64,000 bases of DNA from Cyanobacteriota bacterium. GTDB taxonomy: Bacteria > Cyanobacteriota > Cyanobacteriia > Thermostichales > Thermostichaceae. Both the position numbers and the translations under genes were made by a program. The notes below the pieces were generated by a model. The model was not told where the DNA came from. It did no database searches and saw nothing but the letters and a program-made list of their open reading frames with translations. This document shows, piece by piece, positions 1-64,000 of the stretch. The stretch covers positions 25,047 through 89,046 of the forward strand of contig JANRIL010000017.1 of assembly GCA_033764955.1 (NCBI GenBank), given 5' to 3'. The stretch's first letter is position 1. Each line of letters starts with the position of its first letter.

Positions 1-2
1 TG

Positions 3-635
3 GTAGCTCAACCGCAAACCCGTTTGGGGGTATTGGGGGTAGGAGGATTAGAAAAAACTCAGCTTTTGGGACAGCGCTTAGCCATCGATTCCCTGCGTTT
101 GGGCTTAATTCCCCAGACAGACACGGTGATCCCGTTGGATAACCGCAAGCTGCAACCGATTTTGCAGGCGGTGGAGATGCCCCTTTATGACCTATTTGAG
201 CGAGATCGCCTCAAACCAGAGGCCGTCAAACGTTTTTTTGAATATCTGGGTTTGCAAGCCATTGTGATTGGGCGGGTGGATGTTTTATCCCGTAGCCCCT
301 CCGCCAGTGAGATTAGCCTCAACTCCCGCAGTCGCCTAGAATTGTGGACATTCGATGCAGAGGGGAATCTCTCCGTCAGAACCCTAGCTGAGGCCAGCCG
401 GTCTCAAACGGAAAAAAGCAACTTGAATAGTGCCGAAATCGCCCAACTCTATCAAATTCAGGTCACCCAAATGACGGAAGAGGTGGGCAATCGCTGGCAA
501 GAGAATAATCCGCTAGCCAGTTACTTTGATCCGCAACAAACCCAGTTGGCTCCCCAGCCCTCCCGCCTGGATACCACCGTGGAATTACGGATCCCCGCCG
601 CGCCCCCTACGCCTTCCCCTTCTCCCTCTCCTTAG
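3..635 (+). CDS. Hypothetical protein, 5'-truncated by the window edge; Pro/Ser-rich C-terminal tail
   Basis: The frame is open from position 3 to TAG at 633-635; no recognisable motif. Confidence 0.6.
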   Translation, partial: VAQPQTRLGVLGVGGLEKTQLLGQRLAIDSLRLGLIPQTDTVIPLDNRKLQPILQAVEMPLYDLFERDRLKPEAVKRFFEYLGLQAIVIGRVDVLSRSPSASEISLNSRSRLELWTFDAEGNLSVRTLAEASRSQTEKSNLNSAEIAQLYQIQVTQMTEEVGNRWQENNPLASYFDPQQTQLAPQPSRLDTTVELRIPAAPPTPSPSPSP

Positions 636-661
636 GAAGCATTAACCACTAGTGTTTGGCT

Positions 662-2104
662 ATGTCTAGTCGTCATCAATGGCAGGATGATTTGAACGTG
701 CAGCAGGCTAAGCGCAGCTTGCGGCAGGTAATGGCTCATCTCGATCTAAGCGAGGCCGAAAAAGCTGGCTTCACTGCCGATCTGGCTCAACTAGAAACCC
801 TCATGCACAAGCTGGAACAGGAGGTAATTCAGATCGCGGCCTTCGGCTTGGTCAGTCGGGGCAAGTCCTCCCTCTTGAATGCCTTATTGGGCTACCCCGC
901 CTTTGTGACTGGTCCCACCCACGGTGTTACCCAGGCCAGCCAAAAAGCCCTCTGGTCGATGGATTGGCAAACCAAGTCCAAATCCCACCGTTCCGCCGTC
1001 GGTTTGGAGCCAACCCTGCCCCCGCCATCGATTCAGTCAGTCACCCTCTGCGGTTGGGGGGGATCCCGACTGGAGTTGATCGATACCCCAGGCTTGGACG
1101 AGGTAAGGGGAGAAACACGGGCACAACTGGCGCTGCAAGTGGCGCAGGAAGCGGATCTGATCCTGTTTGTGGTGGCGGGAGACATGACCAGGGTGGAGTT
1201 TGATGCCCTCAGCCAACTGCGGGAAGCCCGTAAACCGATGCTGCTGGTGTTCAACAAGATCGACCAATTCCCCGACCAGGATCGGCAGGCAGTCTACGAC
1301 AAAATCTGCAACGAACGGGTGAAAGAACTGCTCTCCCCCTCTGAAGTGGTGATGGCGGCGGCGGCTCCCCGCGTGGCTAGGCCCTTTGTGGAGGCGGACG
1401 GATCCCTGTCGGCTCGTCTAGAAACCGGATCCCCGCAGGTGGATGATTTGCGGATGAAAATTTTGCAGGTACTGCATCAAGAGGGACGATCCCTTTTGGC
1501 TCTCAACACGCTGTTGGTGGCGGATCGCATTCATCAAGAGGTGTTGCAGCGCAAATTGGATCAGCGTTCTACCCTCGCTCAGGATCTGATTTGGCAGGCG
1601 GCTCGCACCAAAGCCATCGCCGTAGCCCTCAACCCCCTGACAATTGTGGATGCGTTGGGGGGAGTGGTGATTGATGTGGGCTTGATCCTCAAACTGTCGC
1701 AGCTTTATGGGTTGGCCATGACCACCCAAGGGGCAACCCAACTGCTCCAACACATTATTCTCAGCATGCTCAGCCTAGGAGCCGGAGAACTGGTGGCCAT
1801 GCTGGGCTTGGGATCCCTCAAAACGCTGGTGGGGGCTACGGCTCCCTTCACCTCAGGGTTTTCGCTAGGGGCTTATGCCTCAGTGGCTCTCACACAAGCG
1901 GCTCTGGCGGGGTTGTCCTCTTATACGGTGGGAGCCGCCGCTAAAACCTATCTGGAGCAAGGAGCCAAATGGGGGCCAGATGGCACAAAATCCACGATTG
2001 CTCAGATCCTCGACAATATGGATGAAGCCTCCATTACGGCTCGCCTGCGAAGTGAGCTGCAATCACAATTTTTAGGGGGATCCCCGACGGGGGCAAGCTC
2101 CTAA
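662..2104 (+). CDS. Small GTP-binding domain protein with DUF697-type C-terminus
   Basis: G1 GLVSRGKSS, G3 DTPG and G4 NKID motifs; hydrophobic C-terminal half (NPLTIVD) typical of cyanobacterial GTPase/DUF697 proteins. Confidence 0.85.
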   Translation: MSSRHQWQDDLNVQQAKRSLRQVMAHLDLSEAEKAGFTADLAQLETLMHKLEQEVIQIAAFGLVSRGKSSLLNALLGYPAFVTGPTHGVTQASQKALWSMDWQTKSKSHRSAVGLEPTLPPPSIQSVTLCGWGGSRLELIDTPGLDEVRGETRAQLALQVAQEADLILFVVAGDMTRVEFDALSQLREARKPMLLVFNKIDQFPDQDRQAVYDKICNERVKELLSPSEVVMAAAAPRVARPFVEADGSLSARLETGSPQVDDLRMKILQVLHQEGRSLLALNTLLVADRIHQEVLQRKLDQRSTLAQDLIWQAARTKAIAVALNPLTIVDALGGVVIDVGLILKLSQLYGLAMTTQGATQLLQHIILSMLSLGAGELVAMLGLGSLKTLVGATAPFTSGFSLGAYASVALTQAALAGLSSYTVGAAAKTYLEQGAKWGPDGTKSTIAQILDNMDEASITARLRSELQSQFLGGSPTGASS

Positions 2105-2207
2105 TTCCTTTCTATCGTTTTCTTCTGCCACTTCATCCACCAGGAATCCCCAATTTTCTTGGATTTTATTCAAAAAAACCTTGACTTCTGTTCTTTATTG
2201 GGAATTG

Positions 2208-3257
2208 TTATAGTTTTTTTTCAAAAACACTTGAGAATGCCTCTAATCGCTGCCGGGCTAGCTTGGCTGCCAGTTGAATCGCTGCCTTTAAGCTCTGGCA
2301 ACGGGCAACCCCCTTTCCGGCAATATCAAAAGCAGTCCCGTGATCGGGGGAGGTGCGAATAAAGGGTAATCCCATGGTCATATTCACCGCCTGATCAAAA
2401 GCCAACATCTTCAATGGAATCAACCCCTGGTCGTGGTAGAGCGCCACATAAGCATCCGCCACTGCCGGACGGGATCCCTGCCACGCCTGCGCCACCGGGA
2501 TCCACATCGTATCGGGAGCTAACGGGCCGACAATCTGGGCATGGGAGTAGTGGCGTAAGGTGTCTGTCAGCCAATCCACCTCTTCCCGACCCAAATGACC
2601 CGCTTCACCCGCGTGAGGATTCAGTCCCGCCACCGCAATCACCGGGTGTTCTAGGCCAAAATCCTGACGCAAACAGGCCACCAATGCATCCAGCTTTTGT
2701 CGGATCAGATCGGCGGACAAAACCGTCGCCACCTGCCGCAGAGGAAGATGGGTGGTCGCCAACAACACCCGCAAGGGATCCCCCGTAAAGGGAGAAGTGG
2801 CCACAAACAACATGCCGTAGCGTTGGGTTTGGCTCAACTGAGCCAGCACCTCGGTTTGCCCTGGAAAGTTATGGCCTGCCTGCTGCCAACTAAATTTGGC
2901 GATGGGCGCTGTAACGATCCCAGCCAAGGATCCCGCCACGGCTTGCTGAACCGCCAGCTTCAGGTAACCAAAACTGGCCGCTCCGGTGAGAGCATTCCCT
3001 TCTCCCCAAACCCAGGATGAGGATAACCCCGAAGGACACTCCAAAACCTCAATTGTGGCGGGATCCACCAGTGGCTCGCGGCTCAGGCAGCGCAACTGCT
3101 CAAAAGTGGCTTGCAAAATCCGGCGTTCTCCCACCACCACCACATCCGCCAACTGCCTAATTTCAGGATCCGCCAACGCCTTGAGGATAATTTCCCCGCC
3201 GATCCCCGCCGGATCCCCTAGGGTGAGGGCTAATCGTAGGGGGTGGCGCGTCAGCAT
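2208..3257 (-). CDS. pdxA: 4-hydroxythreonine-4-phosphate dehydrogenase
   Basis: TLGDPAGIGGEI, GLNPHAGE, YHDQGLIP and RTSPDHGTAFDIAGKG motifs; start placed at ATG 3257. Confidence 0.95.
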   Translation of the reverse strand: MLTRHPLRLALTLGDPAGIGGEIILKALADPEIRQLADVVVVGERRILQATFEQLRCLSREPLVDPATIEVLECPSGLSSSWVWGEGNALTGAASFGYLKLAVQQAVAGSLAGIVTAPIAKFSWQQAGHNFPGQTEVLAQLSQTQRYGMLFVATSPFTGDPLRVLLATTHLPLRQVATVLSADLIRQKLDALVACLRQDFGLEHPVIAVAGLNPHAGEAGHLGREEVDWLTDTLRHYSHAQIVGPLAPDTMWIPVAQAWQGSRPAVADAYVALYHDQGLIPLKMLAFDQAVNMTMGLPFIRTSPDHGTAFDIAGKGVARCQSLKAAIQLAAKLARQRLEAFSSVFEKKL

Positions 3258-3337
3258 GATCAAGGCGTTGGGGAGAAGAGACAGAAAATGGTTTAATAAA
3301 AGTCTATCGATCCAGCCCTTTATCCGCATAGCCCCCT

Positions 3338-4321
3338 ATGGCAGAGACTCTTTTCTTTAATGCCCTGCGTGAAGCCCTCGACGAAGAAATGTCCAGGGAT
3401 CCCAATGTGTATGTTTTGGGAGAAGACGTAGGGCACTATGGCGGATCCTATAAAGTCACGAAAGATCTCTACAAAAAGTATGGGGAATGGCGGCTTTTAG
3501 ATACCCCCATTTGCGAAAATAGCTTCACGGGATTAGCAATTGGCTCAGCCATGACCGGGCTGCGACCCGTGATCGAAGGCATGAATATGGGCTTTTTGTT
3601 GCTGGCTTTTAATCAAATTGCCAACAACGCAGGCATGTTGCGCTATACCTCTGGGGGCAACTTCAAAATTCCGATTGTGATTCGTGGCCCCGGTGGAGTG
3701 GGCAAACAACTAGGAGCCGAACATTCCCAACGCCTAGAAGCCTATTTTCAGGCTGTGCCCGGTTTGAAAATTGTCGCTTGCTCCACTCCCTACAACGCCA
3801 AAGGATTGCTGAAATCAGCGATACGAGACGATAATCCAGTCCTCTTTTTTGAGCATGTTTTGCTCTACAACCTCAAAGAAAACCTACCGGAAACAGAATA
3901 TCTCTTACCCCTCGATCAGGCCGAAATCGTCCGTCCTGGCAACGATATAACCATTTTGACCTACTCGCGGATGCGCTACCACGTTCTCAAGGCTGTGGAA
4001 CCATTGGTGGCTTCTGAAATTGATCCCGAAGTCATTGACTTGATTTCTCTCAAGCCCCTCGATATGGAAACCATTGGAAATTCTATTCGTAAAACCCATC
4101 GTGTGGTGATTGTCGAAGAAGATATGAAATCCGGTGGAATTGGTGCAGAGATCACGGCGCGCATCATGGAAGAACTGTTTGATGAACTGGATGCTCCGGT
4201 GCTGCGGCTAGCCTCCCAAGATATTCCCACCCCCTATAACGGAGTCATGGAAGCCGCCACCATTGTGCAACCGGCTGACATTGTGGCCGCTGTCGAACAG
4301 ATGCTGGGGCTAGCAGTCTAA
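3338..4321 (+). CDS. pdhB: Pyruvate dehydrogenase E1 beta subunit
   Basis: [21 protein letters not shown] and GAEHSQRLE motifs. Confidence 0.97.
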
Positions 4322-4369
4322 TCAAAAATTCGTTGCTAAGATTTGCATGAGCTAGCAGTAGCAAGCACC

Positions 4370-5770
4370 ATGCAGGGTATTTTTCTCATCCTCTACATTT
4401 TGGTGATAAGTGGCCTGATTGCCGTAGTGGGGGATCGGGTTGGCTACCGTATTGGCAAGAAGCGCCTCAGTTGGTTTAAGCTGCGCCCCCGTGACACTGC
4501 CGTATTGGTGGCAGTACTGACGGGAGTGATTATTTCAGGGTTGACCCTAGCCAGTTTGCTGCTGTTAAGCCAATCCTTACGACAGGCACTCTTTAACTAT
4601 GAACAAACCTTAGCCAAATATGACCGCGATCTTTACTATGCTCGCCTCTATACGACAACGACTCGTCAGCAACTTGCCTTGGTTCAACAGCAACTCCAGG
4701 CTTCTCAGGCTGAATTAGCGGCTCTAGAGTCCAATTTGAGCAGTGCCACCACCCAACGGGACGATGCTCAGGTGCGGCTAGATGACATCAAACGCCAATT
4801 GCAGGAACTGTTGGCGCAACGAGAGGCAACCTCCCGCAAGTTAGCCGAGGCGGATCAGCAACTGTTGACCTCCCAGCAACAACTGGCGCAGGCCACTCAA
4901 CAACTCAACACGATCAAGGCCGAAGCCAGCACAGCCCGTCAACAGGTCAAAGATCTGCAACAGCAACAAAAAGCGCTAGCCGAGGCCAAGCAAGCGTTGC
5001 AACTGGATCGGGATCAACTGGAGCGATCGTTAGCCGCCTCTCAAACCGCCCTCTCCACCCTAGAAACCCAAAAGAACCAACTGGAATCAGAAATTAATCA
5101 ACTCAATCAGGTGGCAACCCGACTGCGGCGAGGGGAACTGGCGATTGCGACCGGAGAAATCTTGGCGGTGGGGGTGATCGATGCGGATACCACCGATGCT
5201 GCCAACCTATCGGCACAACTGAACCAAATCTTGGCGCAGGCTGAACAGCGCGCCCGTCAATTGGGAGCCAAGCCCCTACCTCCCGCTCAAACCGCCATCC
5301 AGATTCCCAAAGCTACGGTGGCAGAGATCCTCAATCAAATAGCAACCTCCGGCAGTTGGGTAGTGCGGATTTTTTCCATCAGTAACCGCCTGGAGGGAGA
5401 GCTAGTTCCCGTAGGGGCAGACGTCAATGCCAATCGACTGATCTATGCTGAGGGATCCGTGATCGCGGATACTCGGATTGAGGCTGGACAAGATGAAGTT
5501 GTTTTGCAGGGACAACTGTTGAGCCTCTTATCGACAGCCAACGTGCGCTCTCAGCAGGCGGGTTTGCTGGCTAATCCCTTGACTGGCACAGTGGGTGAAT
5601 TTTCTCAGATCAAACTTTTGGAGGCTGTCCAGAAATTGCGAAATGTGCGGACGGCAGCCACAATGCAAGTGGTAGCCAATCGGGATATTTATACGGCGGG
5701 TCCCTTGGATGTCAGCTTGGTGATGGCGGCTGAGTCCAGTTTGGCAGAGCAGACGTTACCAAAACCCTGA
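4370..5770 (+). CDS. DUF3084-family membrane-anchored coiled-coil protein
   Basis: GDRVGYRIGKKRLSWFKLRPRDTA N-terminal signature, long coiled coil, C-terminal TAGPL; lies upstream of yqgF as in other cyanobacteria. Confidence 0.8.
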   Translation: MQGIFLILYILVISGLIAVVGDRVGYRIGKKRLSWFKLRPRDTAVLVAVLTGVIISGLTLASLLLLSQSLRQALFNYEQTLAKYDRDLYYARLYTTTTRQQLALVQQQLQASQAELAALESNLSSATTQRDDAQVRLDDIKRQLQELLAQREATSRKLAEADQQLLTSQQQLAQATQQLNTIKAEASTARQQVKDLQQQQKALAEAKQALQLDRDQLERSLAASQTALSTLETQKNQLESEINQLNQVATRLRRGELAIATGEILAVGVIDADTTDAANLSAQLNQILAQAEQRARQLGAKPLPPAQTAIQIPKATVAEILNQIATSGSWVVRIFSISNRLEGELVPVGADVNANRLIYAEGSVIADTRIEAGQDEVVLQGQLLSLLSTANVRSQQAGLLANPLTGTVGEFSQIKLLEAVQKLRNVRTAATMQVVANRDIYTAGPLDVSLVMAAESSLAEQTLPKP

Positions 5771-5872
5771 TTCTGCCTGCTAGGATGCCATAGGGGAATC
5801 TTTCTTCTGGTATCTCGACAAAGCCACTCCACGGCGCGGCTTCTGGGTATCCACAACAAAAAATGTAGGGGA

Positions 5873-6304
5873 ATGCAGGCCACGTCACCCAATCCTGCCA
5901 GTCACGACTACCTGCTGGGCTTTGACCCCGGCAAGGATAAATGTGGCTTGGCGGTGGTGGATTATCAAGGGATCCCTCAACAACGGCAGGTGATCCCCTC
6001 TTCTCAAGCGCTAGAGCGGGTCAAGCGCCTCTATGATCAACAGGTGATTAACCGAGTCATTTTGGGGAATCAAACCACCTCACGGCAGTGGCAGCAGCAA
6101 TTGCAGCAAACCCTGCCCGATTGCCCGATTGAGTTGGTGGATGAACGGCACAGCAGTCTAGAAGCCCAGCAACGCTACTGGGACTATTACCCAGCTAGGG
6201 GGTGGAATCGCTTCTTGCCCAAGGGATTGCGGGTTCCCCCTGATCCGTATGACGATATTGTGGCACTCATTCTCGTGGAACGGTATTTACGCGCCCATGC
6301 CTAG
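5873..6304 (+). CDS. yqgF: YqgF/RuvX-family RNase H-fold nuclease
   Basis: LGFDPGKDKCGLA, VDERHSS and DDIVALIL motifs. Confidence 0.85.
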   Translation: MQATSPNPASHDYLLGFDPGKDKCGLAVVDYQGIPQQRQVIPSSQALERVKRLYDQQVINRVILGNQTTSRQWQQQLQQTLPDCPIELVDERHSSLEAQQRYWDYYPARGWNRFLPKGLRVPPDPYDDIVALILVERYLRAHA

Positions 6305-7448
6305 TCGTCGCCAGGTTTTGCAAGGGATCCTCTCCAGTCTGGGATGGCTATCGCTTGTGGGCGTAGGTGGGTGTGGGAGCAGGGACACCAATCCGCTGAT
6401 TACCTGCTTACGCCAAGCCCTGCCCAGTAGTCTTTTGAAAGAATGGCGGCAACAGGAGATTTTCTCCTTCACGTTGCAACTGCTGGACAATCGCCTCCAG
6501 TTGTTTGAGCAATTGCAGGCTTCCGCTTCTCCTTCTCCGCAGCCGTGGTGGGATCCCTTGGGTTGGTTTCAAACTCCTCCCACCCCCGCTATGGTCAGTT
6601 TGTTAGGGGCAGATTGGTTGGATCAAGCGATTGCTCAAGCGCTAATAGCCCCCCTCACCCCCGCCGATGTGGGGCAATTTTGGGCAAGCCTGCCCCCAAT
6701 TTGGCAACAGGTTGTACAGCGATCCGCTTCCTCGCCAGAAAAGCAAGCCCCCCAAATCTGGGGCGTACCCTGGCGGTGGGGATCCACCGCTATTGTTTAT
6801 CATCGGCAACGGCTGAAAACGCCGATTGTGGATTGGGCGGATCTATGGCGACCGGAATTGCGGGGCAAGCTGACGCTACCGGATCATCCCCGTGAAGTGA
6901 TTGGTCTCACTCTCAAAAAAATGGGGCGTTCCTACCAGGATCCCATTTCTCTAGCCGATGGGGAGTTAAATCGGCAATTGGCGCAACTGCATCAGCAGGT
7001 TTTGACCTACACCTCCTCTGATTATCTGCCCATCCTCCGACTAGAAGACAGTTGGGTGGCGGTGGGCTGGACGGAAGATCTCTACCAAACCCAAAAGAAT
7101 TATCCTGAGTTGGAGGTGGTGATCCCGGCTTCCGGATCCGCTATCTGGTGGGATGTCTGGGTTCTACCACGGGTTTCCCAAAATGCCCCAACCCGTGCCG
7201 ATTTAGCCCGTTGGTTTGACTGGGTGTTGGATCCAACCCACACGGCTCGCATGGTCAACCTCAGCCAGATCGCGAATGTGCAAGCGGTGGAAGCCAGCCA
7301 GCTATCACCATCTCTAGCTCAACGACCGGATCTCAGCCGAGGGATCCCGTCTGGTTCAGAAATTTGGCAGCCCCTCTCCCCCGAGCAAGCCGATGTTTAT
7401 CTCACCCTCTGGCAACGGATGCGCTCAGGGGAATTACTGCCGCGATAG
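6297..7448 (+). CDS. ABC transporter extracellular solute-binding protein (PotD/polyamine-like)
   Basis: Twin-arginine-like/lipoprotein leader SRRQVL...GGC; PWRWGSTAIVY, DWADLW and GSAIWWDVWVLP motifs. Confidence 0.8.
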   Translation: MPSRRQVLQGILSSLGWLSLVGVGGCGSRDTNPLITCLRQALPSSLLKEWRQQEIFSFTLQLLDNRLQLFEQLQASASPSPQPWWDPLGWFQTPPTPAMVSLLGADWLDQAIAQALIAPLTPADVGQFWASLPPIWQQVVQRSASSPEKQAPQIWGVPWRWGSTAIVYHRQRLKTPIVDWADLWRPELRGKLTLPDHPREVIGLTLKKMGRSYQDPISLADGELNRQLAQLHQQVLTYTSSDYLPILRLEDSWVAVGWTEDLYQTQKNYPELEVVIPASGSAIWWDVWVLPRVSQNAPTRADLARWFDWVLDPTHTARMVNLSQIANVQAVEASQLSPSLAQRPDLSRGIPSGSEIWQPLSPEQADVYLTLWQRMRSGELLPR

Positions 7449-7652
7449 GTTCCCCGCTACGGGCAAAGCTGCCCAAAGCCTCTTGTAGAGTTGGTTGAGT
7501 CTTGACCGCCCAGGCTGTAGCCCACCCGCAGATCCCACCGTTCATTGAGAGGCTTGCCATAGCCACTTGGCCAGAAGTACCCGCTTGATCCGATGGATCC
7601 CCTCAGCCCACCCGGCGACTCAGAGAAATGCTTCCACGCAAAATAACATTCC

Positions 7653-7666
7653 GTAGTTTAAGCTAC
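7653..7666. promoter_or_regulatory. NtcA-binding site (GTA-N8-TAC)
   Basis: GTAgtttaagcTAC is an exact consensus match, about 50 bp upstream of ATG 7718. Confidence 0.65.
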
Positions 7667-7717
7667 AGAAAATATCCTAGAGTTATAGATAAAGCCTCTA
7701 TTCAGGGATCCGTAACC

Positions 7718-8095
7718 ATGCAAACCTCCCTACCTACCCATGCCATTTGGGCAAAACACCAAGAAAATATAGCTGCTTCCTTGGCTCATCGCCTGCAATC
7801 GGCTCAAGCCAGCCACAACACCCAGTTGATTAGCGCCCTCCAGCAGGAACAGGAGCAGTTGCGCCTCTCTCAACAAGCAGCACCTGCGATGCAGTGGTTA
7901 GCGGGTCTTCAGCAAATGTGGCAGCGCTTTTGTCGGGCACTTGCGCTTGACTCTGAGCTAGATGTGAGGATCGTCGTGGACAGCACAGGGGTGTCGTGGT
8001 GGTATGCCCGTCAGCCCAGAACCGGCGAAACTGTCTATGCCGATACTCAGTCCGAATTGCTGGCTTGGATCGAAGCCCACCACTGGAAAGACTAG
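7718..8095 (+). CDS. Small protein with PirA(Ssr0692)-like N-terminus and Trp-rich C-terminal domain
   Basis: HQENIAASLAHRLQSAQASHNTQLISALQQE resembles the PirA pattern H-x-x-N-L...L-x-HRL-x-x-A...L; C-terminus WWYARQPRTGE...ELLAWIE. Confidence 0.65.
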   Translation: MQTSLPTHAIWAKHQENIAASLAHRLQSAQASHNTQLISALQQEQEQLRLSQQAAPAMQWLAGLQQMWQRFCRALALDSELDVRIVVDSTGVSWWYARQPRTGETVYADTQSELLAWIEAHHWKD

Positions 8096-8132
8096 GCATC
8101 CCCTGTGCCCCCTCAGCCTAAACCGAGCCGGC

Positions 8133-8771
8133 TTAATAGGTGCGATCCTCCACCCAAATGCTGACCAGAGCGGCGTTGCCTCCACCATCCACTTTCACCT
8201 CCATGCGGGTGGCTTGGGGGTAGTCGCGCATATCTTCCTCTAGCTGATCCCCAACCGCTTCGGGAATGTAGTAGGCTCCCAAGCCAAAATCCACTCGCCA
8301 GCCGTAGGGATCCCCAACTCCTTTTAAGATCACTTGATCCGACGACACGACATCGGGATACTGGTCACTCACGGCAACGGCTTTCCAGGTGGGAGGGGTG
8401 AGGGAAGATTGGGGGTCGGCTTCGAGAGTAAGGTAAAGGGATCCCCCCTGCTCGTAGCGACTTTGCCAACCGGGTAAGGTTTTCAGTCTTTCCATTTCCC
8501 CCACCTCGTAGTTGAGGATGACGTAGCGACCTCGCAACAGATCGTAGGGATCCACAGGCGCACTTTGCAAAAACACCGTGGTTCCAGTGGCGAGAATCAG
8601 GGCGTTTTGGGTAGGGATCCCCAGCACAATCAAAAGCTGGATCCCCAGAGGAACCGCCAACCGCCACCAGGGGAGGGGGGAGCGCTGCTGAGGAGTTAGA
8701 GGGGGATGGACAACCGTAACCGCCGTTGCACGGTCTGAAGGAAGATTGGGAGAATCAGCATCTGAGTGCAT
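8133..8771 (-). CDS. GDYXXLXY-domain membrane-anchored protein
   Basis: APVDPYDLLRGRYVILNY and YYIPE motifs; follows a DUF2157 gene, a usual pairing. Confidence 0.85.
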   Translation of the reverse strand: MHSDADSPNLPSDRATAVTVVHPPLTPQQRSPLPWWRLAVPLGIQLLIVLGIPTQNALILATGTTVFLQSAPVDPYDLLRGRYVILNYEVGEMERLKTLPGWQSRYEQGGSLYLTLEADPQSSLTPPTWKAVAVSDQYPDVVSSDQVILKGVGDPYGWRVDFGLGAYYIPEAVGDQLEEDMRDYPQATRMEVKVDGGGNAALVSIWVEDRTY

Positions 8772-8841
8772 CGTGAGTACCTCCACAAAACATAAAACAT
8801 TTGACAAAACCGCCAGAGAGCCAAATAAAGCGAACGGGAGG

Positions 8842-10332
8842 TTAGGATTTAGCCAACGCTTTTGTCGGCAAAGCCGCCAGCCGTCGCTCAAAGTTGATTC
8901 CGGCCACAATCACCCCCACCCCACAGGTCACAAAGGCCAACGACTTGAGGAGTAATCCCGTATCGTATTCAAAAAAGCGGGTGATAATAGCCAGGGTGAG
9001 GGTGAGCAGTCCCAGCCAAAACCGCCAACGCTGTGCCAACTGAAGTCCCTGCCACATCAGGGATACCCCCATCCCACACAAGGCGAAGTTGATAAAAATG
9101 ACCGACAACCCATAAAGCCCCCCCCCCTGCAAGCAAACCAGCAAGGTTAGCAACCCGACCCCCATCCAGACCTGAGACTGCATGAGGCGGCGTTGGGGGG
9201 GATCCGCCTGTTGATATTGCCGCAGCAGACAGCGAAGATTGCCGATCCAGAGAGCCAGCACTACTATCCCCAAGAGAAGCAGGCTGATCAACTCCGCCCC
9301 CATCGGAAAATTCACGGTGGGATCCCGCCAGTAGTCGATGAGAAAGCGGGCACTTGAGTAATAAGAGTCTCCCACAGCCCAGGCTTCCCAGAAGCTCCAG
9401 CCATAGAGCAAGATCAAGCCTCCCCAGAGGGCCATCCCCTGAGCAATGGGGGCAAAATCCAAACCCAGCTCGCCGTCACGGATCCCTTCCCCTTCTGCGG
9501 GAATCTGCCAACGCAGACGCATGTATAGCCAGGGTAGCCAGCGTTGATGATACAAACTCCAGGCCCACACCCCGCTCAGACCGATCAGGTGGGTCATGCT
9601 GAAAATATAGGCGGAATTTTGCCAAAGGTTCCAATAGGACTGATTGGAAAGACTAATGACCTGGGTTTGCAGGGCAAGCATGAGTAGGATAATCGACTGC
9701 ACCCAGATCCAGCGGGAACGACACCAATAGGCTAGGGGCATCACCCCCCCGATCACCAGCCACGGCACCAACCCTGGATGAAAGAGTACATTCTCACGCA
9801 GCCCGACTGAAAAATCGCTGATGTAAGCTGCTAGCAATAGCCAAACGGCCAAACTGCCACTGGGGCTATGCCGCAAACTGACCGCCAGCAGCAGCACCCC
9901 CAATCCCCAGGCCAGAAACAGTCCTGATAACGCCCCACTCACCTGAAACCACTGCGCCATCAGGCCGATGCTGCCTCCCAAAGCCAGTTCCCCAATCAAC
10001 AGCAGGGTAGTGCCCAAGCGAGGGGAAGTGCCACGCCAGAGATAAAACCCTGTCCCCTGCAATCCCACCACCAGCAGCAAGGCCACAATGGCTCGCACCG
10101 CCGGCGGAATGGCAGCCCAGTTAGCCGCCACAAAACTGATGATGCCCAAGCCCACCAATAGGGATCCCAGGATCATCACCACTTGGATAAAGCGTCCTCC
10201 AGCCACCCGATTCAGGTGATCCAATTGGTAGTATTGGCGGAGTTTTTCGCGGTGGGCGGGGGCAATCAGATCCTCAGACACCCAGAGATCGAGCACCTGA
10301 GCCAGTTGTCGTCGGAATCTGTCATCGGCCAT
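8842..10332 (-). CDS. DUF2157-family integral membrane protein
   Basis: GLGIISFVAANW and RFFEYDTGLLLKS motifs; many transmembrane segments. Confidence 0.85.
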   Translation of the reverse strand: MADDRFRRQLAQVLDLWVSEDLIAPAHREKLRQYYQLDHLNRVAGGRFIQVVMILGSLLVGLGIISFVAANWAAIPPAVRAIVALLLVVGLQGTGFYLWRGTSPRLGTTLLLIGELALGGSIGLMAQWFQVSGALSGLFLAWGLGVLLLAVSLRHSPSGSLAVWLLLAAYISDFSVGLRENVLFHPGLVPWLVIGGVMPLAYWCRSRWIWVQSIILLMLALQTQVISLSNQSYWNLWQNSAYIFSMTHLIGLSGVWAWSLYHQRWLPWLYMRLRWQIPAEGEGIRDGELGLDFAPIAQGMALWGGLILLYGWSFWEAWAVGDSYYSSARFLIDYWRDPTVNFPMGAELISLLLLGIVVLALWIGNLRCLLRQYQQADPPQRRLMQSQVWMGVGLLTLLVCLQGGGLYGLSVIFINFALCGMGVSLMWQGLQLAQRWRFWLGLLTLTLAIITRFFEYDTGLLLKSLAFVTCGVGVIVAGINFERRLAALPTKALAKS

Positions 10333-10582
10333 AGATTTACCTAACCCTTTTCATCCGCTTTCATTCGTTAGTATGCCCCTCTGGTAGCCAGAGTCAGGGC
10401 TAGGCTGTGACAGTTTGCTAACCGCCCAGGGAGAGATGAGCCAACCAGTTGTCAATACCCCCAGAGTGGTTCCGGTCAGTTATAGTAAAAAAGGAGTTGG
10501 ATTTCTGCCTAGGCGCTTTGCTGAGCTTTCAGCCCTCGCCAGCATTTTCTAGCCTCCGGTCAATCTCCATCAGCCTAAGGAG

Positions 10583-10604
10583 AGTGGGATCCCCCACTTT
10601 TTTT
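10583..10604 (+). promoter_or_regulatory. rimP-leader hairpin / attenuator-like terminator
   Basis: AGTGGG-atcc-CCCACT followed by a T run, about 40 bp upstream of rimP. Confidence 0.6.
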
Positions 10605-10642
10605 GTGTTTTTGGGGAGGTGTTGCCCACAAGGGAGGTGACA

Positions 10643-11116
10643 ATGGTGCATCCTTTGGTTCCCCAGGTGCAATCCCTGGCTGAACCGATTGCTCAGCAAC
10701 TGGGCTATCAACTGGTTCAGGTGATCTTTCATACCCACCAGTCTCCCCCTGTGCTGCGGTTGGATATTCGTCCTCAGGATCCCAATCAAGATACCAGTCA
10801 TGCCGATTGTGAAGCTATGAGCCAAGCCCTAGCAGACTGTTTGGATCAAACGGATCTGGTGCCAGGGCACTATGTCCTGGAGATTTCCAGTCCGGGGGTG
10901 GACGAGCTATTGACCTCCGACCGCGATTTCTCCGTGTTTCGGGGCTTCCCGGTGGAGGTAACAGTGGATCCCCCCCACAAGGGCAAACAACAATGGCTAG
11001 GGCATTTGTTGGGGCGGGATGCCGATTTTGTCTTCCTCTCCCAAAAAGGACGGCGGATTCAACTGCCACGGGCTAGCGTGCAACGGGTGTTGCTGCGGGA
11101 AGGGGAGGAAAGTTAA
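10643..11116 (+). CDS. rimP: Ribosome maturation factor RimP
   Basis: DCEAMS and YVLEISSPG motifs; upstream of nusA. Confidence 0.95.
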   Translation: MVHPLVPQVQSLAEPIAQQLGYQLVQVIFHTHQSPPVLRLDIRPQDPNQDTSHADCEAMSQALADCLDQTDLVPGHYVLEISSPGVDELLTSDRDFSVFRGFPVEVTVDPPHKGKQQWLGHLLGRDADFVFLSQKGRRIQLPRASVQRVLLREGEES

Positions 11117-11206
11117 GTGGCTTTGGCTCGTCCAGGCTAAGGGATTTTGTCTGAGGGGTTTTGTCTACTGAGTTGTCTTGGTGTTGAGTTTTCAGGAGAA
11201 CCATTC

Positions 11207-12577
11207 ATGTCTATGGTGCCTCTGCCGGGATTGGCAGAAATGGTGGAAGTGATCAGCCGCGAGCGCAATTTGCCACGGGTAGCTGTGACCGACGCCATCC
11301 AAGAAGCCCTTCTCAAGGGATACGAGCGCTATCGCAAAACCCTACAACGGGATAGCAGCGTCTTTGAGGAGGGATATTTCAATAACTTTGAGGTGGAGCT
11401 GGATGTAGAGGCGGGGGGCTTTCGCATCTTGGCCACCAAAGCAATTGTGGAAGAGGTGGAAGTGCCGGATCACCAAATCTCCCTCTACGATGTGCGGCAG
11501 GATTATCCTGAAGCGGAAGTGGGCTGGGAAGTGACCGATGATGTGACTCCTGAGCAGGCGGAATTTGGCCGGATGGCGGCGATCCAAACCAAGCAAGTCC
11601 TGGCGCAAAAGCTGCGGGATCAACAGCGTCGCTTGATCCAAGAAGAGTTTCGAGAATTGGAAAATACGGTGTTGCAGGCGCGGGTGCTGCGGATGGAGCG
11701 GCAAACCGTGATTATGGGGGTGACCAGTGGGTTTGGGCAGCCGGAGGTGGAGGCGGAGTTGCCCAAGCGGGAGCAACTGGCCAGTGACCGCTATACCCCC
11801 AATGCGGTGATGCGGGTCTATCTCAAAAAAGTGTATGAGGGATCCCGGCGGGGACCCCAGTTGTTGGTGTCGCGGGCGGATGCGGGGTTGGTGGTGTATC
11901 TATTTGCCAACGAAGTGCCTGAGATTGAAGATGAGGTGGTGCGGATTGTGGCCGTAGCACGGGAAGCCAATCCCCCCTCCCGCAATGTTGGCCCGCGCAC
12001 CAAGATCGCCGTCGATACCCTCGAGCGGGATGTGGATCCGGTGGGCGCTTGTATCGGAGCTAGGGGATCCCGTATTCAGGCGGTGGTGGCGGAACTGCGG
12101 AACGAAAAAATCGATGTGATTCGCTGGTCGCCGGATCCCGCCACCTACATCGCCAATGCCCTCAGTCCGGCTCGGATTGTGGAGGTGCGCTTAGTGGATC
12201 CCGAAATTCAACAGGCTCATGTTTTAGTCCCAGGGGATCAACTGAGCTTGGCGATTGGCAAAGAGGGGCAAAATGTCCGATTGGCTGCTCGTCTGACGGG
12301 GTGGAAAATCGACATCAAAGAAGTGGAAAGCTACCGCACGGCGGCGGCGGAAGCGGCGGCGGCGGGTTTGGCCTATCCGATCCTCAGTCAGCGGGCTACC
12401 CCCACTCCTCTGCGAGGACGCAGTGTTGCCGATCTTGTCCCCGACAATCGGGATCCCTATGACGAGTATGAAGAAGAGGAGGATCTCTACGAGGACGATC
12501 TCACCGATGAGCTAGAAGACTGGGAGGATGAGGAGTTTGACTACGACGCCGAATTTGATATCGCCTCTCCAGCCTAG
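11207..12577 (+). CDS. nusA: Transcription termination/antitermination factor NusA
   Basis: FGRMAAIQTKQV, DPVGACIGARGSRIQ and SLAIGKEGQNVRLAA motifs; acidic tail. Confidence 0.97.
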   Translation: MSMVPLPGLAEMVEVISRERNLPRVAVTDAIQEALLKGYERYRKTLQRDSSVFEEGYFNNFEVELDVEAGGFRILATKAIVEEVEVPDHQISLYDVRQDYPEAEVGWEVTDDVTPEQAEFGRMAAIQTKQVLAQKLRDQQRRLIQEEFRELENTVLQARVLRMERQTVIMGVTSGFGQPEVEAELPKREQLASDRYTPNAVMRVYLKKVYEGSRRGPQLLVSRADAGLVVYLFANEVPEIEDEVVRIVAVAREANPPSRNVGPRTKIAVDTLERDVDPVGACIGARGSRIQAVVAELRNEKIDVIRWSPDPATYIANALSPARIVEVRLVDPEIQQAHVLVPGDQLSLAIGKEGQNVRLAARLTGWKIDIKEVESYRTAAAEAAAAGLAYPILSQRATPTPLRGRSVADLVPDNRDPYDEYEEEEDLYEDDLTDELEDWEDEEFDYDAEFDIASPA

Positions 12578-12649
12578 GACTAGTTAGGGGATCCCTCCTC
12601 AGCTTGCTGCGATTTCCTGATTGCCCTTTTTCTCTGGGTTTCTCCTGTT

Positions 12650-13456
12650 ATGACGGTTACCCTCCCCCCCCACTTCACCCTTTCGGCTTCCTCCCTGAAA
12701 CTTCTGGATCAATGTCCACGCCTGTTTCGCTTTGTCTATGGGGAGCACCTGATTTGGCCGGTTGCCGAGGCGATAACTCCTACCGACGATGCCGAACGGG
12801 GCAAGCTGTTTCATCGCTTGGTGGAACTGCACAGTCGCGGTCGCTCCATCGATCCCGCCTTGTTAGCGGCTCTCGATCCGGTGATGCGGGGATGGTGGCA
12901 GACCTTTCTGGCTAGCCCCCACGCCCACCCTAGGGGCACCGTTTACAGTGAGTTACCCCTCTGGACACGGATCGGCGGGATGAACGTCATGGCGGTTTTG
13001 GATCGGCTGGTTTGGCAAGGGGAAACCGCCCAGATTGTGGATTGGAAAACCGATCAGATTCGCCCACCCGACCGTCGATTGGCCGAAAGCTGGCAGGTGA
13101 GACTCTACCCTCTCTTGGTTTGTCGGGTTGGGATCCGCTCCCATCCACCTATCGATCCTGACCGTCTGGAGATGACGATTTGGTATGTTAACGATCCCGA
13201 TCGCCCCTATCATCGGCGCTACAGCCGTCGTCAATGGGAGCAGGATCAGCAGTATCTACTCGACCGACTGGAGCGGATCCCGTTGCTGGCTCAGCAAAAC
13301 TTTCCCCGTACCTCCCACACCCAGATCTGCTCCGGTTGTGGTTTTCGCCGCCGCTGTTATGGGTTGCCGCCGGAGGAGGAGGACTGGCAAGCGTGGGGGA
13401 TCTTGGAGGAAGAAGGGTTGGGGATCCATCCCCCTTCGGTTGAGTTGGATTTCTGA
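12650..13456 (+). CDS. PD-(D/E)xK nuclease (AddB/Cas4-like, probable 4Fe-4S)
   Basis: QCPR ... GKLFH ... ELPL ... LDRL ... IVDWKT ... Q-x-x-x-Y ... CSGCGFRRRC. Confidence 0.85.
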   Translation: MTVTLPPHFTLSASSLKLLDQCPRLFRFVYGEHLIWPVAEAITPTDDAERGKLFHRLVELHSRGRSIDPALLAALDPVMRGWWQTFLASPHAHPRGTVYSELPLWTRIGGMNVMAVLDRLVWQGETAQIVDWKTDQIRPPDRRLAESWQVRLYPLLVCRVGIRSHPPIDPDRLEMTIWYVNDPDRPYHRRYSRRQWEQDQQYLLDRLERIPLLAQQNFPRTSHTQICSGCGFRRRCYGLPPEEEDWQAWGILEEEGLGIHPPSVELDF

Positions 13457-13599
13457 GTTGAATTTTTGGGCAGAGGCAATCGACTAGACTCTAGACAGAG
13501 CTACCTTTCCGCCCTCTAGCCCGTGGCCACCACCTCATCCCCTTTGCTGCGGGCACCCGTTTCGCCTGACCGCCTACTTTCTTTACATTCCCTAGGTCT

Positions 13600-15234
13600 A
13601 TGTCCGTTTTCACTACCGCCACCCTGCGTCGCTTACAAAAACTACCCCAAATCCCCGCGGTCTGGGAGGGGGATCGTCGTCCCTTGCAGGAGGGCTTTCC
13701 GGCTCCTCTTTTGGGGGCATCGCCTCGTGGGGAGAGTGAGTGCATTCTCTGGGTGGATGGATCCCAAGGGGTGGTGCGCTCGATGGATGTGGTGCCGATG
13801 GATGCCGGCATGGAGGTGATGGTGCGCTCCCTGTTACAGGCGATGGAGCATCCCCACAGTGCCAAGCCCGCTCGTCCCCAAAAAATTGTGGTGCGGAATC
13901 GGGAGGTGCAGTTTTTTTTGCGGGGCATTTTGCAAGATCTCGATATCAAAATTGACTGTCAGGCCGATCTGCCCCTAATTGATGAGATTTTTGAAAGTTT
14001 TGGAGCCTCCCTCGAACCCCTCGAACCCAACCTGCCTCCAGAATTGCAGACGCTGCTAGAAATCAAAGCGCGGCAAATTTGGCAAGATGCTCCCTGGGAT
14101 TACCTGGAAGATCATCAGGTTTTAGAAATTCAACTGAAGCAGTGGGATCTCGATACCCTCTACGTATCTGTGATGGGGATGCTGGGCATGGAGCATGGGG
14201 TGTTGTTTTATCGATCCCTTGATTCGATGAAGCAGTTCCGGCATTGGGTGGCTAGCCAGCCCTCCCCCGATGTGATGGAGGAAGCCTTTCTCAGCCAAGA
14301 TTGCCTGTTCCTCAACTACAGTGCTGCCGATCCGGAATTAGAAGCGGAGGACATTGTTCTATCTGGTCTGCCTCCAGAGGAGATTGAACCTACCTTTGGC
14401 ACTATTCATCCTCTAGAGGGCTTGCGACCTTTACTGCAAGCGGAGGAGGGGTTGGCCTTAGTTGTTATGCTGGAGGCTTTGCATCGCTTTTTCCAACAGA
14501 CGGGCAGGGTGTTAGCCAACGACTTTGTTCCCGAAACTCGCCGCTTCCGCATTCCCCACCCACAACCGGCAGGAGATCGCCAAACGATTTCGGTGCAGGT
14601 CAGGACGCTCCCGGATCTGGCCACAGAATTGTTGGCTATGGGGGAAGCAGAGGAGGGAGGTCTTCCCACCGTCCTGTTGCGGGAGGATCTGCTGCCGGAC
14701 AAAGCTCACCTAGCGATAGGGATGATTCCCTGGTCGGTGGTGGAGGCTCTGCGGCTGATGGGGTTGCTCTACCCCATTCCTGAGCAGGAGATTGTGACGG
14801 AGGGGGATGGCTTTCCGGTAGTGATTGTTCAAACCACCCGTCCCAAAGCCAAGGTCTTGATCGAACACCTGCGAGAAGCGGGATCCCCTCAGGCTCTCTG
14901 TTTTAATGATGGGGTGGATCCGTGGAGCGGGGAGCGCTACGACCTGGAAATTATCCAGACGGGCAACGGAGAGCTGCATTTATTTGGAGAGTTTCTGCAA
15001 GAGGATCCCACCCATGTCATGGCTCGTCGGCGATGGGATCGCCGTTGTCAATTGACAGGTAAAAATTGTGGGTTGTTGATTGCGATGGGATCCACCAGCG
15101 TCAAGCAAGACGGACTGCAACTACGGCACATGTTGGCACTCTTTCAGCTTCGCTCCTTGACCCCAACGGATTTGGGACTGGGCACGATTGTCCGTATGCC
15201 CCTTGGCTCAGACATCATGGGGGAAGCAGATTGA
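13600..15234 (+). CDS. Conserved cyanobacterial hypothetical protein (DUF6930-like)
   Basis: RRLQKLPQIPAVWEGDRR start, RPQKIVVRNRE, and VSVMGMLGMEHG motifs recalled from this family. Confidence 0.7.
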   Translation: MSVFTTATLRRLQKLPQIPAVWEGDRRPLQEGFPAPLLGASPRGESECILWVDGSQGVVRSMDVVPMDAGMEVMVRSLLQAMEHPHSAKPARPQKIVVRNREVQFFLRGILQDLDIKIDCQADLPLIDEIFESFGASLEPLEPNLPPELQTLLEIKARQIWQDAPWDYLEDHQVLEIQLKQWDLDTLYVSVMGMLGMEHGVLFYRSLDSMKQFRHWVASQPSPDVMEEAFLSQDCLFLNYSAADPELEAEDIVLSGLPPEEIEPTFGTIHPLEGLRPLLQAEEGLALVVMLEALHRFFQQTGRVLANDFVPETRRFRIPHPQPAGDRQTISVQVRTLPDLATELLAMGEAEEGGLPTVLLREDLLPDKAHLAIGMIPWSVVEALRLMGLLYPIPEQEIVTEGDGFPVVIVQTTRPKAKVLIEHLREAGSPQALCFNDGVDPWSGERYDLEIIQTGNGELHLFGEFLQEDPTHVMARRRWDRRCQLTGKNCGLLIAMGSTSVKQDGLQLRHMLALFQLRSLTPTDLGLGTIVRMPLGSDIMGEAD

Positions 15235-15243
15235 GGATTCTGG

Positions 15244-16683
15244 TCAGGCGGCAGGATCCCGCCGGAGGGGTTGGGTCATCTGCCAGGTGAGTAATCCCGC
15301 TAGACCGACAATCCCCGACAATCCCCACAGCACCGGCGGGAGTCCGTAGTAGGTTTCGGCCACTCCCGCCAAGACGAGGGGCAAGCTGAGGGCAATGTTG
15401 GCTAAGTTATTTTGCAGACCAAACACTTTTCCCCGCAGATCGGCGGGGGTTTCCTCTTGGATCACCGTCTGCATGGGGATCACAACCCAGGATCCCGCCA
15501 GTCCTACCCCGGCAATCACGATCAGGGTGCTGGGTAGGGATAGGATGGCTTCTGGTAAGAGGGCTAACAATACGGCAATACCTAAGGATCCCCACAAACT
15601 CCAATGTCGCCGACTCATAGAGTGCCCGCTATGCCCCACCCAAAAGGCTCCCATCCCCATCCCCACCCCCGCCGCCGCCAGTAAAAAGCCAAACTGCGTC
15701 GCTTTTAAGCCAGGGATTAACTCCGCCATCCGCACCGCTAACACTGCTACCGCCGCAAACACCGAATAGAGGGTAATGATTTGGATCATGGCGGAGCGAA
15801 CTACTGGGGTAGCCTGTAAATAGGTTAATCCGGCTTGAATATCTTGCCAAAGGTGGAACTCCTGGGATCCCCGATCTGCCTCCTGAGTATGCAGACCTAA
15901 CAAAATGGCGGCGGCGACGATATAGGCTCCCCCCACCACCAGCGTTGCCCCAAAATCCGCCGTCGGCCAGAATCGCCGCAGCAGGTGATCGGCCAGAGCC
16001 AAAAGCGGATCTCCAATGGCGAACCCCAGGATGACCGATCCCATCATGGTGGTGGTATAGAGGGAATTGGCTGACAACAGTTGCGGTTTTGCCACAACCA
16101 GAGGAATCGCCGACTGTTCCGCCGGAGCAAAATATTGAGTGAGGGTAGAAACGGAGAAGGTGATCACCAACAGCTCCACAAACCCCATCGGGATCCCCCC
16201 CCAAATCTCTTGCCCCTGAGCCATCCACAGCAAAAGGGGGATCCCCAGCACCAAGCACCCTCGTAGCAGGTTAGAGATAACCATCACGCCTTTCTTAGAC
16301 CAGCGATCCACATACACCCCCGCCAGAGTGCCAAAGAAAATCGCGGGCAATGTCGAGGCCACCATCACCGCTGCCACCCAGCGACTAATCGATTGCCCCG
16401 CCGCCTGAAAGTGGCTGGAAATTAAGCTAATCATCAACACCAGCAGCACCTTATCGGCAAGCTGGGAAAAAACCTGGCCACTCCACAACAGCAAGAAATT
16501 GCGGTTGGCAAGAACGGCCCGATAGTGGCTGAACCCCGTCAAAGCAGGAACAGGATCCGCTATGGGCTGCATATCGGGGGAAAGAGGATCATCGGCTCGA
16601 TCGAGTAATTGCTCTGGCTCACGCTCCAATAAGGCGGGGCTGACCGCCGCCGGGGGGGCATCTTGTTTGCACTCTCGATCCAT
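15244..16683 (-). CDS. MFS transporter
   Basis: NFLLLWSGQVFSQLAD, AGVYVDRW and LRGKVFG motifs; about 12 transmembrane segments. Confidence 0.9.
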   Translation of the reverse strand: MDRECKQDAPPAAVSPALLEREPEQLLDRADDPLSPDMQPIADPVPALTGFSHYRAVLANRNFLLLWSGQVFSQLADKVLLVLMISLISSHFQAAGQSISRWVAAVMVASTLPAIFFGTLAGVYVDRWSKKGVMVISNLLRGCLVLGIPLLLWMAQGQEIWGGIPMGFVELLVITFSVSTLTQYFAPAEQSAIPLVVAKPQLLSANSLYTTTMMGSVILGFAIGDPLLALADHLLRRFWPTADFGATLVVGGAYIVAAAILLGLHTQEADRGSQEFHLWQDIQAGLTYLQATPVVRSAMIQIITLYSVFAAVAVLAVRMAELIPGLKATQFGFLLAAAGVGMGMGAFWVGHSGHSMSRRHWSLWGSLGIAVLLALLPEAILSLPSTLIVIAGVGLAGSWVVIPMQTVIQEETPADLRGKVFGLQNNLANIALSLPLVLAGVAETYYGLPPVLWGLSGIVGLAGLLTWQMTQPLRRDPAA

Positions 16684-16900
16684 AGCGCTCCCGTCACATT
16701 AGCACCCCATTTTCACCTGTTTAGGACTAGCCCTTGAGGGTATCCGATGACCGGCCTCAATGTTGGCGAGCACTAGCAGTGAAATGAAAGACTGACCAGA
16801 GAGGGCAGAGAATCGGTTCTCCTCCATGCCTGTCCTCCGGCTTGCCTAATCTTAACCTGGGATCCGAACGATTCTGGCAACAATCTCTGGGCTGAGAGAT

Positions 16901-17233
16901 CTAGGGATTAGCGACTTCAGAGGCCAAGGGATCCGCGATTTCGTTGCTGGGGGCAACAAACTCCCCCATTTCCACCAGGGTGAGGCGGATTTTTAACCAA
17001 CGAATAAAATCCAGATCCGTAGAGACAACCGCCGCCCTCTCCTCCGGCAGACGAGCAGCTATAGGCTTGAGGGCAGGGGATCCCAAGAAAGCAGGCTGAA
17101 TCACATAGTAAAAGTCAACAGCTTTTCCCTGCTCCTGATAGTGGCGAGTGCGTTCCTCCAACACCTCCTGCAAAGGCTCTGACTGGAGAAATTCCTGGCT
17201 AGCCGCTAAAAAATAATAGGTTTGACTGGTCAT
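16901..17233 (-). CDS. ycf54: Ycf54, Mg-protoporphyrin monomethyl ester cyclase auxiliary protein
   Basis: TYYFLAASQEFL, EPLQEVLEER and FIRWLKIRL motifs. Confidence 0.9.
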   Translation of the reverse strand: MTSQTYYFLAASQEFLQSEPLQEVLEERTRHYQEQGKAVDFYYVIQPAFLGSPALKPIAARLPEERAAVVSTDLDFIRWLKIRLTLVEMGEFVAPSNEIADPLASEVANP

Positions 17234-17293
17234 GGTTAAAGATACTCTGGGCAAAGCCCATAGACATTGCGGCAACTTCCGTTAGCCGTCGAG

Positions 17294-17713
17294 TTAGGCT
17301 GATTTGCAGAGAGCTAGTATCGAATCATGCAGAGGAACAGACTGGCAGTCATAGGCCTTGTGCTGGATGGGGGGAAGTTGGTGACTTTGATCCTGTTGCC
17401 AGGGGAGAGCCGACTTGGGTTGAGGGTGGGATAACACCGCCAAAGCTTGTGTAGCCCAGGTTTGCGCCCAAGATGGAGAACCAGCCGCCATTTCTTGACA
17501 CAGAGCGGTGGCTCGCTCTAAATCACCACTCCGCTCATAAGCCGCTACCAGCGAAACCCCTGCCAGTAGACAGTCTTCCGAGGAAGCTTCTTCGGCATGA
17601 TCCGGCAAATGGCAACAGTAACAAAAAGCTTCCAGTAAATTGATGGCCTCCAGGTAACGTTCCTGTTTGAGGGCTTCAATTCCAGATCGAAGGGATCCAG
17701 AGGGAATGTGCAT
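17294..17713 (-). CDS. TPR-like hypothetical protein
   Basis: GIEALKQERYLEAINLLE ... LVAAYERSGDLERATALCQ helical-repeat pattern. Confidence 0.6.
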   Translation of the reverse strand: MHIPSGSLRSGIEALKQERYLEAINLLEAFCYCCHLPDHAEEASSEDCLLAGVSLVAAYERSGDLERATALCQEMAAGSPSWAQTWATQALAVLSHPQPKSALPWQQDQSHQLPPIQHKAYDCQSVPLHDSILALCKSA

Positions 17714-18049
17714 AGATTGTTAAACCATCAACAAGTAAACCGCACAAAAAGGCTGGAGAAAAGACTATGGTCACCTAGGATAGAAATCTATTGGGTTTAG
17801 CCTGCCATACCATTTTTGTCGGGGTGGTTGGGTGAAACAGTGAGTATTTCTTATGACCATACTACGCGAATTTTGCCATCTGGATCACCTCCGTCGATTT
17901 CCTCTCGATCCGGTTTTCCCCAGGGTTCGGGCTAGGAGCCAGTCGGGAGGGTGGTTTAGAACCGTCCGCCCTGCTAGGTTCCTACGAGCAAATCAGGCCA
18001 TCCTTCAGGAGAGATGGTATCCTATGCTATTGATATCTTCCTTTGATTG

Positions 18050-18982
18050 ATGCCAGATCGCCTTGACACTACAACAATTCGTCATGCCTTGGAGTGGGGT
18101 TCTCAGGAGTCTGGATCGAGATCCCTGCAACCTATGACTAGCCTTCCATTCGTGCCAGTTGGGCAAGAACCTACGTCATCGGCTCGTGCTGATGTCATAG
18201 CGGTGGGTGGTGCGGAAGATAAAGAAAATGAAAAGCAGATCCTTTGGGATTTTTTTCGACGGGCGGGTGGAGAGCAGTCTCTCATCACCATTGTGCCTGC
18301 TGCCTCCGGGATCCCGGACGTTTTGGGGGAGCTTTATCACAAGATTTTTGTGGGGATGGGAGTAGACCGCGAACATGTGCAGGTGCTCGACATTCGCAAT
18401 CCCATCGAAGCCCGCAATCCCAGTGCTGCCGAGTTGGTGTTACGCAGCACGGGACTTTATTTCACGGGGGGAGATCAGGAGCGATTATCAGAGGTGTTGG
18501 CTCAAACCGAACTCATGGAAGTGATGCGGCAGCAGTCGTTGCTGGGCAAATTGGTGATTGCCGGAACCAGTGCGGGAGCCTCAGCTTTGGGACATCAAAT
18601 GATTTCTAGGGGCTATAGCGGCGAATCGCCCACGCCCGCCATTGTCACCATGAAAATGGGTCTAGGAATCCTCCCCCACGTCATCGTGGATCAGCACTTT
18701 CATCAACGCAATCGCTTGGTTCGCCTGATTACGGCTGTTGCCTATCACCCCCACTGTCTGGGCATCGGCATTGATGAAAATACGGCTGCCATTATTCGCG
18801 CTAATGACACCATCGAGGTGATCGGAGCGGGAACCGTCACCATCGTGGATGGGGGCGACCTGGTCTCAACGGTCGAGATGACTCCCCCCGATCAGCTCTA
18901 CAGTCTACAGAATGCCAGAATTCACTTTTTGGCTCCTGGTGCTGTGTTCAACATCAAAAGCAAAACCCTCCTCGCCCATTAG
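18050..18982 (+). CDS. cphB: Cyanophycinase (peptidase S51)
   Basis: GGAEDK, FTGGDQ, GTSAGA (catalytic Ser), VDQHF and GIDENT motifs; start uncertain (18050 or 18134). Confidence 0.9.
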   Translation: MPDRLDTTTIRHALEWGSQESGSRSLQPMTSLPFVPVGQEPTSSARADVIAVGGAEDKENEKQILWDFFRRAGGEQSLITIVPAASGIPDVLGELYHKIFVGMGVDREHVQVLDIRNPIEARNPSAAELVLRSTGLYFTGGDQERLSEVLAQTELMEVMRQQSLLGKLVIAGTSAGASALGHQMISRGYSGESPTPAIVTMKMGLGILPHVIVDQHFHQRNRLVRLITAVAYHPHCLGIGIDENTAAIIRANDTIEVIGAGTVTIVDGGDLVSTVEMTPPDQLYSLQNARIHFLAPGAVFNIKSKTLLAH

Positions 18983-19263
18983 GGATCCCTCTCACCTAGT
19001 GGTAGGCGAGTTCCTAAGAATACGCTAACGCTACGCCCCACCAGTGACAGGATGTGGAGGCAGGATCCAGAGTAGACGGATTTTGTCAACTTCAAAAACC
19101 ACAGAGATGTGGAATTGGTGATAGTCATCACAACTTGATTCAAATCACAAACCGATGCGTAATTGCCTTCGTATTCCCTATAGATGAACACCAAGAGAGC
19201 CAATTATTCACGGCAACTAATCTAGGATTCATCCTCACCCAATACAAATTGATGGAGTCGGTT

Positions 19264-19500
19264 ATGAATACGGTACAACGCATTGCTTCTGTTGGAATCA
19301 GCACACTCACTCTGGTTACCCTGGGCACATCAATGGCTATGGCTAGTTCCGGTGGAGATCGCTTTGAACCTTTGCCCCAATCCCCTCGCCAAGGGACTCT
19401 CATTGCGGCTTCGACCTCTGATATGGGCTGGATGGGCAAACTTTCTTCTAATACGCTAGAGCAGTTGATTCAACAGGCTCAGGTGGGTAAAAAGAACTAG
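19264..19500 (+). CDS. Small secreted hypothetical protein
   Basis: MNTVQRIASVGISTLTLVTLGTSMAMA signal-peptide-like N-terminus; GGAG upstream of the ATG. Confidence 0.55.
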   Translation: MNTVQRIASVGISTLTLVTLGTSMAMASSGGDRFEPLPQSPRQGTLIAASTSDMGWMGKLSSNTLEQLIQQAQVGKKN

Positions 19501-19747
19501 AGTCTACTTTTTCCTCAAAGGGAAAATAGTGGTTAAATAGCTTCAAATAACTCCAAACAAACAAAATACTCTGATAGTTTTTGGGTGGAATAACATCTCC
19601 CCAAAGATTGTCAGAGTTATTTCTTGTTCCCCTCAAACTTGGCATCTCCAAACTGCTTTCTGGGCAGGGTGATAACGATTTTTTCACAATTGTCCAGTAA
19701 GATTGAGGGATCCCTTTCCCCAATGATCAGGTAGGTCGGGTGATACG

Positions 19748-20200
19748 ATGCGCTATTGGTTGATGAAATCGGAACCCACGGTCTACGGGATCCAACATCT
19801 GCGGCAACAGCAGCAGACCCTTTGGGATGGGGTGCGTAACTACCAAGCCCGCAACTTCTTGTTGGAAATGCAGGAGGGGGATTTGGCCTTCTTCTATCAT
19901 TCCAACAGTCAGCCCCCTGGCATTGCTGGGTTGATGCGGGTGATCGCCACTCAGATAGTGGATCCCAGCCAGTTTGACCCCATCAGTCCCTATGCCGATA
20001 GTAAAGCCACCCCGACCCAGCCCCGTTGGTGGACGGTGAAGGTGGAGTTTGTTGAAGAAATTTCGCCCCTTATTGATCTCACCCAACTCAAGCAGAGATT
20101 TTCGGGAGATGATCTCTGGGTGGTGCGACGGGGCAACCGTTTGTCCGTTATGCCCGTCGAAACCTGGGTGGCCGAGAATATTTTATCCCTGCGCAGCTAG
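19748..20200 (+). CDS. EVE domain protein
   Basis: YWLMKSEP, WDGVRNYQARN, FFYHS and RLSVMPV motifs. Confidence 0.95.
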   Translation: MRYWLMKSEPTVYGIQHLRQQQQTLWDGVRNYQARNFLLEMQEGDLAFFYHSNSQPPGIAGLMRVIATQIVDPSQFDPISPYADSKATPTQPRWWTVKVEFVEEISPLIDLTQLKQRFSGDDLWVVRRGNRLSVMPVETWVAENILSLRS

Positions 20201-20215
20201 AATCTGTCATCAATT

Positions 20216-20303
20216 CGATAACGACCACGTTGAGCTGCCCCAGCACTTTTTCGGATTCAACGAAGAGACTTGATACGGTCGGTGTACAACAGGATTGTTA
20301 TGC
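20216..20303 (-). mobile_element. attC-like site 1 (integron cassette recombination site, imperfect/chimeric)
   Basis: Minus strand reads GCATAAC-aatcctgttg...ggcagctcaacgtggtc-GTTATCG; it begins 4 nt after the serine hydrolase stop codon. Confidence 0.65.
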
Positions 20304-20307
20304 TGAG

Positions 20308-21573
20308 CTATCTCATCAACACCCGCATTATAATCGCCAGTGCCCCTAACCCAATCCCAACAAGCGCTGGCACCAAACGATCACCCAAAATTCGCAACTT
20401 TGCATTCATCGGTAGCTTCCCTGTTTCCCAGTAAACCCAGTCATCTCCTAACTGGCTTGCTAACTCTAAATTGCCTGAAATCAGGAGAACGATACCATTA
20501 CCCGTAGCAGGATTGACCCGCACCGTATGCCCTAGCGCAGGCAAATTCCCCCCATCATGACCTACCGCATACTCATCAATGCCATTAGCAACATACAAGG
20601 TATGCCCTAAACCCCAATCTTGATGTGCCCCTGGCTGAGGCTGAATCATTTGGTTTAGTGTTTCTTGTTTTAGAACTAAGTTCTTTCGGCTATAAGCTTG
20701 AACGAAGCGAGCCATATCTTGAGGGGTTGCATAAAGGGATGCCGCTGCTGTAGCTGTATATCGACGGTGAGGACTCGGTTGAAGTTCTTCATCGAAGCTA
20801 GTTGCTAGCTTATCTGCACGACCAGAAGCAGCGATCGCCTCCCAGTCAAAGCTTGATTTTTCCATGCCCAAAGGCTGCAAGATAGCCTTTTCCATATAGT
20901 CCGAAAAAGACCGTTGGGTAACTTCCTCAATTAATAATTGCAAGACTGTATAACCCCCACCGGAATATAGCCAGTTTCGTCCAGGCTCTCTAGCAACTGT
21001 GACACCACGAGATTTTCCTGACGTAGAATCCTTAGTCAAAGTCAGCGATTCTTCAAGGGATTGAATCGACTCACCTGGCAGAAAACCAGCATAGCCAAAA
21101 AGATCGTCTAATCCCCCTGTATGACTTAACAGATGTCTAATAGTTACCTTATCGCTATATTGACTCACGGGAAATTTCCAGCGTTTTAGGTACTGGTTTA
21201 CAGGTTTATCTAAAGCAATTGTTCCATCTTCTACGAGCTTCATAATTCCCCAGGCAGTGATCATCTTACTCACAGATGCCATCTGGTAGAGTGTCCGATC
21301 AATCTCGACGGGAGATTTTTTTTCGGCATTTGCAATTCCAAAAGGATGGGCTGCAACGACTTCACCCTTTTGAATCAGAATAAGAGCCGCACTACCCAGT
21401 TTCGGCTTACCTAGTTGGCTCAGTTTTTGGATCAAGTAGTTTTCGATGGTCACCAAATCCCCGCGCGGTGCCGCTGGACGGGCGATCCAAAACACTTCAA
21501 CAATGACAATCCCAATGACAGTCACAGCCCAAAGTATTATCCAGCCTATCGTCGTGAAGATCTTGATACTCAT
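20308..21573 (-). CDS. Serine hydrolase, beta-lactamase class C/PBP family, carried as a gene cassette
   Basis: ASVSK (SxxK), HLLSHTGG, WLYSGGG and GHDGG motifs; N- and C-terminal TM helices; flanked by attC sites. Confidence 0.9.
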   Translation of the reverse strand: MSIKIFTTIGWIILWAVTVIGIVIVEVFWIARPAAPRGDLVTIENYLIQKLSQLGKPKLGSAALILIQKGEVVAAHPFGIANAEKKSPVEIDRTLYQMASVSKMITAWGIMKLVEDGTIALDKPVNQYLKRWKFPVSQYSDKVTIRHLLSHTGGLDDLFGYAGFLPGESIQSLEESLTLTKDSTSGKSRGVTVAREPGRNWLYSGGGYTVLQLLIEEVTQRSFSDYMEKAILQPLGMEKSSFDWEAIAASGRADKLATSFDEELQPSPHRRYTATAAASLYATPQDMARFVQAYSRKNLVLKQETLNQMIQPQPGAHQDWGLGHTLYVANGIDEYAVGHDGGNLPALGHTVRVNPATGNGIVLLISGNLELASQLGDDWVYWETGKLPMNAKLRILGDRLVPALVGIGLGALAIIMRVLMR

Positions 21574-21667
21574 GCTTTTGAAGAAAATCTGGTGAGGAAA
21601 AGAGTGAGAGCGTTCACTTCAAGCGCAGTACAAGGTTTAATATTTATCTCCCATCCAAGGGTGAGCG

Positions 21668-21798
21668 GTATAACGCCCGGCATCACCGGCGCGGGAACGG
21701 GAACAGGCGAAAGCTTCCACGTGGAATCTAGTTCGGGATGCTGGCTGAGTCCCCCGCAAGGAGCCATGCCCCGCGTCCGGTGCATGCCGTTGTTAGGC
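21668..21798 (-). mobile_element. attC site 2 (canonical)
   Basis: Minus strand: R'' GCCTAAC-aacgg-L'' CATGCACC-ggAcgcgg...ccgcgcc-L' GGTGATG-ccgggc-R' GTTATAC. This is an imperfect palindrome with two extrahelical bases, 11 nt after the NYN stop. Confidence 0.9.
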
Positions 21799-21809
21799 TG
21801 GCGCACTTT

Positions 21810-22367
21810 CTACGGATTGAACAATAATTCATCGAGTAGACAATTGAAGTCGCTAGCAAGACGCAACGCGGGGCTCAATCCATCGGAAACAAACCATACG
21901 CCGACGCGAGCTCCTTCTCCTTGCACGGCTCTCACGAGCGGTACATAATCTTCATCACCTGCCACAAGTACGGCTACATCATAATGCTTCCGCATGCCGT
22001 GGACTAGCATGTCTGTTGCTAAGGTTATATCAACCCGCTTTGACCCCTTTCCTCTATGTTTCTTGAACACGCGCGGCGTTTCAATGCCCATATCCTTGAG
22101 CCGTTGCTCGACTTCGCTAAGCCTTGGTTGATCACCTTGCACTGCGGTGTAGTAATACTTCCGCATGATAGCGGGCGTGTTAAGGCCTTCAAGGTTGAGT
22201 TCCGCAGTCCAAACAAAAATGCCAGGCACGTACTGAACCCGACCAACAGGAGCTGAATTGCGCTGCTTCAGCATGGCGCCGTAACGAATCGCCAGGTTTT
22301 CTCCATCCACAAATATCATTGCTCTTGCGAGATCAGCTGTATAAGGAAGTAAGAAGGGCATCAGCAT
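21810..22367 (-). CDS. NYN-domain (LabA/DUF88, PIN-like) nuclease, carried as a gene cassette
   Basis: IFVDGENL, KRVDITLATDM and VLVAGDEDYVP acidic active-site motifs. Confidence 0.9.
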   Translation of the reverse strand: MLMPFLLPYTADLARAMIFVDGENLAIRYGAMLKQRNSAPVGRVQYVPGIFVWTAELNLEGLNTPAIMRKYYYTAVQGDQPRLSEVEQRLKDMGIETPRVFKKHRGKGSKRVDITLATDMLVHGMRKHYDVAVLVAGDEDYVPLVRAVQGEGARVGVWFVSDGLSPALRLASDFNCLLDELLFNP

Positions 22368-22415
22368 TACCTTGAATTGCGAGAACAAAGTCGAACAGAA
22401 TCATTGCGTGCGACA

Positions 22416-22502
22416 GCCTAGCGACCACATTGAGCTGCCGCGGATAAGCTAATAACTCCCACAAAAACCCTCTCGGCAGTCGGCTCCAACGACTGGTGAT
22501 AC
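22416..22502 (-). mobile_element. attC-like site 3 with mutated core triplets
   Basis: Minus strand reads GTATCAC-cagtcgttggagccgactgccg...cggcagctcaatgtggtc-GCTAGGC. The arms pair, but AAC has become CAC and GTT has become GCT. Confidence 0.75.
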
Positions 22503-22642
22503 CGCGGTGCTAATCTCCACTAATTTTCACTAGCTGGTCCCTATTCAAGTAATAGCTATGAACTACTAGGATATTCTACAAGGTTAGCTTATTGAGAATA
22601 GAGCGCCTCGAAAATATAGGGGTGCTTGTTGAGAATAGCCTG

Positions 22643-22766
22643 GTATAACGTGGTTAATTTTCGCAATATGGCAATTAATCGAGGTTCTCAATAGATAACC
22701 TAGACTGAGGGTTGTAGACTTCGTTCATCCTCAATAAATACCTTACTGAATTTGTCAGCGTTACCC
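22643..22766 (-). mobile_element. Possible degenerate attC (or attI-like) site 4 at the head of the array
   Basis: Minus strand reads GGGTAAC...GTTATAC with only weak internal pairing; its GTTATACC matches the GTGATACC end of the preceding unit. Confidence 0.4.
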
Positions 22767-22803
22767 ATAACGCACTACCGATCAACTAGCAAAAACCTCT
22801 CTC

Positions 22804-23835
22804 CTAGGGGAGGTTAAGTTGGGTAGTGCTGCCCCCTCGCACCGCCACAGTATTAGCTTGCCAGTTGATAGTAGCGGAACTACCGCGCACGGAGAGGTTT
22901 TGGTTGGGTTGTTGGTAGGCAACATTCCCTTGCGCCTCTACCACTGTCGAGCCGACCTGCCAGGTCATCTGCCCCGCTTCCACCCGCAGTTGACTTTTAT
23001 CCGAGCGTCCAACCACATTGCCCGTTACCACAATCTGCTGAGGAGGCCAAGGAGAGGTCATCCGATCCCCCTGTAGGTTTAACTGCTGTTCAGGATCGAC
23101 AATTTCAACAGATCCCTGCGCTTGCAGTGATTGCTGAGCTAGGTCAAACCCAACGGTGGTGGCTGCTACTTGTAGGTTGGGCTGACTGACACTTCCCCGC
23201 ACCGGCTCTCCGGAGGAGTTGGCTAAGGTGATTTGCTGGTCAGCAAAATTGACGGTTAAGCGATCAGATTGCAACTGCCATCTGCTAGCGGATCCCTCAG
23301 CCTGAAGATTTTGCTGCAAGATGACTTGACCGGTAGCGGTCAAGAGATTCTCTTCGGGCAACCATTCCACCCGATCCGCCTGCACCTCCACCTGATCGTG
23401 GGCGGAAAGCACACGGACGGATCCCGTCAGTTCCAGCCTTTTGTCGAGGGGATAGACGGATCCGCGATCCGCCAGCATGGTGATGGCACGGTTTTGGGGA
23501 TCATAAAACTCCCCTGCCACAGTTTCTAAGCTAGCTGAAACTCCTTCGTTGTCGTAAGTAGCCTGTTGAGCGCTCACCTTCCACAAGATACGTCCATTGG
23601 GTTGAGATTCCGTCAGGGTAATGTTTTGGTAGGTGAGGTTGGGGCTAGCGGATCCGGCAACGCTCTCCGTTGTGGACGGGTTGGACTCCGGCAATGGGGG
23701 GGCACAAGCTGCCAGCATGGTCAGCAGCAGACCCAAGCTGCTCATTCGCCAAGAATTGTCCATCTTGCTGATCATCCCTTCGTCCTGATGCCTCAAGCCT
23801 ATACTGTTGGCGGAGATAACCGGATCCCTGCTCAT
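22804..23835 (-). CDS. LPS export LptC/LptA(OstA)-like lipoprotein
   Basis: LAAC lipobox, GRILWKVSAQQATY, and repeated beta-jellyroll (G-x-V) segments; start uncertain. Confidence 0.75.
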   Translation of the reverse strand: MSRDPVISANSIGLRHQDEGMISKMDNSWRMSSLGLLLTMLAACAPPLPESNPSTTESVAGSASPNLTYQNITLTESQPNGRILWKVSAQQATYDNEGVSASLETVAGEFYDPQNRAITMLADRGSVYPLDKRLELTGSVRVLSAHDQVEVQADRVEWLPEENLLTATGQVILQQNLQAEGSASRWQLQSDRLTVNFADQQITLANSSGEPVRGSVSQPNLQVAATTVGFDLAQQSLQAQGSVEIVDPEQQLNLQGDRMTSPWPPQQIVVTGNVVGRSDKSQLRVEAGQMTWQVGSTVVEAQGNVAYQQPNQNLSVRGSSATINWQANTVAVRGGSTTQLNLP

Positions 23836-24015
23836 GTTTATATCTTGGATTGTTCCCTCACTCTAGCCAATCCTGACCAGGGATCCCTATCAGGTCTGGG
23901 TTTGTGGCTCTGTGATTAACGGACGGATTGCCAGGGCTGAGTCTGCCTGCTCTGATGGCGAGTGTTAGGATAGGTTACGAAGCGTATTCATCCATCGGCA
24001 GAGGGTTTATCCGGC

Positions 24016-24831
24016 ATGTTTCTGACCACCAGCCCCTACTTTCTCATGGCCGCGTTGACTGCGTTAGCCAGTGGTGGCATTTTTGCAATCCGCTACATTA
24101 AGCCGGAGGCCGCCCGTGAGTATGACGTGATCTTTGCCACGATGGGTCTGATTTATGCAGGCTGCCTCCTCCTGGAAGGACAACGCCTCATTCCTTTACT
24201 ATTTTTTGCCCAAGTATTGTTGGCCGTGATGGCGGGTTGGTTTGCTCTAGAAACCTTTCGCTTGCGCTTGCAGTTAATGGAAAAATCCAAGCAAGTTGTC
24301 GGCAAAGGAGGGCGACGAGAAGGGTTTAATCGCACCTATCGACCCAATGAGTATGAATCCGGTCGCACCGTGAGTACCCGCCGTGGTGATGCCCGCATGC
24401 GCGATGGTGCCGGCAGTCGCACCATTGCCAGCCGTGATAACGGGGATCCCCGCCATCCTCCCGCCCGTCGCCGTCCCCCGCAGTTGACCGCCGATACGAC
24501 GGTTGCTCCACGCCGCTCCCCCAAACCTGCTCCGTTGGAAGACGACATCGATACCTATGAGGGAGAGGAGTATGACCGTTGGGAGGACAGAGATAACAGT
24601 CCGCCTCCCCCTTCAGAGCGTCGCCCTGCTGGTAGCAGACCCCGTCCCCCTGCTGATGATAATTTTGGGGAAGAGGATGCTCCCCGTTCTGAGCGCTCCG
24701 ATAGCCCTGCGGCAGGATCCCGTCGCCGTCCGCCCCGTCTTCCTGATCAAGGGGAACCCGAAAACCGTCCGCCCCGCCGCGTCATCCAGGTGGAGCCTGT
24801 GATTGAGGATAACGATGAGGATGATGTATAG
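24016..24831 (+). CDS. ycf66: Ycf66-family protein
   Basis: KPEAAREYDVIF, QRLIPLLFFAQ and ETFRLR in the N-terminal domain; long Arg/Pro/Asp-rich disordered tail. Confidence 0.8.
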   Translation: MFLTTSPYFLMAALTALASGGIFAIRYIKPEAAREYDVIFATMGLIYAGCLLLEGQRLIPLLFFAQVLLAVMAGWFALETFRLRLQLMEKSKQVVGKGGRREGFNRTYRPNEYESGRTVSTRRGDARMRDGAGSRTIASRDNGDPRHPPARRRPPQLTADTTVAPRRSPKPAPLEDDIDTYEGEEYDRWEDRDNSPPPPSERRPAGSRPRPPADDNFGEEDAPRSERSDSPAAGSRRRPPRLPDQGEPENRPPRRVIQVEPVIEDNDEDDV

Positions 24832-24857
24832 GTCATTTTTGCCAGACTAGCCCACTG

Positions 24858-24888
24858 GGGATCCCTTGCATCTAGGGATCCCATTTTT
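24858..24888 (+). terminator. Hairpin built from two GGGATCCC copies, followed by a T run
   Basis: GGGATCCCT-tgcatct-AGGGATCCC-ATTTTT lies between convergent ycf66 and asparaginase genes. Confidence 0.55.
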
Positions 24889-24901
24889 CTTCAAGACACT
24901 T

Positions 24902-25855
24902 TCAAGACATGGGTAGCTCTCCTTGCACCTCAAGGCGGGTATAGCTGCCCAACTGAACAAATCGCTCCGAGAGAGATTCAGCCGCAGATGGAGAAATCCA
25001 CCCCATTTGGCGTAACAGGTGAATCGCTAGGGCATATTTGGCGCGGGAGGCTCCATCAGCCACCTTGATCGCCAGTCCTAGTCCCTCTCCCACCCGCCCA
25101 ATACATTGGATCCCTTCCGCTCCCGACTTACTGACCAGATCTCCCTGGGTAAATCTCATCAACTCCGTATCAAAATGTCCGGATCCCGCCACCATATCCG
25201 GGTGATGGGTCATCGAGCGGGTGAGTGACTCCAGTTCAGGACGATAGCCTGCGGTCAACTGAGCATAGAGACTGGCCATCTGCCCCAACTGCAATTGATA
25301 GGTGGGCACCCCACAATCATCACGGGCGGAGAGAAATTCGTCGGCGGGCATGTGCAAAAGATCCGCCAGTTGGGAGCGAATCAACACCTGCACGGGATGG
25401 TGGCGATTTGCATAATCGTGCAAACTCCAGTTTTGGGTACGGCAGGCCATCAACATGCCAGCGTGCTTACCGGAGCAGTTGTGACAAAGGGCACTGGGCT
25501 TGCCCACCGGAATCGGACAGGTGAGATGTTCGGGTTCCAGATCGGCTCGCCACAGCATCCCAAAGACCTGACGGGCATGGGTCATCGTTCCCTGATGGGA
25601 TCCACACAAAATCGCCAGATCCCGCTCAGAAAGGTGATAGCGCTCTCGAATGCCCGCCGATAAGACCGCCATTGCCTGAAAGGGCTTGAGGCTGGATCGG
25701 GCAAATACCTCCGTAGTTGGACTCCCCGCCCCTGTCAATGGTCGCCCCCGCTCATCCGCCACAATCGCCTGACAATAATGCACCGATTCAAGCAGCCCTT
25801 CTCGCAACAGATGAACCGAGAGCGGAGAGTTAAAAGATCGAGAGTCGAATGACAT
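24902..25855 (-). CDS. L-asparaginase II family protein
   Basis: RSSLKPFQA, CGSHQG, HNCSGKHAG and SKSGAEG motifs. Confidence 0.9.
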   Translation of the reverse strand: MSFDSRSFNSPLSVHLLREGLLESVHYCQAIVADERGRPLTGAGSPTTEVFARSSLKPFQAMAVLSAGIRERYHLSERDLAILCGSHQGTMTHARQVFGMLWRADLEPEHLTCPIPVGKPSALCHNCSGKHAGMLMACRTQNWSLHDYANRHHPVQVLIRSQLADLLHMPADEFLSARDDCGVPTYQLQLGQMASLYAQLTAGYRPELESLTRSMTHHPDMVAGSGHFDTELMRFTQGDLVSKSGAEGIQCIGRVGEGLGLAIKVADGASRAKYALAIHLLRQMGWISPSAAESLSERFVQLGSYTRLEVQGELPMS

Positions 25856-25899
25856 GGAGGGGAATTATAGATAGCTTATCCAGAGTAAAACCATTCTCA

Positions 25900-26553
25900 T
25901 CACTCTACAGCAGTTGCTTCCGTCCTGCCTGAGGGATCTCGGTGAGCCTGGTGTTGGGTGTAGTCACGGATTTGCTCAATGGTCAACAGACAGCGAAAGG
26001 GAAGACCCGCCGCTTGATAGCGTTCCTGTCCGCCCTCCTGCCGATCCACCAAGGCCAAAATTCCCCCCACCCGATAACCCGCCTCCGCCACCCGTTCTGC
26101 CGCTTGCAGGGCGGATCCCCCCGTAGTTACCACATCCTCCAAAATCCAGATTAAGGTTCCCACCTCTAGGGTCGGGCCTTCTAGCCAAGCCTGGGTGCCG
26201 TGGCCTTTTGGTTGCTTGCGGACAATCAGGGCGGGCAGATTGTGGAGATGACCTCTCTCATAAACGGAAGCCAAACTGACCGCCGACACCAAGGGATCCG
26301 CCCCCAGGGTCATGCCTGCTACTGCCTGGGTTTCGGGGGGCAAGAGAGCCAGCAATAACTCCCCCACCAAGAACCCTCCCTGCGGATGCAACATGACGGG
26401 CTTGCAGTTGATGTAATAGTCACTCTGCCGACCGGAGGTGAGGGTAAAGGATCCCTGCCGATAGGACAACTGACTGATCAGCCACAACAACGACTGTCGT
26501 TGTTGGGCGGGCGAAAGCTGAAGGGGAGAATCGGGCAAAAGCAGTAGCGTCAT
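25900..26553 (-). CDS. pyrE: Orotate phosphoribosyltransferase
   Basis: FTLTSGRQSDYY, VRKQPKGHGT and LEDVVTTGGS motifs. Confidence 0.93.
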   Translation of the reverse strand: MTLLLLPDSPLQLSPAQQRQSLLWLISQLSYRQGSFTLTSGRQSDYYINCKPVMLHPQGGFLVGELLLALLPPETQAVAGMTLGADPLVSAVSLASVYERGHLHNLPALIVRKQPKGHGTQAWLEGPTLEVGTLIWILEDVVTTGGSALQAAERVAEAGYRVGGILALVDRQEGGQERYQAAGLPFRCLLTIEQIRDYTQHQAHRDPSGRTEATAVE

Positions 26554-26809
26554 GTGTCGATTTTACGATCCTTTCCGATAGCAGGGATCCCTCTCATCTC
26601 CACACCGCTGGCGGAGATTGAAGGGAGTATTCATCGAGTAATGTAAACCGGATATGTCTAGATATTGCGGTCTGTGAAAAATCCCAATAATTCGCAACCT
26701 GCAAACTTATAGTGAGGGGAAGCGGTAATTTTCAAGCATTCTCGACCGTAGTCATTTTATCTTGCCAACACCTTGCCAAAGGTGATCTAGGATTGTTGGA
26801 GAATTTTTT

Positions 26810-27652
26810 ATGTCGCGTTTTCAAAACATTATTGTAGCGGTGGATGGCTCAGGTTCTTCTGAGCAAATGACCCAAACATTGCTTAAATTGCCGTTATTTG
26901 GCGGTTCAAAAATCACTCTGCTACACGCCGTTCCCTCGCAAATCTCGGCAGAACAGATGCGGAGTGCCTGGGAAAAGGGGCAAAAAGTGCTGGCGGCAGC
27001 CTTGGATGGGTTGGTGGTGCAGCCAGGAGTGCCGGTAACCACTCAGTTGATCGAAGGGGATCCCAAGGTGGTGGTTTGTGACGTGGCGCAGTCGTTACCG
27101 GATCCGTTAATTGTCATGGGATCCCGTGGGCAAAATCGGCTGGCCGCCATTCTACAAAACTCCGTCAGTCAATATGTGTTTCAGTTGGCCTCTTGCCCGA
27201 TGCTACTGGTCAAAGACGATATCTTTATCAAGCAGACCAACCGAGTTTTGGTGGCGCTGGATGGCTCGGCGGGTGCTCAACGAGCCTTTGAACTGGCGGT
27301 GATGTTGATCCGCGATGTGCCAGGAGGACAACTGTCGCTGGTGAAAGTTCAATTGGATACCAACAATGTTTCCGATGACCCCATCCTGACCAAGGCGATA
27401 GATACTCTAAAGCGGCAGCATATTGCCCATCGGGTTTTTACGGCGATTGGGGATCCCGGTACGGAAATTATCCGCGTGGCGGGGGAAAGTGGAGCCGATT
27501 TGTTGGTCATGGGATCCCCGGATCGCCGCCCCAGCGTGGCTCGTAATCTGCCCGATTTGGATCGCTTGTTGGGCAAATCCACTTCTGACTATGTGCGGGT
27601 TCATGCCGAGTGTCCGGTGTTGATGGTGCGCTCTAGCCAGGATAAAGATTAG
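26810..27652 (+). CDS. Tandem universal stress protein
   Basis: Two USP domains (IIVAVDGS...MGSRG...SVS; VLVALDGS...MGS...CPVL). Confidence 0.92.
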   Translation: MSRFQNIIVAVDGSGSSEQMTQTLLKLPLFGGSKITLLHAVPSQISAEQMRSAWEKGQKVLAAALDGLVVQPGVPVTTQLIEGDPKVVVCDVAQSLPDPLIVMGSRGQNRLAAILQNSVSQYVFQLASCPMLLVKDDIFIKQTNRVLVALDGSAGAQRAFELAVMLIRDVPGGQLSLVKVQLDTNNVSDDPILTKAIDTLKRQHIAHRVFTAIGDPGTEIIRVAGESGADLLVMGSPDRRPSVARNLPDLDRLLGKSTSDYVRVHAECPVLMVRSSQDKD

Positions 27653-27662
27653 TTGGGTGGGT

Positions 27663-28418
27663 TCAGGTTAGGTTGGCCGGGTCGATTCCCAATTCCTGTA
27701 ACTTAGCGGCTAAGGCATCGGCTCGTTGTCGCTCCTGCTCGGCACGCTGTCGCTCCTGAAGAGCCTGTTCAGAACTCCACAGCAAAAGATGGCCATTGGG
27801 ATCCCACCAGCGTAGCCAATGGGTGACTTGCCCCAATCGCTCCCCGTGCCAGATACCTAACCATAGCTGGAGAGCCGGGATCCAGAAACGCCCCTCGGCA
27901 TTCGGTCGCTGAGCCTGATAGCAACCGTCGATGAGTTGGCGTACCTCTAAACGGAAGCGGTAGGGATCATAGGTAACATAGGTGGCAACCTGGAGAATTT
28001 GCTCGTAGAAGTAAAGCTTGCCAAAGGGGGGAGTGGAGCGGATCGACAATTCTCCACCGTCGGTTTCGGAGAGAAACTCCATGACGATCTCAACGGTTGA
28101 CCCCTCGGCGTGGGGAGCATAGCTACGGCGAATGGTTCCGGCGGCAACCGGATGGGCAGATGGAACGTAAAACCAGTCAGGAGCCTTGACCACCCATTTG
28201 TCGTCGATGGTTGCCACCAAAGCAAAGTTGGTTCCCATCAACATCTGAGGCTGAATCCGGCCTGCGGATCCTAGAGCATCGGTTAAGGCGGCGGCAAGGG
28301 CAGGTTGTTGGAGGTTTTCCACCGGCTCATCTGGTAGCACAACATCATGGGGAAGCGCTTCCCACCGAATGCTGGGTTCGTTTTGCTGAGGAAGAACGGG
28401 AGCAAGGGGTGGAACCAT
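27663..28418 (-). CDS. Uma2-family (DUF820) endonuclease-like protein
   Basis: KAPDWFYV, IVMEFLS, YVTYDP and WLRWWD motifs; QERQRAE tail repeats. Confidence 0.9.
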   Translation of the reverse strand: MVPPLAPVLPQQNEPSIRWEALPHDVVLPDEPVENLQQPALAAALTDALGSAGRIQPQMLMGTNFALVATIDDKWVVKAPDWFYVPSAHPVAAGTIRRSYAPHAEGSTVEIVMEFLSETDGGELSIRSTPPFGKLYFYEQILQVATYVTYDPYRFRLEVRQLIDGCYQAQRPNAEGRFWIPALQLWLGIWHGERLGQVTHWLRWWDPNGHLLLWSSEQALQERQRAEQERQRADALAAKLQELGIDPANLT

Positions 28419-28484
28419 ACGGAAGGGATCCCGAATCAGGGCTTGTGGATCATCTTAGCCCCCGCTCTAGGCAGGAGGGGATCC

Positions 28485-30077
28485 CTAGCTCTCCGGTTTG
28501 AGGAGGGGAAAGGCAATCACGTCTCGAATGCTGGGGAGATCTAGTAACAACATTGCCAACCGATCAATGCCCATGCCCATGCCCCCGGTGGGAGGCAGAC
28601 CATATTCCAGGGCGGTGATAAAGTCTTCATCCAAAAAGTGAGCTTCCTCGTGACCGGCTGCTTTCAGGGCGGCTTGTCGCTCCAGACGTTGCCGTTGATC
28701 CACCGGATCGGTTAGCTCCGAATAACTATTGGCAAGTTCTCGACCCACCACATACAGTTCAAAACGTTCCACCAATCCGGGTTTGTGGCGGTGGGGGCGG
28801 GTGAGGGGGGAAACTTCCACCGGATAGTCGAGGACAAAGGTGGGTTGACGCAGTTGTTCTTCACAGCGCTCTTCAAAAACCTTGACCAGCACTTCTCCCA
28901 CCGAGGTGGCTTCAGCTAAGCCAGGGATCCCCGGATCCCATCCCTTATCCAGCAAGGCCTGCCGCAGTACCCCGACATCTTGAAATTGTGTGAAATCAAG
29001 ACCCGTTGCTGCTGCCACCAACTCGTGCATGGTCACCCGTCGCCAAGGGGGGGTTAAGTCAATCGGCTCTCCTTGATAGGTGAGAAGTAGGGATCCCTTA
29101 ACCGCCTGAGCCGCCTGGGTAATCAAAGCTTCGGTCAGATCCATCATTGTCTGGTAGTCGGCATAGGCTTGATAGACTTCCAGGGTGGTAAATTCGGGAT
29201 TATGGCGGGTGGAGATACCTTCATTGCGAAAGATCCGGCCAATTTCATAGACCCGCTCGATCCCACCAACGACCAATTTTTTTAGATAAAGCTCCGTAGC
29301 AATCCGCAGATAAAGGTCTAAATCTAGGGTGTTGTGGTGGGTGATAAAGGGACGAGCTTCCGCCCCTCCCGGAATCGGCTGGAGAACGGGGGTTTCAATT
29401 TCGACAAAATCCTGCTGATCCAGGCTTTGACGAATCGAGCGGACAATCAGAGAACGCTGGCGGAGGGTTTGCCTTACCTCAGGATTGACGATCAAATCTA
29501 CATAGCGCTGTCGATATCGCTTTTCGATATCTTTGAGACCATGCCATTTGTCCGGTAGAGGCAGCAGCGATTTGCTGAGGAGTTGATATTCCTCCACCAC
29601 TACCGATAGTTCCCCCTTGTCGGTGCGTTTCAGGGATCCCTTAGCGCCCATCCAATCTCCGGCATCGGTGAGTTTTTCTAAAATTTTGAAAGCGCCATCC
29701 CCCATCTGGGCAGTAATCTGCTTTTTATCCAGATAAAGCTGGATCAGACCGGAGCGATCCTGAATCGTAAAAAATGCCAGCTTGCCCATCACCCGCCGTG
29801 TCATGATTCGTCCGGCCACTGACACCTTGACTTCAGGCAACTCAGCCCCCGCTGACAAGTCTTGATACTGGGTTTGCAGGGTTTGGGCTAAATGCTGTGG
29901 GTCATAGCTATAGGCATAGGGCAACACCCCCTGAGCCCGTAGTTCCTCTACTTTTTGTAGCCGCGCCCGCTTGAGAGCATTCAGATCGACGGGTTCCACT
30001 TGCTGCTTGGGATCCATGGGTTTTGGATCCATCGGTTGAGAAGTGGTCACCGCTGGATCCGAATGGGGAGAAGCCAT
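28485..30077 (-). CDS. lysS: Lysine--tRNA ligase (class II)
   Basis: [25 protein letters not shown] and GMGIDRL motifs. Confidence 0.98.
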
Positions 30078-30123
30078 AAAGCAAGTACCAGGAAAGAAGA
30101 GTCTGTAAAAACAGGTTGCTTTC

Positions 30124-30903
30124 CTAGTTTAGGGCAGGGGAGAAGTGGAGATCGGCAAAACCCTCAAAAGTCGGTCGGGCAAAATAATATCCCTGAAATA
30201 AGTGAATGCCTGCTTCCCGTAGCGTCATCAACTCCTCGTAGGTTTCGATACCTTCAGCAATCACTTCACAGTTGAGTTCCCGTGAGACACTCAAAATGCC
30301 CAAAACAATCGACCGCCGCACTTTATCTTGATTGATGTGACGGGTCAACGCCATGTCTAGTTTAATAATGTCCGGTTGAAATTCAGCTAACAGATTGAGT
30401 CCGGCATAGCCCGCCCCAAAATCGTCAATCGCGGTTTTGAAGCCAAGCCGCTGATATTCTCGAATGATGCCGATCAGGTGTTGGTGATTTTCAATCCTTT
30501 CCCCTTCCGTAAACTCAAACATGATCTGATTCTGCGGAAAGTGATAGGTTTTGGCGGCTTCTAGGGTAGCTCGAATACAGGTTTCGGGGCGATAAATGGC
30601 ATTGGGCAAAAAGTTAATGGATAAATAAGCCGATCCAATGGGCAAATGAGCGGCTAGTTGGATAGCCTTGGCTCGACAGGCTTGATCAAAACGATAACGA
30701 TTTTCGGGATTGATCTGAGACAAAATGTAACTAGCTGGCTCTTGATTGAGGCCACGCACGAGCGCTTCTTGGGCAAAAACCTGGCTGGTTTCCAGATCAA
30801 TAATCGGCTGAAAAGCCATCGTAAAGTCAAAGCCTAGTCCTGCTCCTCTGACACATTCTGCACAGGACAGCAATGGAGGGGGTTCAGCGGGGGGCATATT
30901 CAT
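30124..30903 (-). CDS. Stand-alone EAL-domain c-di-GMP phosphodiesterase
   Basis: AFQPI, EALVR, DDFGAGY and IAEGIET motifs; start placed at ATG 30903 to avoid overlap with ftsH. Confidence 0.9.
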
Positions 30904-31126
30904 GGTCAACGGCGGGATCCCTGCTTGGGGGAAAAGTAGCGGACAATCGATTAGATTGTTAGTTCTAATACATTTTACTACTGTATCATTTTTTGCCCAC
31001 GCCAGCCTTGGATCCCGATAAGTTGAATCTATAAAAATTGGCTGCTCAAGCATGATGCTCAAACAACCAATTTTATGGGGGGATGGGTGCTTGGAAAGGT
31101 TAAGTCGCTGAGGATCAATCAGCGGC

Positions 31127-33037
31127 TCAAGCCAGTTTAGGGATCCCGGCTTTTTCAGGAATAGGTACATACTCCGCCACAATCGCACGGAATTCATCCC
31201 CATCTAGGGTTTCCCGCTCGATCAATGTTTCGGCCAAGCGATCCAAGAGGGTGCGATTGGCTAGCAAGATAGCCAAAGCACGCTCATAGCAGAAATCAAG
31301 AATCTCCCGTACCTGCCGATCAATCTTGGCGGACACATCTTCCGAATATTCTGAGCGATTCATCCAACCACCGCCTAAAAACACTTCGCTGTTGGGGGAA
31401 TCTAGCATGAGAGGACCTAGCTCCGACATACCGAACCGAGTCACCATCTGCCGAACCAAATTGGTGTTTTGTTGCAGATCATTGCTGGCTCCGGTGGTGA
31501 TTTCGGCATGGCCAAAAACAATCTCTTCGGCAGCCCGACCACCGTATCCCACGACCACGCGATCTAAGAGCCAAGCACGGCTGTAGAGACCACTGTCAAT
31601 TTGCTCCTCATTAGGAAGCTGCTGGGCAAAGCCTCCGGCTCCACTGGAACGGGGAATAATCGTCACCTTGTTAAGAGGATCCGCATGTTCGAGGAGGGTC
31701 ATCAAAAGGGCATGGCCCGATTCGTGATAGGCAATCAGCCGCTTACTTTTGCCATCCAGTAGGGGAGGCTTGGTTAAGCCAATCGTGATCCGATCAATCG
31801 CATCATCAATGTCCTGGTTGCTAACCGCTTTTTTCTGACGACGGGCAGCCAGAATAGCCGCTTCATTCAGGAGGTTAGCCAGATCCGCGCCCGCAAAGCC
31901 AGGAGTGCGGCGAGCAATCGCTTCTAGATTTACCTCTTCCGCCAGTTTTTTATCACGGGCATGGACGCGCAAAATCTCATAACGCCCCTTAAAGCTGGGT
32001 CGATCCACGGTCACCTGCCGATCAAAACGCCCCGGACGAAGCAGAGCCGCATCCAAAACATCGGGGCGATTAGTGGCCGCGATGATGATGATACCTGTGT
32101 TTCCCTCAAATCCGTCCATTTCGGTGAGCAGTTGGTTGAGGGTTTGTTCCCGCTCGTCGTTCCCTCCACCGATACCCGCTCCCCGTTGCCGACCGACCGC
32201 ATCGATTTCATCAATAAAAATGATGCAGGGGGCGTTTTCTTTGGCTTTCTTGAAGAGATCCCGTACCCGTGAAGCTCCTACCCCCACAAACATCTCGACA
32301 AATTCCGAGCCGGAGATAGAAAAGAAGGGAACTCCCGCTTCACCGGCAATCGCCTTGGCTAGTAACGTTTTGCCGGTTCCGGGTGGCCCCACCAGCAACA
32401 CACCCTTGGGAATCTTCGCTCCCACTGCCGTAAACCGTTCCGGTTTTTTCAGGAAAGTCACCACCTCTTGCAGTTCTTCTTTGGCCTCTTCGATACCCGC
32501 CACATCATCAAACTTGATGCCCGTTTTAGCCTCCATCTGGAAGCGGGCACGGGACTTGCCAAAGTTCATCGCTTGTCCGGGACCACTGGCTCCCCCCCCC
32601 GCCCGGCGCAGGAAAAAGAAGAGAACACCCAGCAAGAGCAGGGGAAAGACTAGATTACCCAAAATCGCTAGAAAGGCTCCGTTGTCGCGGGAGGGCAGAA
32701 AACTCACCTCAATCCCTTCTTCCGTTAGGCGATTGGCAAGCTGCGGCACCGTGCTAGGGATCAACGTGACCCGAAAGCGCTCAATCTTTTCGGTTTCGGA
32801 GTCTTTGGCAGTGACCTCCGCGATGGTGTTGTTCTCGGTGATGCGGACATCCGTGACCCGCCCTTCTTCCACATATTTGAGAAAGCGGCCATAGGTCATG
32901 CCTGCTGTCGTAACCGCTAGGGCTGGGGAGGATTGCAGTTGCCAACCGGATCCCTGCCAAAGGCAAAGTCCCAATAGCAAGGCAAAGGCAAAGCGCATCC
33001 ATCGGGAGGAGCGGAATCGTGCGTGAGGGTTATCCAT
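31127..33037 (-). CDS. ftsH: ATP-dependent zinc metalloprotease FtsH (FtsH2-like)
   Basis: [18 protein letters not shown] and HESGH motifs; MTYGRFL lumenal segment. Confidence 0.97.
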
Positions 33038-33252
33038 GTCGGGGATGAAAACTGAGGTTTATGAAGATACTTTAATAAACTTAACCTGTGCTAGGGGATC
33101 CCAACAAGTCTCAACAGGTCTGGGTTGCTATAGAAAGCCGACTCCCCCGACTAACCCCCTTGCCCACAAGCCCTAGAATGGGGGTTCGCATCCCTAGCTT
33201 TCCTGGCTACTCACTAACCGTTCTCATAGGGGATCCCTTTGTCAATTCATGG

Positions 33253-33465
33253 TTAAGTGGGGCTGCCCACCATCCATTCAACCGAAAACCGATCGGGGCC
33301 TGCCACCACTTGCCGACTCGACAAGGCATTGATCAAGTTTTCTAAGGCTAGTAAATCGGCTTCCGTACATACCCCCTGTTGCAGGAGGGCATCAAGATGT
33401 CGCTCTTGGCTGGTGGTCAACACTTGCAAGGCCAACACCTGATCGACAACGGTTTGAATAGACAT
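33253..33465 (-). CDS. Small conserved cyanobacterial hypothetical protein
   Basis: MSIQTVVDQVL...LTTSQE...EADLLALENL pattern; GGAG upstream of ATG 33465. Confidence 0.65.
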   Translation of the reverse strand: MSIQTVVDQVLALQVLTTSQERHLDALLQQGVCTEADLLALENLINALSSRQVVAGPDRFSVEWMVGSPT

Positions 33466-33747
33466 TCTCTCCCTCCTACACACCCTCCACCACTACCCCA
33501 AGAGTAGCTATCTGTGATTAACCCACATCCCTAGAGATCCAACCACAGTGAAACCGCGATCTTGCCCGATCATTTGTGGCACTTACCCACCTTGTTGAGG
33601 AGTAATCCAGGATACCGGGGTGCTACCCTCCGTCAATAGGATTGAATGGCTCCACGGTCAGCCTATGGGGGATCCCAATCCTTCAGCCGGGAGGAATCCA
33701 GCTATACTGCTTAATGTTGCAAACCTTGAACCTGGGAGGCGGCGCTC

Positions 33748-34932
33748 ATGCCGATGATCGAAACCCGAGCTGACCGGATGGTGCTCAACTTTGGGCCCCA
33801 TCATCCTTCCATGCATGGCGTACTAAGACTGTTGGTAACCCTAGACGGCGAAAATGTCATGGATTGTGAGCCGGTGCTGGGCTATCTGCATCGTGGCATG
33901 GAAAAAATCGCTGAGAACCGTACCGTGGTGCAGTATCTTCCCTACGTCTCCCGCTGGGATTATGGGGCAGGCATGTTTAACGAAGCCATCACCGTCAACG
34001 CCACTGAAAAATTAGCCGATGTGACGGTGCCCCGCCGAGCCAGCTATCTACGGGTGATCATGCTGGAATTGACCCGCGTCATTAATCACCTCCTCTGGTT
34101 TGGCCCTTTTTTGGCGGATTTGGGAGCGCAGACTCCCTTTTTCTATGCGATGCGCGAACGGGAAATGGTGCTGGATTTGTTTGAGGCGGTCACAGGCATG
34201 CGCCTGATTAACAACAATTACTTTCGCGTCGGGGGAGTGGCGGTTGATTTGCCCTATGGCTGGGTAGATAAATGCCAAGAATTTTGTGAATACTTTCTGC
34301 CCAAAGTGGATGAATATGAGCGACTGGTGACTAACAACCCCATCTTTCGCCGCCGCCTGGAAGGCGTGGGCACGATCAGTCGGCAGGATGCTATCAACTG
34401 GGGTTTGTCGGGTCCAATGCTGCGGGCTTCGGGGGTAAAGTGGGATCTGCGAAAAGTGGATCACTACGAGTGTTATGACGACTTTGATTTTGAGGTGGCC
34501 TGGGATCCGGCTGGTGACACGATTGCCCGCTATCGAGTCCGCATGAAAGAAATGCGCGAATCCTGCAAGATTGTTATGCAAGCACTCAAGGGGTTACCGG
34601 GGGGATCCTTTGAGAATCTGGAGGCTAAGCGGATGTTTGAAGGCCCTAAATCCGAATGGAACGGCTCTGATTATCAATTCATTAGCAAAAAGACCTCCCC
34701 CAACTTCAAGATCCCTAAGGGAGAGAATTATGTGCGGGTGGAAAGTGCCAAAGGGGAGTTGGGAATTTATTTGGTCGGAGAAGACAACACCGTGCCCTGG
34801 CGTTGGAAGATTCGGCCACCAGGTTTTATTAACCTCCAGGTGTTGCCACAGTTGGTGAGGGGGATGAAGGTAGCGGACATGATCGCCATTCTAGGGAGTA
34901 TCGATATCATCATGGGGGAAGTTGACCGTTGA
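33748..34932 (+). CDS. ndhH: NDH-1 subunit H
   Basis: [15 protein letters not shown] and [12 protein letters not shown] motifs. Confidence 0.98.
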
Positions 34933-34960
34933 TACCGCGATAACGAGGCGAGGAGGAACG

Positions 34961-35176
34961 ATGGAAATCCTCTGGGGAACCATCCTGATGATGGCAATGA
35001 TTGGGGCGGGGGTGATGATTTTGCTGCGGGTACGGCGATCGATGGGTTTGGATCCGACCGCCAGCCGTGAGGAAGAAGTCCGGGAAGCCCAATTCCGCGC
35101 CATTCTAGAAACAGAAAAAGCGCGGATGCGAAAGCCACAAACCAATGGGAGTCAGCAGGGTGAAAAAAACATTTGA
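34961..35176 (+). CDS. Small single-TM hypothetical protein
   Basis: AGGAGG ribosome-binding site before ATG 34961; hydrophobic N-terminus followed by a charged tail. Confidence 0.6.
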   Translation: MEILWGTILMMAMIGAGVMILLRVRRSMGLDPTASREEEVREAQFRAILETEKARMRKPQTNGSQQGEKNI

Positions 35177-35253
35177 CCATTTGATTTGATGGATGGCCAG
35201 GGATCCAGAACAGGGATCCCAACAAACTGACCTGACAGGAGTTGAGAATCCAC

Positions 35254-36372
35254 ATGATTTCTGGAATTGACCTGCAAAAAAGCTTTGTCGAAGGACTGAC
35301 CGGCTTGGGAGTTGCCCCTGAAATAGCCCATGCCCTCTGGCTGCCCCTGCCCATGCTCCTGTTGATCATTGCCGCTACGGTTGGTGTGATGGTGCTGACC
35401 TGGTTGGAGCGCAAAATCTCGGCGGCGGCACAACAGCGGATTGGCCCGACGATGGCGGGTCCACAGGGATTATTGTTGCCCTTGGCCGACGGACTGAAGT
35501 TGCTCACCAAGGAAGATATTTTTCCGATTGCTTCGGATCCGGTTTTGTTTACACTGGGGCCTATTCTGGTTTTTTTGCCTGTTTTTCTCTCCTATTTAGT
35601 CGTGCCGTTTGGTCAAAATTTGTTGATTTCCAACTTGGCGATTGGGGTATTTTTTCTGATTGCCACTTCTAGCATTCAACCGATTGGACTGTTAATGGCA
35701 GGGTATGGATCCAACAACAAATATTCCCTACTGGGAGGTCTGCGGGCGGCGGCACAGTCAATTAGCTATGAGTTGCCCCTAGCGTTGTCGGTGTTGGCGA
35801 TTGTCCTGATGAGCAACGGCTTGGATACCGTGGGGATTGTTGAGCAGCAGAGTGGTTTGGGCATCCTCTCCTGGAATGTCTGGCGGCAACCGATTGGCTT
35901 TGTCATCTTTTTGATCTCTGCTTTAGCGGAAACGGAGCGGATCCCCTTTGATTTGCCGGAAGCAGAAGAAGAATTGGTGGCTGGCTATCAAACGGAATAT
36001 TCGGGAATGAAGTTTGCCCTGTTTTATTTGGGATCCTATGCCAATTTGTTGTTGGGATCCCTGTTGGCAGCGGTGCTTTATTTGGGGGGGTGGTCATTTA
36101 TCGTGCCTGTGGAAATGGTGGCAGATGGCTTGGGGATTTCCCTTCAGGATCCCCTTCTGCAAGTTTTGATGGCAACCCTGGGCATTGTCATGACCTTGAT
36201 CAAAGCATTTATTTTTGTATTTTTAGCCATCATTATTCGTTGGACATTACCACGAGTTCGCATTGATCAACTCTTGGATCTGGGTTGGAAATTTTTGTTG
36301 CCCATATCCTTTGTGAATTTGTTGCTAACCGCCGCATTAAAACTGGCTTTTCCTGCCTTTTTCGGGGGATAA
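35254..36372 (+). CDS. ndhA: NDH-1 subunit A (NuoH)
   Basis: [16 protein letters not shown] and [19 protein letters not shown] motifs. Confidence 0.98.
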
Positions 36373-36456
36373 CGGGATCCCTAATCTATGGGGAACCATG
36401 AATGTCTGTGCTGAGTGAGCAGATCAGGGTAAAAAACTGACAAGAGGAGATAAACG

Positions 36457-37083
36457 ATGAGTTTCTTGCAAAAAGTCGGTGACTATATCAAAGACGCACG
36501 AGATGCCGCCAAATATATTGGTCAAGGCTTGGGTGTTGTCTTTGATCACATGGGTCGTCGTCCGGTGACGGTGCAATATCCCTTTGAAAAGATGATTCCC
36601 TCCGAGCGTTTTCGAGGGCGGATTCACTTTGAATTTGATAAGTGTATTGCCTGTGAAGTGTGTGTACGAGTTTGCCCGATTGATTTACCCGTTGTGGATT
36701 GGGCTTATAACCCTGACCTCAAGAAGAAAGAACTCTATAGCTACAGCATTGATTTCGGGGTTTGCATTTTTTGTGCCAATTGTGTGGAGTTTTGTCCCAC
36801 CAATTGCTTGTCGGTAACGGAAGATTATGAGTTAGCCGCCTATGACCGCCATGAGTTGAATTATCACCAAGCCGCCCTGGGGCGGCTTCCCTCCAAGGTC
36901 TCCGACGATCCGATGGTCACTCCGATGCGCGGGTTTGCCTATCTGCCCACAGGTGTAGTAGATCCCCACGATTTGCCCGCGGGATCCCAGCGGGTTGGCA
37001 AGCGTCCTGAAGAAATTCTGGAAGCCATGCGGGCAGCCAAAGCAGCCAAAGAGAAGGGCACCGCACCGGTGACGGCTGAATAG
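36457..37083 (+). CDS. ndhI: NDH-1 subunit I
   Basis: Two CxxCxxCxxxCP ferredoxin motifs; ERFRGRIH. Confidence 0.98.
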
Positions 37084-37095
37084 CTAGCGGCGGTC

Positions 37096-37686
37096 ATGAA
37101 CACCCCCACTCATCTGGTGATCAATGCTGCCCTCAACAAGCGGTTTGCGAACTGGACAATCATCAAATCGGCTTGGCTGCTGGGATCCGTAGCTCCCGAT
37201 ATCCCCCTCTACCTCTTAAGCTTGGGAGGCTGGGTCTACTATCACCAGATGTTGGGGTGGTCGGGGCGCGAGACCTTCCGCCATATGTTCGATCATCTTT
37301 TTTTTCAAGATCCCTTCTGGATAGCTAGCCATAACCTGCTGCATTCCCCCACCCTACTCATCCTGGCATTGTTGATAATCAGAGTTAGGCAGGGGATCGA
37401 GAAAAGCCTCAACGATTGGGGGTGGTGGTTTTTCTGGGGATGTTTGGTGCATACGGCGGTGGATATCCCCGTCCATGTCAACGATGGCCCGCTTCTATTT
37501 TTTCCGTTTAACTGGACAATTCGGTTTTATGCCCCCGTTAGCTATTGGGATGAGGATCATTTTGGCCGGGAAGTCAGCCTGGTTGAGTTGATCCTCGATC
37601 TCGCCCTATTGGTCTATTGCTGGCTGCCTTTCCTGCAGCGGGGCTGGTTCCGATGGCGGGGCAACAATCGGGATCCCTCAGCCTAG
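37096..37686 (+). CDS. Membrane metal-dependent hydrolase (YdjM-like)
   Basis: TPTH, GSVAPD, HNLLHS and HTAVDIPVH motifs. Confidence 0.75.
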   Translation: MNTPTHLVINAALNKRFANWTIIKSAWLLGSVAPDIPLYLLSLGGWVYYHQMLGWSGRETFRHMFDHLFFQDPFWIASHNLLHSPTLLILALLIIRVRQGIEKSLNDWGWWFFWGCLVHTAVDIPVHVNDGPLLFFPFNWTIRFYAPVSYWDEDHFGREVSLVELILDLALLVYCWLPFLQRGWFRWRGNNRDPSA

Positions 37687-37864
37687 ATTGCGATAGCTTC
37701 TGACTGGATTTGGGATTGATCCAGTGAGTGGGTTCAAACCAATCGGGGATCGGCAAGACTTCTGAATGAGAAATAATCCCACAAAAGGCATTACATTGAA
37801 ATGGAGTTAAGTGAGCGCCCTTTAGGGAATTTGTGACCATTTGCCAACAGGGAGGAAGGATCCG

Positions 37865-38467
37865 GTGACTTTATCAGAAATTGTGCAACTGCTGTGTTTT
37901 GGAGTTCTCAGCCTGACAGCCATTGGCTTTGCGCTGGGGGTTGTCTTAGCTCCCAGCATTGTTTATTCGGGTTTTTTGCTGGGGGGAGTCTTTTTGAGCA
38001 TGGCCGGACTCTATCTCTTGCTCAACGCCGATTTTGTGGCAGCCGCTCAGGTGCTGATCTATGTCGGGGCAGTCAATGTTTTGATTCTGTTTGCCATCAT
38101 GTTAGTGAATCGCCGTTATAATTTTGCCCCGATCAAATTGGGCTGGTTACGGAATGGAGTGACCGCCGCTGTTTGTTTGGGACTATTGGCTTTATTGGCG
38201 GTGATGATTGCTGAAACCCCTTGGCCTCTGCAACCCATTCAAGCAGTGAATAGTATTTTGTTGATGGGCGGGCACTTCTTTAGCGACTATTTGCTGCCCT
38301 TTGAGGTGGCTTCTGTCTTACTGTTGATGGCTCTGATTGGGGCGATTGTGCTGGCTCGCCGCGAGTTTGTGGCAGATCCGTTGCCAGAAGAGGGGACGGG
38401 AGATTTGAGTTTGCTGGAACGTTCTCGTCCGCAAATTCCGGTGGGTGTTGGTTCGTCAGATAAGTGA
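37865..38467 (+). CDS. ndhG: NDH-1 subunit G (NuoJ)
   Basis: AQVLIYVGAVNVLILFAIMLV and LLPFEVASVLLL motifs. Confidence 0.97.
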   Translation: MTLSEIVQLLCFGVLSLTAIGFALGVVLAPSIVYSGFLLGGVFLSMAGLYLLLNADFVAAAQVLIYVGAVNVLILFAIMLVNRRYNFAPIKLGWLRNGVTAAVCLGLLALLAVMIAETPWPLQPIQAVNSILLMGGHFFSDYLLPFEVASVLLLMALIGAIVLARREFVADPLPEEGTGDLSLLERSRPQIPVGVGSSDK

Positions 38468-38522
38468 CCCTGATCTAGTGCCCCACTAGGGATCCCATTT
38501 ATATTTTCAGGAGCCAGTTTTT

Positions 38523-38831
38523 ATGATTCAACTGTCATTTTTTCTTTGGGTTGCCGCCATCTTGTTTTGCATTGGAATTTATGGCTTGATTGTCAGTCGT
38601 AACGCGATTCGGGTTTTGATGTCGATTGAGTTAATGCTGAATGCCGTCAACCTCAACTTCATGGCCTTCTCTAACTTTCTTGACTCCGGTTTGATTCGCG
38701 GACAGGTCTTTTCCGTCTTTGTGATTACCGTAGCGGCGGCGGAAGCGGCGGTCGGCTTGGCGATTGTTTTGGGGATTTATCGCAACCGCTCCACCATTGA
38801 TATGGAAAGCTTTAACCTGCTCAAGTGGTAG
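38523..38831 (+). CDS. ndhE: NDH-1 subunit E (NuoK)
   Basis: [14 protein letters not shown] and [11 protein letters not shown] motifs. Confidence 0.97.
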
Positions 38832-39045
38832 TGGGTGAAGCGGCATGAAGGGAGGGAGGGGATCGGTGAGGAGCAATGCCGATTCAGACTCGCAGCTTGC
38901 CATAACTCCGTGGCAAAATGGGGGAGTCTTTAGGATAGGCTCCCTGATTAGCTGATTCGGTTCTGTTCCTTTATCCTGTTATCCTTAATTGACTATTGTG
39001 AGATATCTGAAACATCTTTTCCTGAGACGGATCCCACCCTTAGCG

Positions 39046-39600
39046 ATGGAAGAACAACTGACCACGATGGATATTCGCTTGGCGCAATTGCTCAGGCTGG
39101 TGGAAGCCAATAGCCAAGCCAACCGCGAATTGGGGGAACGCCAGGAGGATCACCAACGGCAGCTAGAAGTCTCTGGGCGTCACAACGAAGCGCTACGGGA
39201 TACCGCCACCGATCTCCGCACCAGCATTATGGAACTGCGCGCCGGACAAGCCCTCCATCAAAGCCAACTGGAAGATCTGCGGAATAAGTTTGCCGAATTG
39301 TTGAAAGAGCAAGCGCTGCTCGTGCAGGTGGTTTCTCAACAGCAGCAAGTCTTGCTGGATTTTCAGCACATCACCAAGGCGATCTTGGAGCGGATGAGTG
39401 TCGATCACCAAGATTTTCGCCAGACGATCAGTTTGATGCTTGATCAAATTCATCAGACAATTCAATATCTGGTGTTGCAGGCGGGCGGCACCCCCCGTTC
39501 TCCCGTTAAACATCCAGAAGCAGAAGGGGATCCCCCTCCTCCCTCCAGCCATAGTCAGGCAGAAACCATTTCTCCCTCAGAGTCGTTTCCGGCCAGTTAG
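39046..39600 (+). CDS. Coiled-coil hypothetical protein
   Basis: Leu/Gln heptad-rich sequence; start uncertain (ATG 39046). Confidence 0.6.
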   Translation: MEEQLTTMDIRLAQLLRLVEANSQANRELGERQEDHQRQLEVSGRHNEALRDTATDLRTSIMELRAGQALHQSQLEDLRNKFAELLKEQALLVQVVSQQQQVLLDFQHITKAILERMSVDHQDFRQTISLMLDQIHQTIQYLVLQAGGTPRSPVKHPEAEGDPPPPSSHSQAETISPSESFPAS

Positions 39601-39613
39601 GGATCGATTGGGG

Positions 39614-40960
39614 TTATTCTCCCGTGATGGATAACCCTTCCACCCAAATTGGGGGACAAACCCCACTGGCGGTCAGTTCTGCCTGGGGATCCACATAAAT
39701 GATCGATTGCAACACGTCTAGGAAGTCTCCGGCTACGGTGGCGGATTCAATGCTGATTTTTTCTCCCTTCTGGATCAGCCAGCCATCAAAGGGCAGAGAA
39801 AAGGATCCCTGGGTGGCTTTAACTCCGGCATGAAGGGCGTGCAGATCATCAATCCAAATCACCTGATCCGCTTGGGCAAGGTCATAGGGGTGGTCAGGCT
39901 GACGGGCAGCATAGACATCGTAAAAATGGGCTCCCACCGTCACCTTGGCTCCGATATTGGCATGACCCGTGGGTTGGGATCCCAAACGCTGCGCCGTTCT
40001 CGCACTGTGCAAAAAGTGGCTCAAGATGCCCGCTTGAATGATTTCTAGGCGGCGGGTGGGGGTTCCTTCCCCATCAAAGGTGATGGATCCGACATTGCGG
40101 GGATGTTGGGCGTCATCGGCGATAGAGAGCAAGGGGGAGGCAATCGGTTGTCCTAACGACTCGGGGGTAGAGAGGCTCTGCTTATCTAGAATATTTTGGG
40201 CGTTAAACACATTGGAGAAAGCTCCCAACAGCCCCAAAAAGGCTTCGGGGGAAAAAATCACGGTGTATTTGCCAGTTGGGATTTTTTGGTAGTCAAGATG
40301 GCTAATGGTTTTGTCGGCAGCTTCCTGGAGACATCCGGCAATATCTAGATCAGCAAGGCTGCGGCTGATACGAAATGCTCCGGCACTGCGCGGTTTTCGC
40401 CCCTCCTGTTCGGTTTTGCTGTAGAGGTAAATGGAAGTGAGGGATTGGCTCTCTTGGCGACGGGATCCCTGGCTATTCAGGTAGAAGCGGTCAATATCCC
40501 GCTGAGCCAACCCGTTGTAGGGCACACCTTTGATGGCGGGGTGAGCGGCTAGCAGCGCTTTTTCGGCCTCCACTAGGCGGTCAATCAGGAGAGCCGCCGG
40601 AGCTTGAGGGGGGGTCTCCCACCTAGGCATGGGCAGGGGATCCCTAGCTGCCGGACTAAAATCCGGCATATGCTCAGGGTTGCCAAATCCACTTGCCTCC
40701 TGCGCCATTTGCAGAGCTAGTTGCAAGCCATCCGCATCCAGATCGGTAGTGGAGGTCACCCCCACCGTTTGCTGAGCTGCGTTCCAAACCCGCACCGTCA
40801 CCGAGGAGCGTTGGGAGGCTTTGACCTGTTTGGGATCCCCCCGATCCACCTGCACGCTAATTTCATCAACGGTCGCTCCGTAGATGTCAAATTTATGGAT
40901 GCCCAGATGTTCTGCTTTTGCTTGCAGAGAATCGGCTAAGTGATCAAGGGATGTCATCAT
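39614..40960 (-). CDS. pmbA: TldE/PmbA family protein
   Basis: FDGEGTPT, TGHA and GSFSLP motifs; directly downstream of tldD. Confidence 0.88.
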   Translation of the reverse strand: MMTSLDHLADSLQAKAEHLGIHKFDIYGATVDEISVQVDRGDPKQVKASQRSSVTVRVWNAAQQTVGVTSTTDLDADGLQLALQMAQEASGFGNPEHMPDFSPAARDPLPMPRWETPPQAPAALLIDRLVEAEKALLAAHPAIKGVPYNGLAQRDIDRFYLNSQGSRRQESQSLTSIYLYSKTEQEGRKPRSAGAFRISRSLADLDIAGCLQEAADKTISHLDYQKIPTGKYTVIFSPEAFLGLLGAFSNVFNAQNILDKQSLSTPESLGQPIASPLLSIADDAQHPRNVGSITFDGEGTPTRRLEIIQAGILSHFLHSARTAQRLGSQPTGHANIGAKVTVGAHFYDVYAARQPDHPYDLAQADQVIWIDDLHALHAGVKATQGSFSLPFDGWLIQKGEKISIESATVAGDFLDVLQSIIYVDPQAELTASGVCPPIWVEGLSITGE

Positions 40961-40962
40961 GG

Positions 40963-42438
40963 TTAGCGTCCTCCGACGGTGATGGCATCGACTTTGATGT
41001 GGGGTTGACCCACCGTGACGTAGATGCTGCCGCTGATCGAGCCGCAAAACCCAGCCGCTAGGCCAAGATCCTGAGAACACATGGAAATTTTATTCATAAT
41101 CTCTTGGGCTTCTCCGATCAGGGTGGCTCCCTTGAGGGGTTTGGTCAGCTTGCCCTGCTCGATCAGATAGGCTTCTTCCACGGCGAAGTTAAACTGTCCG
41201 GTGGCTCCAACACTGCCGCCCCCCATCCGCTTGCAGTAAATCCCTTTGTCAATTGAGGCAAACAAATCCTCAACCGTATACTCGCCAGGGGCGATATAAG
41301 TGTTACGCATCCGGCTGGCGGCAGCAAAGGTATAGTTTTGTCGTCGGCCACTGCCTGTGCGCGGGTGTCCGGTACGCATCGAGCCAGCCCGATCGGCAAT
41401 AAAGTTTTTAAGAATGCCGTTTTCGATCAAAAGGGTGCGCTGGGCAGGCATCCCCTCGTCATCCATATCAATCGTGCCAAAGGCCGCATCCGTCATCCCT
41501 TCGTCCCAGGCGGTCAAGCTGGGGTGGGCAATTTTTTCCCCTTTCTTGTCGGCAAATGGAGTAGTCTGCCGTTCGATCTGGGTGGTTTCTAACAAATGTC
41601 CACAGGCTTCATGAAAAATCACCCCTCCAAACTGATTCGCCATGATCACTGGATAGGTTCCCGATTCTACATAGTCGGCGTAGAGCATTTTACCCGCCGC
41701 CTCCGCCACCTCGGTTGCATCCGCTTCGGGATCCCAAGCCCGTAAAAAGGCCGGATCGCTGGTATCCCCGATTCGCTTGCCAATGGCGGCTCGATGGGAT
41801 CCATCCGCGCACAAGAGGTGACAAGCCACCGACTGAGTGAGGCGAATATCACGGGCAAAGGTACCATCACTAGCGGCTACCAACACCTCCTGCCAATCCC
41901 GAAAATAGACGGCACGGCGGGACTGCACATGGCGAGCCAGTTGCCCCAGATGACGATTGGCCTGTAACAAAATATCCCCCATCTCTTGCATCGAGCTACA
42001 GGCAGGCAACCAGAGATCTTTGCCACGGTGCAGGGCATAGTCCCGCAGTAGTTCCAGATTGACCTCCGCCACGTAACTGTGGGGATCCGGCAACGACAGC
42101 CCCATGATCGACAAGCCTTTTTCTAGGGCTGTCCGTAGTCCAGCAAAACTCAAGTCGTTAGTGCTGACATAGCAGTCACTCTCCCCCCGAAACACCCGCA
42201 CTCCCGCCCCAGTAGCCAGTCGGGGGGCGATACTGGTGATGGCGTCTTCTTCTGCCATGCAGGAAATGTAGTGATCCCGTTCTAAGAAAACCTCAATCAG
42301 ATCGGCTCCGGCGGCTCTCCCCAGACCCAACAGCTTGCTCAAGGGATCCCGCCAACTCTCGTCAAATCGAGCGACAGAAAAGGTATGGCTGTGGATGGGC
42401 AATTCTAATTCTTGCAGGCGCAGTAGGGTTGAGGTCAT
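40963..42438 (-). CDS. tldD: TldD metalloprotease
   Basis: [22 protein letters not shown] and VGQPHIKV motifs. Confidence 0.93.
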
Positions 42439-42891
42439 AGCAAGCCAATCAGGAGAATCGATATCGGAGATCTAATCTGAGCTTAGTGATCCGAGCTAGT
42501 ATTCTGGACTCATATTCTAAGCTAAAGTTCTAGGCTGAAGGAGAGAGGGATCCCTAAGCTTTCGCCTAGTCTAGCGCTCTTGGTCGGCAGGTGTCAGTCC
42601 CTTTGCAGCGTCACAAATTTCTTACTTAAATTCAGTTCGGTGCCAGAGAGTTACTAGATTATGTGACTTTTCAAGTCAGAGGAGAGATTTTGTAATTTAG
42701 AGGCGCAGCATAGCTAGAGGCTCTGCAATATAAGGTATTATCCCAGGCAGAATGCAATACTTAGGATCTCCTGTTGAATAGCCACAAATTCATCATTCCA
42801 TTGACTCTCAGTCAAAAAACAATAAGTTCTAAAAAAATAGCTAATCGAAAACTTTTATTTCTCCCGTTTCATAGCATTGTGAGTCATTAAA

Positions 42892-44160
42892 ATGAAATTA
42901 CGCCCCCTTTTATCTAAAACACTTAAATATCTTTCGGTTAGCATAATAGCTCAAGCAATTAGCTTTATATGTGGAATATTAATTATTAGGATTTTAACCA
43001 AAGATGACTATGCACTACTTACTATTGCTAACTCTATTCAGGGTGCTTTGGGTGTTTTAACAGGCAGTGGAGTTGGCTCAGCGTTGACTTCAATAGGAGG
43101 TAAAATTTGGTTCAATCATTCGAGATTTAGTGAATTAATAGTGACTGCCTTAAAAACTCGCTATCTATTCGCCTTGATTGTCGGATTAGCCGGATTTCCA
43201 ATTTTAGTTCTGCTTCTCGAAAAGGTTAGCGATAATCTGATCAGCAATACAACCCTAGCAATAGTTATTTTTGCAGAGTTTGGATTTTACCTCAATTCAG
43301 GTATTTTTGTGGTCGTTCCCAGGTTGTATGGGCAAGCAGTTGAAGTGAAAAAAAATGAGCTGTATTCTTCAATATTGAGATTGATTTCACTTTTAATATT
43401 TTCTCCTTTAGGGTTATCATCTCATCTGGCAGCTTTAGCTTCTCTGATAGGCTCAGGAGCAAATACATTTGGCTTGTATAAATGGGTCAGAGAAAAAGTA
43501 GATTTTTCTGCGCCAATGAACTCAAATGATAGAGATGAAATTTACAAGCTAACAATAGCTCAATTACCCAACTCACTATTTTATGCTTTTCAAGGACAAA
43601 TAATTATTTGGTTGGTAACTGCATTTGGAAAGCCTGAGAATATAGCAGAAATAGGCGCATTGAGTCGGTTAAGTTTAGTCTTAAATATAATCAGCCAGTT
43701 TTTAGCTGATATCATACTTCCCAAATTTGCGAAACTGCAATCATATAAAAAGCTAGGAATTGCCTATTTCGCTCTGATAGCGGCTTTTTCTGCAATTGCA
43801 TTGATTTTTATATTCCTTGCAGGAATGTATCCAAAGGAGCTGCTTTGGATTTTAGGGGAAAAATATAGCACCGCAAATGAAATATTTGTATTGATTGTGG
43901 CTAAAACCATGATTAACACTATCTTGGGTGTAACCTGGCAAGTAAACGTTACTAGAGGGTGGGTGAAACGGATATGGATTTCAATACCGATGATCCTGTC
44001 GGTTCAACTGGGGCTTGTTACGATCTTAGACTTCTCTAAGGTTGCTAATGTCATTATTTTTAGTATTATTTCAATACTACCTGCTTTTGTTGTCAATATC
44101 TCCCTTACATTAATTGGGCTTAGAAACATGAGAATTGAGCAGGTGAAATCAGAGATGTAA
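42892..44160 (+). CDS. Polysaccharide flippase (Wzx-like)
   Basis: Multi-TM protein with IIRILTKDDYA N-terminal pattern; AT-rich; first gene of a sugar cluster. Confidence 0.75.
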   Translation: MKLRPLLSKTLKYLSVSIIAQAISFICGILIIRILTKDDYALLTIANSIQGALGVLTGSGVGSALTSIGGKIWFNHSRFSELIVTALKTRYLFALIVGLAGFPILVLLLEKVSDNLISNTTLAIVIFAEFGFYLNSGIFVVVPRLYGQAVEVKKNELYSSILRLISLLIFSPLGLSSHLAALASLIGSGANTFGLYKWVREKVDFSAPMNSNDRDEIYKLTIAQLPNSLFYAFQGQIIIWLVTAFGKPENIAEIGALSRLSLVLNIISQFLADIILPKFAKLQSYKKLGIAYFALIAAFSAIALIFIFLAGMYPKELLWILGEKYSTANEIFVLIVAKTMINTILGVTWQVNVTRGWVKRIWISIPMILSVQLGLVTILDFSKVANVIIFSIISILPAFVVNISLTLIGLRNMRIEQVKSEM

Positions 44161-44194
44161 AATTTGGTTAGCGATTAAGGATGGCAAGGTCAAC

Positions 44195-45133
44195 ATGAGT
44201 AATAAGCTTAACTGTCCAGCTTGCAATCTGAGTGATAGTCTTCCACTAGAAATGGTAGAAACCAGTCACCAGCATCACATGTATCTACCCAATTCAAAAG
44301 CAATTCAGGAACAGTTAAATAATTCCTTAACAGTAAGAGAATATCAGATGCAGCAATGCTCAAATTGCGGATTGGAATTTGCAAATCCCTTACATTCTCC
44401 TTCTGCAAATTGGTATTCGCTACTTTATGAAAATCTTAATCTTTACGTTAAGCATCGATGGGAATTTGACTTTGTTGTGCAAAGTTGCCCACCAGATAAA
44501 AGTATCTATGAGTTTGGTTGTGGTAGCGGTCAGTTTCTAAAGCTTTGCCAAAAATCTGGACTAGACTGCTACGGATTTGATTTCTCAGAGACGGCTGTAG
44601 ACGACTGTCTTTCAACAGGGTTGAATGCTTCACTGTTCAATCTCAACTCTGACGAAGCTCTGCTTAGCTATCATTCAAAACGTTCTGTCTTTGCAGCTTT
44701 TCATGTACTTGAACACCTTGAAAATCCAGGGTGGTTATTTAATATTGCTAATTTATTATCTACTCCACAGGCTACTCTCTGGATTGCTGTGCCAAGCTTA
44801 AATCGACCAAGTCGTTATTATAGAAAAGTGGATCCATTAGATCAACCTCCTCATCATTTAACTCGCTGGACTTATCATGCTTTTGAGAATATTGGATCCC
44901 GATATGGATGGCAGCTTTCCAAACTACATTTTTCACCCATCACCATGCCAACACGTCTTTGGTGGTATACAAGAGAGACGGCAGTCTATCGGTGGATTTG
45001 TGATAACATAGCTTCGCGTGGCACTGAGAGATTGATTCGTTATTTTATTTATCCTATTGCTTTTATCCAGGATTTCAAAATCAGAAACCTTATTACTGGA
45101 GATTCAATGCTGGCAGAATTTACCAAAACCTAG
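44195..45133 (+). CDS. Class I SAM-dependent methyltransferase with N-terminal Cys pairs
   Basis: CPAC...CSNC, EFGCGSG, FHVLEH and PPHH motifs. Confidence 0.85.
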   Translation: MSNKLNCPACNLSDSLPLEMVETSHQHHMYLPNSKAIQEQLNNSLTVREYQMQQCSNCGLEFANPLHSPSANWYSLLYENLNLYVKHRWEFDFVVQSCPPDKSIYEFGCGSGQFLKLCQKSGLDCYGFDFSETAVDDCLSTGLNASLFNLNSDEALLSYHSKRSVFAAFHVLEHLENPGWLFNIANLLSTPQATLWIAVPSLNRPSRYYRKVDPLDQPPHHLTRWTYHAFENIGSRYGWQLSKLHFSPITMPTRLWWYTRETAVYRWICDNIASRGTERLIRYFIYPIAFIQDFKIRNLITGDSMLAEFTKT

Positions 45134-45185
45134 TGCTAATTCATAGTTTCTAGTGTTATCTATATTCAGGACTGAGGAGGTCAAC

Positions 45186-46118
45186 ATGGTGGCCGTTGCT
45201 TGTACCCTTTACGAAGGTCATTATCATTATGGTGTCGGAGCGCTTGCTAACTCTCTCTATACTCACGGGTATCGAGGAAATTTTTGGGTTGGATATCGAG
45301 GAGAGTTACCCTTTTGGGCTACCAATGTGGCGGCTATGGAGAGTTACTCTAAATTCTCCGTGAAACCTGATTTTTCAATTTGCTTTGTTCCTCTTGAAAC
45401 TACCATCCATTTTACCAACTACAAACCTAACTTCATGCTGCAAGTATGGGAGCAATTCGATCCATCAATTGAGTCCCTAATTTATATTGATCCTGATATC
45501 ACTATCAAATGTCGCTGGTCATTTTTTGATGAATGGGTGAAAAGAGGAATTGCTCTATGTCAAGATGTTAATATTACCTTAAATGCTGATCATCCATTTC
45601 GATATATTTGGAAAGACTATGCTGAGAAATTGGGATTTGGCATTGTACGATCACATGATTATTATTTCAATGGGGGCTTTGTTGGAATTTATGGAGAGTA
45701 TAAATCATTTCTGAATCTTTGGAGTGACTTGATTGGCAACTTATCTCAGCTTAATATAAAGATTGATTTATCGAAATTTATGCAAGGTGACGGGAGCCAC
45801 CCCTTTGTTTCCGCAGATCAAAATACTCTAAATTTAATGTCAATGTTAACTCCGTTTCCTCTTAGTACAATTGGGTCAGAAGGTATGGATTTCTCTAGAT
45901 ATGGATTTACAATGTCTCATGCTATAGGTTCTCCAAAACCTTGGATTAAAAATTATCTTTGGTCAGCACTGGATGGATATCCACCAACACGGGCAGACCA
46001 AAACTTTTGGAATTATACTCAGTCGCCCATTAAGCTCTACAGTTCCATCTTTTCTGCATGGAAAAAAAGAGAGTTGAGCATGGCTAAAGCTTTTGCTAGA
46101 TTTTATGGAAGAAGATAG
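45186..46118 (+). CDS. Putative GT-A fold glycosyltransferase (GT8-like)
   Basis: YIDPD (DxD), FNGGF, DQNTLN and H...KPW motifs; GAGGAGG RBS before ATG 45186. Confidence 0.65.
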   Translation: MVAVACTLYEGHYHYGVGALANSLYTHGYRGNFWVGYRGELPFWATNVAAMESYSKFSVKPDFSICFVPLETTIHFTNYKPNFMLQVWEQFDPSIESLIYIDPDITIKCRWSFFDEWVKRGIALCQDVNITLNADHPFRYIWKDYAEKLGFGIVRSHDYYFNGGFVGIYGEYKSFLNLWSDLIGNLSQLNIKIDLSKFMQGDGSHPFVSADQNTLNLMSMLTPFPLSTIGSEGMDFSRYGFTMSHAIGSPKPWIKNYLWSALDGYPPTRADQNFWNYTQSPIKLYSSIFSAWKKRELSMAKAFARFYGRR

Positions 46119-46165
46119 TTTGATATCAAGTGTTTAATCAGCCATGTAGTTTTGCATCGTAAGCT

Positions 46166-46717
46166 ATGAATTTCCTTAAGAAAGTTCGACTAATTTTACG
46201 AGAGGGCAATCTGTATTTATCAAATTACTTGATATCAAAAATTCCATTTTTTCTAATAAGAAAAGTTTGGTATAGGCATCTTTTAGGTATTAAGATAGGT
46301 AGAGATAGTTCTATTTTTATGGGTGCTTATTTTTATACTAAAGGAAATTTTGAGATGCAAAATAACTCCGTTATCAATCAAAACTGTCGTCTTGATAATC
46401 GCGGAGGAATTTTTATTGGGAAAAATGTGTCAATATCGGCGGAAGTAACTATCTTAACGGCTGACCATGATATGAGGTCTCCTACCTTCTCCGGCAGAGT
46501 CAAGGGAGTTCGGATTGAAGATTATGTTTTTATTGGTACTCGTGCTCTAATCCTACCTGGAGTGACTCTCGAAGTTGGTTCTGCGGTGGGAGCTGGATCC
46601 GTAGTAGTAAAGAGTATTCCACCTTATGAAATCCATGCAGGTGTGCCCGCACGAAAAATTGGGATGCGGCCAGAAAATCTTTCTTATACTCTTAAGCATA
46701 TAAGAATATTTCATTAG
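46166..46717 (+). CDS. Hexapeptide-repeat O-acetyltransferase
   Basis: IGKNVSIS, TADHD, IEDYVFIG and GAGSVV...GVPAR motifs. Confidence 0.9.
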   Translation: MNFLKKVRLILREGNLYLSNYLISKIPFFLIRKVWYRHLLGIKIGRDSSIFMGAYFYTKGNFEMQNNSVINQNCRLDNRGGIFIGKNVSISAEVTILTADHDMRSPTFSGRVKGVRIEDYVFIGTRALILPGVTLEVGSAVGAGSVVVKSIPPYEIHAGVPARKIGMRPENLSYTLKHIRIFH

Positions 46718-46726
46718 TCTATATTT

Positions 46727-47686
46727 TTAGTGGGTTGTTTTAATCTTGGTTTCGGTCATTAGTTTAATGATTTGTGGAGCTTGATTGACTGCTTGCCAGT
46801 TCAAAAGGGTTTTAGCCAACGAGGGATCCCCTTGGCTGATGCTGATGTCGCTGGGTCTAAACAGTTTACTATCACTGGTAACATGCTCTTGCCAATTCAA
46901 ATTAAAGTAACCAAAAGCTATTGCCACAAATTCTTGTAATGAATAGGATTTTCCGGTGGCGATCACAAAATCGTGGGGTTGATCCTGCTGTAACATTAAG
47001 TACATGGCTTCCACATATTCCGGTGCCCATCCCCAATCTCTTTGGATATCTAAATTTCCTAAGACCAGTTTCTCAGGGGATCCCTGAGCAATACGACAGG
47101 CGGCGGTGATAATTTTTTGGGTGACAAAACGTTCCGGTCGGAGGGGGGAATCGTGATTAAATAAGATGCCATTACAAGCAAATAAGCCGTAGGCATCTCG
47201 ATAATTGGTAACTGTCCAAAAAGCGGTGGCTTTTGCAACTGCATAAGGGCTGCGAGGATAAAAGGGAGTTTTTTCGTTGGCTGGTGTGGGGGTATTTCCG
47301 AAACACTCGCTTGATCCAGCCTGATAAAAGCGAATTGGTTTGCCAATAAAGCGGATCCCTTCTAGCAGATTGAGGGTTCCAATAGCAATACTTTCTAGAG
47401 TTTCAACTGGTTGCTCAAAAGAAAGTCCGACGGAGCTTTGTCCTGCTAAATTATAAATTTCATCTGGTTGCACACGATGGATTCCCTGCAAAACACTACG
47501 GAAATCATTGAGGGAAATCGAAAGAGTTTTTACTTGTGAACGGATCCCTAATCTCTCTAGATTACGAAAGGAAGATATTTCAGCATCCCGCGAGGATCCC
47601 CAAACAATATAGCCTTTTTGTAGCAATAATTGAGCGAGATAGGCTCCATCTTGACCGGAGACTCCCGTGATCAGAGCAGTCGTCAT
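46727..47686 (-). CDS. gmd: GDP-mannose 4,6-dehydratase
   Basis: ALITGVSGQDGAYLA, SPYAVAK, ILFNH and RDWG motifs. Confidence 0.92.
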   Translation of the reverse strand: MTTALITGVSGQDGAYLAQLLLQKGYIVWGSSRDAEISSFRNLERLGIRSQVKTLSISLNDFRSVLQGIHRVQPDEIYNLAGQSSVGLSFEQPVETLESIAIGTLNLLEGIRFIGKPIRFYQAGSSECFGNTPTPANEKTPFYPRSPYAVAKATAFWTVTNYRDAYGLFACNGILFNHDSPLRPERFVTQKIITAACRIAQGSPEKLVLGNLDIQRDWGWAPEYVEAMYLMLQQDQPHDFVIATGKSYSLQEFVAIAFGYFNLNWQEHVTSDSKLFRPSDISISQGDPSLAKTLLNWQAVNQAPQIIKLMTETKIKTTH

Positions 47687-47804
47687 TTCCTTTCACCCTT
47701 CTTTTCTCTCTACATGGCTAGCGGCTACTTTAATTGATGTAATACCTATCTAAAAGAGATTAGCCTGACAAGCCATTTTTGTCCTTATCTACCTAGCTAT
47801 CTGC

Positions 47805-48881
47805 CTAGCTTTCCACATAATTGAGAATGGCTTCCGCAATAGCTCGGTTGCCTCCTAAGGGTAGCTGATCAGGCGCTGAGGGATCCCGAAAGGGCTGCTC
47901 TAAAAATGTCCAGGGTTGTTCTAAAAATGTGCTTGGATGCAAAATTTGATGCCGACCGAATTGTTGCAAGCCTGCCAGTAGATAGGGGGCTTCCGCAAAA
48001 CCAAAGCGCTCCAGACAGGTGACAGGGATCCCTAACCGCAGAGCTTCCGAGAGCGTACCATAGCCCGGTTTCGTGATAATTTGGCGGCAAACGGGCATGA
48101 CATCAACAGGACGCCAGGTTTGACTGGATAAGGGAATGAGATTGGGCAGGGCAGGAGCTTGGGTGTCAAAGGTTAAAAACTGCCAATCAGGATAAGCCGC
48201 AAGCTGCTGATAAGGAAAATGCTGTAGCCCCAAACCGCCGAAGGTCAACAACACTGTCGGTCGATGGGACTCAAGGGACAACTCCGCTTGCACCTGATCA
48301 GGCGGATAGAGCGGTTCTGCTCCTGTCAGTCCGACCGCCTGCTGATGGGGGAACCCAGGCATCGGGGCATGGAGTGGTAGGCGGAACAAGCGATCCGATT
48401 GCCCATACAGATGTTGGATCCATTCCACGTAGGGACGAAAGGGATCCCCATACTCTTGATAGATAAAGTCCCAGCCAAAGTTGCCCACCATCCAACAGGG
48501 GATCCCTGCGGCTTGAGCAATGGCACTGGCTAAGGGGGGAATATCGGCGACGACGAGGCGAACTCGATTGGTTTGGATAAAACTTACTTCTTCGGCGATG
48601 CGTTGAGCGGCTTGCTGCTTGAGGGCGGCCAGTTGTTCTAGGGTTGCTGGCAAATCCATCCGCAGTCCATCCGCTTGAATCACCCCGATGTCAAGACGGC
48701 GGGGACGGTGCAAAAAGTCCCCTTTGACGTAATCAGCCAGCAGCCAGTGGGGGGCAGGGGTAACAAAAATCGGCAGAATATCGGGATGTAAGCGTAGCAG
48801 CGTATCGAGCACGGCGGCGGTACGGCTGACATGCCCGAAACCGTGGGCAGTAATCGCCACGTAGATAGGGATTTTTTTCAT
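47805..48881 (-). CDS. GT-B fold glycosyltransferase-like protein
   Basis: HGFGHVSR, NFGWD and ITKPGYGTLSE motifs; start at ATG 48881. Confidence 0.8.
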   Translation of the reverse strand: MKKIPIYVAITAHGFGHVSRTAAVLDTLLRLHPDILPIFVTPAPHWLLADYVKGDFLHRPRRLDIGVIQADGLRMDLPATLEQLAALKQQAAQRIAEEVSFIQTNRVRLVVADIPPLASAIAQAAGIPCWMVGNFGWDFIYQEYGDPFRPYVEWIQHLYGQSDRLFRLPLHAPMPGFPHQQAVGLTGAEPLYPPDQVQAELSLESHRPTVLLTFGGLGLQHFPYQQLAAYPDWQFLTFDTQAPALPNLIPLSSQTWRPVDVMPVCRQIITKPGYGTLSEALRLGIPVTCLERFGFAEAPYLLAGLQQFGRHQILHPSTFLEQPWTFLEQPFRDPSAPDQLPLGGNRAIAEAILNYVES

Positions 48882-49765
48882 GGGGAAGAGGAAGCGATGC
48901 GCGCTTGCCAAAGAATACCCACAATGATCAATCCTAAACCGACAATCGAACCCGGCAAAATCGGTTCCTGTAAAATCCAGGAAATGAGCGCCAACGACAG
49001 AAAAGGAGCCAAATACACCCAATTCGCAATGGCTGCTCGCTGAGTTGCTAAATCGAGCGCCCGCAACCAACAGACAAAGGTGAGTCCCATCTCAGCCGTT
49101 CCCACGTAAAAACTCAAACCCACTTCAGGCAGGGTCAGCCAGCGGACTTCTCCCCAGCCCAGCCAGAGCAGGCCACTAAAAAGGCTGCCCCAGGCAAATC
49201 CCATCCACAACTTGATCACGCCATCGCGGGGATCCCGTACATTGACCAGCCAATAGAGCGCCCAAATTCCAGAGCTAGCCAGCGCTAGCCCTACCCCCAC
49301 GGGATCCCTCACCTCTAGGCTGGCTAATGCGCCTCCGGTCGCAATCAAGATCACCCCGACTAAACTCAGCCCAATCGCCCCCAGCGTTCTGGCTCGTAAC
49401 CGTTCCCCCAAGATCGGCACAGCCAACAGAGCCAGCATCAACGGCCAGGTATAATTTAAGGCTAAAGCGGCCTGAGCAGGCAGGCGATCATAGGCTTGTA
49501 GCAAGACTAGGTAATAGGCAGAGGGATTTAGGGATCCCTGAAGGGCAGAGAGCGCCACCTCACGAAAGGACTGTTGGCCTAAAAGTGCCCATTTCCCTTC
49601 GGCTATCACCACCCCCATCAGCACCCCCAGAGAAGCCAAACTGGCAGCAGCTAGCAACTGGAGGGGATCGAGGGTTTGCAGAGCCAACTTAAAGGCGCTA
49701 GCCGCTGTAGCCCAGCCACAAACCGCCAACAGGGCATAGGCATAGGCTTGCTGAGAGCGGCTCAA
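48878..49765 (-). CDS. DMT/EamA family transporter
   Basis: WATAASAFK and LNYTWPL motifs; about 10 TM segments; start probably TTG 49765. Confidence 0.85.
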   Translation of the reverse strand: MSRSQQAYAYALLAVCGWATAASAFKLALQTLDPLQLLAAASLASLGVLMGVVIAEGKWALLGQQSFREVALSALQGSLNPSAYYLVLLQAYDRLPAQAALALNYTWPLMLALLAVPILGERLRARTLGAIGLSLVGVILIATGGALASLEVRDPVGVGLALASSGIWALYWLVNVRDPRDGVIKLWMGFAWGSLFSGLLWLGWGEVRWLTLPEVGLSFYVGTAEMGLTFVCWLRALDLATQRAAIANWVYLAPFLSLALISWILQEPILPGSIVGLGLIIVGILWQARIASSSP

Positions 49766-49770
49766 CCCCC

Positions 49771-50145
49771 TCACCAATCCCAAGTATCCTCTGCGGATGA
49801 GGTCGTTTTGGGGGGGGCAGGCTTGATCAACCCCAAACGGGGAGCCACCACCCAACGGAAGAGGACTAACCCCAGCCCTACCACCAGCAGCAGACCCAAT
49901 AGCCGCCGCAACAGTCCCAGGGCTAAAGCAACCCCAGCCACACAGAGCAAAATCACCAGCCCAATCCCCAGTGGACGACCCCAACGACCCAACTTCTGCC
50001 AGAGTTGAGGGGGAGGTTCTTTGGCTTGCGGAGTCACTTGCGGATCGGCATTCGACAAGGAAGCACCCGACAACGCACTGGGAGTTTGTTGGGCAATTTC
50101 TAGCTCCAGTTGTCGCAAACGCTCAAGATCGGAGGGAGAAGCCAT
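49771..50145 (-). CDS. Membrane hypothetical protein
   Basis: ERLRQLELEI followed by two TM helices. Confidence 0.6.
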   Translation of the reverse strand: MASPSDLERLRQLELEIAQQTPSALSGASLSNADPQVTPQAKEPPPQLWQKLGRWGRPLGIGLVILLCVAGVALALGLLRRLLGLLLVVGLGLVLFRWVVAPRLGLIKPAPPKTTSSAEDTWDW

Positions 50146-50348
50146 AAAAACCTCAGGGCGATCTACGGTTGTCTCAGTTTAGCTTGAGAGATTGGCTGAA
50201 GGGAGCTAGAGGATAGAGATAGATGAGGTGGTTAACCCTTGATGAGTAGCAGATACTCAACAGAAAAGCAGCAGAAAAGCCAGAGATCGCTAGCCATGAG
50301 GGTGGCTGGGATCCCTGCCTAATCTTGTTGTGGGAAAAGGGGTTGAGC

Positions 50349-50552
50349 CTATGAACTGAGGGATTCCCAGGAAACACGAATGTCTTCCAAGACAAGGGAA
50401 CGGTTATAGATCTGCAAAATAATCAACAAAAAGACTGCAAACAGACCCATAAAAACAGCCATCACAGGAGTCGTGCCCCAGCCGGGAGAGACTTTGCCAT
50501 ACTCAGAATTAAGAGGGCGGAGAAGATTACCCAATTTGGTGTTAATTGCCAT
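50349..50552 (-). CDS. psbH: Photosystem II subunit H
   Basis: [21 protein letters not shown] motif. Confidence 0.97.
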
Positions 50553-50696
50553 AGCTCACTCAGCTTAATAAAGGAAGTTTCAGGAAGCTAACGATTCGTA
50601 ATCTAAAGCTACCAGAGGTTGGTAACCCCCGTGGCTTCTGTTCTGAAATTGTAAACTTGTGTAATAGTAGTAGGAAGCAGTTCTCAGAAATTGACC

Positions 50697-50828
50697 ATGG
50701 AACCCACCACCTCGCTGATCATCGGCATGGCCGCTGTCGTGATTTGTATCACCGCTTTCGCTATCTACACAGCCTTTGGTCCGCCTGCCAAAGAGCTGAA
50801 GGATCCCTACGAGATGCACGAAGATTAA
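50697..50828 (+). CDS. psbN: PsbN (absent from the ORF track, 43 aa)
   Basis: Manual translation MEPTTSLIIGMAAVVICITAFAIYTAFGPPAKELKDPYEMHED; divergent from psbH as usual. Confidence 0.95.
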   Translation: MEPTTSLIIGMAAVVICITAFAIYTAFGPPAKELKDPYEMHED

Positions 50829-50897
50829 GCTGAACCTGCTCTCCCTCAAGATAGAAGCTATCCTAGAGACGATTCTCTCCGAGAGAGGCTGCCTTCC

Positions 50898-51278
50898 ATG
50901 TCAGATCACCCCTCCACCGGGATCCCAGAAATTCTGCGCCCCTATGGCAAAGTGACGGTGTTGGAGGAGGGATCCCATTACCGGATCAAGCGAGTCGTGA
51001 TCGATCCCCATCCGGTCGGGCAAATGACCTATCACCTCCACCATCATCGCAGTGAACATTGGATTGTTGTGGCCGGAACGGTTTTGGTGGTTTGTGATGA
51101 CTGTGAGCAGCTTGTCACCACCGGACAGTCTACCTACGTTCCTCCCTGCACTCCCCATCGCTTGATCAATCCGGGGGTTTTGCCCGCTCAACTGGTGGAA
51201 ATTCAAAATGGGGAATACCTGGGGGAAGATGACATGCAGGTGGTAGATTTTGAGGCGTATCGTCCCGTTTTGCCATAG
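50898..51278 (+). CDS. Phosphomannose isomerase type II C-terminal cupin domain protein
   Basis: RPYG, HHHRSEHWIVV, HRL and EIQNGEYLGEDD motifs. Confidence 0.9.
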   Translation: MSDHPSTGIPEILRPYGKVTVLEEGSHYRIKRVVIDPHPVGQMTYHLHHHRSEHWIVVAGTVLVVCDDCEQLVTTGQSTYVPPCTPHRLINPGVLPAQLVEIQNGEYLGEDDMQVVDFEAYRPVLP

Positions 51279-51379
51279 TTTTTTGGGGGTATTGGGGTTC
51301 AGAACATTTCTCCTGAACTGCCCAATAACTAGCCCCTCACCCGATCTTCTCAGCGACGTTCTCAGCTCAGGCCATTGGC

Positions 51380-52240
51380 ATGATTCATTCTGCACCCTCC
51401 GTTTCTCTCCCCATTCATAAGTACCACGGCTTAGGCAATGACTTTGTTTTGTTGGATAATCGCCAACAGCCTGAGTTGTTGATCACCCCTCAACAGGTCA
51501 TCCAAATCTGTGACCGTCGCTTTGGAGTGGGGGCAGATGGCGTGATTTTTCTCTTGCCCAGTCAGTCAGGATCCGATTTCACGATGCGGATCATCAACAG
51601 CGATGGCTCGGAACCAGAGATGTGCGGGAATGGGATTCGCTGCCTAGCCCAATTTCTGGGAGATCTTGGGGTGAAATCTTCCACCTATCGCATCCATACC
51701 CTGGCTGGAGAAATGGTCTTGCAGGTGGCTGAAGAGGGTCGGATTACGGTTGATATGGGAGTGCCCCATCTGCTGGCGGCAGAAATTCCGACCACCTTGG
51801 CAACCTCCAGCGATAAGGTGATTGAACAGCCCCTTTGGGTTGCTGGGCAAACCTGGTCAGTCACCTGTGTCAGTATGGGCAATCCTCACTGTGTGACATT
51901 TTTGCCGGAGATTGCCAGCCTTGACTTGGCGGCCATTGGTCCACAATTTGAGCATCATCCTGTCTTCCCGAAACGGACAAATACGGAGTTTGTCAAGGTC
52001 GTGAGCCGTAACCATCTGCAAATGCGGGTCTGGGAACGGGGAGCCGGAGCAACCCTAGCCTGTGGTACGGGGGCTTGTGCGGTGCTAGTGGCTGCCGTCC
52101 TAACCCAGCAGGCGGAGCGGCAAGCGGTGGTGGAGTTGCCGGGGGGATCCCTACGCATCGAGTGGAACCCGGAGAACGAGCATGTTTTTATGACCGGACC
52201 AGCCCAACATGTCTTCAGCGGCGTCTATGATTTGGTCTAA
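51380..52240 (+). CDS. dapF: Diaminopimelate epimerase
   Basis: HGLGNDF, EMCGNGIRC, MGNPH and ERGAGATLACGTG motifs. Confidence 0.97.
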   Translation: MIHSAPSVSLPIHKYHGLGNDFVLLDNRQQPELLITPQQVIQICDRRFGVGADGVIFLLPSQSGSDFTMRIINSDGSEPEMCGNGIRCLAQFLGDLGVKSSTYRIHTLAGEMVLQVAEEGRITVDMGVPHLLAAEIPTTLATSSDKVIEQPLWVAGQTWSVTCVSMGNPHCVTFLPEIASLDLAAIGPQFEHHPVFPKRTNTEFVKVVSRNHLQMRVWERGAGATLACGTGACAVLVAAVLTQQAERQAVVELPGGSLRIEWNPENEHVFMTGPAQHVFSGVYDLV

Positions 52241-52260
52241 GCTACCCCTTCTTCGATTGG

Positions 52261-52695
52261 TTAGTTAGCACTATCTTTGCTTCGCAGGGTGAGAACTCCG
52301 GTCACAACCAAAGCAGCCCAAGCTAACATTGAAATTATTCCTCCTACTTGTGGCTCGCCAATCGTTGAGTATGAGTAGAGCAGTCACTCGGCTGACCCAG
52401 CTAATACAAGGTGCGTGACTGACTGAATCTTTGGATTAAGAGTAGATAGAGCCGAGGGGAGAAAAAACACCGCAATTATAATAACAACTCCCAATATTGG
52501 CCAGACTGTATCTGGCTTCTCGCTGATTAGCTTCTTGATCGCGTCTATGACCACCTCAGGTGGATAAATGTAATCCGCACTGGTGACTCCATCCTTAAAG
52601 TTGAGTGAGGTGCATTTCGTCAGCGGCAATACAAACCCAACGAGAAGAGCGATGATCGCAGATCGTCGAAGCAGTGTGACTGGGTGGTTCATCAT
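52261..52695 (-). pseudogene. Membrane-protein cassette gene interrupted by an in-frame TGA at 52384-52386
   Basis: The frame continues past the stop for 40 codons (LLYSYSTIGEPQVGGIISMLAWAALVVTGVLTLRSKDSAN) to TAA at 52261-52263, which overlaps an AACTAAC R''-like box. Confidence 0.65.
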
Positions 52696-52698
52696 ACT

Positions 52699-52770
52699 GA
52701 CTACCGCTAGGCTGAGCGGCGGCTCACAACTGTTGAGCGCCAATGATAAAACCTTACCATTCAGAGTCCG
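52699..52770 (-). mobile_element. Degenerate attC half-site upstream of the pseudogene
   Basis: Plus strand GACTACC-gctagg-CTGAGCGGCGGCTC...gagtccg resembles an attC arm with GTT mutated to GGT; the partner arm is truncated. Confidence 0.5.
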
Positions 52771-53033
52771 AGATAGTCCGATTCATCCAATGGATAAAAT
52801 TTCTTTCCTGGCGTATTCCAATTTGGATATATAGTCATTCCAAATAAGAATGCGACCACCTAAATCTTGATATCCAAACCTTGAGAGGTTTTGGGGTTCT
52901 CAAACTAAATGGGAACGACTATAACTCAATTTGTCTAACAGTTTCTCCCCGTCAATTCTTGGAATCTCTACCGATTACAGGATTAAATAAACGAAGGCAT
53001 CTATATAGAAAGCCTAAGTGATTTGCGAAAACC

Positions 53034-53088
53034 GATCCCCCCAATCCCTCCTTGCTAAGGGGCGTGTCCGACAGGCAAGGGGGATCCC
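53034..53088. repeat. Small dispersed repeat (cyanobacterial SDR-like)
   Basis: GATCCCCCCAATCCCTCCTTGCTAAGGGG..., related to the copy at 58363. Confidence 0.5.
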
Positions 53089-53434
53089 TGGGAGATCTTT
53101 GCTCTCGCGACTCTTATAGAATGGCTATATGTCTAAATTCATGAGATTCAACGCGAGCCAACAATTCACATATAGCGAATGGTTGATTTTCACTGAAGCA
53201 GGGTTCAGGTTATTGTCACCCTGATTGGGAGCGTTAGACTTAGGAGAACAACCCTTGTCCAAAAGGGCGGATGGTAACGGGGGAATGAAACCCACTCAGA
53301 CGATAGTGCTAGATCTCTTAGTGGCTGGGCTGGCTCAGGTGGCGACCTGGCTGATGGTGTTCAACCTGATTTTGCAACCCTATCGACAGCGCCCCCTCCC
53401 AACGGCTCCCCCCCTTGCCCATCAGGAGTCAGAT

Positions 53435-54853
53435 TCATCGCCAGTGGACGGTGAGAGCTTGTCGTTCCTCTGCTGTCAAACGTCCGGCTCCCAGTAGAGT
53501 TTCCGTAATCTCAGAAATCCTAAACACGGCGTGACCTCGGTAGCCAGCCGCTGCTAGGCGCTCAGAAACCCCCTGTTCATGGTCGATCAACACCACAATA
53601 TCGTTAACCCGCAAGCCCGCCGATTGCAGCTTGGCAGCCCCTTCCATTGCACTTTTTCCAGAAATCAAAATATCATCCACCACCACTACGGTTTCATCAG
53701 GTTCAAATGCCCCTTCGATTAAGCGGCGAGTTCCGTGGGCTTTCACTTCTTTGCGAGGAAAAATCATGGGGCGGTTCATTCGTAAGGCCAATCCGGTGGC
53801 AGTGGGCAAGGATCCATAAGGGATCCCGGCAATGCGATCAAAGGTAAGGGTTTTGAGAATCTGCTCGTAGAGGCGCAGGATTTGCTGGAACACTTGGGGA
53901 TTAGAAATAATCGTTCGCAGATCAATGTAATAGGGAAACACGGCTCCTGATGCTTGCACATACTCCCCAAACAAAATGCAGCCGATATCATACAGTTGCA
54001 AAATCAATTCCAACCGTGGATCCCGACTTAATAAACACACATCCGCAACCCACAGGGCACAAGTTTGCTGAGCAATCACCTGAAAACGAATCTGATTAAC
54101 GTGATCCCGTAACAGGCGTATTTTTTGTGACCGATCGGGATCAGCCAAATAATCTTGAGGAATGGGAATCAATAATCCTGATCCATCTTGGTTGATGCCC
54201 GCCGTCAAAATCGATGATAGGGAATAGTTGGATGTCCACAAACGCCGTAAAAGCAGAAGGCGTTCGGGAGCGAAGGAACGGATTTTTCCCAACAGATCGG
54301 GGGAAGGAGCGATCATCTCAAAGCCAAGTTGATCGGGGGTTCCCCAAGCACGAATTTCTGCCATATCGGACAAAGTTAGATCTGCTTCCTCGGAGGAGGA
54401 AATGATATCTCTATGGCGACAAAGTAAAAAAACTCCCTTGTCGGGATACAGCAAAAATGGGGCAACACCGTCTTGTCCAGAGGCAAGATTTAGGGTGATC
54501 GCATCCACCCTCCACTTTTCAAAAACGGTGCGAGCTATCGCTGATGCCGTATTCAAATCTGCATGCTTGGCATCTAGGATCACCGGAATCGAATTAGGGA
54601 TGTGAGCCAGCACTGCTTCTAATAACTGCAAACCAGGGGATCCCAAGGCCAAATAAAATCCTAATGTGGGCTTAAAGGCGCAGACTGAATCTGCCGTTTG
54701 ATCAATCACGTTGATCAGCCAGTTATAGAGACTTTGCAGCCCATCCGATGAGGTTTCATGATGGTAGGGAAACCAGTCTGGGTTGGGATCCAGCCCCACA
54801 CACAAGAGGCTTTGATGGTTAGCAATAGCAATATCAAGCTTTTCGGCAAACAT
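53435..54853 (-). CDS. Bifunctional OMP decarboxylase / orotate phosphoribosyltransferase
   Basis: LCVGLDP, FKP and ILDAKHAD in the N-terminal domain; YYIDLR, RKEVKAHGT and VVDDILISG in the C-terminal domain. Confidence 0.9.
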   Translation of the reverse strand: MFAEKLDIAIANHQSLLCVGLDPNPDWFPYHHETSSDGLQSLYNWLINVIDQTADSVCAFKPTLGFYLALGSPGLQLLEAVLAHIPNSIPVILDAKHADLNTASAIARTVFEKWRVDAITLNLASGQDGVAPFLLYPDKGVFLLCRHRDIISSSEEADLTLSDMAEIRAWGTPDQLGFEMIAPSPDLLGKIRSFAPERLLLLRRLWTSNYSLSSILTAGINQDGSGLLIPIPQDYLADPDRSQKIRLLRDHVNQIRFQVIAQQTCALWVADVCLLSRDPRLELILQLYDIGCILFGEYVQASGAVFPYYIDLRTIISNPQVFQQILRLYEQILKTLTFDRIAGIPYGSLPTATGLALRMNRPMIFPRKEVKAHGTRRLIEGAFEPDETVVVVDDILISGKSAMEGAAKLQSAGLRVNDIVVLIDHEQGVSERLAAAGYRGHAVFRISEITETLLGAGRLTAEERQALTVHWR

Positions 54854-54936
54854 TTGCCTTTTTTATACGGAATAGCCTACTATCCTAGGTCTGATTCAGA
54901 ATAAAAAGCAACTAATCAGCCCTTTATGCACAACAT

Positions 54937-56544
54937 TCATCGGGCTTGGGCTAACCACAGTTGGGATTCGGAGGCTCCTGCCTGTCGCAGGCTGCGGTTG
55001 AGTCCGGCGAGCAAGACCAACACCAGCCCCATCTGCCCCAGCATCACCCCTAGGATCGTTATCCAACCGACGGGTTCGCTGTGGGCTAATCCTGCACTCG
55101 CTCCATAAATCAGCAGCAATACCCAGGCCATCGGTTCAGGGGTGGATCCCAGCCACAACCAGAGAAGCAATGGGGGTAAAGTTAACGCGGCAGCCACAGC
55201 AGCCCCTGCCCCTAACCAAGCATGTTGGAGCTGTTGCAGAAGAATCCACTGTACCAGCAGCCCATAAATCAGGATCAAGCTGCTATTGAGGGCGAGACCC
55301 GCCACCCCCCAAAAGCGAATGTCTGGATCGGAGGTTAGCAGGATGCACGGTAACCAAATACCACTGGCTATAAGCAGATTGATCGCGACCGCCAGATATG
55401 CAGGACTTTTTTCACTCCACAACAAATCTTGTCCGATCCGGCTCCAACTTCCCACCCGTTGCCGATAGCGTGCCCAATCCAACAATGCCTGCCGCCCCGG
55501 TGAGACAGCCGCGATCAGCAATAGAGAAAGAAGCAGATTGAAGAAAGTGTAGAATCCCAAGATATTCTGCACCTGATACCGCTCATAGGCCGGGATCCCT
55601 AGCAATCTGCTCCAGCTATAACCCAACAAACCCAGTTGGCAGCAGGCCATCATCCCATAACTTTGTGGTTTGCTGATCACCGTCAAACTGGGGCTATAAA
55701 AGCGGCGGCTCAAGATCTGCCAAATCCAATAGATAGCCACCCCCGCTTGCGCCACTATTACCCCCAGACCCATCAGGGAAGTGGAGGTGATGGGCAGATC
55801 AAACCAATACACAACCGAGGGATCCCGCCACTCATACTGATAATCCCACGTTAACCAAGAACCCACTAGGATACTCAGAGGGAACGTCAAGCCTGCCCCC
55901 AGCCAAGCCTGTGCCCCTTTCGTTAGGCCATAGACCATCCCCAGGCTGGCCAGAATCCCCCAGGTTGCCAACAGTCCTATGTAGACAAACAAGGGATGCA
56001 GAATAGGCAACTGAGCTTGGAGAGCAGCATACAGGTGCAAGGGCAGCATGGTCAGCATCAACCCGTAAAGCAAAATAGGGATCCCGATCAGTTTGCCCAG
56101 CAGAATCTTTTGGCTGGTTTGGGGGCTAATGCGAAGAAAATCGAGGGTGCCCCGTTGTTTTTCTTTGGCAAGATCGGCGATCAGTAGATACACTCCGCCC
56201 ACTAGGGGCAAAACGGGCACTATACGGGTCAGCGCCATATAAATGTCTTGCCACCATCGGGGAAAGTCAATCACAATCTGTCCAAAATTATCCCGCAGGC
56301 AAGGAAACGAATAGCCGTATTCTTCCTGGGTTTGACCTGTGCAGTAGTAGTGCCAGACCATGCCAGACTGATCCGGCTTCAACTCAAGACTATCGGGTAA
56401 CTGCCCTGAGAAAAAGAGCAGGATAGCCATCTGAGCGAAGAGACTAACCCCCAATGCCAACCATAGATAATGCCCTTTCAGCCGATGTTTGAGTTCCCGT
56501 AAGAGTTGCGGGTTCCAAGTTCCAATGGCATTCCACAGATCCAT
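54937..56544 (-). CDS. ABC-2-type permease-like membrane protein
   Basis: WNPQLLRELK, EKQRGTLDFLRISP and ILLGKLIG motifs. Confidence 0.75.
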   Translation of the reverse strand: MDLWNAIGTWNPQLLRELKHRLKGHYLWLALGVSLFAQMAILLFFSGQLPDSLELKPDQSGMVWHYYCTGQTQEEYGYSFPCLRDNFGQIVIDFPRWWQDIYMALTRIVPVLPLVGGVYLLIADLAKEKQRGTLDFLRISPQTSQKILLGKLIGIPILLYGLMLTMLPLHLYAALQAQLPILHPLFVYIGLLATWGILASLGMVYGLTKGAQAWLGAGLTFPLSILVGSWLTWDYQYEWRDPSVVYWFDLPITSTSLMGLGVIVAQAGVAIYWIWQILSRRFYSPSLTVISKPQSYGMMACCQLGLLGYSWSRLLGIPAYERYQVQNILGFYTFFNLLLSLLLIAAVSPGRQALLDWARYRQRVGSWSRIGQDLLWSEKSPAYLAVAINLLIASGIWLPCILLTSDPDIRFWGVAGLALNSSLILIYGLLVQWILLQQLQHAWLGAGAAVAAALTLPPLLLWLWLGSTPEPMAWVLLLIYGASAGLAHSEPVGWITILGVMLGQMGLVLVLLAGLNRSLRQAGASESQLWLAQAR

Positions 56545-56697
56545 GACGACAGGCTCCCAGGCAGACGTTTCCAGTTAAGCCGCCTCAACTATAGTCATCC
56601 TTAGCCAAATCGTCAGTGGGGCAACGCACAGAACCGAAAATTAGCCGCCGAGGGTGAGGGGATCCCGCCTGTTCAGCTTCTCAACCGGTCAGATCAT

Positions 56698-58272
56698 TCA
56701 TATCTGACCCCAATCCTTTAAGACCACTTGGGCGGCATTGTGCCCAGGGATCCCGCTCACCCCTCCACCAGGATGCGTACCAGATCCACATAAATATAAG
56801 CCAGCCAAGGGAGTACGGTAATCGGCAAACCCCGGCATGGGGCGAAGATTGTAGCTTTGATCGGGGGTAATTTCTCCATGAAAAATGCTCCCCCCCGTCA
56901 ACCCAAAGCGGCGCTCAAGATCCAATGGCGACAACATCTGGCGGCTGATCACTGACTCTTGGATATTAGGAGCAAATTCAGCCAGTTTCTCTAATACCCG
57001 ATCGGCAAACTCCTCCCGTAATCCGTCATCCCAACTGCGCCCCGACGGATGATAGGGAGCATACTGACAAAAACAGGAGAGAATATGCTTGCCAGCCGGA
57101 ACCAGACTGGGATCCGTCGGAGACTGGGTATAGATTTCGATGAAGGGATCCTGGGAAGGCCGTCCATATTTACAGTCATCCCAAGCTTTTTCCAGATAGT
57201 GTAACGAGGGAGCCAAATCAACGGTGGCTGAGCAGATCTTTTCGGTGGGAATATCGGCGGGAGCTGCCGTATAGCAAGGCAAAGATTCTAGAGCCAGATT
57301 GAGTTTGTAAGCGGTGCCCGCACTGCGATAACAGGTTTGGATGTAGTCTCGAAAGTCGGCGGGTAGGGCGCTGCGGGGACAGAGGTGCAAAAAAGTGCGC
57401 TTGGGATCCGCATTGGACAGGACAACGCGGGCGCGGATGGTTTCGCCATTTTCCAAAAGAACACCCGTAGCAACTCCCCCTTCCACCAAAATCTCCGCCA
57501 CAGGACAGGAGGTGCGGATGGTAGCTCCCCCATCCTGAGCGGCTTGGGCGAGAGCCTGGGTAATGGATCCCATACCCCCCCGCACATAGCCCCACACTCC
57601 CCGTTGCCCCATCGCTTTGCCAACGGCGTGCAGTAACCAGACATATGGGGATCCCGGACTCATCGGACCAACCGTCGAGCCGATCACCGCCTGAGTGGCC
57701 ATGGCTGCTTTCACGGCTTCCGATTCAAAAAACTCATGCAGCAAATCGGCGGTGGAGAGCAACATAATCCGGCGAAAATCCGCCAGAGCACCCGCCCGTT
57801 CAAAACGATCGGCTAACTCTCCCCAGGAAAGGGGCGGTTGCATAAGGGTGGGATCCACAATCGCGGCCACCCGATCCCAAAAATCTTCCCAAGCATCATA
57901 GGCTTCGGCATCCCGGACAGAGAACTTGGCGATTTCTGCTTTGCTCATGGCTCGATTGCCCGCATAGAGCATCAGATAACGCCCATCGGGGAAGGGCATA
58001 AAGTAGGAGGGATCTTTGGCATAAACCTGCAAGCCATAGTCTGCCAAGCGTAGATCCTGCATGATTTCGGGACGAAACAGGCTGCAGGAATAGGAGGCCA
58101 CTGACACCCGAAAGCCGGGATGAATTTCTTCCGTGATGGCGGCTCCCCCCACGGTGTGATAGCGCTCCAGCACCAAAACATTCTTGCCCGCTTTAGCCAG
58201 ATAACAGGCGGCCACCAATCCGTTGTGTCCTGCCCCGACCACAATGGCGTCCCATGTTGTTCTGTCCTGCAC
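56698..58272 (-). CDS. Phytoene desaturase-family FAD-dependent oxidoreductase
   Basis: DAIVVGAGHNGLVAA, GGMGSIT and LYLCGSGTHPGGGVSG motifs. Confidence 0.9.
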   Translation of the reverse strand: MQDRTTWDAIVVGAGHNGLVAACYLAKAGKNVLVLERYHTVGGAAITEEIHPGFRVSVASYSCSLFRPEIMQDLRLADYGLQVYAKDPSYFMPFPDGRYLMLYAGNRAMSKAEIAKFSVRDAEAYDAWEDFWDRVAAIVDPTLMQPPLSWGELADRFERAGALADFRRIMLLSTADLLHEFFESEAVKAAMATQAVIGSTVGPMSPGSPYVWLLHAVGKAMGQRGVWGYVRGGMGSITQALAQAAQDGGATIRTSCPVAEILVEGGVATGVLLENGETIRARVVLSNADPKRTFLHLCPRSALPADFRDYIQTCYRSAGTAYKLNLALESLPCYTAAPADIPTEKICSATVDLAPSLHYLEKAWDDCKYGRPSQDPFIEIYTQSPTDPSLVPAGKHILSCFCQYAPYHPSGRSWDDGLREEFADRVLEKLAEFAPNIQESVISRQMLSPLDLERRFGLTGGSIFHGEITPDQSYNLRPMPGFADYRTPLAGLYLCGSGTHPGGGVSGIPGHNAAQVVLKDWGQI

Positions 58273-58360
58273 GCTGGTATTTCCTTTTCTTGCTTTGCCC
58301 GATGTTACAGCCTATCCCTTGATCCTTAAAACTAAAATGCAGGGTCTCGTTTAGTGGTGA

Positions 58361-58393
58361 GGGATCCCCTCAATCCTCCTTATCAAGGGGGAC
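58361..58393. repeat. Small dispersed repeat (SDR-like)
   Basis: GGGATCCCCTCAATCCTCCTTATCAAGGGGGAC, similar to the 53034 copy. Confidence 0.5.
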
Positions 58394-58700
58394 AATCAAC
58401 ACCCAATACCTCGCCAACTTTTGGCGGTGGCTCAGGATAGGATTCAAGCGAAATGGTGAGTCGATACTCATCATCCTTCACAACCAATACAGCGCTCTTA
58501 AGATTCTGCCCTTTGTTTGAGTAAACGTTGCTGATATGGCAATCTGATGTGATTCATGAGAGCAGCTTCTAGGCATAGCAGGCACTTGAGGCCGACTTTC
58601 TCTTACACATGGCGACCGATTGCTATAGTTACCGATGGGCAACTGAATCGGATAGTTTATTGGCTGTTTCAGCGGCATCAAGCTACACTCAACAGCCTTA

Positions 58701-58739
58701 CTATCCCTCCCCACCTTGCAGAAGGATGGGGAGGAATAG
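58701..58739 (-). terminator. Stem-loop after the MCP gene
   Basis: CCTCCCCA-CCTT-gcag-AAGG-a-TGGGGAGG lies immediately downstream of the MCP stop. Confidence 0.5.
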
Positions 58740-58744
58740 CGAAA

Positions 58745-61435
58745 TTAGTTGACAAAACTAGGGATCCCGCTTTCCTCAACCTGAAACTTCGCCACCGACG
58801 CTTGCAGGGCTTGTACCTCTAGCACCAACTCCTGTAAAGAGGTCACAATGCTTTGGGCTTCTTGAGAGGTGTTTTGGGAAATCTCCGCCACCTCTTCAAT
58901 GGTTTGATTAACCTGCTGTGAGGCGAGAGTTTGGGCTTGCGTATCGGCAGAAACGGAGGCGAGGTAACGGTCAATTTCTTGATTGATCCTCACCAATTCT
59001 CGCAGCGTTTTTTGGGTTTCACTGACCAATTGCGTTCCGCTCACCACCTCACTCGTCCCAATCTCCATCTCCTTCAAGACATCGGCGGTTTCTTGCTGAA
59101 TGCCCGTCACCAGGGTTTCAATTTCCTGAGAAAATTCGTTGACCTGAGAAGCCAATCGCCGCACTTCATCAGCAATAGAGCGGAACCCTTGGCCATGTTC
59201 TCCAGCGCGGGCAGCTTCTAGGGAGGCGTTGAACGCCAATAGGTTCGTTTTGTCGGCAATGCCTGCGATGATCGCCACAATCTGGGAAATTTCCTGGGAG
59301 GACTCCGCCAATCGTTTCACCTGCTTGGCGGTATCGGCAGCGGAAGTGCGAATTTTTTCCATGCTGGCTACCGTTTGATCCATCGCCTGCTCCCCCACCT
59401 CCGCCACGTGGGCAGCTCGTCGTGAAATCTCGGCAGCTTCTTGGCTGGATTGCGCCACCCGCTGAATGGACTGGGTACTTTCAGCCACAATCTTGAGGGT
59501 CTGCGTCAATTCGGAGGATTGTTTTAGGGCGTCTGGGGAAAGTTGGCGAGCGGTTTTTTCGCTGGTCTGTGCCAGATGATTGACTCGGTTTGCCACCCCT
59601 TTGACCTGGCTGACCAACTGGCGCAGACTACGGATGGTGGCGTTAAAGGCATCGGCAATCGAGCCGACTTCTCCCTCTACAACAGGCGCTTGCACGGTTA
59701 GATCTCCCTGCTGTGCCCCTTCAATTTCTAACAACAGATTGACCACACTTTGCTCAAGATTTTCCTTGAGTTGCCGTTGGCGTTCTGCCTCGGCCTGCCG
59801 TTGAGCTGCCTGTTCCGCCAATACCTGTTCAGAAGCCATGATGCTATCCACCATGCTGTTGAAGGTTTTTCCCAATTGCCCCACCTCATCCCGTGCTTGT
59901 ACAGGGGCACGCACCTGCCGTTCTCCCCGCGAGAAGGCTTGAGCCACCTGTCCCAACAGACGCAGGGGGTTGGTAATAACGCGACTCAGAAAGATAGCTA
60001 GCAACAGGTGCACCACCACCACGATAGCGGCCACGATCAGCAGACGCAGTAAGGTTTCGTTCAAGAGGGTGTTGAGGGCGGTTTCCGGTGTCCCACGGAT
60101 CAAAATGGCGGCGGGTTCTCCGGTGGCGACCGCCACCGATTCGGTTTCTTCCTCAATGATTTTGTTGGGAAGAGCCTGCGCCGCCATTGTATACCAGCGG
60201 TTGCCCACCTGAACCCGTTGCGTCACCGGTTGCAGTTTGGGATCCCTGACCGCTGGCTCCAACAGGCTAAGACTGGCTTCCTCCGGTAGGAGTACATCCG
60301 GCTGGGGCAAACCCCGCTCCCCCTGATTGGCGGTTACCACAGGGAGAAAGGAGCCATCTTGGTTGAGGTAAACCCCGCTATAGCCCCCATCCACCCGCAA
60401 ACTGGTGTCTTGGAACTGTACCCCGAAGGTGGCGAGGGTTGTCTCCACAAGGGTAAAGTCCCCATTCACCAAGTCTCCAGCAATCAAAACCCCTAAAACC
60501 CTCTGGGTCTTGCCATCCACCACCGGAGTCACCACATAACGGATAAGAGCCTCTGGTTGTCCGGCCAACTCTGGGGGCAAGGGAAAACCCTCCTGCTGAA
60601 TCTCGGTGGGGGTAATGCGGTTGCTGGCCTTGATTTGGCGAGGATAGGCCAACACTTCACTGATCAAGCTGTCGGGGTTAAATTCCTGCCCCCGCCGATT
60701 GCTGTTAACGCTGGCTAAAATCCGTCGATCCGCGCCCACTAGGGTAGCTATTTCGAGCTGACGAGCCTGTGCCTCCTGTTTCAGTAGAGCCTCTACCGGC
60801 TGGAGTAGGGGAACCAGATCCCCTTCCCCCTGACTCGCTTTTTGGGCAGCCGCCAGGATGATTGGGTTGTTGGCTTGACTACGGAAACTGGCCGCCAGTT
60901 GATCCAGTTGGCTGTTGTAGTTGGTTTGGGTAACGGCCAATTCCGATTTGGCCTGGTTAATGAGCTGGTTCCGCAAACTGAGGTTGATCAACCAGGCTCC
61001 TGCTCCCACCATCGACAGGGAGGACACCTCAAACACTAACAAAAATAGTAACTGCTTCAGGCTAATCGGCAGGTCATAAAACCAGGCTATCCAGGGGGCA
61101 TGTTGGGTGGGCGGTGGGGTAGCGCTGGTCGGGATCCCAGGGCTAGGGCTGCCGCTAGTCTGACGGCTGGCTGAATGGACAATCACCTGCGGTTGGCTGG
61201 TGGCGGGAGGGGCGGGGGTTCTGCCGAGAGCCGCCAGCGCTTTTTCGGCCATCAAGCGATAGGTGCCCTGGGGATCCGCTTCGATAATCTGTTGGTAGAG
61301 ATGGGCAGCCTCCTCAATGGATCCCGCCTGTTCAAGGCTGTTGGCGGAAAGCAACTGGCTCATCAGTTGAGCCGAGCTATCGGCGGAACTAGCCTCATGG
61401 GTGGTGGGGGGCAGGGAAGAGTTGGGAGTTGTCAT
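58745..61435 (-). CDS. Methyl-accepting chemotaxis protein (TPR-like N-terminus, Cache-like sensor, HAMP)
   Basis: TNLLAFNASLEAARAGEHGQGF signalling motif, DEVGQLGKTFN HAMP, two TM helices. Confidence 0.95.
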   Translation of the reverse strand: MTTPNSSLPPTTHEASSADSSAQLMSQLLSANSLEQAGSIEEAAHLYQQIIEADPQGTYRLMAEKALAALGRTPAPPATSQPQVIVHSASRQTSGSPSPGIPTSATPPPTQHAPWIAWFYDLPISLKQLLFLLVFEVSSLSMVGAGAWLINLSLRNQLINQAKSELAVTQTNYNSQLDQLAASFRSQANNPIILAAAQKASQGEGDLVPLLQPVEALLKQEAQARQLEIATLVGADRRILASVNSNRRGQEFNPDSLISEVLAYPRQIKASNRITPTEIQQEGFPLPPELAGQPEALIRYVVTPVVDGKTQRVLGVLIAGDLVNGDFTLVETTLATFGVQFQDTSLRVDGGYSGVYLNQDGSFLPVVTANQGERGLPQPDVLLPEEASLSLLEPAVRDPKLQPVTQRVQVGNRWYTMAAQALPNKIIEEETESVAVATGEPAAILIRGTPETALNTLLNETLLRLLIVAAIVVVVHLLLAIFLSRVITNPLRLLGQVAQAFSRGERQVRAPVQARDEVGQLGKTFNSMVDSIMASEQVLAEQAAQRQAEAERQRQLKENLEQSVVNLLLEIEGAQQGDLTVQAPVVEGEVGSIADAFNATIRSLRQLVSQVKGVANRVNHLAQTSEKTARQLSPDALKQSSELTQTLKIVAESTQSIQRVAQSSQEAAEISRRAAHVAEVGEQAMDQTVASMEKIRTSAADTAKQVKRLAESSQEISQIVAIIAGIADKTNLLAFNASLEAARAGEHGQGFRSIADEVRRLASQVNEFSQEIETLVTGIQQETADVLKEMEIGTSEVVSGTQLVSETQKTLRELVRINQEIDRYLASVSADTQAQTLASQQVNQTIEEVAEISQNTSQEAQSIVTSLQELVLEVQALQASVAKFQVEESGIPSFVN

Positions 61436-61466
61436 AGGGGGAAAAAAGAGGGGGAAAGGCTTCAGA

Positions 61467-62093
61467 TCAAGACAGAGAATGGAGGTTCGCTGGGAGGGGA
61501 TCCCTCAGTCCGAGGGTGCGAAACAGCGCGGGAGGATGCAAAACCGCCACCCGCACTTTTGGGGGCAGGGCTGAGGGAGGAGCTGTTTTTTTGGAACCTT
61601 TGGGGGAAGCAGGACTGAGGGTTTGCAGGCTGAGTCCACGAAAAATCTCTCGCCAAGCTGGCCGCAATTCCTGAGGCAGTGGATCGAAGCGTTGCTCATC
61701 GAGGCGATGGATCCCTTCCAACTCCGACACCAAGCAAGCCACCCGATACAGATGATGATGCTCCTCGCTCGCCGCCTGTCCGCGCATCTGAAGTACCACC
61801 GCCAAGAAACTACTGCCGGATGGGGTAGGCCGCTGAGCTAGCTCCAGAAATTGGCTGAGATCGAGCACCCACACCAACGCCCCCCGTTGATTGATCACCC
61901 CCAAGACATGCGCCGGGATCCCAGGAATCGGACAAATCTCCTGGGATCCAATCCGCAACACCGACTGCACATCCGTCAAGGGCAGCGCCAGTCGAACCAG
62001 CCCCGCCACCCGTACCCCAAAATACTCCTGCTCGCTGGGGTTGGCAGGCAAAACCACTCTGTCTAGCGTCTCTCCCTTCGTTGCCGTTGTCAT
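61467..62093 (-). CDS. CheW-like adaptor
   Basis: ICPIPGIPAHVLGVINQRGALVWVLDL motif; start at ATG 62093. Confidence 0.9.
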   Translation of the reverse strand: MTTATKGETLDRVVLPANPSEQEYFGVRVAGLVRLALPLTDVQSVLRIGSQEICPIPGIPAHVLGVINQRGALVWVLDLSQFLELAQRPTPSGSSFLAVVLQMRGQAASEEHHHLYRVACLVSELEGIHRLDEQRFDPLPQELRPAWREIFRGLSLQTLSPASPKGSKKTAPPSALPPKVRVAVLHPPALFRTLGLRDPLPANLHSLS

Positions 62094-62163
62094 AGCTCTA
62101 TCCCTACCATTAGCAACCTTGTTGTCCACCTGCTTGTTGCCCCCTCCCAGCCAAGGGATCCCT

Positions 62164-63351
62164 TCACAACTCGGAGCTAATGGGTGAAGCCAGCTTTTGA
62201 ATGGCTTCCAACAGGGTAGCGGGATCAAAAGGTTTGGTCAGATACTCCGTCACCCCTAACAGTTGAGCGCGCAACCGATCCAGCAGACCATCTCGCCCTG
62301 TCAACATGACAATCGGAATCTCCCGCAGTTGTTTGGACTGTCGCAACATGCGGCTTAACTCATAGCCATCGATCTCCGGCATGTTCACATCCATCAAAAT
62401 CACCGCCGGACGATTGCGAACCAGGGCGGTTAAGGCTTGGGCGGGTTCCGTAATGCTTAGCACCTCATACCCAGCCATCTGCAAGGTCAACTGCACCTGT
62501 CTTTGTACCGTTTTGCTGTCATCAATGCAGGCAATTACGGTGGCTTTTTGGGGCTTGCGATAGGGCTGCACCGCCGCTCCCCCGCTTTGGATGAGGGGAT
62601 GCAACCAACTGGCGAGGGTTAAGGGATCTGTCTGGAGGGCAACAGCAGCGGCATAAAGGGTGCTGCCTTGGGTGAATAGCCGGATGCCGGTAGACATCTG
62701 CTGGGTACGCAGAAAAGGGGCGAGGCTGGGGTCACTGTTGGCTTGGGATCGTTCCCAATACTCACAGAATTGATCTAGGCGCTGACCATCCAACTCCACC
62801 CGCGAAAAAGAGGAAGGAATCAGGGGACGCATCTGCTCCCAACGACGGCTAGTGCCCCGTACCGAAACCACCACTTCTTTCGAGGGAACCGATAAAACAA
62901 TCGGATCGGGCTGTACCCCTTTGTTGAACTGCAAACTGCCCTTGCTGATGGCTAAAGCCTGAGAGAGGGCATCTTGACTCGAACGCAACAGCAAGCGACG
63001 CAACTCATCGAGGGGAAATTTGCCAGAACGACACCAACGACAGAGATCTTCATATTCAGATTTACTGGGGTCACTGGTCACATCCAATTCGGAGAGGGCG
63101 ATCTGGGGCAAAAAACGCTGCATTAAATAGGGCAAACGCTCCCCTTTACCGGAAGCGCTAGTGGCATAGGAGAGGCGATCAGCGGTCATATAAATTTGCC
63201 AACCCACCGCTGGATCTTCTGTATCTTGAATGGTTAAACATCCTGAAATGCCACGAGTGGACATCTCCTGCAAGACTCGGTAGGCAGAAGCTTGTGCTTT
63301 GGTACTGCTGGTGGAGGATCTGGGATCCGAATCAACTGAGGAGGGAGTCAT
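62164..63351 (-). CDS. PatA-family response regulator (PATAN + REC)
   Basis: ISGCLTI N-terminal domain; IACIDDS, DVNMPEIDG and YLTKPF receiver domain. Confidence 0.9.
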   Translation of the reverse strand: MTPSSVDSDPRSSTSSTKAQASAYRVLQEMSTRGISGCLTIQDTEDPAVGWQIYMTADRLSYATSASGKGERLPYLMQRFLPQIALSELDVTSDPSKSEYEDLCRWCRSGKFPLDELRRLLLRSSQDALSQALAISKGSLQFNKGVQPDPIVLSVPSKEVVVSVRGTSRRWEQMRPLIPSSFSRVELDGQRLDQFCEYWERSQANSDPSLAPFLRTQQMSTGIRLFTQGSTLYAAAVALQTDPLTLASWLHPLIQSGGAAVQPYRKPQKATVIACIDDSKTVQRQVQLTLQMAGYEVLSITEPAQALTALVRNRPAVILMDVNMPEIDGYELSRMLRQSKQLREIPIVMLTGRDGLLDRLRAQLLGVTEYLTKPFDPATLLEAIQKLASPISSEL

Positions 63352-63506
63352 AGCAAGCCCAGGATAAAAATATACAGTCTGCCGTTAAGAACTATTTGGC
63401 CTAGTTGAGTCGAATCATAGCTCAGGCTGAAGCAGATGTAGCTATTGATGCTGACCTCCCGTAGATAAAGGTTAGGAGATATCTGGTTCCGACATCTCTG
63501 CCTTTG

Positions 63507-63541
63507 GCATTTATTGAGCATTTATTGAGCATTTATATTGA
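63507..63541. repeat. Tandem 11-bp repeat upstream of the patA-like gene
   Basis: GCATTTATTGA-GCATTTATTGA-GCATTTATATTGA. Confidence 0.7.
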
Positions 63542-64000
63542 TGTTTGCTTCTGGACACCCCTACCGCCCAACCTTTTTCTCCGATCAACCTAACAACAAC
63601 ACCATCCCTAACAAAATGGGTGAACATTGATGAGGGACATCTCATTGATTGGCAGGAATCAACAGAGGGATCCCTATTTGGGATGACTATATTTAGGATG
63701 ACTATCAATAGTCTGAGGGCAATCAAAAGTAGTAGCTTATACGAATGGAGGTCGATGACAGGACTCCTTGCCTGTAGGCTAGTCGCTAAACCATAAGATC
63801 AGACTATCGCTAGGTAAAGGGCACCCTAAGATTGCGCCTCCCACCCTGTTCTATTGCTAGTCAACAACCCCACCCACAAGGGGATGGGGCTTGTGATTCA
63901 AGTTCCCATCTCTGGGTAGACCACAATAGGCACATTGACTGATGCCCTGAGCTTAAGAAAATCCTCACGAATGTTCACCGCAGCGTTGTAATCTCCATGA

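What the first reader, a model, noticed from the sequence alone, without database searches (positions are those of the whole stretch)
20216..22773. Integron gene-cassette array with no integrase (CALIN-like) between the EVE and lptC-like genes
Seen on the minus strand: [site 22643-22766] - ORF-less unit - attC 22416-22502 - NYN gene - attC 21668-21798 - serine hydrolase gene - attC 20216-20303. The two genes each stop 4-11 nt before an R''-like AAC box. The 21668-21798 site is a textbook attC with R''/L''/L'/R' boxes and two extrahelical bases. Each unit's start is complementary to its own end, as expected for a once-circular cassette: NYN unit GCTAGGCTGTCGCAC versus GTTAGGCTGGCGCAC (13/15), hydrolase unit GTTATACCG versus GTTATGCTG, empty unit GTTATACC versus GTGATACC. 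The region lacks GGGATCCC, and no tyrosine recombinase ORF is present in the 64 kb window. Inference: an integron-type capture system acts, or acted, in trans in this cyanobacterium, in a phylum where integrons are poorly characterised.
Basis: partly seen in the sequence, partly recalled or inferred. Interest (0 to 1): 0.85.

Follow-up and report, generated by a model that had tools for sequence, protein, structure and literature searches.

The report
Integrase-less integron cassette pair in cyanobacterium
Two foreign genes sit between two housekeeping genes as integron gene cassettes bounded by three recombination sites, with the integrase genes encoded elsewhere in the same genome; this is a real but ordinary example of a known kind of element.

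Summary
The core of the finding holds. Three attC sites lie on the minus strand: 22416-22502, 21668-21798 and 20216-20303. They bound two cassettes, an NYN-domain gene and a PF00144 serine hydrolase.

The contig has no tyrosine recombinase. The genome has two full-length integron integrases elsewhere and about 80 attC sites in 48 clusters. The hydrolase cassette recurs in a metagenome contig and in four sequencing runs. There the likeness stops at the cassette's recombination point, behind a different attC. NYN relatives are followed by attC sites in at least 9 of 36 loci from other phyla.

One part is wrong. The fourth "site" (22643-22766) and the "ORF-less unit" are two nested MITE-like repeats.

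attC-1 has lost both conserved triplets and attC-3 has a damaged L box, so the array looks old.

CALINs, and integrons in cyanobacteria, are already described (PMC4889954). This is a new member of a known kind, of modest interest.

The parts
22416..22502 (-). attC-1, the leading site, 87 nt. It belongs to the genome's 86-87-nt attC family. No ORF stands in front of it. R'' reads GTATCAC and R' reads GCTAGGC, so both conserved triplets are mutated.
   Evidence: R1 34.2 bits, E 1.4e-7. R2 29.1 bits. 78% identical over 79 nt to the attC at C31:20605-20690. Triplets read.
21674..22421 (-). NYN cassette, 748 nt, measured from the base after the G of attC-1's R' to the G of attC-2's R'. The ORF is 21810-22319 (169 aa from the ATG; a TTG at 22388 gives 192 aa).
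   Evidence: PF01936 NYN, E 9.4e-20, with the domain starting at residue 22 of the long form. Start and end are 13 of 15 complementary. Relatives in 36 genome loci of many phyla; attC directly behind the gene in 9 of 36. At most 30% identity in 30 related genomes.
21668..21798 (-). attC-2, 131 nt, intact. R'' is GCCTAAC and R' is GTTATAC. A 12-bp L helix carries two bulged bases on the R''/L'' arm, and the terminal loop is long.
   Evidence: R2 36.2 bits, E 1.5e-5 in the window and 9.1e-4 genome-wide. Fold z -2.49. 12 of 12 pairs in a strict architecture scan that gives 29 hits in the genome and 3 in a shuffled genome. R1 cannot span it.
20222..21673 (-). Serine-hydrolase cassette, 1452 nt. 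The ORF is 20308-21573 (421 aa).
   Evidence: PF00144, E 9.6e-58. No NCBIfam class C beta-lactamase cut-off is reached: 47 bits against 415. L086 is 91.7% identical over window 21675-20301 and unrelated beyond, with attC sites on both sides. Contigs of runs X1 and X6 cover 20287-21675 with 68 and 83 differences.
20216..20303 (-). attC-3, 88 nt. R'' is GCATAAC and R' is GTTATCG, both intact. L'' no longer pairs with L'. The site ends 15 nt from the stop codon of the convergent EVE gene.
   Evidence: R1 22.6 bits, E 4.9e-4, with four non-standard pairs marked in the L helix. R2 23.7 bits. The copy of this attC in X1, X3 and L086 keeps the canonical L''.
22533..22779 (-). E1, a MITE-like repeat with ends GGTAGT...ACTACC. 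It is not an integron part.
   Evidence: 20 copies or fragments in the genome. In 10 other copies the two halves are contiguous.
22598..22695 (-). E2, a second small repeat with inverted ends CACCTCGA...TCGAGGTG, nested inside E1.
   Evidence: Three other copies, on C13, C14 and C22, at 84-87% identity.
22804..23835 (-). lptC-like flanking gene, on the same strand as the cassettes. Its stop lies 24 nt before E1.
   Evidence: PF06835, E 2.6e-15. Found in 29 of 31 genomes of the relatives set, aligned to its last residue.
19748..20200 (+). EVE-domain flanking gene, convergent with the array and intact.
   Evidence: PF01878, E 7.9e-49, covering residues 2-147 of 150.

Best explanation
[quoted passage not shown] It holds two integron gene cassettes, an NYN-domain protein and a membrane-anchored PF00144 serine hydrolase, behind a leading attC. 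The array is lodged in the short spacer between the convergent lptC-like and EVE genes.

Shown:
- Three sites have attC sequence and structure.
- Each gene is directly followed by its site.
- Each cassette start is complementary to its own R'' end.
- Contig C23 has no integrase.
- Two full-length IntI genes with arrays of the same attC family lie elsewhere in the genome.
- The hydrolase unit occurs elsewhere, cut exactly at the attC crossover point and joined to other attC sites.
- Both genes lack close relatives in related genomes.
- The DNA lacks the host's hyper-abundant GGATCC palindrome.

Inferred:
- An IntI encoded elsewhere in this genome, or in an ancestor, excised the cassettes as circles and inserted them here. 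It used the folded bottom strand (the window's + strand) and crossed over at G|TT. The target was either a non-att genomic site or an attC already present here.
- The promoterless cassettes are transcribed by read-through from lptC, which is on the same strand.
- The array is now largely fixed. attC-1 has lost AAC and GTT, attC-3 has lost L-box pairing, and two MITE-like repeats have since inserted upstream of attC-1. At most attC-2 remains a good substrate.
For: - Model hits. The top three of 64 kb are the three sites, on the same strand, with exact boundaries. The models contain no window sequence.
- The training sites have a consensus of R box, 5-nt spacer and L box with two bulges; 6 of 18 pairs show compensatory changes.
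- IntI: two matches over the curated cut-off. The C9 copy aligns full length to 2a3v, and the two copies are 90% identical.
- No tyrosine recombinase on C23.
- Mobility of the hydrolase cassette. L086 matches window 21675-20301 at 91.7% and has attC sites at 2821-2906 and 4269-4358, flanking the gene. X1 and X6 contigs stop at 21675. The X1 sequence beyond that point reads, by eye, as the L'-spacer arm of an 87-nt-family attC.
- NYN relatives: R1 gives 15 hits in 6 of 36 loci, all on the gene's strand, and 4 loci have a hit within 150 nt behind the gene. The architecture scan gives 7 of 36, against 1 of 36 and 0 of 36 in controls.
- Foreignness: 0 GGATCC where 8.0 are expected. NYN is at most 30% identical, and the hydrolase at most 54% (one genome; otherwise at most 31%), in 30 relatives.
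- Genome context: 80 attC sites in 48 clusters, which lie in GGATCC-free islands.
Against: - IntegronFinder's curated attC model was not available. R1 and R2 are home-made and their E-values are rough.
- Two of the three sites fold no better than shuffles and carry defects.
- No empty lptC-EVE junction could be found. No genome of the same genus is held, lptC is only 35-46% identical in relatives, and 0 of 11 lptC loci (1.5 kb on each side) hold EVE, NYN, hydrolase or Ycf66.
- The upstream boundary of the insert is undefined, and the leading attC has no ORF.
- Two of the three closest hydrolase loci (L087, L088) and the G029 relative have no attC at the thresholds used.
- Read-through expression is untested.
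- The promoter scan is at chance level (3 found, 3.5 expected), and no intrinsic terminator was found.
Confidence: 0.85

Rival explanations
1. The array is a remnant or split-off piece of a once complete integron at this locus. Either the intI and attI were deleted, or a rearrangement carried part of a larger array here. On this reading there was no insertion in trans.
For: Cury et al. list intI loss and rearrangement among four possible origins of CALINs (PMC4889954, passages). The genome holds intI fragments and pseudogenes on C36, C4, C30 and C38. A MITE-like repeat sits at the upstream edge. The leading attC has no ORF, as if something had been lost.
Against: Contig C23 has no TIGR02249 or PF00589 match at E<=1e-3, including pseudogene fragments read through stops. 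Intact housekeeping genes lie 15 nt from one end and 24+30 nt (repeats removed) from the other, which leaves no room for intI or attI. No second copy of E1 or E2 is present at the other end.
Confidence: 0.1
2. The array is still fully active. All three sites are good IntI substrates, and the cassettes are excised and reshuffled today.
For: Two apparently intact IntI genes are present. attC-2 is intact. attC-3 keeps AAC and GTT. The literature quoted says integron integrases tolerate divergent attC sites.
Against: attC-1 has CAC for AAC and GCT for GTT at the crossover triplet. attC-3 has four non-standard pairs marked in the L helix, whereas the same cassette's attC elsewhere is canonical. Two repeats have accumulated upstream of attC-1. 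No sequencing run of this organism could be found to look for excision joints.
Confidence: 0.1
3. The palindromes are not integron sites. They would be chance inverted repeats, terminators or another repeat family behind two ordinary genes.
For: Two of the three sites have no significant fold. The fourth claimed site did turn out to be a different repeat. The genome is rich in repeats.
Against: Independent models place the three sites at the top of 128 kb of searched strand, with exact ends. The same family flanks the two intI genes. The hydrolase unit is exchanged exactly at G|TT in other DNA. No Rfam family matches at E<=1. No terminator-like site was found.
Confidence: 0.02

Closest known systems
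[quoted passage not shown] 2016, PMC4889954; IntegronFinder)
   Same: Two or more attC sites lie within 4 kb on one strand with no intI nearby. The element is small (83% of CALINs have fewer than six sites). The cassettes are non-resistance genes unknown to INTEGRALL-type collections. A complete integron co-occurs in the same genome (passages read).
   Different: Nothing essential differs. The local particulars are a leading attC without an ORF, decay of two sites, and MITE-like repeats at the edge. IntegronFinder itself was not run.
Cassette insertion at non-att genomic sites (attG) and SALINs (Loot et al., bioRxiv 10.1101/2022.09.11.507474)
   Same: Cassettes stand alone or in small groups among ordinary chromosomal genes, far from intI and not framed by transposable elements. 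This genome has 33 single attC sites and 13 small clusters. The preprint shows experimentally that IntI1 inserts cassettes at GWT sites across the E. coli genome (passages read).
   Different: No insertion junction can be proved here, because no empty site is available. The preprint's experiments were done in E. coli with IntI1, not with a cyanobacterial IntI. The unit here holds three attC sites, not one.
Sedentary chromosomal integrons with homogeneous attC families, such as the Vibrio repeats (structure 2a3v)
   Same: The resident arrays on C9 and C38 carry a homogeneous 86-87-nt attC family next to an IntI that aligns full length with VchIntIA. attC-1 and attC-3 belong to that family.
   Different: The window's array is detached from any intI. 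It mixes family-type sites with a 131-nt site that has no other copy in the genome.

Membership tests
integron attC site | R'' (RYYYAAC) and R' (GTTRRRY) boxes with the conserved AAC and GTT triplets | tested here: met
   attC-2 has GCCTAAC and GTTATAC. attC-3 has GCATAAC and GTTATCG. The triplets are named as the most conserved positions in PMC4889954.
integron attC site (attC-1 only) | Conserved AAC and GTT triplets | tested here: not met
   attC-1 reads GTATCAC and GCTAGGC. It is a family member by overall sequence and model score, but it is probably not a functional site.
integron attC site | L''/L' helix after an unpaired spacer, with extrahelical bases on the R''/L'' arm (the 3' arm of the recombined bottom strand) | tested here: met
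   attC-2 has 12 of 12 pairs with two bulges, and the bulges fall on the 3' arm of the + strand. attC-1 largely meets this feature. attC-3 does not: four non-standard pairs are marked.
integron attC site | Scored by an attC covariance model | tested here: met
   R1 gives 34.2 and 22.6 bits. R2 gives 36.2, 29.1 and 23.7 bits. These are the top three hits in the window. The models are home-made from sites outside the window. IntegronFinder's own model was not available.
integron attC site | Lies directly 3' of a promoterless ORF on the same strand, and the cassette start is complementary to its own R'' end | tested here: met
   The gaps are 11 nt and 4 nt, and complementarity is 13 of 15 and 7 of 9. 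The promoter scan is at chance level. attC-1 has no ORF.
integron attC site | The cassette is exchanged as a unit at the G|TT crossover | tested here: met
   For the hydrolase cassette, likeness to L086, X1 and X6 ends at 21675, one base before G|TT, with another attC upstream. This was not shown for the NYN cassette.
integron attC site | Bound and recombined by an integron integrase as a folded single strand | not testable with these tools
   This needs a recombination or binding assay.
CALIN | At least two attC sites clustered within 4 kb | tested here: met
   Three sites on one strand, with spacings of 617 and 1364 nt.
CALIN | No integron integrase or pseudogene nearby (4 kb; 10 kb for pseudogenes) | tested here: met
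   The 89-kb contig C23 has no TIGR02249 or PF00589 match at E<=1e-3 in six frames.
complete integron | intI with adjacent attI and cassette promoter | tested here: not met
   No intI lies on the contig. attI and Pc cannot be searched for in an uncharacterised class.
MITE-like repeat (for 22533-22779, the claimed fourth site) | Many dispersed short copies with inverted ends and no ORF | tested here: met
   E1 has 20 copies or fragments, and E2 has 4 copies counting the window's. The inverted ends were read from the alignments. No target duplication was identified, and no transposase partner was sought.

The most novel reading that the evidence does not exclude
In this cyanobacterial lineage the integron may work mainly as a scatter-gun rather than as an ordered array. 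The resident IntI would have seeded the chromosome with some 44 intI-less attC loci: 31 single sites and 13 small clusters. Each sits in its own GGATCC-free island, median about 1 kb for single sites. Cassettes would insert at non-att genomic sites, often behind host genes that can drive them, as here behind lptC. The window's array would be one fixed, decaying product of that route. That would make the genome a natural test case for the attG pathway outside Proteobacteria.
Probability: 0.35. Interest if true: 0.5.

Novelty: new member of a known kind. Interest (0 to 1): 0.3.

Why it matters
This is a clean, well-delimited example of accessory genes entering a cyanobacterial chromosome through the integron route and then becoming fixed. 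The recombination sites decay, small repeats move in, and the genes stay intact between two housekeeping genes.

The exact-boundary match of the hydrolase cassette in unrelated environmental DNA shows that the unit circulates. The genome-wide picture (two integrases, about 80 attC sites, most of them away from any integrase) suggests that cassette dispersal is frequent in this lineage.

None of this changes what is known about integrons. It extends documented behaviour to a less-studied group, and it offers candidate sites (one intact, two damaged) for testing what a cyanobacterial IntI requires of its substrate.

Tried and rejected
1. Empty-site test. The DNA search of 30 relatives found only the EVE and ycf66 segments, on separate places. 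lptC loci of 11 relatives held none of the neighbouring genes. ycf66 loci of 6 relatives likewise. A metagenome scan with LptC found no relative. The test could not be done.

2. R1 on the 131-nt site. The best result was a partial 1.9-bit match. The model cannot span so long a loop. This is a limit of the model, not evidence against the site, and R2 was built for that reason.

3. First broad alignment, A2 (20 sites). Two rows, C28_8017 and L071, were misaligned. I dropped them before building R2 from A3 (18 sites).

4. The fourth site and the ORF-less cassette were rejected (see observation check).

5. Sequencing runs. No run holds half or more of the words; shares were at most 0.08, and no RNA holder is listed. 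In the four runs laid, the NYN cassette, lptC and most of EVE had no cover. Nothing follows from that. A joint at 21693->21772 in X1 (side 23, likeness threshold 85) suggests an attC with the same arms and another loop, but it is below the tool's own caution limits.

6. G029, the only relative with a 54% hydrolase homologue, has no attC within 11 kb at E<=1 near the gene and no IntI match at E<=1e-30.

7. L087 and L088 (85% and 83% aa) have no attC by model or by eye.

8. Rfam gave no match at E<=1.

9. The scan's earlier findings held nothing for this genome.

10. Mosaic origin of attC-3. Its centre resembles L086's attC (19 of 34), and its 3' arm resembles attC-1 or C31 (21-22 of 30, against 16 of 30). 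The numbers are too small to conclude anything.
Full report
ANATOMY

Coordinates are read on the minus strand.

- The lptC-like gene (PF06835) stops at 22804-22806.
- 24 nt follow.
- Next is a 247-nt block, 22779-22533.
- 30 nt follow.
- attC-1 spans 22502-22416.
- The NYN gene runs from the ATG at 22319 to the stop at 21810-21812.
- 11 nt follow.
- attC-2 spans 21798-21668.
- The PF00144 serine-hydrolase gene spans 21573-20308.
- 4 nt follow.
- attC-3 spans 20303-20216.
- 15 nt further lies the stop of the convergent EVE gene (PF01878; 19748-20200 on the + strand).

ARE THE SITES attC SITES?

I took attC sites from beside the genome's own integron integrases.

- A scan for TIGR02249 in the assembly (48 contigs, 3.8 Mb) gave 9 matches at E<=1e-3. 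Two are full length and over the curated 265-bit cut-off: C9:19-960(-) at 463 bits and C38:63588-64529(+) at 451 bits. The rest are fragments or pseudogenes. None lies on the window's contig, C23.
- On the cassette side of both genes lie 86-87-nt sites with RYYYAAC and GTTRRRY ends.
- Seven such sites, from C9, C38 and C31, align to a consensus of R box, 5-nt unpaired spacer and L helix with two bulged bases on the 5' arm. Of 18 pairs, 6 show compensatory changes.
- The covariance model built from them (R1) was run with filters off over the whole window. It scores 22416-22502(-) at 34.2 bits (E 1.4e-7) and 20216-20303(-) at 22.6 bits (E 4.9e-4).
- R1 cannot span the 131-nt site.
- I therefore built R2 from 18 sites of 59-126 nt. 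Eleven come from this genome and seven from six loci of other genomes that hold NYN relatives. None comes from the window. Only the R box and outer L box are paired in this model.
- R2's three best hits in the window are 21668-21798(-) at 36.2 bits (E 1.5e-5), 22416-22502(-) at 29.1 bits and 20216-20303(-) at 23.7 bits. The next hit has E 0.38.
- Genome-wide, the 131-nt site still has E 9.1e-4. In that search 150 of 473 first-look candidates were scored.
- A strict architecture scan required YYAAC, a 4-7-nt spacer, a 12-bp helix with two 5'-arm bulges and at least 11 pairs, and GTTR. It finds 29 sites in the genome and 3 in a shuffled genome. The 131-nt site has 12 of 12 pairs.
- Folded as DNA, the + strand of the 131-nt site gives -36.9 kcal/mol (z -2.49), with the bulges on its 3' arm, as expected of the recombined bottom strand.
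- The two short sites fold no better than shuffles, z -0.8 and -0.9.

WHAT IS WRONG IN THE FINDING

- Neither model reports anything at 22643-22766 at E<=10.
- BLAST of the region against the genome shows that 22782-22690 and 22601-22540 are the two halves of one ~150-bp repeat, E1. The halves are contiguous in 10 other copies. The genome holds 20 copies or fragments in all.
- The stretch between them, about 22695-22598, is a second repeat, E2, with three other copies.
It is a one-base variant of what the other copies read.
- The 'GTTATGGGTAAC' hairpin is a diverged stretch of E1.
- The array therefore has a leading attC with no ORF in front of it. Only 54 nt of non-repeat DNA separate it from lptC.

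STATE OF THE SITES

- attC-2 is intact.
- attC-1 reads CAC for AAC in R'' and GCT for GTT at the crossover triplet in R'.
- attC-3 keeps both triplets, but four non-standard pairs are marked in its L helix.
- The same cassette's attC in other DNA keeps a canonical L'' (see below).
- This points to decay in place.

ARE THE UNITS MOBILE CASSETTES?

Hydrolase cassette
- A metagenome scan with the protein returned 9 loci.
- The closest is L086 (91% aa, on a 67.9-kb contig). At the DNA level it matches window 21675 to 20301 at 91.7% over 1375 nt, and nothing outside that range.
- Position 21675 is the base before the G|TT of attC-2's R'. Position 20301 lies in R'' of attC-3.
- In L086 the gene is framed by other attC sites at 2821-2906 and 4269-4358, with a third at 970-1057. 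All are on the gene's strand. R1 scores them 14.7, 28.6 and 42.6 bits; R2 scores them 20.5, 23.2 and 40.3 bits.
- The cassette start after GTT is conserved between L086 and the window, while the upstream attC differs.
- Logan contigs of four metagenome runs from four studies were laid on window 19700-23900. They cover the hydrolase cassette at about 94-95% identity. X1 record 7 covers 20287-21675 with 68 differences. X6 record 32 covers the same range with 83.
- X1 and X6 stop at 21675. The 30 letters that follow in X1 read, by eye on the cassette strand, as the L'-spacer arm of an 87-nt-family attC.
- At the other end, X1, X3 and X6 stop at 20287 inside attC-3. The identical continuation in X1 and X3 reads as a canonical L''.
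- Against this: L087 and L088 (85% and 83% aa) and the one related genome with a 54% homologue (G029) show no attC.

NYN cassette
- The protein has 648 relatives at E<=1e-5 among 892 candidates. The best non-self relative is 74% identical.
- 36 loci were fetched from genomes of many phyla.
- R1 finds 15 sites at E<=1 in 6 of the 36 loci, all on the gene's strand. In 4 loci the site lies within 150 nt behind the gene. One locus, L059, holds an array of seven.
- My architecture scan finds a site behind the gene in 7 of 36 loci. Controls give 1 of 36 on the opposite strand and 0 of 36 inside the gene.
- Together, 9 of 36 loci have an attC directly behind the gene.

FOREIGNNESS

- GGATCC occurs 3.08 times per kb in this genome and GGGATCCC 1.29 times per kb. 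The stretch 20216-22802 has none of either, where 8.0 and 3.3 are expected (P 3.5e-4 and 0.035).
- Array GC is 0.485 against 0.515 for the genome.
- In 30 related genomes NYN is at most 30% identical. The hydrolase is at most 54% identical in one genome and at most 31% elsewhere.
- The hydrolase reaches no curated class C beta-lactamase cut-off: 47 bits against 415. I therefore call it a serine hydrolase, not a resistance gene.

THE INTEGRASE IN TRANS

- The contig has no PF00589 match: 11 matches in the genome, none on C23.
- The C9 IntI aligns over residues 4-313 to the Vibrio integron integrase structure 2a3v (E 6.6e-92). There is only one single-residue gap, and the alignment runs through the segment that I recall as specific to integron integrases.
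- The C38 copy is 90% identical to the C9 copy.
- Both pass TIGR02249.

GENOME CONTEXT

- I clustered 80 sites: 75 of R1's 79 hits, dropping the four with E>0.03, plus five from R2 or the architecture scan. The rule was same strand and no more than 4 kb apart. This gives 48 clusters.
- Two clusters lie beside full-length intI: 7 sites on C9 and 4 on C38.
- Two single sites lie within 2.5 kb of intI fragments, on C4 and C38.
- 13 further clusters have 2-4 sites, the window's among them. 31 further sites are single.
- Ten clusters touch GGATCC-free stretches that run to a contig end, so some may be parts of broken arrays.
- Single sites sit in GGATCC-free islands with a median of 1023 nt (28 sites away from contig ends). 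The genome's median gap is 218 nt and its 95th percentile is 910 nt. The window's island is 3330 nt.
- TIGR02249 passes its cut-off in 15 of 31 genomes of the relatives set, this one included.

MECHANISM AND ITS STATUS

- Shown: attC identity, cassette structure, absence of a local integrase, presence of integrases elsewhere, exchange of the hydrolase unit at G|TT, and foreign composition.
- Inferred from established integron biology (PMC4889954; bioRxiv 10.1101/2022.09.11.507474; passages read): IntI acted in trans on the folded bottom strands and placed the cassettes here. The target was either a non-att genomic site or an attC already present.
- The origin cannot be settled, because no empty site exists among the genomes held.
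- Loss of a local intI is unlikely, given intact housekeeping genes within 15 and 54 nt of the ends.
- Read-through from lptC is inferred from strand and position only. The promoter scan is at chance level and no terminator-like site was found.

COMPARISON AND VERDICT

The element meets the two defining features of a CALIN (Cury et al. 2016) and resembles the small, IS-free CALINs and SALINs that Loot et al. attribute to insertion at attG sites. Integrons in Cyanobacteria are already on record. It is a new member of a known kind. Interest is modest: 0.3.

Noticed in passing
window 22533-22779 (E1) and about 22598-22695 (E2): Two families of small MITE-like repeats, one nested in the other. E1 has 20 copies or fragments in the genome and E2 has 4. 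The same E1::E2 composite also occurs at C14:51021-51274. Three of the 20 E1 copies lie within 120 nt of an attC (window, C27, C45).
   Followed up: partly
window 53156-53239 (+): A candidate decayed single attC between a dapF-like gene (51380-52240) and a long gene on the other strand (53435-54853). R1 gives 20.7 bits (E 1.8e-3) and R2 gives 13.4 bits (E 0.9). No convincing ORF lies upstream on its strand.
   Followed up: partly
whole genome G000: About 80 attC sites fall into 48 clusters, and only two clusters lie beside full-length intI. attC loci sit in islands free of the host's hyper-abundant GGATCC motif.
   Followed up: partly
whole genome; window: GGGATCCC occurs 4915 times (1.29 per kb), in the manner of a highly iterated palindrome. 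The classical GCGATCGC is rare (109 copies), and one of those lies inside the hydrolase cassette.
   Followed up: no
window 20216-20303 versus L086:4269-4358 and window 22416-22502: attC-3 looks mosaic. Its centre resembles the attC that follows the same cassette in L086 (19 of 34). Its 3' arm is closer to attC-1 and to the C31 site (21-22 of 30) than to L086 (16 of 30). The numbers are too small to interpret.
   Followed up: partly
L086:2727-2840: Upstream of the hydrolase cassette in the metagenome contig, the 5' arm of the attC appears about three times in tandem: two partial copies and then the complete site. This was read by eye.
   Followed up: no
G000: C36:180-860, C4:4-123, C30:655-831, C38:182627-182934: Further integron-integrase fragments or pseudogenes; the C36 match holds two in-frame TAG codons. 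Some lie at contig ends, so the assembly may break inside further integrons.
   Followed up: no
window 24178-24225 (-): A weak match limited to the R boxes, inside the ycf66-like gene. R1 gives 13.8 bits (E 0.23) and R2 gives 15.2 bits (E 0.38). It is most likely chance.
   Followed up: no
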